Assembly (NCBI GenBank): GCA_964016885.1
Contig: OZ024741.1
Coordinates: forward strand, 65,472,001-65,536,000
Length of the DNA stretch: 64,000 nucleotides
From: Eledone cirrhosa
Lineage: Eukaryota
Reading direction: 5' to 3'
Part shown: positions 1-64,000 of the stretch, in pieces
Position numbering within the stretch: the stretch's first letter is position 1
Layout: the number at the start of each line of letters is the position of its first letter
The notes under the pieces: generated by a model
Database searches by the model: none
The model's input: the letters and a program-made list of their open reading frames with translations, nothing else
What the model was told of the DNA's origin: nothing
Position numbers and translations under genes: made by a program

Positions 1-368
1 ACTCTTTCTATATCTTTCTAAGATTGATTTTCCTCCCACACCTTTTTTTTAAATAGCCGCTTTGGGGTTAGCTTCTTCATGCCTGAATAAATGAATAGAT
101 AGAACCATGGATATCCATTAGAAGAACCAAGCCTTACATGCTCTTTGGCACTCAGCATTTACTTGTTTATTTGGGATTTTCTTTTTTTTTTACATTTTAT
201 TTGATTCCTTACTTTACTCCCCACTCAAAGGTTTTTGTTTCCTAGATACTAAAGGAGTCACCTTTCCAAACTGATATCCCCCTCCCTCTCTCTCTTCATG
301 CACATATCAACATCACCATTTTATGTTTATTTTCCATGCTGGCATGGGTGTGTGTATATATATATATA

Positions 369-416
369 TCATCATCATCGTTTAACGTCCATCTTCCACG
401 CTAGCATGGGTTAGAC
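369..416 (-). mobile_element. Extremely 5'-truncated RTE LINE 3' end in (TA)n
   Basis: (cat)n tail plus gtttaacgtccatcttccacgctagcatgggttagac, matching the 3' ends of the long RTE copies; TA runs on both sides. Confidence 0.75.
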
Positions 417-466
417 ATCATATATATATATATATATACACACACATATTTACATAGATACATACA

Positions 467-530
<64 letters not shown>

Positions 531-929
531 TATACATAGATACATGCATACACACACACACATATATATATCACCCTCATCACCATTTAACATGCATTTT
601 ATTTGCTACCAAAAGTTCCTACAAAACAACACCAAGTCACAAAATATAAAACACCCACTATTAATAAATTCTTCTTCTAAATCTTCTATAGTTTCTCTTT
701 AAAAACCAATAAAAAATTAAATTAAATCTAAATAACCTGAAACACGCTTTATATCACTCAAAACACACAACACCCATAGAGAAAACCAATGTCCACCACA
801 AACAAACATTTCTAGGAAATCATTTTACATTTTACCAACATAAAAATAAAAAATAAATATTAAAATTAATATAAAAATTGAAATAACCACAAATATTCTG
901 GTACAGTGATAACAACTTGCTCAAGCCTC

Positions 930-1390
930 AGCTATGACAATCATCCGGTTTCTGTTGTATCTGCAGTGATCAAGCTATCTGTATCATGATATCTGAAGTG
1001 TTCTTATACTCTATACCTCCCCCACCTGCCCAAATACCCATCAAATATCCTAGCCCAACATTAACTCACACTTACTCTTCAATTCACAACTCAATTGCAG
1101 CCTGGTGCTGCCCAACATGTCCATTGAAGTTGCCAGACAAGATGATATTCACTGTCATCTATTCATCTGCTATTGAAGTTATCTGTAAGGAATTCTCATA
1201 GAAGTAATTTTTTTCTTTTTTAGTCAGCCCAGATTGTAGCAGATGTGGAGATAAATGTTGTCATTATATTGCTATTTGGGGCGTGATGGTCGTTTTTGCT
1301 CAAACATTTCCACAATTTTACTTGATCTATCTTTCATTATGCTAACATTAAGAGTGGGAGCCCTGAAATACCTTACAGTAGGCAGGGTGT
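930..1390 (-). pseudogene. Decayed APE endonuclease of an RTE-type LINE
   Basis: Minus-strand translation gives TLNVSIMKDRSSKIVEMFEQKR (APE N-terminal motif) and IILSGNFNGHVGQH (GDFNGHVG-like motif), broken by stops and frameshifts. Confidence 0.65.
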
Positions 1391-1724
1391 CCAGAGGTGA
1401 TTTGGTCATCTTTTGATCACAGCTTTCTGTATCTGAAAGGAAATGTGTGATTGTTTGATGACAATTGAAGGAGTTCTCACACAAGGCTAGGTTAGCCATC
1501 CCACTACCATGTGCACCATTATCATGGTTAGTGTTATTCCTGTATATGCAATTAATATTTATCTTGTGAATTCTAATAATCATGTTTTTTTTTCTTTCTT
1601 GATGCCCTTTCTATCACCAACCCATTTACAGCATGGACTGAGTGCATTTTATCATGCCACCAACACCAGGGAGTGTCTGCCAATACTTAAGAGTCCTTTA
1701 TACCTTGTGTCTGGTTTTATTCAG

Positions 1725-1861
1725 AGTGACTGCTCTCCTAGACAGGTTGCCTTCACTACAGCATATAAAGTCCTTGTCTACCCAAAAGGGGGATGTAGAA
1801 ACAATATTGATGATTTATATTAGGCTGACCATTCAGATGATATATTCAAAGTTCTTCAAAT
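1725..1861 (+). CDS. Candidate internal exon of an unidentified host gene
   Basis: Acceptor ggttttattcag, donor gtttgt; open frame VTALLDRLPSLQHIKSLSTQKGDVETILMIYIRLTIQMIYSKFFK in unique sequence; no family recognised. Confidence 0.3.
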
Positions 1862-3084
1862 GTTTGTGGGAAATAACAAAAAAAAAAAACACACACACAC
1901 ACAAAAAACAAAACAAAACAAAACAAAAACAAACAAATTTTATTAGAAATTATTTGAAATAATATTTATATTTCAGTATTTCCTGATTCTTTTATCTGTC
2001 TATTAATTTATTCATGGAATTCAATATTATAGTATATTTGGTGAGGTAGCTTGGCTGGGGTTTGAAGTTGTATGAAATCAATATTTGATAGAAAATTTAT
2101 TTCAGAAATTATAAATGTTTATAATGTGTTCTGTCTGATATCCCCCCTCTCTCTGTCTCTCTCTCACTCTTGCTCTGGGTCATACAACAAACATATATGT
2201 ACACACATATATAAATATATATATGTGTGTGTGTGTGTGTGTGATTCTCTCTCCCCCCACTTTCTCTCTCTCACACACATACACACTCCTTCTCTCTTTG
2301 TCTTTCTTTAAAATATTTTTTTTACAAGCGACAGACATAAAGAGAAATGGTTTTTGTTTAATTTACAAAATATACAAAAAGAAAACAAGTAGTAGTTGTA
2401 GTTGTTGTTGTTGATATTGTTTAATTCCAGGTCAGTTCTGATAGAGCAGACACCGAGAACATTCATATATAGCTCATCTTGGACTACATCATCTGATATA
2501 ACCTTGATTATTGTTTAAATGGAACAAAAGCATAATGTAAGGTATAATATGAGAGATGTTTGACTGCTATTACTAGCAGATTGAATGACCACATAGAGGC
2601 ACCCTTGAGTCTTGTGGGAAAAACACATAAAAGAAAGAGAGGGGGAGGGAGAGGTGTAGAAAATAGGAGAGGGCTGGAAACTAAAAAGGGGGGAGAAAGG
2701 AGGCAGAGTAGGAGATAGTGACTAAATTTAGTAACAAAAACAAAAAAAAACATGTAAAGAAGAAGAAAATTGAAATGCCAAGATTAAGCAAACAAAAAAA
2801 AGAAGAAAAAAACAAATTGTTATATATAAAAAATAAATAAACAACACAAAAATATATTTTTTTTAAGTGGAAGGGAGAAAAAATGGTGACTGATAGAAAG
2901 TACAGAAAGATACAACCAGAAAACAAAACAAAAGAGAGTTAATTAATTTTCTATATTGTTTTCTCAATAATGGTATTTAACTAAAACTATTTTGATTGTG
3001 GAGACAATTTCATTGTCTCGGACATAACACCAACAGAACTGACGTTACTAACTACCCTGGATTAACCATTAAGCAAAATAAGCA

Positions 3085-3438
3085 CTTGCCCAGTAAAAAG
3101 GGGTAAAGACCCCCTTTGGTCATGAATGACCATAGGATTTGCACCTAGAAAGTTCCCCTCTGAGGCACAAGCCAGGCAGGGTGTTTTTTGTGGAAGACCA
3201 GCAGTCACCCATGCATACCAGCCTTCCCTCACCTTGCCACTGTTGTTGTCCAAAGGAAAAGCAATGGCTGATACAGCTTGGCACCAATGACATTGCAACT
3301 CATTTCTACAGCTTAGTTAACTGGAGCAACGTGAAAATTGTGCACAAGAACACAATGCAAAGTCCGGTCCAATAATCAAACTCACAACCTCATGATTGTT
3401 AGCCAACACTCTAACCATTAAGCCATGTACCTTCACAG
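3085..3438 (-). mobile_element. tRNA-derived CORE-like SINE (octopus OR-type)
   Basis: Minus strand has a tRNA-like head (tggcttaatggttagagtgttggc) and a ttgtgttcttgtgcacaattttcacgttgctccag CORE-like block; related copies at about 18965-19275, 31505-31680, 36570-36765, 48440-48595. Confidence 0.65.
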
Positions 3439-4163
3439 TGTGTATATATATATATATATATATATATGAAACCCATAACTCCTGATAGAGCAATTTCAAC
3501 CAGGCAGATCCCATCTCTCTACAGGTCTAAACAGTCAATTTCTTCCAGAGAAAAACAGAAGGAAAGGGTCAGAGAGAGAGAGAGAGGAAGTGAGGAAAAG
3601 ATATAGAGGAAGAATCGACTCCAGTACTAGACTGTTACTTTATTTATTGACCTCGAAAGGATGAAATGCAAAGTTGATTTCAGCAGAATTTGAACTCAGA
3701 GCACAGAAATCTGGAGTGAATCCTGTGAAACATTCTATTCGACATTCTTATAACTCTGTCAATTTACCACCTTCATGGAAGTTTTACTAACCACAAAATA
3801 CAATCCCAAAATAAACACCCATATATATAAAATAAACTTTGTAAATCTACTAGAGTTTAACTGTTAATAATTCCAAATCTAACATTGACAATTTTATCAT
3901 ACTTTGTGATCTACTACAAACTTTGTGAACAACACACTATTATTATTATTATCATTTCCCTCTGATGATGAGACTGAGAGTGTCTTGAAACTTTAATGGG
4001 TTAATAGATTTTGGAATACTTTTGTTCTATAATATGAAAAATACTAAATATAAAAAGATTAAACATGATCATAACCATAGCATATTTGAATGAAAAGTTT
4101 CTCCCTATTTATATGAATATATTTCAGTATGTGTGTATCTTCATCATTATTTTATGTCCATTT

Positions 4164-4352
4164 GGGCGGTGGATTGGCAGTATCGGTAGAGGGTCGGACG
4201 CCATGCTTTGACACATAGAGTTACGGCCCTTGCCATTCTGAGTTCAAATCTCGCCGAGGTTAACTTTGCCTTTCATCCTTATGGGGTCGATAAAATAAAG
4301 TACCAGTAATACACTGGGTAATTGCTGGCCTTGTGCCAAAAGTAGAAAATTA
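4164..4352 (+). mobile_element. tRNA-derived SINE family A (octopus OK-like), full length with TSD
   Basis: A-box tggcagtatcgg, B-box gagttcaaatc, body gcctttcatccttatggggtcgataaaataaagtaccag; flanked by an 18-bp direct repeat attattttatgtccattt. Confidence 0.85.
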
Positions 4353-4627
4353 TTTTATGTCCATTTGTCCAAGGTGGCATGTGTTAGACAGATCATCATG
4401 GCCCATTATTAGATGGATTCAAGATCTTTATCATGTACATATGTTCTACTTTCAACATGGTCTCTACAGCTAGGTGCCTTTCAGAGTTTACTGAGTACCT
4501 TTCATCATGGTATCAGCACTACTACTTTATGGAGTGCACTGGATACATTTTATCAAAGGAAGTTGTGACTACCTCATATAATTTCTTTTTTCAGACACAA
4601 TGTCATCTCTACTGCATTATCCTATGT

Positions 4628-4790
4628 AGGGTGGTGGATTGGGAGTATAGGTAGAGCATCAGACAACATACTTTGAAGCAGAGTTGTGGCCCTTTGCATT
4701 CTCAGTTCAACTCCCACCGAGGTTAACTTTGCCTTTCATCCTTATGGGGTTGATAAAATAAAGCACCAGTAATACAGAAGTAGAAGCAAT
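4628..4790 (+). mobile_element. SINE family A copy with TSD
   Basis: Same head and body; flanked by attatcctatgta on both sides. Confidence 0.8.
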
Positions 4791-5127
4791 TATCCTATGT
4801 ATGCTTCCTCCTTCTTAAAATGGTAGAGTGTGAGTTAAGAGAGATTTGGTTGCTATTTTTAACAAGTCAAGCAACCATTGGCATATAGAGTGAGCAGATA
4901 TATATATTGTTGTTGCTCCAACTGTTGTGTTTACAGATTCAGAGTGTATAAGAGAGAGAAACCACTGGAATCTATTCTGACCTTTCATCATAGCAACATA
5001 GACTTGCAGGTTAACAGAACATTGATTTCTGGAATGATATCATTCCAGTTTTAGAGATTGAAGATTTTTGTCTAGAATGATACAGTGATGATGATGATTG
5101 TGGTGGTAGTGGTGAAGGTGATAGAGG

Positions 5128-5340
5128 TGGTGTAACAGAAGTGGCAGGCTATATGGTGGTGGTGGTGGTGGTGGGGTAACAGAAGTGGCAGGTTATATGG
5201 TGGTGGTGGTGGTGGTGGTGGGGTAACATAAGTGGCAGGTTATATGGTGGTGGTGGTGTAACAGAAGTGGCAGGCTATATGGTGGTGGTGGTGGTGTAAC
5301 AGAAGTGGCAGGCTATATGGTGGTGGTGGTGGTGGTGAAG
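5128..5340. repeat. Minisatellite: taacagaagtggcaggc/ttatat + (ggt)n, about 5 units
   Basis: Directly visible tandem units of roughly 36-48 bp. Confidence 0.85.
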
Positions 5341-6146
5341 ACATAGTAGCAAAATAAGTAGAAGAGAGAGAGAGAGAGGTGATGTAACAGAGAGTGAGGG
5401 GGATTATATGGTGGTGATGGTGAACAGAGAGAGAGAGAGAGGGTGTGTGTGATATAACTGAGGACGGAGTAACATGGTTGTGGTGGTGGTGATGGGATTG
5501 TGATGATGATGGTCATGGTGGTGAGGATATGGTATGGTGGTGGGGGTGAAAATATTTCCAAGGACAGGACACAAGTGTACTACCAAAGCAATGTAAAAAT
5601 TAAACAAGATGTTTCTCAATGTCTCCAGGCTCCACAACAAAGCCTCCAGTATAACACAGAAGAGATGAGAGAAAACTTCCTTGGCAGATCAAGCGTGCAA
5701 TGTAAAATGGCTCTGATAAGTGACTGTTTAGTCTGACCACCAAATAGATGCCACTGTATATTGTGTATAGTGGACTCTCCCAGCCTTTGGACACAGAAAG
5801 AAATGGTTTCATCCATCATTAAATCTTCCCTCTCTTCTTCTGTATGTTCACATATTGGACATTTTGTAAAAAGAGACTAGAAGTTTAAACCAGTGAGAAA
5901 GTAGTTAATTTTTCTCCTGATTCCAAGTAGTTCAGAATTGTGCCATAGCAGCTTCTTTGCCAATGACAACTTGAGTTAAATATATTCATTCAAACACTAA
6001 TATTGATGTATCATTGACACAAATAATTATGCTCTAACAATATTTTTATTCTACATACATTCACATGTATACTTCATATTAATTTACTTTTGTTATGATT
6101 AATATTTGGTAGAATATGATGCCAACTGGCACTCTGTCAATGTTAA

Positions 6147-6290
6147 GCATAGAATGATGGAAAATGGCCTCATCCACATGTCATCCATGAGTTTCCGTTC
6201 ACAACGAGGCAATGATCGAAGGGAGTGATTGGGGCCACCCATATTGCGACATTAGAAGTGAAATTTTTGAATCATCGCAAGACGCACTGA
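6147..6290 (+). pseudogene. Degenerate 18S rRNA fragment
   Basis: gaggcaatgatcgaaggg...atattgcgacattagaagtgaaatttttgaatcatcgcaagacg aligns by eye with the conserved eukaryotic SSU segment gtattgcggcgttagaggtgaaattcttggatcgccgcaagacg. Confidence 0.75.
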
Positions 6291-7629
6291 TGATGTATGT
6301 TACTATTTTCTACGTCATTATATTTCATTTATCTTATGTGGGACAAATAAAAATGGGATATTTTATTACACAACTCTTTTTGTTATTTGATAAACTCCTG
6401 TTTTGGTTTTCTGCACATTTATCGCTACAATTATAATGAACCAGCTCTGAAACTGGTTGTTTATGATAGCTACTATGTGTTAATGTTTGACCCTATCATA
6501 CAATTAAGACTGATCTAAATTGATTAGAGCCTCACTAAAGTCAGATATAGTATTAACCAGCTCTATTTTTTGAGGTGGAGATTATCATGTAAATGTGGTT
6601 GGCATTAGGAAGGGCATCCAGCCAGAAACACCCCTATTTGAGCGAGACATGGTCACTCGACACAACTTGCCTTAAAATAGGACCCCTCTAACATATGCTA
6701 GCATGGAAGATGGACGTTAATCGATGATGATGATATCAACCTGGGATCATGTAAGTTTGTATGTGTTTAACTACACTACTAACAAGCACTAGCCTCTTGG
6801 TGAGCATCTTTACCATATTTCTAATGAAATACACAGCTTATATATTTCAATTTGTTTTGAAAATGACTGAAAACCTGGAGGAATTTAATAAAATAACCCT
6901 AGATTTTCATTAGTAGGCTGGTGTTTGGAACATAACTTGAAAACATTTCTCAAAATGGAATGGAAGGTTTTAATATAAAGTATAAACATTTTTAATGGGC
7001 AGTTTTGTATCATAAAAGTAGAATGTTTTTGGGTGGGTTGAAAGCAAAATGGTTAACTATTTGTTGAATAGAATTATGGGTCCTGAAGTTGTCTCCTGCA
7101 TCTCCCTTGTTTATATCCTTTTTCAGTCGCTCCTTAGTTCAAATGACTGGAAATGCTTTCAACCTGTTGATAGTTGCAAGAAACAGCTACCAAGATGTAA
7201 ACATGTTTGGTATAGAATAAAAATGTTTATCACAGACCTTCCACTGCTGGTGATTTGCCCAGCATACAGCTGCTCAAAACATCATTATTTCATCTACTGA
7301 AATCAGTTATTCACAGCACTCAGCATCTTTGGCTGAAAGTTGCAGCAGACCATTGAGGTAGGAATCACTGTTCTTCATCTTGTTGCTCCTTGTGAATAGT
7401 TTGGTTAAGTACTTTCTTTGATTTCTTTAGATTTGAAATGAGACTACAAAATGTATAGTTAGTTGAACTGATGGATGGATCCTCTATGTGGGTACTTGAA
7501 TTTCTAGAGACAGTAACAACTAGATTTTCCTCAAACCTCACTCTAATGTCTTAAAAAATAAAGGATGCACTGAATAATGTAATTCAAGCTGTACTATGCT
7601 TATAAAAAAAGTTGGGTTAGTCACAATCA

Positions 7630-8290
7630 GCAATGATGATACCCTTGAGATTGTGGTAGAAAAACTTCAAAATAAGAGTGTGCCAGGAAGAGATATGATT
7701 GTCAGCTACTGGTATGAAATAACTGACTTTTCATTAGATGCATCTTATCAATCTCTACCAGTAAGCTCTCAAGTTAGATGCATAAATACCAAGCTAGTTG
7801 ACATTATCAGAAGCAAGATGGTCCCCCCCAAACACATGACAAAAAAACTACTGACCTATTGCATGCCAGAACCTAATGTATAAAATATATACAACCTATA
7901 CCACTATGATCACTGTGACAATAACAATATCATCACAGATGAGTTAACAACTGGGAAGAAAGGAGATTGAGGGTGTGCTGAGCAACTCCTATTTAACAAA
8001 ACAGAGATGTCAGAAATGTGATTAAATAGGAGGAACTTGGTTACAGTCTGGCTGGATTGCAGGAAAGCATTCAATTCTGTTCCCCACTCTTGAATGTTAG
8101 ATGCTCTTTGACTTATTATCAGAACCATTGAGAACTTATTTTATTCCTGGGTCATTATCCTGAAGTTAAATATTGAGAAGGGGGACTATATTGTCACTGA
8201 TAAAATAGACCATTGCAGGGGTATATTTCAAGGAGACAGGCTCTCTGTGATGCTATTTATACTGTCAGTAACTCCCTTGTCCTTTTTAAA
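7630..8290 (+). pseudogene. Decayed reverse transcriptase of an R4/Dong-like (RLE-type) non-LTR element
   Basis: KLQNKSVPGRDMIVSYWY; GKKGD*GCAEQLLFNK; RNLVTVWLDCRKAFNSVPHS; RGIFQGDRLSVMLFILSVTPLSFL; many stops. Confidence 0.75.
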
Positions 8291-8861
8291 AAGGACGTGT
8301 AATTGGTTCACAGGAGGCCAGAAATCCAAACCAAACATACACACGTCCTATTATACAACCTACTCCAAACAACACTGTACAAATATACAAAAACCCTTAC
8401 ACATATTGTGATGACAAAATGGACCTGAATTTTGTATAAAATTACATCTTCAAATAAATACAAGCAACAGAATATTTCAGACTAGGCAAGCGTGGTAAAT
8501 GAATATAATATGATAAAATATGTATTTTCAAATTAATTCTCGATGCAATTTTTCTTCTGAATCCTACTTTTGATTAATAAAGATGAGCTTTGTATCAAAC
8601 AAATTCCGACTGTCCTTGCAGAAAGGAAAACCATATGTCAATTCTTTGTTTGTATGTATAATCATCATGTGTATCAAGATCAGTTATATTTTCCTCATCA
8701 TCATCATAATCAACATTATTATTATTATCATCTTTATTATTAGTAGTAGAAGTAGGATTGTTGTTGTTGATGAACTAATATATTTTCCATATATATATAC
8801 ACACACATATACATAACTACACACATACATATCTCCCCCTCTCTCTCTATATATATATGTA

Positions 8862-8892
<31 letters not shown>

Positions 8893-8894
<2 letters not shown>

Positions 8895-9052
8895 ATGACT
8901 TCTACCAGACTAGAAATGTTTCATTTGTATGAAAGCATCAGGAATGACCTGAAGAAGTCATATCTATATAAAATGAAAATTGCCTATAATCTACCAATGT
9001 ATTGAGTATCTTTTTTAACTGTGGTTACCCCTAACACAACTCGGGAATCTTC
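8893..9052 (+). mobile_element. (TA)n-flanked Penelope pLTR-like fragment
   Basis: Bounded by TA runs; contains ctgaaga and a gtattgagta motif shared with the other pLTR derivatives; no complete HHR. Confidence 0.35.
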
Positions 9053-9083
<31 letters not shown>

Positions 9084-9549
9084 TATATATATATATGATA
9101 CGCGAGGGCATGTGGTTTAATGGTTAGAGTGTTCAACTCAATTCAAAGAGAGGTGTTCAATATAAGTCCAGAAGAGATATGAAAGAGGTATGTCACGAAA
9201 CACAATACTTTCTTGCTTGAGGAATATAAAATAAAACAAAGCACCAGTAATGCACTGGGGTCGATTTAATCAACTTTCCTCTCTCCCCAAATTGCTGGCC
9301 TTGTGCCTATAGTAGAAATCATTATTATTTTTTAATGGGCTTTCTCCACGATGGCCCTCGGAAGTCTCCCCCCTATGGGGGAATTTTTCATTGTTCTATT
9401 ATTACATCCTCTGTTTTTTTTGTTTTTTACATGCAGAAATGCCCATTTGTACCGTCCTGTATTGTCCTGTACTGTCCTTAATGTCTACTTTGTGTAAACC
9501 CTTGTGGTTAATAAAGAAAGCATTATTATTATTATTGTTATTATTATTA

Positions 9550-9750
9550 GGGAGGTAGAATGTCGGATAACATGCTTTGCAGCATAGTTGCGTCCCTTTA
9601 TGTTCTGAGTTCAAATACCGCTGAGGTTAGCGTTGTCTTTCATCCTTACGGGGATTGATAAAATAAAGCACCAGTCACACACTGGGGTCGATTTAATCGA
9701 CTTTCCCCTCCCCCAAAATGGCTGGCCTTGTGCCTATATAAGAAACCATT
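9550..9750 (+). mobile_element. SINE family A copy
   Basis: B-box gagttcaaat, conserved body and ggccttgtgcc 3' end; partial copy also at 9236-9325. Confidence 0.75.
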
Positions 9751-10161
9751 ATTATTATTAGGGTGGTAAATTGGCAGAGTTGTTAAAATATCAGACAGAG
9801 TGCCTTGTCTCATTCCCTCATCACTACTGCTGTAGCTTCCTTCCAGTCAGATTTCTTGGCACTTCTTCACCCAGCAATCATTATGAAATCAATATTTAGT
9901 TAAGGCACTTTACTTGTGGACTTTGTCATTCTTCCTTGTGGGTTGATAATATAAATACCAGTAAAACATGAGAGATGGAAGGCAGTTAAATTGACTAAGG
10001 ACCAGGTTAGTGGTGTTAAAAGGGTGAATAGCTTAATCTACCTGCTACAGGAATTAAGTCTGAGTTGATTAATCCCTAGTCAAGTACAGTAGAACCTCAC
10101 TGTATGACTGCCCTAGTAATTTGCTATACAAGCTGAGGCTCTGTGAATTTTTGTCTTGTAG

Positions 10162-10185
10162 CACAAGTGGAAATCCACAGTACAG
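10162..10185 (+). CDS. Candidate 24-nt microexon
   Basis: Acceptor ttttgtcttgtag, consensus donor CAG|GTGAGT; open in all three frames. Confidence 0.4.
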
Positions 10186-11250
10186 GTGAGTTTCATACAA
10201 TTAATAAAATCAGTTTACATATTTCTTTTGCATTCTTTTTTATTATGTTTTTATAATTGTCATTTTCCTTGTAACTGCACCATTTCTGATTTAAAACCCA
10301 TAAACAATGATTTTAAGGTGGTTTTGGGGCTGGAACGGATTAACAATATTTTAATTAATTTCAAAGGGGAAAATTGATTTGTAAAATGAGTAAATTGTAA
10401 AACGAACTCGGTCATGGAATGAATTAAATTCATACTGCGAGGGATCACTGTATACTGGTATTGATATAATCCACTGTACACTTGAGTGGTGCTCCAGTAT
10501 GTTCACAGTCTTATGACAGAAACCAGTGTGAAAAAATATAAGAATAACCACCACCACTATCATTGCTATCATCACTACCACTGCTACCGCCACCACTATC
10601 ATTGCCACCATCACTACCACCACTGCTGCTACCACGATCACCATCACCACCATCACCACCACCATCACCACCTCCGTTACCTCCACCACTACCACTGTTA
10701 TCATTATAGCACATGGTCACTATTCAACGTGCTAGAAATAGCAGCTAAATCTTGTTCAAATCACACACTACCATTTTTAAAACAGGACATATTGAATAAT
10801 GGAGTCTGGAGCAGACATCATTATCAAAAACCAAGACAAACTGACAGACACGCTCTCAACTGGAATTCTTCATTTAATCATAGGTTTTTTTACAATGTTG
10901 GCAGACTTAGAATTAAGCAACAACAACAACTTTATAGTTTTTTTATATATTTTAATTTTCTCAGCTGTATTTACTTTTTTTTCTCATAATCTAAATATTA
11001 CTTCCATCCGCAACACACACATAGACGTATATAACAACATTGATGCCTAAACAAATACACATTTCTTCAATAAGCAGCTTTGTTGTTTTTTTCTTTCTTT
11101 TCCTAGTTTTTTTTTTGTGTCCAGAATTTTTTCTAAAGTAAAGTCAAAATTGAAATGTAAGTAAATAATAATTTTTGCAGCCATTCCTCACAAGATATTC
11201 ATTTTTCAATGGAATAGCTAAACATTTGTTTGCTTTCTTCTTCTTCACAG

Positions 11251-11277
11251 ATATTACGTTCTAATTGCTTTCAATTG
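11251..11277 (+). CDS. Candidate 27-nt microexon
   Basis: Strong acceptor tgctttcttcttcttcacag, donor TTG|GTGAGA; open in phase 0 (ILRSNCFQL) and phase 2. Confidence 0.4.
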
Positions 11278-12781
11278 GTGAGAGGGAGAGAGGGAGGGAG
11301 CAAGAGAGAGAAAACAAAAAAGAAAATATGAAGAAAAAAAGGTAAAATAAATAGAAATGTTTTTAAAATAATTAGAAAAAAGAATCTGTTCAATTTTTAT
11401 ATACTGATATGACATTCCAATTTCTCCCCCTCCCCCCACCACCAAAAAAATCATGAGCATCACTTGACACTGAAACCAAGATGAATTGTTGTTGCAGATA
11501 TAGTTAGGAACAGAGGCAGGCTTTATTATCAAACATATATAAATAAATATATATATATATATGTGTGTGTTTGTGTGTGTATGTAAAATATATGTATATG
11601 TGAGTATTTCTAAAAATATATATATGTATGAATCATCATCATCACCGTTTAACATCTACTTTTCCACCCTTGCATGGGTTAGATGAGTTATTCTGTTGTA
11701 AGTAATATGATGGTCAGGTGACCATGTCATGCTCATACAGGACCAATTTTGGCTTGGTTTCTGCAGCTGGATGCCTTACATAGCACCAACCTCATTTACT
11801 GGATACTTTCTGATACCGACACGACCATTTTACAGTGTGGGCTGGTATATGAATATATATGTATACATGTATGTAAAAATATATATATATGTATGTATAT
11901 GTATCTCTCTCTCTATATATATATATGTAAATATATATATATACATATGCATGTATGTAAGTATATGTACATACATACATACATACATACATATATACAT
12001 ATATGTATTTGTGTGTGTGTGTGATGAAGATGGAACCTCCATTGGTTTTGATGATGAACATTAGTTATTCAATCAACTTGATTTCCAGATTATGAATTAA
12101 TGTGGTTGAGTATTCCATACACATGCAACCTTAATGTAATTCTCAGGCAGAATCAGCATAACATGATATATATGACAAGTTTATATGACAAATATATATG
12201 ATATATGACCTTTGAATTGCAGGTGTAATTCATCTGATTGCCATACCTTCATAACATCATACTTATCTTCCTTCTCTAAAAACCAGAAGAGAGGGCTCTT
12301 CATTTTGGCTAAGAACTGACACCTTTTCCAGTGTTGGTGCCATGAAAATGCATTCAGTACACCCTGAAAGATGAATGGTGATAGAAAGGGCTTCCTGCTG
12401 TAGAAATCATGCCAAAAGAGTCAAAAGAACTCTTTAGTTGGGCCAAGTACATGACAATCTCCCTGGTGTTGATGATCTATGTGATAAGCATACCCAGTAC
12501 ATGTTGTAAAGTGTTTGATGATAGGAAGGGCATCCAACTCTAGAAAGCTTGTCAAACAAAGCTTTCGAAGGAATCTTCAGCTGTGTCAAGAACATGATAA
12601 CTGCCATAGTGGTGGTGTCATGATAAAATGTACTTGGTATAGTGTAGAACCATATGTAAGTGAGATGTGGACCCTTGGCCAGTCTGGGAGGTGAGTAGCT
12701 CCACTTTGAATACTGACTCAGTCTGTGAAGACTTGACCAACCTTTGTAGCAAGGAAGGCAGATGTTAAATGATGTCAATGA

Positions 12782-12814
<33 letters not shown>

Positions 12815-12817
<3 letters not shown>

Positions 12818-12892
12818 GGTTACCCCCAAAAATGTATATACATATTTATTAGAATGCTGTTGAAGTGTGTATACATTTTTTGGGATACCCTG
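12815..12892. mobile_element. 78-bp Tc1/mariner-type MITE in (TA)n
   Basis: Imperfect TIRs cagggttacccccaaaaatgtata / tatacattttttgggataccctg, TA on both sides. Confidence 0.7.
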
Positions 12893-13359
12893 TATATATA
12901 TATATATATATATATTACATAATATTCATTTGTATTTATATTTAATGATATATAGATATATAAAATATATACACATGTATACACTCACATACTAGAAATA
13001 TATATATAAGTGATAACAAGTGTACCCAGCTGTTATATTTCTTAGCTGACTTGGTGTCAGCTTTATGTCCACTTAGAATATCTTTCTGTATGGAGTGTGG
13101 AGCTACTAAAGTCAGATGTATTCTTATGTGTGTGTATTTCAGTTTGTGTGAGTGTTCATAAGTAAGTGAGAGTTTATGTCATTTTCATCATTATTATCAT
13201 CACTGTGGTTGTCTTAGTCATTTTTGCTTTAATATCATTTTCTTTTTACAATTTTGTGTAGGTTGGACATATCTGCAATGTGGTAAAATTATAAACTGTT
13301 TTCATACTATGTCATCCTTACTTTTGAAAGAAAGGTATGAATTTTTGCACCTCTAAAGG

Positions 13360-13870
13360 CAACCTACTCCGGCTAGATCCCCAAATGAGACCAACTGAGC
13401 TCGTGAATGTTATCCAACCATCTTGCTCATGGTCTGCCTTTGAGTCTCTTGTTAGTTGGCTTTACCTGTAAAATCTGTCCAGTGATTCTTTCCTTAGGCA
13501 TTTTAACTATATGGCCGTAGTAGTGGAGCTGTGATCTCTCAAGTTGGAGGAGTAGCAGCTCTACCTGGAGTGACTTCCTGATCTCTGGGCTATGCACACC
13601 ATTAAGTAACATTACTTCAAAGACATTTAAGAGAAACCTCATTGCAGCCATTTGTATTCACAATCATATTCTTTTGATCATTATAATGATAATTATCCAA
13701 GATTCTTGATCAAAGGTAAGGGATGGCATGAAGATTAAATTGAAATGAGTTTGGCTTTTACACCTATCTCCCTTCTTTTGATGACTGGGTGCTGAAGCTG
13801 GTGCATTACTTACTGCACCAGCTCAAAATTCTTGCCTCATACCTGTTTATACAAAACATAAACAGATATC
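13360..13870 (-). pseudogene. Rex3/Expander-like RTE LINE, decayed C-terminal part
   Basis: IRKSLQVELLLLQLERSQLHYYGHIVKMPKERITGQILQVKPTNKRLKGRP; same family as 22530-23290. Confidence 0.8.
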
Positions 13871-13979
13871 ACTGCCAATAATGTTGAATGTGAAGCAAAG
13901 AGAAGAGAGAAATACACCAACACACACATAATCATCACCATTTGATGCTTATAACTTAGCATGGAAAAATGAACGTTAA

Positions 13980-14199
13980 CCCTTTAGTGTTCAAACTGGC
14001 CAAAACCAGCCAGAATTCTCTACCTCTTTCTGCTCAAACTGGCTGTAACTGGTCACTCAAACTGATGTTAAGGTATTGTTCTCAAAATAAATACTTTCAA
14101 AATCTCATAGATTTGATATTATGTGAGATAATTATGTGAGGCAAAGCCTTTACCATGAAAATATAATAGTACATATAAAATAATGTGAATGCCAAAGGG
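13980..14199. mobile_element. piggyBac-type MITE (TTAA-flanked)
   Basis: ttaa|ccctttag ... caaaggg|ttaa; homologous copies at 18744-18961 and 31270-31476. Confidence 0.75.
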
Positions 14200-15177
14200 T
14201 TAAATAGTAATGATGATGATGACGGTGATTTCCATGCTTGCACGGGTTAGATGGGATGTCATGTACTGAGGCCAGATTGGTCAGTGAGCATGTACTGTTT
14301 GTGTGTTCTGTTTTTGGTATGGTTTCTATGGTTGGATGCCCTTGCTAATTCCAACCACTTTACAGCTTATATTGGGAGCATTTTATTGTGACTCTAGCAT
14401 TACCACTATAGAGGGTAGACTGGGTGCTTTTTGTTGTGTGACCAGCACTACAACCTTACTGTGTGAACTGGGTGTTTTTTTTCCATATGATGGGCTTCCT
14501 TACAGTTACTGCCTACCAAATTGGTCAACATGAGACTATAGTAGAAGACATTTGCCCAAGATACCAAGCAGTGAGATAGACCCCAAACCACATGGTTGCA
14601 AAATGAATTTCTTAACCACACATGCATACCTATGCCTATATATGTGTGCATATTTGTGTATATATAGGTATGTATGTAATATATATATATCATCCTCATC
14701 ATCATTTAATATCTATCCATGCTTGTCAAGTTCTGAGGCTACATGAAATCAAGTGATGTCTTACTCATATATTCTATTTTAGTTTACTTTCTATGGCTTG
14801 ATGCCCTTCCTAATGCAAATTATTTAACAGCATGTGTGTGTGTGTGTATATATACACTCTACCTTCCACACACCCTGATGCACCTCTCCTGTCCAACCCA
14901 CACATAGAAACATGGAAAACTGGACACACCTAACAACTGCTCTCCCACAGTCCTGCTGCCACAACAACAAAAATTTAGTCCACGCTGTGATGTGGTCATA
15001 CTTATGACATGGCAAAAAGCCCCTAGTTCATGCTCTAAATGTCGTTGGCATTGGAAAGGGCATCTAACCATAGAAACCAAGCCAGAAGCAGTTCTGTATG
15101 AGCAAGACATAGTCACCTAACATAACTTGTCTTATAATGTGAAAATAACTGTTAAACAGTTATGATATATATATAGA

Positions 15178-15833
15178 TCATCATCACCGTTTTACGTCCG
15201 TTCTTCTATGCTAGCATGAGTTAGATGGGTTGTTTTATTGTGTGCAGTGTCCAGTTGGCTGACCTTGTCTTGCTGATATGGGAACTGATTCTGGCTTGAT
15301 TTCTACAGCTGGATGCCCTTCTTAACACCAACCTCATTTACAGTGAGTGCTGGGTGCTTTTTTCCGTGACACCTACACGTCCCCTTTACAGTGTGAGCTG
15401 GGTGCTTTTTTGCTGTGGCACCTCCACGACCACTTTGCAGTGGGAGAGGGTGGGGGCATATTGTCTATATGCTTCAGCTTCGGCTTGTACCTGTGGGGGG
15501 TTGGGCCTTCTGTATTACTGCGTGACGCCAGAGTTCACGGTCGTGTGTCATCACCCTTGAGAGGTGCAATTGGGTAAGGTCGGCTTTTATAACCTCATCC
15601 CAGGTCTTCTTGGGTCTCCCCACTCCGCGGTTTCCATCGACTTCTAGTGCTCTGCACCTTTTTATGCAGCTGTCTTCCTTCATACGCATCACATGTCCAT
15701 ACCAACACAACCGCCTCTCCTGCACACAGCATTTGATTCCTCTTATGCTCAGTCACTCTCTCAATTCATTTATGCTTTGCCATTCGCGTATATTACTATT
15801 ACACATCCATCAGAGCATGCAGGCTTCGTTTCA
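15178..15833 (-). mobile_element. 5'-truncated RTE LINE
   Basis: ORF end QERRLCWYGHVMRMKEDSCIKRCRALEVDGNRGVGRPKKTW, 3'UTR and (cat)n tail. Confidence 0.9.
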
Positions 15834-16279
15834 TTGACAATTATTACACATGCATAATCCAGATAGACCAATTAAAGAGTAACAGATCGATCATTCACCT
15901 TGTTTTGCACCGTATTTTTTTTTTTTTTGCATTTGACAAGAGAGTTAAGACCCTGAAATATTATGTTGAAATATGCTGGGTAAAAACATTACTTTGTTTT
16001 GTTTTATTTGTCATCCTTTGCCTTTTATATATTTCTACCACACTGTACCAGCTTATCAGTCATTTATTACAGAGAGAGAGAGAAAGAGAGAGAAGATGTA
16101 TATGTGCACGTGTGTGAGGGACCCAGCTGATATTGTAAACAAATGAAAAGTTCAGAATGTGGCACAGATCAGCTCTTTCTCAGTGTTATCTCTTGTATTT
16201 CAATGTTTAGAGGTGGCAAAGGAGATAGAAGTGATAGGGAGTCAGTGTATAATAATAATAATGATAATAATAATAATAA

Positions 16280-16396
16280 TTGTTTCTACTTTTGGCACAA
16301 GGCCAGCAAATTACCCAGTGTATTACTGGTACTTTATTTTATCGACCCCGTAAGGATGAAAGGCAAAGTTAACCTCGGCGGGATTTGAACTCAGAA
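16280..16396 (-). mobile_element. SINE family A, 5'-truncated
   Basis: Reverse complement of SINE body and 3' end; abuts the CR1 tail. Confidence 0.75.
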
Positions 16397-16520
16397 TAAT
16401 AATAATAATGAAATTATTGTGTACAGTGCTCAGGTGCACTACAACTCATCAAAGGTGAATGTATAGTACATAGAATAATGTACAAATGTCAGGGAAGTGA
16501 ATAGTGTATGAGTCATGATA

Positions 16521-16551
<31 letters not shown>

Positions 16552-17410
16552 TTATAGAGGAGGAGTATTAGGTGTAGTGTTGGCGAATCTCAGGAAGCAT
16601 GAAGGTTTTAAAGGATGCAGTGTCTCGACAGCTAACAACTGATGCCGGGAGTTTGTTCCATGCTTCAGCAACTCTGAGCGTGAAAAAATGTTTCCGAAAG
16701 TCATGGGAACTGTGCTGTTTTCTGACTTTGGTGGCATGCCCATGTGTGTTAGACACATGGAAATCAAAAAGGTACTCAGGGTTGTTGTTGGCAAGATGAT
16801 TGATAATTTTGTGGGTGTTTACCAAGTCAGTTGCCAGTCGTTGGAGCTACAATGTATCCATGCCCAGGGAAGCAAGGCGCTCAGAGTATGGTAGATGCCT
16901 GATGGAGGGTATTCGCTTGGTTGCACGTCTCTGAACAGTTTCCAGGCGGTCAATGTCCTGAGCAAGATAGGGGTTCCAGACTGGTGATGCAAATTCTAAG
17001 TGTGGCTGCACCATAGCTAACAAAGGTCTTGCTGAGTGATGCTAAGACACCCTTGGCCTTCTTGACAATTTTAGAGACGTGCTTCGTCCAACGCAAATTG
17101 CTGCTGACAGTAATGCCCAGGTGACGTTCATAAGAGGACTTCTTGATATTAGTGTTGTGGAGGGAGTATGTGGACACTAGGTTTTTACTCCCAAAATGCA
17201 TGGTGATACACTTGTCCACAGCCAGCTTGAGTTGCCAGTCTGTGATCCATTGCTGCATTGTGTCCAGGTCTGGTTGTAGGAAAGAGTTGTAGATTTCAGG
17301 ATCAGTCCTTTTGATTTCAAGGTACAGCTTGATGTCATCTGCATATTTCAGTACTGTGGCATTCTTTAAGTTGGCATCTATGTTATTAATATATGCCACA
17401 AACAAAAGGG
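16397..17410 (-). mobile_element. 5'-truncated CR1-clade LINE
   Basis: FVAYINN...LKYADDIKLY...QPDLDTMQQWITDWQLKLAVDKC...HLGITVSSNLRWTKHV; C-terminal RKHFFTLRVAEAWNKLPASVV; (att)n tail. Confidence 0.9.
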
Positions 17411-17709
17411 TAATTTTCCTTTTATGTATGTATTAGGAGATGGGGTAATAATGTTTGTTTTGTTATTATTTTTCTTTCTTCTTTTATACTATTTTCCTTC
17501 ATCTTTCTACCTGTATCTTTCCATATGTGTAGGAGGTTGGTTGTGTTTGCCAATTCTTTGATATTTTTTTCAAGGGTGACATTGAATGTATAAGTAACTG
17601 TTCTGTGGCAGAATTTAAAAACAGATAAAAAGATTAAAAACTGGATGGCCATCACCCACTTTGTCCATGAAAGCTGAATATTTAGGTTAGATAATTTGAA
17701 AGCAAAACA

Positions 17710-17765
<56 letters not shown>

Positions 17766-18023
17766 TCTCTCTTCCCCCTCTCTCTCCCTCTTTCTCTCTC
17801 TCTTCCCCCCTCTCTCTCCTCTCTTTTCCCCTATCTCTCTCCTGCTTCTCTTCTCCTCTCTCTCTCTCCTCCTCTCTCTTCCTTACTCTCTCTTCCCTCC
17901 TCTCTCTCCTGCTCTCTCTTCCCCTAACTCTCTCCTTCTCTCTCTCTTTCTCTCTCCTTCTTTCCCCCTCTCTCTCTTCCACTAACTCTCTTTCCATTTC
18001 TCCCCCCTCTCTTATTCTCACAG

Positions 18024-18087
18024 GTGTTTATATATCTCAAGCAGACCACCATAGAGAGCTATATCCAAGGACATTGTCCTAAATTTG
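18024..18087 (+). CDS. Candidate exon after a long CT tract
   Basis: Acceptor cttattctcacag; phase-0 frame VFIYLKQTTIESYIQGHCPKF; donor uncertain (GC at 18088 or GT at 18094). Confidence 0.3.
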
Positions 18088-18292
18088 GCAAGAGTAAATG
18101 ATAAACAAATAATAATGTTGTGTTGATAATGTTGTTGTTATTGTTAGTGGTGATAGTGTTGTTGCTCTTATTGCTCATGCCAATGGTTTTGTTGTTAGTG
18201 ATTGGGAGGGTTGGACTCCAGGTCAACCCTGAGACAAAAGTCATACAATTGAAGGTCATTTCACTAGTGACATATTCTCTTTTCTTCCAAAA

Positions 18293-18485
18293 TAATTGTT
18301 TCTACTTTTGGCACAAGGCCAGCAATTATCCCAGTACATTACTGGCGCTTTATTTTATTGACCCCCATATGGATGAAAGGCAAAGTTAACCTCAATGGGA
18401 TTTGGACTCAGACCGAAAAGGGCCGTAACTCTATACTGCAAAGCATGACGTCCAACTCTCTACCAATACTGCCAAGTCACGGCCC
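18293..18485 (-). mobile_element. SINE family A copy
   Basis: Full body; ccaaaataat repeated on both flanks. Confidence 0.8.
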
Positions 18486-18743
18486 TTTTCTGCCAAAATA
18501 ATGTCACTGTGCACAACATTAACTGTGTCTATGAGGGTGTTTTGAGGGAGATTTGACTACTATTACTAGCTGGTCGAATGACCATGGTAAAATTCTTCTC
18601 ATTGGCTCATTGATGTTACTGATTAGCCTCAGGTCAAGGCTCATCAATTGCAGTCTTATGGTCAAAACCTTACAACTTAGACCATTCTATCTTTTCAGAC
18701 ACATTGTATCTATGACTACATTATGGTATGTATCCTTTTTAAA

Positions 18744-18961
18744 CCCTTTAGCATTTACATTACTCTGTATTTACTATTATATTTTCATGGTAGTGGCCTT
18801 ACCTCACATAATTATCTCACATAATATTGAATCTATGAGATTTTGATATTTATTTTGAGAACAATACCTTAACATCAATATGAGCAGCCAGTTATGGCCA
18901 GTTTGAACAGAAGGAGGTGAGAGAATTCTGGCTGGATATGGCCAGTTTAAATGCTAAAGGG
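18744..18961. mobile_element. piggyBac-type MITE (opposite orientation to 13980)
   Basis: TIR ccctttagcattta / taaatgctaaaggg followed by ttaa. Confidence 0.75.
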
Positions 18962-19581
18962 TTAAGGGGATAATGGTTAGAGTGTTGGGTTCATAATCAT
19001 GAGGTTGTGAGTTTGATTCCTGAATTTGGTGGTGCATTGAGTCCTTGAACAAGACACTATATTTCATATTACTCCAGTTCTCTTAGCTGGAAAATTGCAT
19101 TGCAACATCACTAGTGCTAGCTGTATAATCCTTTATTTTTCTCTCGGACAACATTGGTGGCATGGAGAGAGGAGATTGGCTTCCATATGTAACTTCTGGT
19201 CTTCCACAAAAGCACCTTGCTTGAGATTGTGCCACAGAGAAGAACTTTCTAGGTAGAAACCCATATTCAACCATGACCAGTGTGTGGGATGAAGGTGATT
19301 TGGCTGCTATTTCTAGCAGATTGAGCAACTATGTAGAGGTCACCTATTTGACTTCTCTTGTTGTTGGATGGGAAGATAGGATTTTTGTTTGTTTCTGTAT
19401 GGAAAAGGCACTGTGTTGTTGTTTAGCTGTAGATCAACACTGGTTAGGTTGACCTATGATCAAACATGTTCCTGTTGTGATCATTCATGTCTTCTTATCC
19501 CAGCCAGTTTGTACTTGTACATCTGGGATGACATTGCCTTTTTCTTTTAACTATTTTGTTATCACAATTATAATGTAATTG

Positions 19582-19790
19582 TATTGGTAGTATCAGTAGA
19601 ACGTCGGACAACATGTCTTGCGGTATATAGTTACGTCCCTTTACATTCTGAGTTCAAATCCTGCCCAGGTTAACTTTGCCTTTCATCCTTACGGGGTCAA
19701 TAAAATAAAGTACCAGTAATGTGCTAGGGTCGATTTACTCGATTTTCCCCTCCTCCCAAAATTGTTGGCCTTGTACCTAAATTAGAAACC
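19582..19790 (+). mobile_element. SINE family A copy
   Basis: Conserved body; aattataatg repeated on both flanks. Confidence 0.75.
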
Positions 19791-22529
19791 ATAATTATAA
19801 TGAAAAACTCAGCCTATCATCTTCATATAATTTAGAAAATAATCAAGAATTTGGTGAGATTTAGTAAAATTACTGACTTTATTATTATCAAACTGGCGTT
19901 TGGAGCATAACATAACAAAAGGTCTTACATAAAATTATGATAGAAGGCAGTAAAGTGGTTGTGTAGGTGTTACGACAAAAAGCACCCATTCCACACTGTA
20001 AAGTGGTCATGTAGGAGTCATGATAAAAAGCACCCAGCACACACTGTAAATGTGGTTGGCGTTAGCCTAGCCAGAAACTGTCCTATATGAGCAAGATACA
20101 GTCACCTGACTCAACTTGCCTCTAATGGGACAACCCATCTAACCCATGTTAGCGTGGAAAATGGATGTTAAATGATGATGGTGATAATGATAATGATGTT
20201 TTGAGCATAACATAACAAAAGTTCTTATATAAAATTATAATAGAAGTTTTTAGATAAATATAAAGACTTTAAGATAAACCGTTTTGTAATGTGGAAACAG
20301 TCAATTTTAAGCAGTTTGGTATCAAAAGGGTTAAAACAGTAACCTGTAATGATAGGCATATTTTACTGTTGTAAATGGAAGGGCAACTGACCAATTGCAA
20401 GAAACCTTGTAAAGCAATAGTAAATGAATAATGATGTTTACGTAGCGTAGAGAGAGAGAGAGTGCTTTGATGTTCTGCAACAGCATCATTGGTGATGGAA
20501 GGGTGCATTGGTTCTCACTTGATTGCTCACTTTTGGTTCCACAACCTTTTTTAGCTACACCCCCAATAAATGCTTCTGCAGACTGACTAAACATAATAAA
20601 TGACTTGGACGCTTATAGAGGAGATGGGCACCATCAAGTATTTCCAAGGCCCACAGAAATTCCACGATGGGCACACAGTCAAACATCTAGAGTAGCACCT
20701 CAATGACTGGATAAACCAGTTGCTGGAACTTGACTGATTTTAATTGAATTTTCTTCGTTGTTGTTGTTGTTATTTTCATTGTTCACTGTTCCTCATCGTT
20801 GTTGTTAACTCTATACTGATTAACCTTCAGCACGCTAGACATTTTTATGAATTGCTTCCCTTGACACTGCATTATGAATTAAGGGGAGGTTACTCAATCA
20901 GCACCTTATGTCGCCTAAAGCTTAAGCAAACTGTTTTCATGTAACTAAGAACACACATTATTCAATGATTACTTCGTTAAGACAACAAAGTTTTAATTTG
21001 ATGGAGATTTCACTGCTATTTAATATAGGCCACCAAATAACTATATAGAAGCTCCCTCACTGAATTATTACTGATGGTATTGATGGTGGGGAAAAGGGTA
21101 TATATTTATCAGTGTGGGTGTGGTGGTGGGGATCTATTTTGTTTTTTCTTCTTTTTTTCATAGGATGTACCTTATATATTCATATATAAGCCAAGAAATA
21201 TGTGACAAAAAATCGATGGTAAAATGGGTGTTGGCTTATATTCAAAGTTAATAATTTGCCAATTTTCAGCAACTTTAAATTCTACGAAAAAATAAGGGGT
21301 GACTAAAAATGTTTGTGCCAAAATATAGCTTCAAAAAAGGATCCTATAACAAGCAAGAAACCTTTGATGGGGCCTGTAAGGCTAACCTTTGCCTTAAAAA
21401 TTGCCTTAAAACACTTGCTACTTTCAAATTATGCTAGGGGTTGTTGTCACTGTGGAGATTGTGGAGGGAGGATAATTGATAATATATAAGTATCAGTGAA
21501 GCATTGAAGGTAGATTTTGTCAAACTATGCATTGAACTTCTCGGCAGAGCTGTACTGCTAGAGAGCGGGTCACAGGTGGCAGATAGCGATATGACCACCA
21601 GATGTAATAGTTAGTTGTGATATAAGAAAACAACTGCCGGATGAATAAGCTACCCCAGACCAACAGCGGTAAATTACTAGGGGAGATGGAGCAATGGGTG
21701 ACACTTGCAGCTCCCAAGAAAACTCTCACATCCCAGTGATGTAGCTACGATGAGGCGAGGAAAGGCTACCTCTAAATAAGCCTAGTCTTTACGGGTTTAA
21801 CACAGTACCAGATTGGTGACTGGCATGAATAAGACCACTGAAACTGAGACTGAAATATGATGAGGAAAACAAAGAAAACCATATTCATTCAATCTTTCTT
21901 CTTTAAAGTTTTGTAGGTTTGTGTGAATATCAGAAACTACCAACCTCATCCTTTTCATCGTTATTTTCATTATTTTAATTATTATGATGTCATGGTTTGT
22001 TATCAGTTTGCATATGACCTATGATCAAAGGTATTTTAGCTGAGACTCTCTCATTGTTTATGGTAGATGTATGTGTAACAAGACCTTAACACACCTCCCC
22101 ACCCAACCCCACTTATGTGACAGAATGTCATTATCTGTATGTTGACCTTTAATGTTAAGAAGTAATTAGTGTTTTATCTCTTACACAATCAAGCCTTTCA
22201 TTTCTATAATTCTAACAAAAGACTGTCTATGGTTTTAAATAATTTTGAAAATAATCAAGAATTTGAAGAGATTTAATAAATATAACTAACTTTTTCAATA
22301 TTAAGTTGGTGTTTGGAACATAGCTTAACAGTTCTTACATACAATTATGATGGAAGGTTTTGAGATAGAATGCCATGCATATCCCAGTTTTTGAAATAGA
22401 TACACTATATCTCTGATTGTTGTAAGAGGTGACTAGAAGGGTTGGCATCAGAAAGAGCATCCAGCTATAAAACATTATCTCAAAGCATCTCATTGAAATC
22501 CCTGGTATCAAGACTGGTGGATGTAGGAT

Positions 22530-23290
22530 CAGTCGGTTGGAATTTGCAGACAACATGGTACTACTTAACTCATCAGAAGGTAATCTCCGACATGCACTTG
22601 ATAGGTTTGATGCTAAGTGCTGCGTGACTGGAATAAGAATCTATGCTGCAAAGACTGAGACATTCTTCTTCTCAAGGAAGCCTGTGCTGTGCACTCTACA
22701 TGTGAGTGGAGTTCCACTGAAGCAGATGGAAAATTCCAAGTATCTCGGAGCCATGTTCATGAGTAATGGAAAGCAAGAGGCTGAATTAAGTGCAAGAATT
22801 GCAGGAGCTGGTGCAGTAATGTGCCAGCCTCTGCTTTTTATCATCAGAAGAAAGAAAGCAGGTATAAAAGCCAAACTCGCTATCTTCAATTCATTATTCG
22901 TACCACCTCTTACCTCTTTTCATATAACTTGGATAATGACTAAAAGAATACAATTGCAAATACAAATGGCTGAAATGGGGTTCTTCTGGGGGGTTTTTGG
23001 AATAATCTTACTTGATAGAGTGTGTAGCATGGAAATCAGAGCATCACTCCAGGTAGAGACATTACTTCTCCGAATTAAAAGATTACAGCTCCGATACTTC
23101 AGACATGCTGTTAGAATGCTTTAAGAAAGAATCACTGGACAGATTTTAGAGACAAAACCAACTGGCCGGAGACCCAGGGATGAACACTTGGGGATCCAGC
23201 TGGATCGAGTGGAAATAGTTGCTTCTGACAGGATCTGCTGGAAGGCAGGCTTGAGGTCTCTGCCGCCATAACCCTCCCAGGAATAATTGG
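22530..23290 (+). pseudogene. Rex3/Expander-like RTE LINE, RT C-terminal half
   Basis: EFADNMVLL...HALDRFDAKC...KYLGAMFMSNGKQEAELSARIAGAGAVM...KAKLAIFNSLFVPPLT...QMAEMGFF...LLLRIKRLQLRYFRH; GAA-rich tail follows. Confidence 0.9.
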
Positions 23291-23654
23291 GCAAAGAAGG
23301 AAGAGTAGGAGAAGAGGAAGAAGAAGAAGACCAACAACAACACCAACTACAATTTGCCCTAGGTGTCGGGAAGATACTTGGCAAGAAATAGAAACAAGAA
23401 TGGAGAAAGAGTAAAAGCACAAATAATAATAATAATGGTGAAAACTTGTTTCTATTCTAGAATTAGCTGATTAGAGAAATGATGACATCGTCTATCTATA
23501 AACCTAATTGTAGAACATCTGTATGTTATCTCAGAATAATCCAACAGCTTGAAATTACAACAAACAAGAATGAAGGAAACCATTTTCTTTAGATTCCATA
23601 TTTCACAGAGAATTATAAACAAAAACAAAAGAAATCACTAAAAATAGTAATGAC

Positions 23655-24547
23655 GACGATGATGATGATGATTATGGATGTGTAGGAGGTGGTGGTAGTG
23701 GTGAGGACAATTATTGCTTTTAAGATGATGATGATGATGGCTATATTGATGATTATGATGATGATGAGGATTATGATGGATGTGTTGGTGCTGGTGGAGA
23801 TGGTGATGGTGGTGGTGGTAGTGTTGGTGCTGGTGGAGATGGTGTTGGTGATGGTGGTGGTGGTAGTGTTGGTGCTGGTGGAGATGGTGTTGGTGATGGT
23901 GGTGGTGGTAGTGTTGGTGCTGGTGTTGCTGGTGGAGATGGTGTTAGTGGTGGAGGTGGTGTTGGTGGTGGAGATGGGGAAGATGGTGTCAGTGGTGGTG
24001 GTATTAGTGGTGGAGGGGAGGTGGTGTTGGTGGTGGAGATGGGGAAGATGGTGTCAGTGGTGGTGGTGTTAGTGGTGGAGATGGTGAAGATGGTGTCAGT
24101 GGTGGTGGTGTTAATGGTGGAGAGGAGGTGGTGTTGGTGGTGGAGATGGTGAAGATGGTGTCAGTGGTGGTGGTGTTAATGGTGGAGAGGAGGTGGTGTT
24201 GGTGGTGGAGATGGTGAAGATGGTGTCAGTGGTGGTGGTGTTAATGGTGGAGAGGAGGTGGTGTTGGTGGTGGAGATGGTGAAGATGGTGTCAGTGGTGG
24301 TGGTGTTAATGGTGGAGAGGAGGTGGTGTTGGTGGTGAAGATGGTGTTGGGTGTGTGTATTGGCGATGGTGGTGGTGTTCGTGGTTGACGTGGTGTTAGT
24401 GGTTGAGGTGGTGTTGGTTGTGGAGGTGGTGTTATGGTGGAGATGGTGTTGGTGATGATAAATATTACTATTAAGTGGATGATGATGATGAGGATTATGA
24501 TGATTATTATTATTTGGTTGATGATGATTATAATGAAGGAAATATTG

Positions 24548-24586
<39 letters not shown>

Positions 24587-24985
24587 ATATTGCCAATGAT
24601 GCCAATTTTTGCTATTAAGTTGTTGATGATGATGATGATTTCTGTACATGATGATGATGACTATGATGATGATGATGATGATGATAATTATGATGGCTAT
24701 ATTGTTGGTGATAATAGTGGTGATGACTATGATGGTGATGATGACGGAAATATTGATAGTGGTAGAGGTGGTGATGGTGGTGATGACGATGATGAAAATT
24801 ATTTTTATTAAGTTAACGATGACAATGATGATGAGAATTTTATGATGGTTATATTGTTGGTGATGATAGTGATGATGATGATGGTGATGGTGATGAGGAT
24901 GATGATGATGACAAAGATGAAGAAAATTATGAAGGCTATATTGTTGGTGATGATAGTGATGATGATGTTGTTGTTGTTGTTGACA
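23655..24985. repeat. GGT/GAT/GTA low-complexity tract including a 65-bp tandem unit (24111-24340)
   Basis: ttaatggtggagaggaggtgg... recurs at 24111, 24176, 24241, 24306. Confidence 0.85.
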
Positions 24986-25919
24986 GCAATTATTAGGAGC
25001 AGTATGAAACAGCCTGCAGGCATAAGAGACATCAATAATTAAAATAATTTTCAGCCAAATTTACTCAGCATTTATCATTATAAATCGGTCCAAAGTAAAC
25101 CATTTTGAAAAGCTAATGTTTAACACACGTACTAATATGATTTGGAAAATTGATTGGTAGAAAAAATATTGATGATAATATAATAAACATTCTGATTGCT
25201 TTATTTTGCTATAATCATAATAATCATCATCAATTGTAACATAGGCACTGGGCCAGAAATTATTTGGGAAGGGTCGATTAATTAAATCGACCCAGGGACT
25301 TAACTGGTACCTTATTTTATCGATAATAGAAGGATGAAAGGAAAATTATATTCTGGTTGTTTTTCTTAATTTGCCATGTGGGAAAAATACATATTGTTTG
25401 TACTACTACACATACACATAGAGATATACATACAAACATGTGTGCATGTGAAAACTTGTGTGTGTGTGTTTGTAAATAACTTAATAAGTACTATCAATAA
25501 GTCATATACTTTTAACAAAATATGTACATATATATATATGGAAACAAAGATGTAAAACTCTAATGATGATAGCTTTATATTGGAAAGAGGAAAGAAAGTT
25601 TGACGTGTTGGGCTTAAGCCCTTCTTCAGGAGTACAAATAGACACAGGATGACAATGGAGAAACATAAAGTACACTAGCAGCCGAAGTGCATTATAAAGT
25701 TATATCTGTATAAATACGTTGTGTAACTAAGACTGCACCAACATGTATAAATATATACACATCTCTATGTATGATAAAATGATATGTGTATATTTTTATA
25801 TACATTGTTGCAGTCTCAGTTACACACTCTGTATTTATACAGATATAAATCTATCATACATAAATATATATATATACATACATACACACATATATTTATA
25901 TATATATATATATATATAT

Positions 25920-27014
25920 ATCATCATCATCATCATCATCAACGTTTAACGTCCGTGTTCCACGCTTGCATGGGTTTGGACGGGGGTAGTCCCACTTGAG
26001 GCAAGAGTGATTGTCTTGCTCGCATAGGACTGTCTGGCAGGTTTTCTACAGCTGGATGCCCTTCCTAACACCAACCACATTTACAGTGTGGGTCTGGGAG
26101 GTTTTTACCGTGTTGCCTACACGGCCACATTACAGCGTGGACTGTGTGTTTTTTTGTCGTGACACCTACACGATCTCATTTGTTTCGGCCTCGATGGCGC
26201 GGCACCAACATAACTTTACATAGAACGGGGTGGTGTGGATGGGGTGGGGGTGGGGGTGGTGGGACGGGGTGTATTTTGTTAGAGATGCCTACTGGCTGGA
26301 GTAGGTTTTACTATATATTTAGGTAAGGCGGGTCTTCTCTGTTACTGAGTACCGCCAAAGGTCTCGGTCCAGTGACATTGTCTTGGAGAGGTGTAAGTGT
26401 GTGATGTCGGAGTTTATCAGCTCGTCCCAGGTTTTTCTAGGTCTGCCTATTCCGTGACTACCGTCTATCTTTATTGCCCTGCACTTTGTTATACAGCTAT
26501 CGACTTTCATGCGCATCACGTGACCGTACCAACGTAGCCTTCTCTCAAGTAAACAACATCTGATCCCTCTTATCTCTAATTTTTTCCTTAGTTCGTTTAT
26601 GCTTTGCCGTTCACGTATATTACTGTTACACATCCAGCGGAGCATGCAAGCTTCGTTCCTCTCTAGTCTGCGTATATCCTCTGCACACAATGCCCAGGTC
26701 TCACTGCCATGCAGCATTGCTGTTCGTATGCAGGCATCGTACAACCTGCCTTTCATTTTTAGGGAGAACCCTTTAGCAGCCAATAGTGGTATAAGCTCTC
26801 TGAACTTTTTCCATCCAGTTCTGACTCTAGCTACTGTACTTTCAGAGCACCCTCCCCCACTGCTGATTTTATCGCCCAGGTAACGGAAGCTGTCCACTAT
26901 TTCTATAGAACCCTCTGCGCAATTGAAAGAGCTAGTAGTTTGTGGGCACTTGCTGCTACTTATTGCACCAGAGCACCGGCCACATGTAAAATCTATGTTC
27001 TTAGTTAGCTTACC
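25920..27014 (-). mobile_element. 5'-truncated RTE LINE, (TA)n at both ends
   Basis: ORF DSFRYLGDKISSGGGCSESTVARVRTGWKKFRELIPLL...RRLRWYGHVMRM; 3'UTR; (cat)n tail. Confidence 0.95.
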
Positions 27015-27134
27015 ATATATATATATATATATATTCCTCGTTCTCTATAATAATATACTCCGCTCCGCGTGAGCATCGAGTGCTCAAACGGCATACCACC
27101 TACGGACGCATTTATTGCAACTTTACAACAACTA

Positions 27135-27465
27135 TATATTAGTATTGGTGCTCTGAAATAGCGATGTATACATGAATGTATCTATAGTATATTTGTCAAT
27201 ATATTGTATGTTTGATTAAAAACATTTTGAAGATCATTCGCTATGAGTTTTAAAGTAGTAACTATGTCACTTACTTATTCTTGGCAAAATCAAAGAAGAG
27301 TGATCGACAGCTGTTTTTCACTCATTAGCGTTTATCAAGACCATTCACTCCCTTGCTTCTGCTGAGATTTATAGAAGCTGGATTCTTATAGAATTCCAGT
27401 AATATTTAAGAGCTGATTAAACAGAGTGGTTGCAGGTCCAGCAAAAATTAGGTATTATATATACA
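27135..27465 (-). mobile_element. Penelope pLTR derivative with degenerate U3-A8 HHR
   Basis: Homologous to 49270-49535; minus strand ggtc-TTGATAA-acgctaatgagt-gaaaaac-agct-GTC-gatc at about 27300-27342. Confidence 0.6.
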
Positions 27466-27475
27466 TTCATATATA

Positions 27476-29037
27476 TCATCATCATCATCATCATCATCAG
27501 GTTTAGTGTCCGTGTTCCACGCTTGCATGGGTTTGGACGGGGGTTTTCCCACTTGAGGCAAGAGTGGCTGTCTTGCTCGCATAGGACTGTCTGGCGGGTT
27601 TTCTACAGCTGGATGCCCTTCCTAACACCAACCACATTTACAGTGTGGGGCTGGGAGGTTTTTACCGCGTTGCCTACACGGCCACATTACAGCGTGGACT
27701 GTCTGGCGGGTTTTCTACAGCTGGATGCCCTTCCTAACACCAACCACATTTACATTGTGGGGCTGGGAGGTTTTTACCGTGTTGCCTACACGGCCACATT
27801 TACAGCGTGGACTGTGTGTTTTTTTGTCGTGACACCTACACGATCTCATTTGTTTCGGCCTGGATGTTGTGGCACCAACATAACTTTACATTGAAAGGGG
27901 CGGTGTGGATGGGGTCGGGGTGGTGGGACGGGGGTGTATTTTGTTAGAGATGCCTACTGGCTGGAGTAGGTTTTACTATATATTTAGGTAAGGCGGGTCT
28001 TCTCTATTACTGAGTACCGCCAAAGGTCTCGGTCCAGTGACATTGTCTTGGAGAGGTGTAAGCGTGTGAGGTCGGAATTTATCAGCTCGTCCCATGTTTT
28101 TATGGGTCTGCCTATTCCGTGGCTACCGTCTATCTTTATTGCCCTGCACTTTGTTATACAGCTGTCGTCTTTCATGCGCATCACGTGACCGTACCAACGT
28201 AGCCTTCTCTCAAGTAAACAACATTTGATCCCTCTTATTTCTAATTTTTTCCTTAGTTCGTTTATGCTTTGCCGTTCACGTATATTACTATTGCACATCC
28301 AGCGGAGCATGCAAGCTTCGTTCCTCTCTAGTCTGCGTATATCCTCTGCACACAATGCCCAGGTCTCACTGCCATGCAGCATTGCTGTTCGTATGCAGGC
28401 ATCGTATAACCTGCCTTTCATTTTTAGGGAGAACCCTCTAGCGGCTAATAGTGGTATAAGCTCTCTGAACTTTTTCCATCCAGTTCTGACTCTAGCTACT
28501 GTACTTTCAGAGCACCCTCCCCCACTGCTGATTTTGTCACCCAGGTAACGGAAGCTGTCCACTATTTCTATAGAACCCTCTGCGCAGTTGAAGGAGCTAG
28601 TATTTTGTGGGCACTTGCTGCTACTTATTGCACCAGAGCACCGGCCACATGTAAAATCTATGTTCTTAGTTAGCTTACCTGTGATCCCACTACATCTTTT
28701 ATGCACCCATACTTTGCATTTGGGACATAAAATGGAGTTTCTACCTACGCCTTTCCTACACACTGAGCATGGCCATTTCCCAGATGGGACCGCCGCCTTA
28801 TTTTCTTTCCTACAAACTAGAACTTTAGTCTTAGCCAGGTTAATTTTAAGGCCTTTTGATTCTAGGCCGTGCTTCCATGTTTGGAACTTCTTCTCTAGTT
28901 CGGTCATTGATTCAGCTATGAGCGTTAGATCATCTGCGTATAGGAGTTCCCATGGGCAGCCGGTCTTGAACTCCTCTGTTATAGCCTGAAGGGCAATAAT
29001 AAATAGTAGGGGGCTAAGAACAGAGCCCTGATGGACA
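27476..29037 (-). mobile_element. 5'-truncated RTE LINE with open ORF2 C-terminal part (RT + PHD insert)
   Basis: About 350 open codons from HQGSVLSPLLF...LLYADDL to the stop at 27984; 112-bp duplication in the 3'UTR; TA runs at both junctions. Confidence 0.95.
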
Positions 29038-29054
29038 TATATATATATATGTAT

Positions 29055-29260
29055 AACGAAGGAATTGTGGTAAGGAACCAGATGGACCATAACACACCAG
29101 AGTACTCAATACTTAGGGTAGTAGAGTGGGAAATAGGAAAAAGTATGACCCAGACGGCAGAGCTCAAGCCATTTCAACAGCTATTTCTGGACTATAAATA
29201 GTTCAGAAATAGCCATCGAAACGGCTTGAGCTCTGCGTCGGGGGTCATACTTTTTCCTAT
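29055..29260 (-). mobile_element. Naiad pLTR 3' end with ~60-bp inverted arm (hairpin 29133-29260)
   Basis: Left arm matches the Naiad terminus at 62459-62520; right arm is its reverse complement; TA-flanked. Confidence 0.75.
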
Positions 29261-29430
29261 ATATATGTATATATATATATAATATACAGGGGCCGACCAT
29301 CGAAGAAATAACACCACGCGTTCAGCCAGCACCCTGTATCATGAAAAGAAAATCTTTTTTCGAAGAAATTATTAGATTTTTCAAAATTTAAAGGTTTCTT
29401 AGGAGCTTTCTATATTTATTTTAGGTTTTG

Positions 29431-29472
29431 CCATCAGAAGAGCTTGGGCTATCAGTGAAATATGTATAATGG
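29431..29472 (+). ncRNA. Hammerhead-like motif with CAGAAGA core
   Basis: Stem I ccat/atgg, core cagaaga (U4>A), stem II gct/agt, GAAA, stem III atat/gtat, AUA site. Confidence 0.45.
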
Positions 29473-29573
29473 AGATTTAAATAAACCTGTATCAACTGAA
29501 TATGGCCTCCAATATATATATATAGCATGGATATAGACGTTAAACAATGATGATGATGATGATATATATATAT

Positions 29574-29789
29574 ATCATCATCATCATCATCGTTTAACGT
29601 CTATATCCATGCTAGCATGGGTTAGACGGGAATTGTCGCACTTGAGGCAAGATTGATCGGGTGACCGTGTTTCGCTCGTATAGGACTGTATCTGGCAGGT
29701 TTTCTACGGCTGGATGCCCTTCCTAACACCAACCACATTTGCAGTGTGAACTGGGAGCCTTTTTACCGTGTCTCCTACACAACCACTTT
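29574..29789 (-). mobile_element. RTE LINE 3'UTR-only copy
   Basis: (cat)n tail, 3'UTR homology, ends in (TA)n. Confidence 0.85.
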
Positions 29790-29808
29790 ATATATATATA
29801 CATATATA

Positions 29809-30563
29809 TCATCATCATCATCATCGTTTAACGTCCATCTTCCACGCTAGCATGGGTTTGGACGGGAATTTTCCCACTTGAGGCAAGAGTGGTTGTCTTG
29901 CTCGCATAGGACTATCTGGCAGGTTTTCTATGGCTGGATGACCTTCCGAACACCAACCACATTTACAGTGTGGACTGGGAGGTTTTTACCGTGTTACCTA
30001 CACGGCCACATTACAGCGTGGACTGTGTGTTTTTTTGTCGTGACACCTACACGACCTTATTTGTTTCGGACTGGATGTTGTGGTACCAACATAACTTTAC
30101 ATTGGAAGGGGTGGTGTGGATGGGGTGGGGGTAGTGGGGCCGGGGTGTATTTTTGTTAGAGGTGCCTACTGACTGTAGGTTTCGCTTTGTACTTAGGTAA
30201 GGCGGGTCTTTTCTATTACTGTGTAGAGCCAAAGATCTCGGTCCAGTGACATTGTCTTGGAGAGGTGTAAGTGTGTGAGGTCGGAATTTATCAAGTCATC
30301 CCAGGTTTTTCTGGGTCTGCCTCCTCCGTGGCTACCATCTATTTTTATCGCCCTGCACTTTTTTATACAGCTGTCGTCTTTCATGCGCATCACGTGACCA
30401 TACCAACGTAGTCTTCTCTCGAGTAAACAGCATCCGATCCCTCTTATTCCTAATTTCTCCCTTAGTTCGTTTATGCTTTGTCGTTCACGTATATTACTAT
30501 TACACATCCAGCGGAGCGTGCAAGCATCATTCCTCTCCAGTCTGCGTATATCCTCTGCACACA
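29809..30563 (-). mobile_element. 5'-truncated RTE LINE
   Basis: CAEDIRRLERNDACTLRWMC...KTRLT*; TA runs at both ends. Confidence 0.93.
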
Positions 30564-30574
30564 TATATATATAC

Positions 30575-30625
<51 letters not shown>

Positions 30626-31269
30626 CATATATATTTTTACATATATATATATACACACCCATGAACACATATGACTGGCTTCTGCAGTTTCCATCTATCA
30701 AATTCCACTCACAAGTCAAGATTGAGCACTAACAATAGCAACAACTACAAAACAAATAGAAGCAATGTTACACTGACAACTATAAGGTTTTTCTTATAGC
30801 AGAATCTTTTTTTTCTCCTTCCTACCCCACTCCATTGTTACATATATTACCACACAAACTAAAACACACAGCATGTAAACATACACACACTCACACATAC
30901 ACACAAGTACTATCTTATCTGAAATCTATGCTGCAATTTGTAAACAAATTGTTCTTCTATCTATGTAATAGACACAGCCAAGACTCTGAAATATCATTAT
31001 GCTCACACACACACACACACACATACACACACACCACACACCACACACCATACACCACACACACACACACACACACACACAATCGTATCAAAAGTCTGTG
31101 TTGCAATTATAAGCAAGCTAATCTTTTAGTATAATTGACACAACCAAAAAACTGTCACTCAACCTTACATATTTACACACATACAAGCACAAACACATAC
31201 ATTTACAGAAAATACATGCATACACATATAAACAAATACAGAAAAATGCAAAAGCACACACACACTTAA

Positions 31270-31476
31270 CCCAAAAGCATTTAAACCAGCCATATTCGGC
31301 CAGAATTCTCTCACCTCTTTCTGTTCAAACTGACCATAACCGGCCACTCATATTGATGTCAAGGTATTATTCTCAAAATAAATAACATCAAAATCTTATA
31401 GATTCAACATTATGTGAGGTAAAGCCTTACCATGAAAATACAATAGTATATATAGAATAATGTAAATGCTAAAGGG
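31270..31476. mobile_element. piggyBac-type MITE
   Basis: ttaa|cccaaaagcattta ... taaatgctaaaggg|ttaa; homologous to 13980 and 18744. Confidence 0.7.
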
Positions 31477-32522
31477 TTAAAGACTTGCATACACACACAT
31501 AGTGAAGATGTGTGGCCTGGTGGTTAGGGTGTTGGCCTTATGATTGTAATGCTGTGAGCTTCATTCATGGACATAGGCGGCATGTTGTGTTTTTGAGCAA
31601 ATCATTTCATTTCACATTGCTCCAGTATACTCAGCTAAAATGAGTACCAGTAATAGCTGGCCTTATAATTGACTGGCATGAAACCAGGATAAGTACCAGC
31701 CTAATGGCCCTCCTGGCATGGAATAGACTTGAACATTTTTTTGATACATGCAAATAAACTTGCAGATATACATATATACATCTACACAATGATGTATATA
31801 CTGAGCCAAGGGAGTCTCCACATGATTGTTCAAGTTGAAAGATATAGCAGCCAAATATCCCTCAAATTACACTTTAGGCACTTAACCATTTCTAATGAAA
31901 TAGCCTCTATTTTAATTAATTAGTGAAGAATTTTGAAGGATTTACTAAGATTGTTAATTATTTCATTACTAAAATAGTAACCTTAATGTAAGGCTCATAT
32001 AAAATTATGATTTTTTATTTGAATTAGAAACCTTTAAAATTTTATAGAACCAGAGCTGGTTTTGGCTGGGATGCTAGATAAAGGACAATAAAGAGCATTT
32101 AATAATATGATCCTAGATACACTATATTTGAAAAAAACAAAAACAAATACTTTTTGTCATAAAGATCTTTTATGTTCTTCTGTGTAGAAAAGGAATATAT
32201 AAAGTATATTTGAATAGTGTGTTAACTCTTGATTCAGTTCACAGTGAGGCTTCTCATTCAGTTATATCTACATTAAAAGACAGTGAATTGGCAGAGTCGA
32301 TTGAATGTCAGATAGAATGCTTTAGAGTATTTGTTCTGGCTCTCTACGCTCTGAGTTCAAAACCTGCTGAGGTCAACTTTCCCTTTCATCCTTTCGATGT
32401 CCATAAAAAAAAAGCATAAGTTTAATACTGGGATCAATTATTCCTCTGTATCTCTTTCTCACTCCTCTCTCTCTTTATATATATATATATATCATCATAT
32501 ATATATATATATATATATATAT

Positions 32523-32554
<32 letters not shown>

Positions 32555-32557
32555 CAT

Positions 32558-32636
<79 letters not shown>

Positions 32637-32639
<3 letters not shown>

Positions 32640-33467
32640 TCATTATCATCATCCCTGTTTTACGTCCATTCTTCCACGCTAGCATGGGTTAGACAGGTTG
32701 TCCTGTTGTGGGCAATGCCAGGTCAGGTGACCGTGTCTTGCTCATACAGAACTGATTTTGGCTTGATTTCTACAGCTGGATCCCCTTCCTAGCACCAACC
32801 TCATTTACAGTGAGTACTGTGTGCTTTTTACTGTGGCACCTACACAACCACTTTACAGTGTGGGCTGAGTGCTTTAGTGTTGTGACACCTACATGACCAC
32901 TTTACAGTGGGAGGGGGTGGGGGCATATTGTCTATATGCTTCAGCTTCGGCTTGTACCCATGGGAAGTCGGGTCTTCTGTTTTACTGCGTAACACCAGAG
33001 GTCACAGTCCTGTGTCATCACCTGTGAGAGGTGCAATTGGGCAAGATCAGCTTTTATCACCTCATCACTTCTTGGGTATCCCCACTCCATGGCTTCCATC
33101 GACTTTTAGTGCTCTGCACCTTTTTATGCAGCTGTCATCCTTCATACGCATCACATGTCCATACCAACATAATCTCTTCTCCTGCACATAGCATTTGATT
33201 CCTCTTATGTTTAGTCTCTTTATCAATTTGTTTATTCTCTGCCATTCGCGTATATTAATATTACACATCCATTGGAGCATGCAAGCTTCATTTCTTTCTA
33301 ATCTATGAAAGTCTTCGGCACACAACTCCCAAGTCTCACTACCATGCAACATTGCTGTTTGTATGCACGCATCATACAGTCTGCCTTTCATTTTGAGGGA
33401 AAAGCCTTTTGCAGTTAGCAGTGGTAGTAGCTCCCTGAACTTCTTCCATAGCGTTCTTACCCTAGTT
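32637..33467 (-). mobile_element. 5'-truncated RTE LINE (subfamily of the 15178 copy)
   Basis: MKGRLYDACIQTAMLHGSETW...WYGHVMRM; TA runs at both ends. Confidence 0.92.
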
Positions 33468-33936
33468 ATATATATATATCTTTTTCAGAAAATAAAAATT
33501 CTGTTCATGGAGAGGGGATATGCTCCACCAAGTTTAGAATTCCCAGAAATGGTGTGTATCACTATTTCTCTCCTATTACTCAATTAGGAGTTATGGGTTC
33601 ATATATACATATCTACATTAAATTTATCTTAAATATTTAATATGTGCTGTGTTATGGCATCAAAAATCAAAATCAAAATCCAGAGCCTTCTCACTCCTGT
33701 TGGCGAAACCCCTTCCTGATTAACCTACACTGCTTCCTATCTCTAGCCCTATTGGGTCAGATCATCACACCATCTGGCCTTTGTCTACCCTCTGGTTCTT
33801 CTCTGCTGCCTTGGTGTCCACTCTGTCGCTCTCATAGTCCACCTGATGTCTCTAAAATGAGAGCCATGGCTAGCTCATCTATGTTTGTTCTTCCTGATGG
33901 TGTCAGTTATGTCCTTCACTCAAGTGTTCTAGCATA

Positions 33937-35631
33937 CATCATCATCATCATCATCATCATCGTTTAACGTCCGTGTTCCACGCTTGCATGGGTTTGGACG
34001 GGGGTTTTCCCACTTGAGGCAAGAGTGATTGTCTTGCTCGCATAGGACTGTCTGGCGGGTTTTCTACAGCTGGATGCCCTTCCTAACACCAACCACATTT
34101 ACAGTGTGGGACTGGGAGGTTTTTACCGTGTTGCCTACACGGCCACATTACAGCGTGGACTGTGTGATTTTTTGTCGTGACCCCTACACGATCTCATTTG
34201 TTTCGGCCTGGATGTTGTGGCACCAACATAACTTTACATTGAAAGGGGCGGTGTGGATGGGGTCGGGGTGGTGGGACGGGGGTGTATTTTGTTAGAGATG
34301 CCTACTGGCTGGAGTAGGTTTTACTATATATTTAGGTAAGGCGGGTCTTCTCTATTACTGAGTACCGCCAAAGGTCTCGGTCCAGTGACATTGTCTTGGA
34401 GAGGTGTAAGTGTGTGAGGTCGGAATTTATCAGCTCGTCCCAGGTTTTTCTGGGTCTGCCTACTCCGTAGCTACCGTCTATCTTTATTGCCCTGCACTTT
34501 GTTATACAGCTGTCATCTTTCATGCGCATCACGTGACCGTACAAACGTAGCCTTCTCTCGAGTAAACAACATCTGATCCCTCTTATTTCTAATTTTTTCT
34601 TAGTTCGCTTATGCTTTGCCGTTCACGTATGTTACTATTACACATCCAGCGGAGCATGCAAGCTTCGTTCCTCTCTAGTCTGCGTATATCCTCTACACAC
34701 AATGCCCAGGTCTCACTGCCATGCAACATTGCTGTTCGTATGCAGGCATCATACAACCTGCCTTTCATTTTTAGGGAGAACCCTTTAGTGGCTAATAGTG
34801 GTATAAGCTCTCTGAACTTTTTCCATCCAGTTCTGACTCTAGCTACTGTACTTTCAGAGCACCCTCCCCCACTGCTGATTTTGTCACCCAGGTAACGGAA
34901 GCTATCCACTATTTCTATAGAACCCTCTGCGCAATTGAAAGAGCTAGTATTTTGTGGGCATTTGCTGCTACTTATTGCACCAGAGCACCGGCCACATGTA
35001 AAATCTATGTTCTTAGTTAGCTTACCTGTGATCCCACTACATCTTTTATGCACCCATACTTTGCATTTGGGACATAAAATGGAGTTTCTACCTACGCGTT
35101 TCCTACACACTGAGCATGGCCATTTCCCGGAAGGGACCGTCGCCTTATTTTCTTTCCTACAAACTAGAACTTTAGTCTTAGCCAGGTTAATTTTAAGCCC
35201 TTTTGATTCTAGGCTATGCTTCCACGTTTGGAATTTCTTCTCTAGCTCGGCCATTGATTCAGCTATGAATGTTAGATCATCTGCGTATAGGAGTTCCCAT
35301 GGGCAGTCGGTCTTGAACTCCACTGTTGTAGCCTGAAGGGCAATAATAAATAATAGGGGGCTAAGAACAGAGCCCTGATGAACACCAACTTTTACACTAA
35401 ACTCTTCACTATATTCGTTGTTAATTCTAACCTTGCTGACTGTTTCTTTATACATGGCTTGTATAGCTCTCACAAGCCATTCGTCAACACCTAGTTTTCT
35501 AAGAGCCCACCAGATAATGGAACGGGGGACTCTGTCAAAGGCTTTCTCCAAGTCAACAAAAGCTAAGTATAGGGGTTTACTTTTAGCTAGGTACTTCTCC
35601 TGTAGTTGTCGCACAATGAAAAGAGCGTACA
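33937..35631 (-). mobile_element. Longest RTE LINE copy (RT + PHD insert), one frameshift
   Basis: LFIVRQLQEKYLAKSKPLYLAFVDLEKAFDRVPR...GVHQGSVLSP...YADD; frameshift near 34590; truncated at a TA run. Confidence 0.95.
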
Positions 35632-35796
35632 TATATATTTAATTATGTTGACAAATGAATTCACATCAAGCAAATTAAACTGACCATTTCAATTATATTC
35701 AACACCCTGTTTCACATATATAGGAATACTATAAAATTATTCCTCTGTAGATAACCTCTGAAACGTGTAAAACAATGTTTTACTGAGTACAAAAGT

Positions 35797-36270
35797 AATA
35801 ATAATGAAAATTATTGTGTACAGTGCTCAGGTGCACTACAACTTTTTAAAGGTGCATGTATAGTACATAGAATAATTATTCCTACTTTTGGCACAAGGCC
35901 AGCAATTATCCCAGTGCATTACTGGTACTTTATTTTATTGTCCCCATAAGTATGAAAGGCAAAGTCAACCTTGGCAGGATTCGAACTCAGACGGTAAAGG
36001 GCTGTAACTCTATGCTGCAAAGCATGGCATCCGACCCTCTACCGATACTGCCAATCCACTACCCTCTATAGAATAATGTAGAAATGTCAGGAAAGTGAAC
36101 AATATATGAGTCATGATATACACACAGACACACATACATGCATGCATGTGTATGGAGCGGGACTATCAGGTGTAGTGTTGGTGAATTTCAGGAAGCATGG
36201 AAGCTTTGAAGGATGCAGTGTCCTGACAGCAAACAACTGATACAGGTAACTTGATCCATGTTTCAGCTGA
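35797..36270 (-). mobile_element. CR1 3' end interrupted by a SINE family A copy (35875-36065)
   Basis: Matches 16397-16670; SINE flanked by atagaataat duplication. Confidence 0.8.
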
Positions 36271-37287
36271 GTTCCATGCTTCATGCTAATATTAGAAAGT
36301 TTGTTTACACTTCAACCCTTTCACAGCAAAGATTTTAATTAAATAACTAATCAATTTTGTTACTATGAGTTTTTCCTGAACTCAGAGTAAGAATGGAGTA
36401 TATATACACACATATAGACATACACACACACACACACAAATACAAATATTCATACACACATACACACAAACATTGTTGTTGTTGGAATTCTGTCATTTTC
36501 AATGATGAGTGCTCCAGTGAAATTAATATACAAGTGGCTGAGCATTTGTACAGGCACATACACTCCTAACATAGTCCTCAAGGAGATTCAGTGAAACACA
36601 GTATGTGACAAGGCTGGCCTCTTGAATTATAGGTGTAACTCATTTTTACCAGTTGAGTGGACCACAGCAACAAGAAATAAAGTATCTTGCACAAAGGACA
36701 CAACATGCCACCTTGTCTTGGAATTGAACTTATGATCTTATGATCATGAGCCCACTATCCTTACCACACACACAAACACACACACACACACACACACATA
36801 GCACATGAGCCACTTCCCTTCAGCCCATCCATCCCTCCAATAGCAAGCAGCAGGTAGCCTACACTCTACTCTCATCCTCACTCCCTATCACTGACCTCTC
36901 ATCTTGGCCAAGTATACCAGAAGTTTACTGTTGAAATGTGATAATGTTGGTTCCACAACAAAATGTGTTCAGCTCACTCTGTAAAGTGAGAATGCAGGTT
37001 CCATGATAAAATGTACACAGTCCACTCTGTAAGGTGTTAGTGTTATGCCATGATAACAAAAAGCAACCAGTCCGCCTTGTCACAAGAAAATGCAGCCAGT
37101 ATGTGCTGTGAAATGATTAGCATTAGGAAGGATATCCAGTTACAGCAACCATTCTAGAATGGAACATATGATTAAGACACCGTCACCTGACATGTCTAGC
37201 CTCATAGTATGACAACCTGTCTAACCTATGCTAACATGGCAAATAGTGGTTAAATAGTGATGGTAGTGATGACGATGATAATAATAA

Positions 37288-37730
37288 TAATTGTTCTACA
37301 TTTGGCACAAGGCCAGCAATTATCCCAGTACATTACTGATACTTTATTTTATCGACTCCGTAAGGATGAAAGGCAAAGTTAACCTTGGCAGGATTTGAAC
37401 TCAGAACGTAAAGGGCCATAACTCTATCCTGCAAAGCATGGTGTCTGACACTCTACCGATACTGCCAATCCACCACCCTATGATAATAATATGATGATAA
37501 TAATAATAATGAAAATTATTGTGTACAGTGCTCAGGTGCACTACAACTCATCAAAGGTGCTTGTATAGTACATAGAATAATGTACAAATGTCAAGAAAGT
37601 GAAAAGTGCATGATATTGATATACAACCAGACACATGCGTGCATGTGTATGGAGGGGGAATATCAGGTGTAGTGTTGGCGAATTTCAGGAAGCATGGAAG
37701 CTTTGAAGGATGCAGTGTCCCAACAGCTGA
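37288..37730 (-). mobile_element. SINE family A (37288-37480) next to a CR1 3' end (37500-37730)
   Basis: Homology to the other copies in the window. Confidence 0.8.
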
Positions 37731-37992
37731 TGATGATGACGATTGTAAATACTAATGAATCTAGTTTATCTAAACGAGACAGTCCCTGAAAGTAGACAAC
37801 AGTTAAGTTGGTGCTATGACTGTGTCTCAATGTGAACTATACAAATGGGAAGAGTGCACCTCAAATATACCACATGAATAAAATAAGAAACATTTACCCT
37901 GTATGTGTGTGTGTTTGTGTGAGAGGGTGTGTGTATGTGTGTGAGAGTGTGTGAGAGGGTGTGTGTATGTGTGTGAGAGAGAGAATATGTAT

Positions 37993-38062
<70 letters not shown>

Positions 38063-38309
38063 CTTAGCTTTGTAGAGTTACAACAGAGTGCCTGCAATAG
38101 ATTTGAACTCATAAACAATGATCTGATATTTTATTACTTTAAAAAGAGCATCAAGAATGGTTGTGGTGGCGGTGGTGGTGATGATGGTGGTGGTGGTGGG
38201 GTGGTGGCGTGGGGGTGGTGATGGTGGTGATGGTGGTGGTAGGTATGGGAAAGTGGTGGTGGTGGTCATTGTTATGAACAAAGAAATGGGATAAGAAAAG
38301 TGAGAGAGA

Positions 38310-39055
38310 GACAAGCTGACAGGCAGACAGACATGCTGACAGACTGACGGACAAGTTGACAGAGAGACAGACAGACATGCTGACAGACTGACAGACAAGT
38401 TGACAGAGAGACAGACAGACATGCTGGCAGACTGACAGACAAGTTGACAGAGAGACAGACAGACATGCTGACAGACTGACAGACAAGTTGACAGAGAGAC
38501 AGACAGACATGCTGGCAGACTGACAGACAAGTTGACAGAGAAACAGACAGACATATGACAGACTGACGGACAAGTTGAGAGAGAAACAGACAGACATACT
38601 GACAGACTGACAGACAAGTTGACAGAGAGACAGACAGACATGCTGGCAGACTAACAGACAAGTTGACAGACTGACAGACAAGTAGACAGACTAACAGAAA
38701 AGTTGACAGAGACAGACAGACAACAAGCTGACAGACTGACGGAGAAGTTGACTGAGAGACAGACAGACAAACTGACAGACTGACAGGCAGACAGGCAAGT
38801 TGACAGAGAGATAGACAGACTGACCGACTAACTGACAGACTGACAGACAAGTTGACAGCCAGACTGACCGACTGATAGACAAGTTGACAAAGAGACAGAC
38901 AGACTGACCAACAGACAAGTTGACAGAGAGACAGACAGGCAGACAGACAAGCTGACAGAATGACCGACAAGGTGACAGACTGACAGATAAGCTGACAGAG
39001 AGACAGGCAGAATGACAGGCAGGCAGACAAGCTGACAGACTGACAGACAGATAAA
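38310..39055. repeat. (GACA)-derived ~44-bp minisatellite
   Basis: Unit gacagacatgctgacagactgacagacaagttgacagagagaca, decaying to the right. Confidence 0.9.
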
Positions 39056-39279
39056 TCAGCCCATTTAAAGATAAAAATTACTTGGAGAGAAAGAATATAA
39101 ATAGATAAGAAGAAATAATTACAGAGAGGGAGGGGGGAGAGAGGAGAGGGAGAGAGGGGGCAGGTATAGTGCTGATAGAGTGGGGGTGAAATAAGGAGAA
39201 AGAAAGGTTTGTTGATTTGTTGGAAGTCAGCCATATCACCCAAAGCAAGGCCATAAATGAAAGACCAAAGAGACAAAGT

Positions 39280-39343
<64 letters not shown>

Positions 39344-40371
39344 TAGAAAGAATAAGAGAAAGAGACAGAAAAATGAAGGAGAGAGAGAGAGAGAGAGAGA
39401 GAGAAAGATAGAAAGAATAAGAGAAAGAGACAGAAAAATGAAGGAGAGAGAGAGAGGGGGTATATAGAGATAGAGAGAGAGGTGGTATTTGTATTTATAA
39501 GTAATATTGTTGTTAATAATAATAATAAAAAGAGGGCATCCATTACTTGTTTTTGTGTGTTTCCAATGTAGTTGATAAGAAAGAAGATAAAGAGAGGAGG
39601 TCAGTGATAAATGTTTTGAGGTCAGCTGTTTGAAATTCTTAGTTAAATGTCTCAAATCTTGTAATGTTCAAGGTATAGATAGGAAGGGAGAGAACAAATA
39701 ATTAAATAACTTCTTTATTAGCCACACAGGGTTCACACATAATAAAATTCAAATAGTAATAGAAGGCTTCACTGTAATATTTTACTAAATGAAATAGTCT
39801 AACTATTTGACTACTCTCAGGTGTCAAATAATTGCCTCCCCCTCTCTCCTGCTTATTAATTTAAAAGATTTTTAACCCCCCCCCCCCCCCTCTGCTTTTC
39901 TCCCTCCCTGCCCAGCTTATTAAGTTTTGCTAATTTATCTCTGGCAAAATTTTAATTTAAGTGGTAGTATTCCTGCAACAGTTTTCTTTATACATTAAAA
40001 ACATTATACAGAACATTAAAGAACATTACAAGAAATCCCATATTTATAAAATAAATAACATTGGTTGGGGTCTCCATATGTAAACTAAATGATTAATTCT
40101 GGGGTTTTTTTTAATCAATGCAGACAACCTAGAAAAATTACCGATTTTCCACCACCACCCCTGGTTATTCCAACTCACCCACTTATTCCACCCCCACCCC
40201 TGGTTATTCCACCCCACCCCATTTATTCCAACCCCACCCCCACTTATTATAATCCCCACCCCTATTATTGAGACTATGTTATTTAGTCAAATGTCACTGT
40301 GAAGCCTTCTATTTCAATTTTCAAACTTCACTCACCCCTTTCTAAACATACTTCCTTTAATTTAATAATGA

Positions 40372-40580
40372 TTTCTGATTTAGGCACAAGGCCAGCAATT
40401 TTGGGAGAAAAGGAAAATCGATTGCATCGATTCCAGTGCATCACTGGTACTTTATTTTATCGACCCGGTAATGATGAAAGGCAAAGCTAACCTCAGAGGA
40501 GTTTGAACTCAGGACGTAAAGGTCCATAACTCTATGCCGTTAAGCATGTTGTCCGATGCTCCACCGATTCTGCCAGTCCA
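40372..40580 (-). mobile_element. SINE family A copy
   Basis: Conserved body and B-box. Confidence 0.75.
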
Positions 40581-41589
40581 GTGTGCTTTAATTTGATAAT
40601 GAAAACACAAGGAAGGGAGAAGAGAGGAGGTAGACTCTAAACCCTTGTCTAAACAGGCAGTATATCCCAGCTGCACCTCAGGAACAAAATAGTGTAAATT
40701 TTACTGCAGAGAATGGCCAGTTATTTCACTTGACAGGGCTCCTTTCTCAAGTAGAATGTATACCTCCCAACTTTGTGAAGGAAAATGGCCATCTGGGGAT
40801 TGAGGATATCAGAAGTTTTGATAGCAACCAGTACAAAAATTGAGCAGTCAGTCAAGTACTTGGTATTTGAATATTTTTCTTTCCTCTGCATTAAGGATGG
40901 CAGTGCCTGCTTTTGTGGACAAAGCAACAAGACTGGAAGCAGAGAATATGTTGCAATATGTGACATTCCAGATCAGAGATTTACCTCCCTTGAACAGGAA
41001 GAGTTATCATGTCTGGGTGCTTACCAACCCCGAGGCTGATGGGCTACAATTGTGATGAGAAATCAGCTGTGTCAAAGTATCACAGTGACAGTCTGCTGAT
41101 GGCCAATGTGCAGATTGACTTATTATTACTTATCTGGTCAAGATTCATTCAATGTCCTACTCAAATGTAATGGACTGCTTAGAATAAAGGAAAATAATCA
41201 ATGATTTGATCCATCAAAGAAACATCTGCATTTTTCTTCAATCTGTTAGAAATAGCAGTCAAATCTCCATCAAGTCACACCTTGCCATGGGCCCTTAATT
41301 CCTGGTTGAGTTGTAGGGGTGTCATCATTACATATGGCATATCTTGGGCACTTTAAACTTGGCAGAGCCTATTCCTTTCCAGGTTTGAACACAGCTAATT
41401 TTTTCCAAAGAGAGAGGGAGTAAGAGAGTATAGAGAAAGAATTGTCCCCAGTACTGAACTGGTACTTTATTTATCGATCTTGAAAGGATGAAAGGCAAAA
41501 TTGACCTTGGTTGTATTTGAACTCTGAATGCAGAGTACCAGAAGGAATACTGTGAAGTATTTCATGTGATATTCTAATGACTGCTGTGT

Positions 41590-42740
41590 CATGTACAGAG
41601 ATGCAGTCAGTAAAGTGAGAATAAACAATGAGTCTAGTGAAGAATTTGGTGTACAAGTTGGTGTTCACCAAGGCTCGGATATCAGCCCACCCCTGTTCAT
41701 TATATTCCTCCAAGCCATAACAGCAGAGTTTATGACCAACTGTCCATGGGAATTCCTGTATGCTGATGAACTAGAATTTATAGCTGAATTTGTGGAAGAT
41801 TTAGAAAAGAAATTTCAGACAAGGAAACCATACTTGGAATCAAAAGACCTCAACAATGACTAAACACTTGTAGGAAAACAGACAGGATTCTGCTTCTATC
41901 AGAGAAATAGCTGTGCTCTATAAGCAGAAAATTAGTAAAGAGAAACTCCATACAGTGTACATAACATAATTTATGGGTGCAGAAGAGGTGCAGTGATATC
42001 ACAGGCAGGCTAACAGAGGAAAGAAATGTATGTAGATAACTGTAAAAACACCAGTGAAATATACTCTCTCCAATCTGAACAAAGGCTTCATAGAAGTATT
42101 TCATAGATTCTATTACATAGGAGACTTAATTGAAAGGTGGGGCCTGTTCTGATAGCATAGTAACCAGAATATTAATACAATGGAAAAAGTTCAGGGAGCT
42201 ACTACCTTTGCTGGTAATGAAGGCATTCTTTCTCTGTATAAAGAAAAGATTGTATGATGATTATGTACAAAGCACAATACTATATAGCATTGTAAATATT
42301 GAATGCAGAAGATGTCTGAAGGCTGGAGAAAAATATAATTGCTCATACTCTATTCAATATATAATTGTTTCTACTTTTGGCACAAGCCCATCAATTACCC
42401 AGTACATTACTGGTACTTTATTTTATCGACCCCATAAGGATGAAAGGCAAAGTTAACCTCATGTTATTGTGCATGAAAAAGGAATCATAGATAATTTGAA
42501 AGAAAAACTGGGTAGATGACGAATAAGATGGAGTGTGTAGGAGAGATAATTGCACTGGTACAAACAATGTGTGTAGATGATCATTAGATGTAGAAGTGCC
42601 AGGCATTCCAGGTGGAAGGAAGCCATAGAAGGGGAAGACCAAGGAAGACATTAGCAGAATTGGTGATGACAAAGAAGAAAGACACTCTACTGGAGAAGAT
42701 TCATCTAACCCATACAAATAAATGATGATGGTGATGATAC
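41590..42740 (+). pseudogene. Old decayed RTE LINE with nested SINE fragment (42362-42460)
   Basis: MYRDAVSKVRINNESSEEFGVQVGVHQGSDISPPLF...FLYADEL; WKKFRELLPLL; many stops; (gat)n tail. Confidence 0.85.
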
Positions 42741-42744
42741 TTCA

Positions 42745-43150
42745 ACATCATCATTGTTTAATGTCCATTTTTCCACACGAACGTAGGTTAGATGAGCTGT
42801 CCTGTTGTGCGACAAGCCAGGTTAGATGACTGTGTCTTGCTTATACATAACTGGTTCTGGCTTGGTTTTTACAGCTGGATGCCATTCCTAATGCCAACCA
42901 CATTTACAGTGCATACTGGGTTCTTTTTGTTATGACACCTACACAACCACTTTACAGTGAGGACTGCGTGCTTTTGTTGACACCTAAACGACTATGTTAC
43001 AGTATGTACTGGGTGCTTTCTGTTGTAACACCTACACGACCGCTTTACAGTGTTGACTAGGTGCTTTTTGTCGTGACACCTACATGAGCACTTTGCAGTA
43101 TGTACTGGGTGCTTTTTGTCATGACACCAATATGACCACTTTGCAGTATA
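42745..43150 (-). mobile_element. RTE 3'UTR with ~42-bp subrepeat expanded to about 6 units
   Basis: tttacagtg...ctgggtgcttttt...gacacctaca...accac repeated; similar expansion at 45140-45465. Confidence 0.75.
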
Positions 43151-43919
43151 TATCTATGATGTGGTGCGCTCTAGCATGTAACATAATACACATGTGTGTG
43201 CCTGTCTGTCTGTATGTCTGTATATCCATCAACCTATCCATTTGTACATCTATCATATATTAATAATGTATATACATGTGTGTATATATTTGATAGATAT
43301 GGGGTTCATTACCTGGTAGGTGCGTCTGTCCCCATTTTTCCATCTCTAAGGGTATTTTACCCAATATTCTCAGTTATTGTATAGAGTGATCACAAATTAT
43401 TAGTCATTTTCTGTGCTTGGGACGTTCACATTTTCAGTTTCCACACACACACACACATACACACACACACATACACACATACACATACACACACACACAT
43501 ACATATACATACAAACCAAAAATAAAGAATATAAAAAGGAAAACAACAAAAGACAGCAATAAACTAAGATAAATGAGACCCTCCTTACCTACACTAACCT
43601 ATAACAGAAGACATTTCGGTAAATGACCTACAGACATTGTAAATGAAATGGTATGGAACAATCTAGAAACTTTAAATTTCCGTAGTATTCTATTCCAGCC
43701 AAAACCTAAATACTTTCCTTTGTATATCCTCATAGCCTCAACCTCTTTTATTGATTATATATATGTATATATGTGTGTATATATATGTGGATATATATAT
43801 ATGTATATGTGTGTGTGTATATATGTATACATATATATCATATATATATATAACCCATGCTAGCGTGGAAGATAGACGTTAAACGATGATGAGGATGATG
43901 ATATATATATGTATGTATA

Positions 43920-43976
<57 letters not shown>

Positions 43977-44158
43977 TAATTATTTTAAATATCTTTTGGC
44001 ATGTAGTATGGGTGGGCGGCAGGGAGAGGGGTAGTATTTTGTTGATTTTTGCTTTGTTTTGTTTTTGAATAGATTATCATTTATTTACTTATCTCTTCAT
44101 TTATTTATTATTTATTGAAATTATATTTATTATAATCTTCATTCTGAGCCAAATATGG

Positions 44159-44209
<51 letters not shown>

Positions 44210-44302
44210 ATATATATTATTACATGGATGATTAAGAAGTTTGATTTGCAATCATGAGTGTAACCCTTGTGTGTAGCAACCCCCTCTCTCTTTCTCTCTC
44301 TT

Positions 44303-45118
<816 letters not shown>

Positions 45119-45569
45119 TATATATATAAATATATATCATCATCATTTAATGTCCATTTTCCATGCTAGCATGGGTTAGATGGGTTTGTCTCATTAGAGG
45201 CTAGTTAGGTCAGGTGACTGTGTCTTGCTCATATAGAGCTGTTTCTGGCTAGGAATCCACAGCTGCATGTCCTCTCTAATGCCAATCACATTTACAATGT
45301 GTACTGGGTGCTTTTTTGTTATGACTCCTACATGACCACTTTACAGTGTGTACTGGGTGCTTTTTTGTTATGACTCCTACATGACCACTTTACAGTGTGT
45401 ACTGGGTGCTTTTTTGTTATGACTCCTACATGACCACTTTACAGTGTGTACTGGGTGCTTTTTGTTATGTGAGAGTACAATATGTGTGTGTGTGTTTGTG
45501 TGTGTATATGTATATGTGAGTGTATAATGTGAGTGTATGCGTGTGTATTTTATATATGTAAGTTTACAA

Positions 45570-46832
45570 TACATGTGTGTGTGTGTGTGTGTGTGTGAGT
45601 GTATAATATGTGTGTGTGTGTATAATATGTGTGTGTACAATACATGTGTGTGTGTGAGTGTATAATATGTGTGTGTACAATACATGTGTGTGTGTGTGTG
45701 TGAGTGTATAATATGTGTGTGTACAATACATGTGTGTGTGTGTGAGTGTATAATATGTGTGTGTACAATACATGTGCGTGTGTGTGAGTGTATAATATGT
45801 GTGTGTACAATACATGTGTGTGTGTGTGAGTGTATAATATGTGTGTGTACAATACATGTGTGCGTGTGTGTGTGAGTGTATAATATGTGTGTGTACAATA
45901 CATGTGTGTGTGTGTGAGTGTATAATATGTGTGTGTACAATACATGTGTGTGTGTGTGAGTGTATAATATGTGTGTGTACAATACATGTGTGTGTGTGTG
46001 AGTGTATAATATGTGTGTGTACAATACATGTGCGTGTATAATATGTGTGTGTACAATACATGTGTGTGTGTGTGAGTGTATAATATGTGTGTGTACAATA
46101 CATGTGTGTGTGTGTGTGTGAGTGTATAATATGTGTGTGTACAATACATGTGTGTGTGTGTGTGTGAGTGTATAATATGTGTGTGTACAATACATGTGCG
46201 TGTGTGTGAGTGTATAATATGTGTGTGTACAATACATGTGTGTGTGTGTGAGTGTATAATATGTGTGTGTACAATACATGTGCATGTGTGTGAGTGTATA
46301 TGTGTGTGTACAATACATGTGTGTGTGTGTGAGTGTATAATATGTGTGTGTACAATACATGTGCGTGTGTGTGAGTGTATAATATGTGTGTGTACAATAC
46401 ATGTGTGTGTGTGTGAGTGTATAATATGTGTGTGTACAATACATGTGCGTGTGTGTGAGTGTATAATATGTGTGTGTACAATACATGTGTGTGTGTGTGA
46501 GTGTATAATATGTGTGTGTACAATACATGTGTGTGTGTGTGTGAGTGTATAATATGTGTGTGTACAATACATGTGTGTGTGTGTGAGTGTATAATATGTG
46601 TGTGTACAATACATGTGTGTGTGTGTGAGTGTATAATATGTGTGTGTACAATACATGTGTGTGTGTGTGAGTGTATAATATGTGTGTGTACAATACATGT
46701 GCGTGTGTGTGAGTGTATAATATGTGTGTGTACAATACATGTGCGTGTGTGTGAGTGTATAATATGTGTGTGTACAATACATGTGCGTGTGTGTGAGTGT
46801 ATAATATGTGTGTGTACAATACATGTGCGTGT
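45570..46832. repeat. ~42-bp minisatellite, about 30 units
   Basis: Unit gagtgtataatatgtgtgtgtacaatacat(gt)n. Confidence 0.95.
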
Positions 46833-47384
46833 GCCATCATAAATGTGTCAAGGAAAAGGTTGGTTTGAAGATAACATGTTTCTAGAACTCATTACTTAAA
46901 TGTACTCTACTCCTACTTGGCAGCCACTTGTAATCAAGTATGACTTGGTGTTGGATTTTTTCTTAAATTATTATACATAGTTAAACAAGAAAAAATAAAA
47001 CCCCCATCAATGATGCTTTGCTCTTTCATGAGACTGCAGACCCAAAACACTGATAGTATCACAGCTGCAAATATTACAGAATACAGTTAATGAATCTAAT
47101 ATGACATTTACAACCAGCATCCAAATAGATTTTGAAACCCTCTAAAGATGCCAAGGCAAAAAACAGGACAGTTGCATAGTAAAGCTAGAACTTTATTCTA
47201 TGTAAAAATATATCATATAAATACAATTTAATAGAAAAAGAAAAAAGAAATTTTAGATTGAGAAGAAAGAATGGAATGTAAAATAAGAAAATATGATAGA
47301 AAAAATGGAAAAGGAAGGGAATAGCAAGGGCTCTAGTGTCACAGAAGAACGAGGAGGGGGAGGGTGGCCTAGGGCATAGTGGTA

Positions 47385-47575
47385 ATGGGGCTGTGCCCCG
47401 CGGACAAGACTGCAAAAGTATTCCCACAGACAATGGCCAGCAACATCCGCTGCAGCAGTCACTCCACCTCACGGGGCTCCTTCCTCAGACAGGCCGTCAA
47501 CGTTCTCATCTTGGTTAAAAAGTTCACTTTGCACTCACGTGGCCCTTTGTTCACGTCTATTGTGCAACATCAGGG
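47385..47575 (+). CDS. Candidate first coding exon of an unidentified gene
   Basis: GC-richer unique sequence; in-frame TAG at 47370 before the ATG; MGLCPADKTAKVFPQTMASNIRCSSHSTSRGSFLRQAVNVLILVKKFTLHSRGPLFTSIVQHQG; consensus donor GG|GTAAGT, phase 2. Confidence 0.55.
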
Positions 47576-47736
47576 GTAAGTTAGTACTTAGTACCAGAGC
47601 CTGAGGTCAACACAAGTCTTGTGAGTAAAATAGAGTCTGAACTTTTATATTGCTATCATCAACAGAACATTCTATTAACCAGTTTTAAGCCATTAGTTGA
47701 TAGAATGTCATCATCATCACTTTCATCATCATCGTC

Positions 47737-47772
<36 letters not shown>

Positions 47773-48155
47773 GTCATCATCATCACCATTATCACCATCA
47801 TCATCATCGCCATCATCATCACCACCACCACCACCATCATTACAATTTAACATATGTTTTCCCTGCTAGCAAGGGTTGAATGGGTTGTCAACAGACCAGA
47901 TTGGTACTCAAGTGATCTTACTGACCCCTTGGATGAACCATGGGCGTGCACCTTATGAGGGTTTGGCTGAATTATTCATAGGCTGACTATGAAGGATTGA
48001 TGATAGAGGTGTGAAATCTTGCATGCATTAATTTCAACTCTTGTTACTAATAACTTCATTACTTTATTCCAGAGACTATGTTGAAAAATAAATATACATA
48101 CATACATACATACATACATAATACATATATATATATATGTATGTATGTATATGTG

Positions 48156-48199
<44 letters not shown>

Positions 48200-48812
48200 A
48201 ATATATGTACATATAGATAGATAAATAAACATGAAGCAAGTGAAAAAAATAATAAAACCAGCAAACATCATCATCATCATCATTTTACGTCCGCTTTTCC
48301 CTGCTTGCAAGGGTGGGACGGGAACTGATTCTGGCTTGATTTCTACAGCTGGATGCCTTTCCTAACACCAACCTCATTTACAGTGAGTGCTGGGTGCTTT
48401 TTTGCCGTGGCACCTCCACGACCACTTTGCAGTGGAATGATATGGACCCCAGTCCCTATCATCTCATTTCTACAGCTGAGTAAACTGGAGCAATGTGAAA
48501 TAAAGTGTCTTGCTCAAGGAAACAACACATCATCCGGTCTGAGAATTGAACTCACAACCTTTCGATTGCAAGGCCAATGCTCTAACCACTAAGCCAATAT
48601 ATTTTTTTAAAAATGGACAGAAATATATAAATATATAAATGAAGGAAAAACAACAGCATAATTTATCAGATTATCTATGTAAATGTTAAGCTAACTAATA
48701 ACAATTAATGTTAATGGACAACTGATGATACAGCATCTAATTGAGTAATTGTAGATGGCTTCTTTGCTGTAAATATGTATATGAATTAATTTTTCATGAT
48801 ATATACTAGTTG

Positions 48813-48870
<58 letters not shown>

Positions 48871-49041
48871 GTAGAAGGTGAGTAATATTGTAGAACAATA
48901 AAACTTTGCATATATCAGATAAGTAGCACTCAACAGTTGGTAGAACAGGAGTATATATAATAAAGAAGAAAGTAAAAGATGGTTAAAAGACTTAGCACTT
49001 TCCTGTAAACAAGTGCTATTATGCCTCATATCATGTTACCT

Positions 49042-49111
49042 TATTTTATCTGATGAGCACACAATTTTTGTCCCACGATGATTTTGTATTCGAAATGCGC
49101 ATAATAAAATA
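49042..49111 (+). ncRNA. Type I hammerhead ribozyme motif (Penelope-type)
   Basis: Stem I tattttat/ataaaata, CTGATGA, imperfect stem II gcacacaa/ttgtattc, GAAA, palindromic stem III ATGCGCAT, AUA site. Confidence 0.75.
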
Positions 49112-49230
49112 TATGGAACTCTTTTAACCATCTTTTAATTTCTTCTTTATTATATACATATATATATAATTTAAAAAAATATATATATATATAAATCATA
49201 TATATATATATAAATATATATATATATATC

Positions 49231-49263
<33 letters not shown>

Positions 49264-49432
49264 AATATATATTAGAATTGGAGCTCTGAAATAGCAATAT
49301 ATATATGGATGTATATATAATGTATTTTGCAATACACTTTATGCTTAATTAAAAGCATTTTGAAGACCGTATGCTATTGTTTTAGAGTAGTGACAAATTC
49401 ACTTACTTTAATCTCAGCAAACAGGGGAGATA

Positions 49433-49478
49433 AGCCGACAAGGGCCTTGTTTCGCTTTTGTTGAAGCTTATCAAGGCT
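49433..49478 (-). ncRNA. Type I hammerhead, U3-A8 variant
   Basis: agcc-TTGATAA-gctt caacaa aagc-GAAA-caaggccctt-GTC-ggct. Confidence 0.75.
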
Positions 49479-49552
49479 AACTACCCCTCCTGTCTACTGA
49501 GATTACTGATGTTATATTCTTATAGAATTCTAGTAAATAAGGAGGGGTAGTT

Positions 49553-49598
49553 AGCCTTGATAAGCTTCAACAAAAGCGAAACAAGACCCTTGTCGGCT
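49553..49598 (+). ncRNA. Type I hammerhead, U3-A8 variant
   Basis: agcc-TTGATAA-gctt caacaa aagc-GAAA-caagaccctt-GTC-ggct; stem I extends via agggg/cccct. Confidence 0.75.
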
Positions 49599-49822
49599 TA
49601 TCTCCCCTGTTTGCTGAGATTAAAGTAAGTGAATTTGTCACTACTCTAAAACAATAGCATACGGTCTTCAAAATGCTTTTAATTAAGCATAAAGTGTATT
49701 GCAAAATACATTATATATACATCCATATATATATATAAATATATATATATGAGTTTCAGAAGATCCCGTTAAGGGTGAAAGCAGCGATTCTTTGCTTAAA
49801 CTTTAATCTGTTACTTTAATAA

Positions 49823-49874
<52 letters not shown>

Positions 49875-50270
49875 AAATGGGAAAGAACCCCTTCGGTCAC
49901 AAGCCTGGGCAAGATATTTTTGTGGGAGACAAGCAGTCGCTTGTGCATACCAGTCTCCCCTCTCCACTTGTTTCTACAGCTGAGTGAACTGGAGTGTGTG
50001 TATATATATATATATAGTTGCAAGAGATGTCAACATGAATGGACCTGTTATTTTTATCTAAAGACATTTTTTTCAAATTCCAACCCGCCCATCCCCTCAA
50101 TCTATCTTATTTCTCATTCTTTCTTCTGCTGAAGGACTAGCGTCTGAAACATTAAGACTCTCTTCCTGCTATATCAAGCGTTAACCTAATATATCCTTTC
50201 CATATACTGTATTGATTGTGTTGTTATTTCTGTTTACCTTTTACATATATATATATATATATATATATAT

Positions 50271-51587
50271 ACGATATTAAATAAATGGAAACTATATTTA
50301 TAAAACCATATTTATTTCATTATATATATTTCAGGGATATCATATTAAAAATATGTTATGCCTTCTTCAGACAAAATACAATATAAACAGTCTTATAAAT
50401 AGATAGATTCGACATACCTTTCAACTTCGACTTCTATTTGAAAAGTTGATTTGGTAGTGAAAAAATATTAGGGACAGTTATAAAAAGAAAGAAAGAAAAA
50501 CGAAGAAAAAGGAAGAAAAAGAAGAAATGCATGCAACTAAATAGAGAGAGATAGATATAGAGAGATAGATATAGAGAAGAAATTCATGTAAAGAAACAGA
50601 GAGAGATATATAGAGAGAGGAAAAAAACACAGAGGGAGATAGATAGAGAGAGAGAGAGAGAAGAGAGGAGAGAGAGAGAGAAAAAATATAGAGAGATAGA
50701 TATAGATAGAGATAGAGAGAAAGAAACTAGGTAGTTGGGCACCAGTTGAATGACGTATCAATGATATATTTATTTATTTATTTATTTAGCTCTAGTATTA
50801 ATGTAGAGAGAGATATATGTGGTTAAGAGAGAAAACAGCCGTTACATAGAGAGAAAAGAAAAATATCCAGACAAAAACGAGGCAGAATTAAAACACTATG
50901 TTTCATCAATGTAAAAAATATTTCATCAATGTAAAAAATATCAATTCGTATAAAACAGGCATTATAATGTAAATATCAGTATTCATGAATGAGACACGTA
51001 TCAATAATGTGTGAAAAATAATGATCATATGTCTAGTTTAAATTCCTAGGTTTATATTAGAGTTGAGATAAAATAGAAGGTTATCCCAGATTTTATACTA
51101 TATACATCCATGTGAATTTATGTGATCAGCTCTGCAAATTCCTATCTTACACGAAAACATTCTCATTGTGCTATAAAAATTTAAGTATACATATATGTGT
51201 ACATACACACAAATATATATAGAGTCTACATTAATTTTAACAATACTATACATGTCTTTACTCTACATGATTATCGTTCAAGCACAAATAGAGAACAGAT
51301 ATCAATATATCAATAAAAATATCAGAAACAAAAAGTAAATAAAATGAAAGGTATGTCGAATCTATCTATTTATAAGACTGTTTATATTGTATTTTGTCTG
51401 AAGAAGGCATAACATATTTTTAATATGATATCCCTGAAATATATATAATGAAATAAATATGGTTTTATAAATATAGTTTCCATTTATTTAATATCGTAAA
51501 TATACTCCAAATACTTGTTGAGTGCTTTTATATCAGTTATAAATATTTACTCGTTGTTAACCCAACAATTTAAATAAAACTTTGCAT
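50271..51587 (+). mobile_element. (TA)n-flanked Penelope-derived element with 153-bp inverted repeats
   Basis: 50271-50423 is the reverse complement of 51345-51497; HHR inside the repeat; ttgttgagtgct pLTR-end motif follows. Confidence 0.8.
51391..51454 (+). ncRNA. Type I hammerhead ribozyme motif
   Basis: Stem I attttgt/atgaaat, CTGAAGA, stem II agg...cct with inner catat/atatg, GAAA, TA-palindromic stem III, AUA site; mirror copy on minus strand at about 50314-50377. Confidence 0.6.
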
Positions 51588-51611
51588 ATATATATATATA
51601 TATATATATAT

Positions 51612-51943
51612 TGGTAGAAATCCGTAGATCAAGGAAAACAGTGCTCGGCCTGTTGGAAGAGAGCTTATTTAGTGTAAACAGAGTTTCATACACTTAACAT
51701 GTATTTGCTACAAATGGTTTGGGGGTCCATTCATGGCAACCACTGTATAATGGAGGAAGCATTTTAAACTGACCCTTCATTCAGAGTACTCGATACTTGG
51801 TATAGTAGAGTATGGCTATATCATAAAGAGTCAGGACCCTGATGGCCAAGCCCTTGATGCCTCAACAACCAGTTCCAAACTCTGGAATTGGTTGTTGGGA
51901 GGGCGGGGGCTCCGCCGTAGGGGTTCTGACTCTTTATGATATA
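51612..51943 (-). mobile_element. pLTR-end element with terminal hairpin (51817-51943)
   Basis: Shares cagagtactc(a/g)atactt...tagtagagt with 29098-29127 and the same fold-back architecture; TA-flanked. Confidence 0.65.
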
Positions 51944-52412
51944 TATATATATATATATAAACATAAGTTGTTGTTTGATGAATAATGTGTATATGTGTTG
52001 TTTGATTTATCTAACTGATGCTGTAGAGATTGTGTGTGTATACACTGTTCGTGCTATGGTATTGTTTAATCCCAGCTCAGCTCTGATATCAAGCAAAGAA
52101 ATTCCAAGTTAGGCCATCCTGGGGTGGTTTTGGGGTGTGTGTATATAGGGATGGGTTGTTGTTATTTTTTTCTATATGCAGAATGTCTACAGAACGATGT
52201 AATGCAAACTTTCTGCTTTATTAAGATAGTTGGGAGATTTGACTGTTATTTTTAGGCCATTGAGTGAGCATCTAGGAGTTCAATCATTGGCACATTGGGG
52301 GGATGGATATGTGTATAGATTGACAATATGTTGATAGTATATTTCAGAATGATAGCATACAGGTATGTTTCAGAGTGTTGCTGTGTTATTGAAATCACAA
52401 GATTTCTTTTTC

Positions 52413-52448
<36 letters not shown>

Positions 52449-53650
52449 GGGTATTCTGGAAAGGTTAACTTATTTAAGCAGTGCTGAAGCTATAAATTAC
52501 ATCATGTTTATGAAACAGCTGCAATTAACAAGCTGCAGCCTATTAGCAGTTGCATTTATAGACATATAGACACACATAAGCCAACATATATATTTTCAAA
52601 CATATATGTTGAATATACATAAAATACAGTGACACATACACACATGAACACATACTCACATACAAATTTAAGTATACAGACACACACAACCACACACATA
52701 TACCTCTGTCTTTTTATCTGTCTATCAATCTGGCTATTTGTCTGTCTGTCTGTACTCACTTTTGCATATAAAACATATAGTCACATGCATGGTCATGTGA
52801 TTAATAAGTTTGCTTTGCAACCATATCATTCCGGGTTTGATCGCATTGGGAGGGAAACCTATTGTTCAAAGCTTTCATGGAAGCTATGATAGCTTCATGG
52901 AATAACTAAGAAATGATGTGTGTCTTGCCACCATTGACTTCAAAGGTCCAAGAACAGTGTAAATCCCACTACCCTGTCTTATTTCATTTGGAAGCGTAGA
53001 GACCAAGGAGGACATGACTTAACCACTATAGTAATATATCTGGTACACACGTGGTGCATTGTCCATAGCAGCCCTTGTGTTTCATCAAATTACATTACTG
53101 CAGGCTCATCCTGCCTGAGATATTGCATATCATAATACAGCTAATGGTATCTATCAACTGAAAATCTGTAAGGATCTCTAATAGCTTTCAAAGACCAACT
53201 GAATTGTAAAATACTGTCAGGGAAAACAAAATCAAAGGGTTAATTCTCTTAGTCAAGGAAGTTAAAGAAACTAAGTTGCTTCCCCTACATCCTGGTAGTG
53301 CCTTCACAATTGCTTTGCAGTAATTCTTTTAATAGAAACTAAGGCACTATAAAGAAAAATGATATTCTTCAGTTTTTTATAAATAAACAATACTTTACTA
53401 TATTATAAACTGGTATTGAGTTCTATATGTATGTAAATTCATCAGAGAAAAGGATACATTTACTTGAAACCTGCAGTGTTTGTAGTTTTTGACTACATTG
53501 ACCTCAGCGGGATTTGAATTCAAAGCCCCACAGAAAGCTGGAACAGATACTATACAGCATTATTCTATTCAACACCCTGACAACTCTGCTAAATCATTCA
53601 TTTTATACGTAGATATATTTAAAATAATATATTTTCATCATCATCATCTA

Positions 53651-53847
53651 TGAGGGTTGGCTGAAAAGTTCACAGGTTGACTATGAAGGAGTAATGTTTG
53701 GGCTGTAAAATCTTGCATGCATTAATGTCAACTCTTCTTATTAATAACTGCATTGTTTCTTTCCAGAGACTATGTTGAAAAATAAACCTCATTTGCTCAT
53801 TCCATGAGAGTATCTTGGTCAGCTGATAAACTTTCAGCTGACCCTCA
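53651..53847. mobile_element. ~200-bp mariner-type MITE with TA TSD
   Basis: ta|tgagggttggctgaaaagtt ... aactttcagctgaccctca|ta; partial copy at 47956-48092. Confidence 0.75.
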
Positions 53848-54682
53848 TATATTGTCGACAGATTGTGAATTATTTTTACAACCCAAAGAGCAAGTCACAC
53901 CAAAGGAGCAAAGAGTTTGGGGGGATTTATTCATCAGCTCAATTTTTGAGAACCTTTCTAAGGAGCCCTGCAGTTTTCCATAATAGTTGTGTTTACACTT
54001 TGATCCTAATTTCCCTCATCCATGATTCCATTTTCTTTATAACTGTATCTAGAATGCCCACAACACTTTCAAAATGTCAGCTTTTTTCATGTTCCACACT
54101 TTTGCAACTTCTTATTTCAAATCTTGTTCTCTTTCTCACATACTCTGCTATATCAATTATTGTACAATGTTTTCTCTGACAATAAACATGTCTGCTCTTC
54201 TTTCTCTCATTCACTTGATCACATTGAATCTCAAAGTAGCTTATCTTCCCACATTTTGTCTTCCTCTGGAAGTGGTAGAAGTAAATTGATGATGATGATG
54301 ATGACAGTGGTGGTGGTGGTAATGGCGATGATGATGACAATGATGATGATGATGATCATGTGGGGGCGGTGGTGGTGGGAATGGTGGTGATGATGATGAT
54401 GGTGGTGGTGGAGGTGGTGGTGGTAATGATGATATATCAAAGATCTCATTGTTTGCATGTTTACTTGCCAAATGTCTGAAGTCTACAAACAAGACAAAAT
54501 AATGTGGAAGAAAGTTTAAAAAAGAAACCAACAACTGACCAATGATCTTCGGTAATCTTTCATTAGAAGAAATTATATGTTGGTCCTCGGTCTATCTCTG
54601 AATTAACTAACATGGTAGGAGGTGGTGTGTGGGAGAGAGCGAGTGAGAGTGTGTGAGAGAGAGTGTGTGTGTGAGAGAGAGA

Positions 54683-54722
<40 letters not shown>

Positions 54723-54723
54723 A

Positions 54724-54810
<87 letters not shown>

Positions 54811-55453
54811 TAGAGAGTGCGAGAGAGAGAGTGTGTGTGTGTTGGAGAGAGAGAGTGTGTGTGTGTGTGAGAGAGAAAGAGTGTGAGAGAGTGTGTGTGA
54901 GAGAGAGAGTGTGTGTGTGTGTGAGAGTGTGTGTATGTATGTGTGTGTGAGAGAGAGAGTGTGTGTATGTGTGTGTGAGAGAGAGAGAGTGTGTGTGTAC
55001 GTATGTGTGAGAGTGTGTGTGTGTGAGAGCTGGCAGAGATTGGATGTTGCTTTTGTTTGTTTTAATTTCAAATTTATTTAACATTGTTTACATGTTATCA
55101 CACTCACCCCACCACCTAAATCCTCTTTGTCCTTGTCTCCCCTCATCCCCCCTCACCCTCCTCATACCCCCTCTCCCCTCATCTCTCCATCTCCTCCTTT
55201 CCCCTCATCTCCCCTGCTCCCCAGACACAAATTCTGACATATTGTCTTAGCAACTAGCCTTTGTATCACTTACTACCAATTACACAAAGCATGTGGTGTT
55301 TTCCGACTGCCCATCCCCCCCCCCTTGGTCCAAATACATACACAAGTGGACAGTCACTCACACACACACACACACAGTAATACATACAAACATACAAACA
55401 CATATACACCATGTGTTGCTTCCATCATGTACAATGCCTAGATCCAAAATAAT

Positions 55454-55878
55454 GGTTTCTTATATAGGCACAAGGCCAGCAATTTTTTGCAGGGGAAAGT
55501 CCATTAAATCGACCCCAGTATATGACTGGTAGTTTATTTTATCGAACCCGTAAGGATGAAAGGCAAAGTTAACCTCAGCGGGATTTGAACTCAGATCATA
55601 AAGGGCTGTAACTCTATGCTGCAAAGCATGGCGCCGACCCTCTACCGTTGCTACCAATCCACTGGTTTCTTATATAGGCACAAGGCCAGAAATTTTGGGG
55701 AGGGAAAAGTCCATTAAATCGACCCCAGTACGTTACTGGTGCTTTATTTTATCAACCCCATAAGGATGAAAGGCAAAGTTAACCTCGGCGGGATTTGAAC
55801 TCAGATCATAAAGGGCTGTAACTCTATGCTGCAGAGCATGGCGTCCAACCCTCTACCAATACTGCCAATCCACCACCT
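55454..55878 (-). mobile_element. Head-to-tail SINE family A dimer inside a single TSD
   Basis: Two ~210-bp copies; tgcctagatccaaaataat flanks the pair (55435-55453, 55879-55897). Confidence 0.85.
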
Positions 55879-57778
55879 TGCCTAGATCCAAAATAATAAT
55901 AACAATAAAAATGAATTTATAAACTTCCATACCAGATGTCTGCTTGAAGAATATCTGACTGATTCTATTCAATAACTGAACAATAGTGTTGTTGGTTACA
56001 GGGTTCCAAAGACTAAACCCTGGTTCACGATCCATCATTATATTTTTAAAATCTTTTGATACCAACCTACCTGAGATCACCCCTGGTTCTACTATAAAAA
56101 CCTGTTTGTTTTGAAATGTTTATATTTTCCTAAAAACATTTCATCATAATTTTTAAGGAAAAACCTGTTTAAGTTAGGTTCAAAACAGCTTAAATATGTG
56201 AAAGTTAGTAATATTACTTAATCCCTCAAAAATTTTCAAAATCATTTGAAAATCATAGGCAGTGTCTTTCATTAGAAATATGGAAATGAAAGGGTTAAAT
56301 ATATCCATCAACCTCCAGTTTATGCTTATTTTCAAAGAAACCATGTTGGACATGATATTTTGGGTGTAACTGTAAAAAGAAAGGACGATCCCAAAAAGAG
56401 ATGTCAGTTGAGGGCAAAGACTGTTGGACTCAGCTACACCCCAATTCTCAACTCCTTCTTGTCAGTATTCTGGTGGGTCCAGAATAGACATAGATAAACA
56501 TCTTGGAATGTATGGACTTATAACTCACGATGTAGTCATGGGGGCACTGTAATGATATATAATGTTTTTTGGGTTTTCTAAACCTGGCAGAGCCCACCCA
56601 GCTCTCCAGGTCTGAACACAACCGATTTCTTCCATAAAATGAGAGAGAAGAAATGAGAGATATATAGAGGAAGAATCAATGCCAGTTCTGGACAGGTAAT
56701 TTTGTTATTGACCTCAAAAGGATGAAAAGAATAGTTAGCCTCAATAGGATTTGAACTTAGAGTGCCTAGAGCTGGAACAAATACTGCAAATCATTCTATC
56801 CAATGTTTTGATGACTGCCTATCATCTTAGAATAAGCACATAAATTCAATCTCATCAAATTCTCAATACCAAGAGATTTGCCTAAACATAACCTTGTTAA
56901 ATATTTAAATTCTAAAAAGCTATCATGGACGCCAGAGCCTGCCTGTATAAAAGAGAAAATATACAAATTTGAAGTTTGAAATGTGTGCGTCCCAACGCAA
57001 ATGACCATAATTATAGTTAATCACAATGAATAATAGCTGAGATAATTGCATCCTCCATCCCATCGGCCGGGACACAGTGGTAGAGGGCAAGTTAGTTGGT
57101 GATGGAGGATACTTGTTTGGACATCACTTCAACATCTTAAGTATATTTACATAAGAAGTATTTCTCTGGCTGAAATGAAACAACTTCTTTCTCTTTATGT
57201 TTGACTAAATATTAAAGTGGCACTGGGGTCTAATAGATTTTAAGGCAAGCTGCAGTCATTAAAAAATGAAAAGAAAACGTCCCAAAGCAAATGATCATAA
57301 TAATAATCAGTCACTATAAATAATTGGGCAATCAAAAACAAAAAAAGAAAGTAGTAAAAAGAAAGAAAAAAAACCTTGATGAGAAATTCTTATAAAACCT
57401 ACCTTAATCCTTTGAGAACATGGTGGTTCTGAACTGGCTCTGATATTCTCTTGAAATACAGGCTTCTTGTTGTCTTCTATTGAAATCTATCAAGAAAAAT
57501 AGAACCCCAAAAAAGAACAGTGTGTGATTACAGAGAATATACTTCCTTGTTGAATGGTTAGTGATAGGGAAGGTATTAAACTATAAACATAACTACCTGA
57601 GACTGTGGAAATTCAATGGTTCAATTAAAAACCCAACCAAATATTAAAGAAAGATTAATATGGCATTTTGGGTGTCGGGTGTCTTATATATATATATGTT
57701 TATATATATATATATAAGTTAAAACATTTAACTTATATCATGACTCTGTTTTCCTTTTAATGTTTTATTGTTTTCCAG

Positions 57779-57859
57779 GATTTATCTTAACCTACAACAT
57801 TTTCAACATATGGATTACATTGAGTTCTTCATGCAGAATAGACCCCACAACTTACCATG
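57779..57859 (+). CDS. Candidate 81-nt phase 2-2 exon
   Basis: Strong acceptor ttttattgttttccag; IYLNLQHFQHMDYIEFFMQNRPHNLPW; donor TG|GTATAT; in frame with 47385-47575. Confidence 0.55.
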
Positions 57860-57866
57860 GTATATC

Positions 57867-57907
<41 letters not shown>

Positions 57908-57976
57908 TGAAAACTTGGACGGGAACAAAAACAGAGAGGCAGTACAAATAAAAGTTTATTAGAGTGGGGAGGGGGC

Positions 57977-58004
57977 GACGTTTCGGACATAAGCCCTTCA
58001 TCAG
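57977..58004 (-). ncRNA. Minimal hammerhead core in a TA-flanked fragment
   Basis: CTGATGA-a-gggc ttat gtcc-GAAAC-GTC; stem I poorly paired; decayed relatives at 25602-25629, 50122-50157, 58242-58277. Confidence 0.55.
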
Positions 58005-58311
58005 GAGAAAAGTGGGTAGGAAGAGAGTTCCGAGGGTGTGTGGGGGAGTGGTGGAGAGACATTTAGAAAAAAGGGGGTAGGAGAAAAAACGGTGGAAGGG
58101 GTACAAATAAAAATAAATATATATATATATATATATCCAAGATGGCAGACTGAATATGCACATGTGTTTTTTTTTCTCATTTTCCCCATTTCTTCCTCAT
58201 ATCACTCTTTACTTTCTATTTATCTTCTATTTCTAACTCTATCTTCTGATGAAGGTCTAGTATCCAAAACGTTAAGACTTTCTTTCTGCTATTTCAAGCG
58301 TTATATATAAA

Positions 58312-58500
58312 TGAGGTTCAACTGAAAAGTTCATAAACTGACCAAGATACTCTCATGGAATGACTAAATGAGGTTAATTTTTCAATATAGTCCCTGAAAA
58401 GAAACAGTGGAGTTATTAAAAAGAAGGGTTGAAATTAATGAATGCAAGATTTCACAGCTCTTGCATCACTCCTTCATAGTCATTTTTCAGTTGAGCCTCA
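58312..58500. mobile_element. mariner-type MITE, inverted relative to 53651
   Basis: TIR tgaggttcaactgaaaa / ttttcagttgagcctca; internal homology to 53651 copy. Confidence 0.75.
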
Positions 58501-59107
58501 TATATGTTTATATATTAACAAACGATTGAAACTCCTAAACTGGAATATTTTACTCATTTATAATTTAATGATAAACAATGTTTTTCGAACAGTGTAGGTG
58601 TAAATAAATGGGTGAAACTTTCGCCACCACCACCATTGCTCTCTCTCTCTCTCACTCTCTCTTATACACCCAGCCTTACCACCCTCTTTCCATAGCATGA
58701 CCAAAGTTTTAAGTTCCTTCTCTCTTCCTCTTTCCCTTTCTCTCTTTTTTTCATTCTCACTTTCTGTCTCCCTCTCTTTTTTTCTACCCTCTCTTTTTCT
58801 CACACATACACATTCCAACACATACTCACCCCCCCCCCCCCTCTCGCTCTTACCGTCATCTTTCCACAAAGACGGAAAGACAAGAAATTATTAATTAATG
58901 GATTTAGGCATTTGCTGCCACCACCACCTCCACCACCACCGCTTGCTTTTTTTCTCTATCACACACTCATACCACCCCATATCCACAGTGTGGTGGATAA
59001 TTTACACCACATGTAATTTATTAATGGCACTTTTAACTAATAGATTAATCCACTATAACACACCATTCTACTCACACACACACACACATATACACATACA
59101 TACATAC

Positions 59108-59138
<31 letters not shown>

Positions 59139-59243
59139 TCAAACCCGTAGCCAGGTTTTCTGCCAGGTAATGCCATTCGAATATATGTTAAAACATGGGG
59201 ATGCCAAAAGAAAATAAAGAAATATTGTTTAGTAAAATATATA

Positions 59244-59432
59244 TATTGTTTCTACATTTGGCACAAGGCCAGCAATTACTCAGTACATTACTGGTACTTT
59301 ATTTTATCGACCCCGTAAGGATGAAAGGCAAAGTTAACCTCGGCGGGATTTGAACTCAGACTGTAAAGGGACGTAACTATGCTAGAAAGCATGGCGTCCA
59401 ACCCTCTACCGATACTACCAATTCACCGCCCT
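59244..59432 (-). mobile_element. SINE family A with TSD
   Basis: Flanked by ttagtaaaatatatatat on both sides; further copies at 59715-59860 and 60795-60977 (+). Confidence 0.85.
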
Positions 59433-60159
59433 TAGTAAAATATATATATTATTCCAAACAAAGACACATTATACAATGAAATGTCAAAAACATAGTTTTC
59501 CTGGTTTCTTTAACCACTCATTTGCAAAGTCTTCAAATTTAATTTTTTCACATTCATCTTTTTCGAAAAAGATGAATGTCAAATTGCATTCTCTGTAATG
59601 TGATTGACTTCTTTGTGGTGAATTTATGTGAGCCATAGCAGACAACAGGCATTCAACGCTTGACGTACTATTGCCTCATGTTAATACAATTCTGTATAGC
59701 ATTATTATTGCATTCCAGCATAGTTACGTCCCTTTTTACGATCTGAGTTCAAATCCCGCCGAGGTTGACTTTGCCTTTCATCCTTACGGGGTCGATAAAA
59801 TAAAGTACCAGTAATGCACTGGTGAATTGCTGGCCTTGTGCCTAAAGTAGAAACAATTATTATTGCAGAGGCCGTTGATTGATATTTTGTATGTAATAAT
59901 TTATATATATCTTGAATATCTATTGTTTCAATATTACATCGTTTACTAAAATAGTTTTTTACAAGAATTATATGGACACTACATCAACATAATAATAACC
60001 ACCTTGCCCTGTCCCACCGTCCCTCATCTCAGTGCATTTGTTTTATAACATGTAACCCTTTGTAAGTCCAAAATGTGTATATATCATGCCGCATCCATCA
60101 CCCCCACCAAAAGACACATCGCCATACACCCCTCATCTTAGTACCATTGTGTTCTATCT

Positions 60160-60762
60160 GTCCTCTCTGTCAGGTTTTACCATGTAATCCATAGTAGCAT
60201 CCGATCCTGTAAATATAATGTCGATCATATCACCCCATCGCCACCAACACCACCTCCACCACCACACACATCGCTATAAGTCTACCATCCCACATCCACA
60301 ACCTTGTTCCCCCGTGTTTATTAACCTACAATCCTTCGTAAAATTCGATCCTGTAAATATACTGTCGCACACACCACCACCGCCACCACTAGATACAACT
60401 CCATACTTCAACAATCATTAACATCATTAACATCACCAACACATATCATCCCTCCCTCCCAGAACCACTGTGTTATATCTGCCTTCTCTGCCAGCTTTAC
60501 CTTGTAACCCACCGTAACATCTGATCACGTAAATATATTGTTGAACATACCACCCCATCGCCACCACCACCACCACCACACACATCGCTATATGTTCACA
60601 ACCTTGTTTTCCTCGTGTTCCCTATGTCACTTTTTAACCTGTAACCCATCGTATAATTCGATCCTGTATATATTTTGTCGCACACAACACCTCCACCGCC
60701 ACCACAAGGCACATCTCAACAATCATTAACATCATTAACATCACCAACACATATCTTCCCTC
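60160..60762. repeat. Diverged ~310-bp tandem duplication
   Basis: caacaatcattaacatcattaacatcaccaacacatatc and caccccatcgccacc each occur twice about 310 bp apart. Confidence 0.7.
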
Positions 60763-61024
60763 CTTAAACAACGCAAGTGTGTGTGTCTGTGTGTCAGGTG
60801 GATTGGCAGTATCGGTAGAGGGTCGGACGCCATGCTTTCAAGCATAGTTACGTCCCTTTACGATCTGAGTTCAAATCCCGCCGAGGTTGACTTTGCCTTT
60901 CATCCTTACGGGGTCGATAAAATAAAGTACCAGTAATGCACTGAGTATTTGCTGGCCTTGTGCCTAAAGTAGAAACAAGTATATTTATATATACAACGCC
61001 AACTCCATTGGTTCTCCCCCTCCC

Positions 61025-61077
<53 letters not shown>

Positions 61078-61096
61078 ATACATATATATATACATG

Positions 61097-61147
<51 letters not shown>

Positions 61148-61641
61148 GCATGTGTATGTATACAATATTTTTATCAGACTAAGTGTGTCTATGTATGTAT
61201 CTCCTCATTGTATTTGATACCATCTACACATCCATCACACCACCATAATCACCATTACCATAAACAACACCACACCCACACCACACACAATAATCAGCCA
61301 CAAATATACGCCAATCTGTCTACCGACAATCCACCACCCGCACAACACAGCCCATCTCAGCCTGTGACCGTCACCACCATCTTATCGTCACATCCATCCC
61401 CACATGCACTATAGGCGAAAACATCCCTATGATCTATTCCACCAATCAAAACAATCCTTATTGACCAACATATGAACTGCTGACTTTATCATATAGCATG
61501 TATTCATTTTCTACTAGCATTTTAAGGGGTCCGTCGAGCTGGGGATTACAGAGTCGGGTAAGATCGATACAGATTGAACCTTGAGCTGATCAGTGACGAA
61601 ACGCGCGTCACCAACCAATAAATGTAATGAAGGAGTAACCA

Positions 61642-61759
<118 letters not shown>

Positions 61760-61838
61760 CGTTTCTGAATTTGTTTAGCAAGATTCTTTATCTGAAATCG
61801 TGTGTTGAAACCGATATTGTTATACTTTGGGAGGGTCA

Positions 61839-61899
<61 letters not shown>

Positions 61900-62425
61900 A
61901 CACACACACATATTTGTTGTGAAAGAGTCATTTCTCAATCTTGGCGCAAAACCAATTTTTTATCCACATGACCTCTACCGACCAATCAAAATTGTTTTGA
62001 CCAAGAATTTTTGCTGGAGCCACTTTTTTAACATAAAACCAGTCTTGGCGCAAAATCAACTTTTTACATTCACATGACCTCTACCGACCAATCAAAATTG
62101 TTTTGACCACAAGCATTTTTGCAACACAAAAATAACGCTGGAGCCACTTTTTTAACATAAAAACAGGTAGAATTCCCAAAACTAATCAGATCAGAGCAAA
62201 CAGCACGGACACTCTATCTCAAAATTATTTTTGAAAAGCATTTAGAAATGCGCAACCGGTAAAAACTTAAAAACTTAAAACCACAACTGAATACTAACCC
62301 ATACAATCACTAATACTCTTTTATTCCTAATTAAACCATTTTTCAACTGTGAACAATTTGTCAGCATTTTCTATTCCGTTTACCAATATATAATAACTTG
62401 TGTGTTACACCTCTATTCTTTTAAC

Positions 62426-62463
<38 letters not shown>

Positions 62464-62473
62464 AAAATGTTTA

Positions 62474-62568
62474 ACCCCGACAGCAGAGCTCAAGCCGTTT
62501 CGACAGCTATTTATGGACTAAATTAGAATTTTTAGCGTGGTAATAAATAGCCGAACTTTTCAAGGGGT
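62474..62568 (-). ncRNA. Type I hammerhead, U3-A8 variant, in the Naiad pLTR
   Basis: acccc-TTGAAAA-stem II (ggctatttat/ataaatagct)-GAAA-cggc ttgagctct gct-GTC-ggggt. Confidence 0.75.
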
Positions 62569-63174
62569 AATTCCTTATATGGGAAGATTGTAGTTGTCAA
62601 AAGGATTGGTCAAAATTTCTTGTAAACACAATTAAGTCTTTCTTGGTGGTAGGTGGGAGGTGGGGGTGGCTGAACTTGCCTGTGGAACAATGAGGGAGTG
62701 GGTGGAGCCAGTCAAGAGTTGAAAGTGAATTCTATACAGCAAATTCTAAGGAGTGTGTATGAAATTAGGCTAGGTAGTAAGCAGGCGAAAAAGAATTCTG
62801 GGGGAATTTGAGAGTGGGACGTTATAAAATTAAAAGGTTAATTAACTGAGATTAAAAGATAAATAAAAAATAATAAAAAAATTAAACAGTAACAAATAAT
62901 AAAAAATCTCTAGAGTCTAAAGCAGCTGTTATATTTTTAGCTGGTATTGCGTTTTTGGCCAATGCTATATAGAATTTACTGAGGCTACAAAAGCCAGATG
63001 GGCTGCCTCAGGGTAGGTGAAAGAGGAAAAAGGAAAAGGAAGAGGAGAGGGAGTGGAAGGAAGTGAGAAGAAGAGATAAAGGGAAAAAGTAAAAAAGTAC
63101 ATCTACCTATGTATGCTGGAGTTTTCCCTATCTTGTTCGGCAAGTGGGGAAAAGAAGGATGTTGCAGCCATTGT

Positions 63175-63999
63175 CTACCCACCCGGGTCATGAGGGTGTT
63201 TGAGGGTGAGGTAAGTCCTACGCAATCGGTGTCTACATGCAGTTACAAGTTCGTCTTTTTTGTTTAGGAGTTGGTCCTTCGTAAACAGCATTTATATTGT
63301 TTCCCCCAAGCATAAGTTACACGGACGGCGACCTCCCGTGTAGGGGTTAGCCCTGGATAGTAAGCTCCAAGTAAGGTGGTATGTTATGTTGTTATCTTGG
63401 AGGTCTCAGATGTGGCCTGAAAGTGTAGTGGCATGACGCCGGGCCGGGTTTCGGAATGTAAGTCGGTGTTGGTAGAGCCGGGTCTTAAAGTTACAAGCGG
63501 TTAATCCTATATAGGCTTTGTTGGAGTTTTCCGTCCTCACGTTGCATTGGTAGATCACGTTACATTCTCGGCATTTGTTATTGAGGAGGCATGTAGATCT
63601 ATCAGGGTAGTTACACCTCCTGGTCGACTCTCCACTAATGTCTAGGTTGTTTCTTCCATACGAGTTGAGTTTCTTGTTGTTTGAGGAGGTGATGTTTTGT
63701 GCGAAGTTGGGTGTGGTGCTGTAAGAGAGTTTGATAGCGTTTTTGTTCATTATGTTGTGGTAACGGTGTTGTGGTGGGAAGTGTTTTTCGAGGAGCCTAA
63801 AGAAGATTTTCCTGATTGGTGTTACCACCTCGGCATTGTGGGGAGGGTTGAACCATGTTACGTGGCGTGAGCGGCAGCGTCGCCTGCTGGTTCCGTTAAG
63901 GAAAGCTGGATAAAAAGAGATTTCCTCCCGAAAGTCGCTTTGCTTGAAGGCCTGATTGTAATAAGGCGCATGTTCATCGAATATCTGCTCATTAGCGGA
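63175..63999 (-). pseudogene. Naiad ORF C-terminus: RT thumb, Cys linker and GIY-YIG endonuclease, two in-frame stops
   Basis: Single frame with TGA at 63406-63408 and a TAA near 63293; natural-looking stop at 63175. Confidence 0.85.
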
Positions 64000-64000
64000 C

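What the first reader, a model, noticed from the sequence alone, without database searches (positions are those of the whole stretch)
62474..62568. Naiad terminus uses a U3-A8 covariant hammerhead core, shared with non-coding derivatives
Seen: the core reads UUGAAAA instead of CUGANGA, with stems I-III, GAAA and GUC all present. UUGAUAA occurs at 49433-49478, 49553-49598 and about 27300-27342. Known: positions 3 and 8 form a Watson-Crick pair in the active fold, so C3-G8 to U3-A8 is compensatory. Inference: recurrence in otherwise dissimilar sequences indicates selection for catalysis. Strict CUGANGA searches would miss this class, which may be abundant in this genome.
Basis: partly seen in the sequence, partly recalled or inferred. 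Interest (0 to 1): 0.75.

Follow-up and report, generated by a model that had tools for sequence, protein, structure and literature searches.

The report
Hydra-type Penelope hammerhead, U-A core
This is the end of a broken copy of a known kind of animal jumping gene (Hydra-type Penelope element, not Naiad) that carries a predicted self-cutting RNA with an already published U-A swap in its core; a quarter of its family spread with that pair mismatched, so cutting is likely helpful but not essential for jumping.

Summary
The motif is real: a type I hammerhead on the minus strand, core UUGAAAA, and U3-A8 is the family state. The label is wrong. The element has RT first and GIY-YIG last, with RWR, DKT, CxCx5C and TA targets, so it is Hydra clade, not Naiad. 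Natural U3-A8 cores are published, including in Penelope-like elements (PMC3088659, PMC4209133). The cited non-coding motifs are not derivatives of this element. Two are arms of one inverted insertion, the third is a damaged sister copy, and all belong to a separate 318-nt retrozyme-like family. Genome-wide, paired states dominate for short-helix cores (U-A 25,015; C-G 13,236; mismatches 392 and 503), which supports selection. Against strict selection: 1,740 of 7,070 core matches in this family have C3, nearly all opposite A8, and the lineage's trunk ran U3-A8 to C3-A8 and back. Copies cross the cut site, and most stop in helix II. No cleavage was tested. The scan noted the Hydra reading, the mismatch subfamily and the retrozymes before, on other DNA of this genome.

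The parts
62474..62568 (-). Type I hammerhead motif, U3-A8 core (UUGAAAA 62563-62557), long helix II, predicted cut between 62479 and 62478
   Evidence: two G-C to G-U changes against close relatives
62460..62478 (-). Short fixed end of the insertion, 17-20 nt past the predicted cut, joined to (TA)n
62569..63174 (-). 3' UTR of the Hydra-clade element (about 600 nt here; about 1,150 nt in the youngest subfamily)
63175..64000 (-). 3' part of the broken RT-EN ORF: RT thumb, linker (CxCx5C with one Cys lost) and C-terminal GIY-YIG with CxxC and CxH. The ORF continues past the window end to an ATG about 1,376 nt beyond it
   Evidence: 81-83% amino-acid identity to an intact 717-aa copy
29053..29260 (.). 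Tiny twin (inverted) insertion of the same Hydra family; both arms stop in the 3' strand of helix II and lack the U3-A8 core
49263..49734 (.). One inverted insertion of a young 318-nt non-coding tandem unit (retrozyme-like) with two UUGAUAA hammerheads (49433-49478 minus, 49553-49598 plus)
27130..27450 (-). Older subfamily copy of the same 318-nt unit; UUGAUAA core kept, GAAA changed to AAAA, so predicted inactive
62141..62263 (+). Relic of another abundant repeat with a minimal UUGAAAA hammerhead (palindromic CCGG helix III); GAAA reads GCAA here

Best explanation
The motif is a type I hammerhead with a U3-A8 core at the terminal repeat of a Hydra-clade Penelope-like retrotransposon; it likely can cut tandem read-through RNA into 3.5-kb units, but the element likely copies itself from RNA that is continuous across the cut site, so cutting is probably favoured rather than required. 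Shown: domain order; head-to-tail units of 3,542-3,543 nt with one hammerhead each; a predicted cut 190 nt before the ATG; two fixed ends about +17-20 and +97-100 nt past the cut, in (TA)n; copies that run through the cut site; and most arms ending in helix II. Inferred: the GIY-YIG nicks (TA)n on both strands and RT starts at two internal sites, as shown in vitro for a Poseidon element; the template is an uncut multimer or a re-ligated circle; helix II stalls the RT. The window copy is an old, ORF-broken member.
For: RT then C-terminal GIY-YIG, with RLRWR, SDKTG, CNCPDRSIC, CNLC and CKH in an intact copy, matching the Hydra definition and the Hydra-1_Obim motifs by eye. Position 7 takes A, C, G and U while 4, 5, 6 and 9 stay fixed (105, 105, 105 and 107 of 107 rows). 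Genome-wide short-helix cores against reversed-pattern controls: U-A 25,015/622, C-G 13,236/99, U-G 392/307, C-A 503/214. The trunk returned to U3 in the youngest subfamily. The 318-nt family keeps its helices through two-sided changes at 10 of 23 pairs, with U3-A8 in 10 of 10 rows. 12 of 16 near-full-length arms cross the cut site (chosen for long frames, so biased), and 0 of 23 arms in 600 kb of evenly spaced DNA begin at it. PMC11167929: ribozyme mutants did not change insertion in vitro, and two internal RT starts explain the tail. Six of 114 tail-anchored arms begin within about 2 nt of the cut site (biased set, weak hint of some cleavage).
Against: No cleavage was measured, and no usable RNA reads exist (one 200-nt RNA contig). 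1,740 of 7,070 family cores carry C3, with A8 in 99 of the first 100; about 27% of contig depth shows C3 in one DNA sample. Within the family the helices show no covariation above shuffles (474 of 500 as high). The young copy folds no better than shuffles (z -0.46). Pfam and PDB gave no usable hit, so the domain calls rest on motif comparison with the published alignment. Circle and uncut multimer cannot be told apart here.
Confidence: 0.65

Rival explanations
1. Cleavage is essential. The C3-A8 subfamilies either keep enough activity (for example a C-A wobble, or help from G7 or the protein) or were moved in trans by U3-A8 elements.
For: G7 accompanies C3 in 95 of the first 100 matches; the youngest subfamily is U3-A8 again; no short-helix family with a mismatch is abundant.
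Against: C3-A8 copies form successive trunk steps (one clade rejected, p-AU 8e-8), so C3-A8 RNAs themselves were copied. Some carry their own EN region. HHR mutants do not affect insertion in vitro in another PLE clade.
Confidence: 0.2
2. The fold is kept mainly as a structure (a protein landing site, or a brake that stops most cDNAs in helix II), and catalysis is vestigial in this family.
For: 17 of 23 unbiased arms (15 scored, 2 by eye) and 24 of 30 others end in the 3' strand of helix II. The helix III word occurs 67,602 times against 7,070 core matches. Contig depth falls about tenfold there and not at the cut site.
Against: U4, G5, A6, A9, GAAA and GUC stay fixed while N7 drifts, which is the catalytic signature. 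A stall may be a by-product of a long hairpin.
Confidence: 0.12
3. Naiad element whose own non-coding derivatives share the hammerhead.
For: TA targeting and twin insertions are shared with Naiads.
Against: The EN is C-terminal, the motif is DKT rather than DKA, and there is no N-terminal GIY-YIG. The 318-nt unit has no homology to the element.
Confidence: 0.02

Closest known systems
Hydra clade of C-terminal EN+ Penelope-like elements (Craig et al. 2021, PMC8557442), e.g. Hydra-1_Obim
   Same: Single RT-EN ORF; RWK-like, DKT, CxCx5C, CxxC and CxH motifs; no CCHH; (TA)n target; 3' hammerhead.
   Different: All 26 Hydra rows of File S2 have C3-G8 cores and short helix II (found with a canonical descriptor). 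This family has U3-A8 or C3-A8, a helix II region of about 55 nt, a 5-bp helix III, and units up to 3.5 kb.
U3-A8 hammerheads of Schistosoma Cercyon PLEs (PMC4209133) and natural U3-A8 variants (PMC3088659)
   Same: Same covariation, also in PLE terminal repeats.
   Different: Those in PMC4209133 are minimal, dimer-type motifs. This one has a full helix III and could fold as a monomer.
Poseidon PAc of Anolis (Frangieh et al. 2024, PMC11167929)
   Same: Two fixed ends downstream of the ribozyme (tail); template not cut at the ribozyme.
   Different: Other clade; C3-G8 core; its cut lies inside the ORF, here 190 nt before the ATG; the tail here is 80 nt.
Animal non-LTR retrozymes (PMC7229834; bioRxiv 10.64898/2026.07.22.740005)
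   Same: The 49.5 kb and 27.3 kb elements are about 318-nt non-coding tandem units with one type I hammerhead each.
   Different: U3-A8 core; their RNA circles were not shown here.

Membership tests
Naiad PLE | GIY-YIG N-terminal to RT | tested here: not met
   The EN motifs lie in the last 140 of 717 aa
Naiad PLE | DKA motif | tested here: not met
   SDKTG (definition)
Naiad PLE | (TA)n preference and twin insertions | tested here: met
   shared with Hydra, so not diagnostic
Hydra-clade PLE | Single ORF, RT with C-terminal GIY-YIG | tested here: met
   717-aa ORF, by motif comparison; no Pfam hit
Hydra-clade PLE | RWK-like and DKT motifs | tested here: met
   RLRWR, SDKTG
Hydra-clade PLE | CxCx5C linker; CxxC and CxH around E and N; no CCHH | tested here: met
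   CNCPDRSIC, CNLC, CKH in the intact copy; second Cys lost in the window copy
Hydra-clade PLE | Generally shorter than 3 kb | tested here: inconclusive
   Window copy 2.9 kb, young unit 3.54 kb
Hydra-clade PLE | Placement in an RT phylogeny with reference clades | not tested
   Reference proteins were seen only as cut supplement text
Type I hammerhead ribozyme | Helices I-III, UGAN-A, GAAA, NUH site | tested here: met
Type I hammerhead ribozyme | Watson-Crick pair between positions 3 and 8 | tested here: met
   U-A in the window copy and about 75% of family cores; not met in the C3-A8 subfamilies
Type I hammerhead ribozyme | Self-cleavage | not testable with these tools
   No raw RNA reads
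Non-LTR retrozyme (49.5 kb and 27.3 kb elements) | Short non-coding tandem unit with a type I hammerhead | tested here: met
   318-nt period, covarying helices
Non-LTR retrozyme (49.5 kb and 27.3 kb elements) | Expressed as circular RNA | not tested

The most novel reading that the evidence does not exclude
The family is a natural knock-down and rescue of a PLE ribozyme. Its master lineage broke the 3-8 pair (C3-A8), kept making well over a thousand copies through several subfamilies, then restored U3-A8. Meanwhile helix II aborts about three quarters of cDNAs. Cleavage would then be dispensable for PLE jumping in vivo, and the ribozyme would act partly as a brake on its own element.
Probability: 0.35. 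Interest if true: 0.6.

Novelty: new member of a known kind. Interest (0 to 1): 0.33.

Why it matters
The U3-A8 swap itself is published, so the flagged point is ordinary. What has value is that the role of hammerheads in Penelope-like elements is still open. This family offers dated natural alleles (UUGAAAA, UUGACAA, UUGAUAA, CUGAGAA, UUGAGAA) and young intact copies for a direct test of whether cleavage is needed. In practice, hammerhead surveys of this genome should allow U3-A8 and long helix II: the short-helix pattern alone gives about 25,000 matches, and this family adds 5,330.

Tried and rejected
Rfam gave no hit at 62.5 kb. Pfam and PDB gave nothing usable for the protein. Expression: the only RNA run held 6% of words and laid one 200-nt contig at 90-95% identity, so it is no evidence either way. 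A claim that U3-A8 outnumbers C3-G8 was rejected: it depends on my pattern. In 600 kb of evenly spaced DNA a looser descriptor gave 49 C-G and 19 U-A hits, 10 of the latter from one A/T-rich satellite that I judge false. Covariation inside the Hydra family is not above shuffles. One search used a mis-registered structure and is replaced. The EN-region tree (44 rows plus two long outgroups) did not resolve the C3 rows. Derivation of the 318-nt unit or of the CCGG-type repeat from this element was rejected; the 592-nt repeat also gave no match. Paper searches for mutant rates at C3-A8 found nothing relevant beyond PMC11167929, which tests other mutants. Przybilski and Hammann 2007 and Lunse et al. 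2016 were not held; they were seen only in reference lists.

Full report
Observation. The minus strand at 62568-62474 holds a complete type I hammerhead motif: ACCCC, UUGAAAA, a 55-nt helix II region, GAAA, helix III, GUC, GGGGU. The predicted fold is the three-way junction (z -1.98). It ends 17 nt later in (TA)n. Among 41 close copies from 30 loci (30 of the 46 matches), all have U3 and 40 have A8 (read by eye).

The element. Beyond the window end (L031) the ORF starts about 1,376 nt past base 64000. It reads RT first and GIY-YIG last, and is broken by stops, frameshifts and a short duplication. Young intact copies exist. One array has four units of 3,542-3,543 nt with a 717-aa ORF, one hammerhead per unit, and the predicted cut 190 nt before the ATG. 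Its motifs (RLRWR, SDKTG, GLYRDDG, CNCPDRSIC, VIY...YIG without CCHH, CNLC, CKH) are those that define the Hydra clade (PMC8557442 section 11; alignment excerpts). Naiads have an N-terminal EN and DKA. Pfam and PDB gave no usable hit and no RT tree was built, so the assignment rests on motifs and domain order. The host is a 3.0-Gb animal genome; earlier scan notes call similar elements octopus, which I did not check.

The non-coding motifs. 49433-49478 and 49553-49598 are arms of one inverted insertion of a young 318-nt tandem unit. The 27.3 kb motif belongs to an older subfamily of the same unit (200 identities, 71 mismatches) and has lost G12. Neither resembles the Hydra element beyond the core. 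Across 10 rows that I picked to span subfamilies, 10 of 23 pairs change on both sides, 94% of cells pair, 0 of 500 shuffles reach the score, and U3-A8 never varies (structure drawn from the window row). This is a retrozyme-like family with its own conserved hammerhead; its coding partner was not identified. The true non-coding offshoots of the Hydra element are tiny twin insertions such as window 29053-29260, and these lack the core.

Is the 3-8 pair selected? For cores with a short helix II, genome-wide counts against reversed controls are U-A 25,015/622, C-G 13,236/99, U-G 392/307 and C-A 503/214. These count copies, not events, but the first 100 U-A matches include several unrelated helix II sequences. 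A second Hydra-like family (35-44% amino-acid identity) ends in the same kind of core: one fetched copy with coding remnants reads CUGAGAA and its relatives read UUGAGAA. A third remnant has CUGAGGA. The pattern excludes this long-helix family and favours U-A families; in 600 kb of evenly spaced DNA, C-G hits outnumber credible U-A hits 49 to 9.

Against strict selection. In the Hydra family itself there are 5,330 U3 matches (98 of the first 100 with A8) and 1,740 C3 matches (99 of the first 100 with A8, 95 with G7). Contigs of one DNA sample show about 27% C3 and no listed variant at position 8. A tree of 100 of 120 terminal regions (20 dropped for truncated upstream sequence; core columns removed) is a ladder: UUGAAAA (window subfamily, about 4% from its majority), UUGACAA, UUGAUAA, several CUGAGAA steps, then the youngest UUGAGAA and UUGAUAA (0.4-1%). 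One clade for the 22 CUGAGAA rows is rejected (p-AU 8e-8). The group was named after an earlier tree, the root is the oldest subfamily, and recombination was not excluded. That C3-A8 lowers activity is inferred from the need for the pair (PMC3088659 section 8; other single mutants in PMC11167929); I found no measured rate.

How it likely works. Insertions end at two fixed points about +17-20 and +97-100 nt past the cut site, in (TA)n. This matches the two internal RT starts shown for Poseidon PAc, where ribozyme mutants did not alter insertion. cDNAs run through the cut site: 0 of 23 unbiased arms begin there (four arms of a more distant sister family left out), and 12 of 16 near-full-length arms continue into the previous unit (selected for long frames). 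The template is therefore likely an uncut multimer or a re-ligated circle, as proposed in PMC4209133. Six of 114 arms in a biased set begin within about 2 nt of the cut, a weak hint that some RNA is cleaved. Most arms end in the 3' strand of helix II: 17 of 23 and 24 of 30. The helix III word occurs 67,602 times, and contig depth drops about tenfold there. An RT stall at the long helix is my inference.

What is known. Natural U3-A8 covariation is reported in PMC3088659 (passages and section 8 read) and in PLEs in PMC4209133 (parts 1-2 of 4 read; about 1,300 hits). In PMC8557442 (passages, sections 3 and 11, supplement parts 1-2 and search hits) all 26 Hydra rows are C3-G8, and relaxed cores found nothing more in Naiads. 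Also seen: PMC11167929 (parts 1-2 of 4), PMC7229834 and PMC6765202 (passages), bioRxiv 10.64898/2026.07.22.740005 (part 1 of 5; its supplements are closed). The supplements of the 2011 and 2014 papers were not read and may list more cases. Searches showed no paper on a U3-A8 or C3-A8 Hydra family, but most subscription journals are not covered. Earlier scan notes in this genome had the Hydra reading, the mismatch subfamily and the retrozymes. My Hydra reading was on record, and the C3-A8 result came.

Verdict. The motif is real, the clade is wrong, the variant is known, and the derivatives are unrelated. New member of a known kind; interest 0.33, carried mainly by the testable natural allele series.

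Noticed in passing
window 29053-29260; genome-wide: Tens of thousands of tiny twin insertions of the Hydra family stop in helix II. Among the first 100 matches, 22 of 27 minus/plus pairs lie 22-60 nt apart and none lie 61-433 nt apart.
   Followed up: partly
L096-L264: The 3' UTR grew from about 650 to about 1,150 nt along the subfamily ladder.
   Followed up: no
L182-L183 (C1 array): Four near-identical units alternate 3,542 and 3,543 nt, which suggests a duplicated dimer. A 55-nt piece of the ORF is repeated many times upstream.
   Followed up: no
window 62141-62263; L124-L148: The most abundant short-helix U3-A8 family is a minimal, dimer-type hammerhead (helix III CCGG, site GUA) in a repeat with no Hydra-like coding match.
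   Followed up: partly
L179:792-1590; L122: A second Hydra-like family ends in a short hammerhead, mostly UUGAGAA.
   Followed up: partly
L299, L319, L343: A diverged sister family with the same tail and a different helix II also forms short twin insertions.
   Followed up: no
L338:1089-2273: A 592-nt tandem unit with a UUGAUAA core and a long helix II that begins with a similar bulge; no blastn match to the Hydra unit.
   Followed up: partly
window 61580-61615: Weak Rfam Hammerhead_1 match (E 0.87) reading CUGAUCA, probably a damaged copy of another family.
   Followed up: no
L187, L209: Some arms skip helix III between two copies of a repeated hexamer, which suggests RT template jumps.
   Followed up: no
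window 26319-29105, 34589-35638: Several LINE-like RT fragments on the minus strand (family not tested).
   Followed up: no
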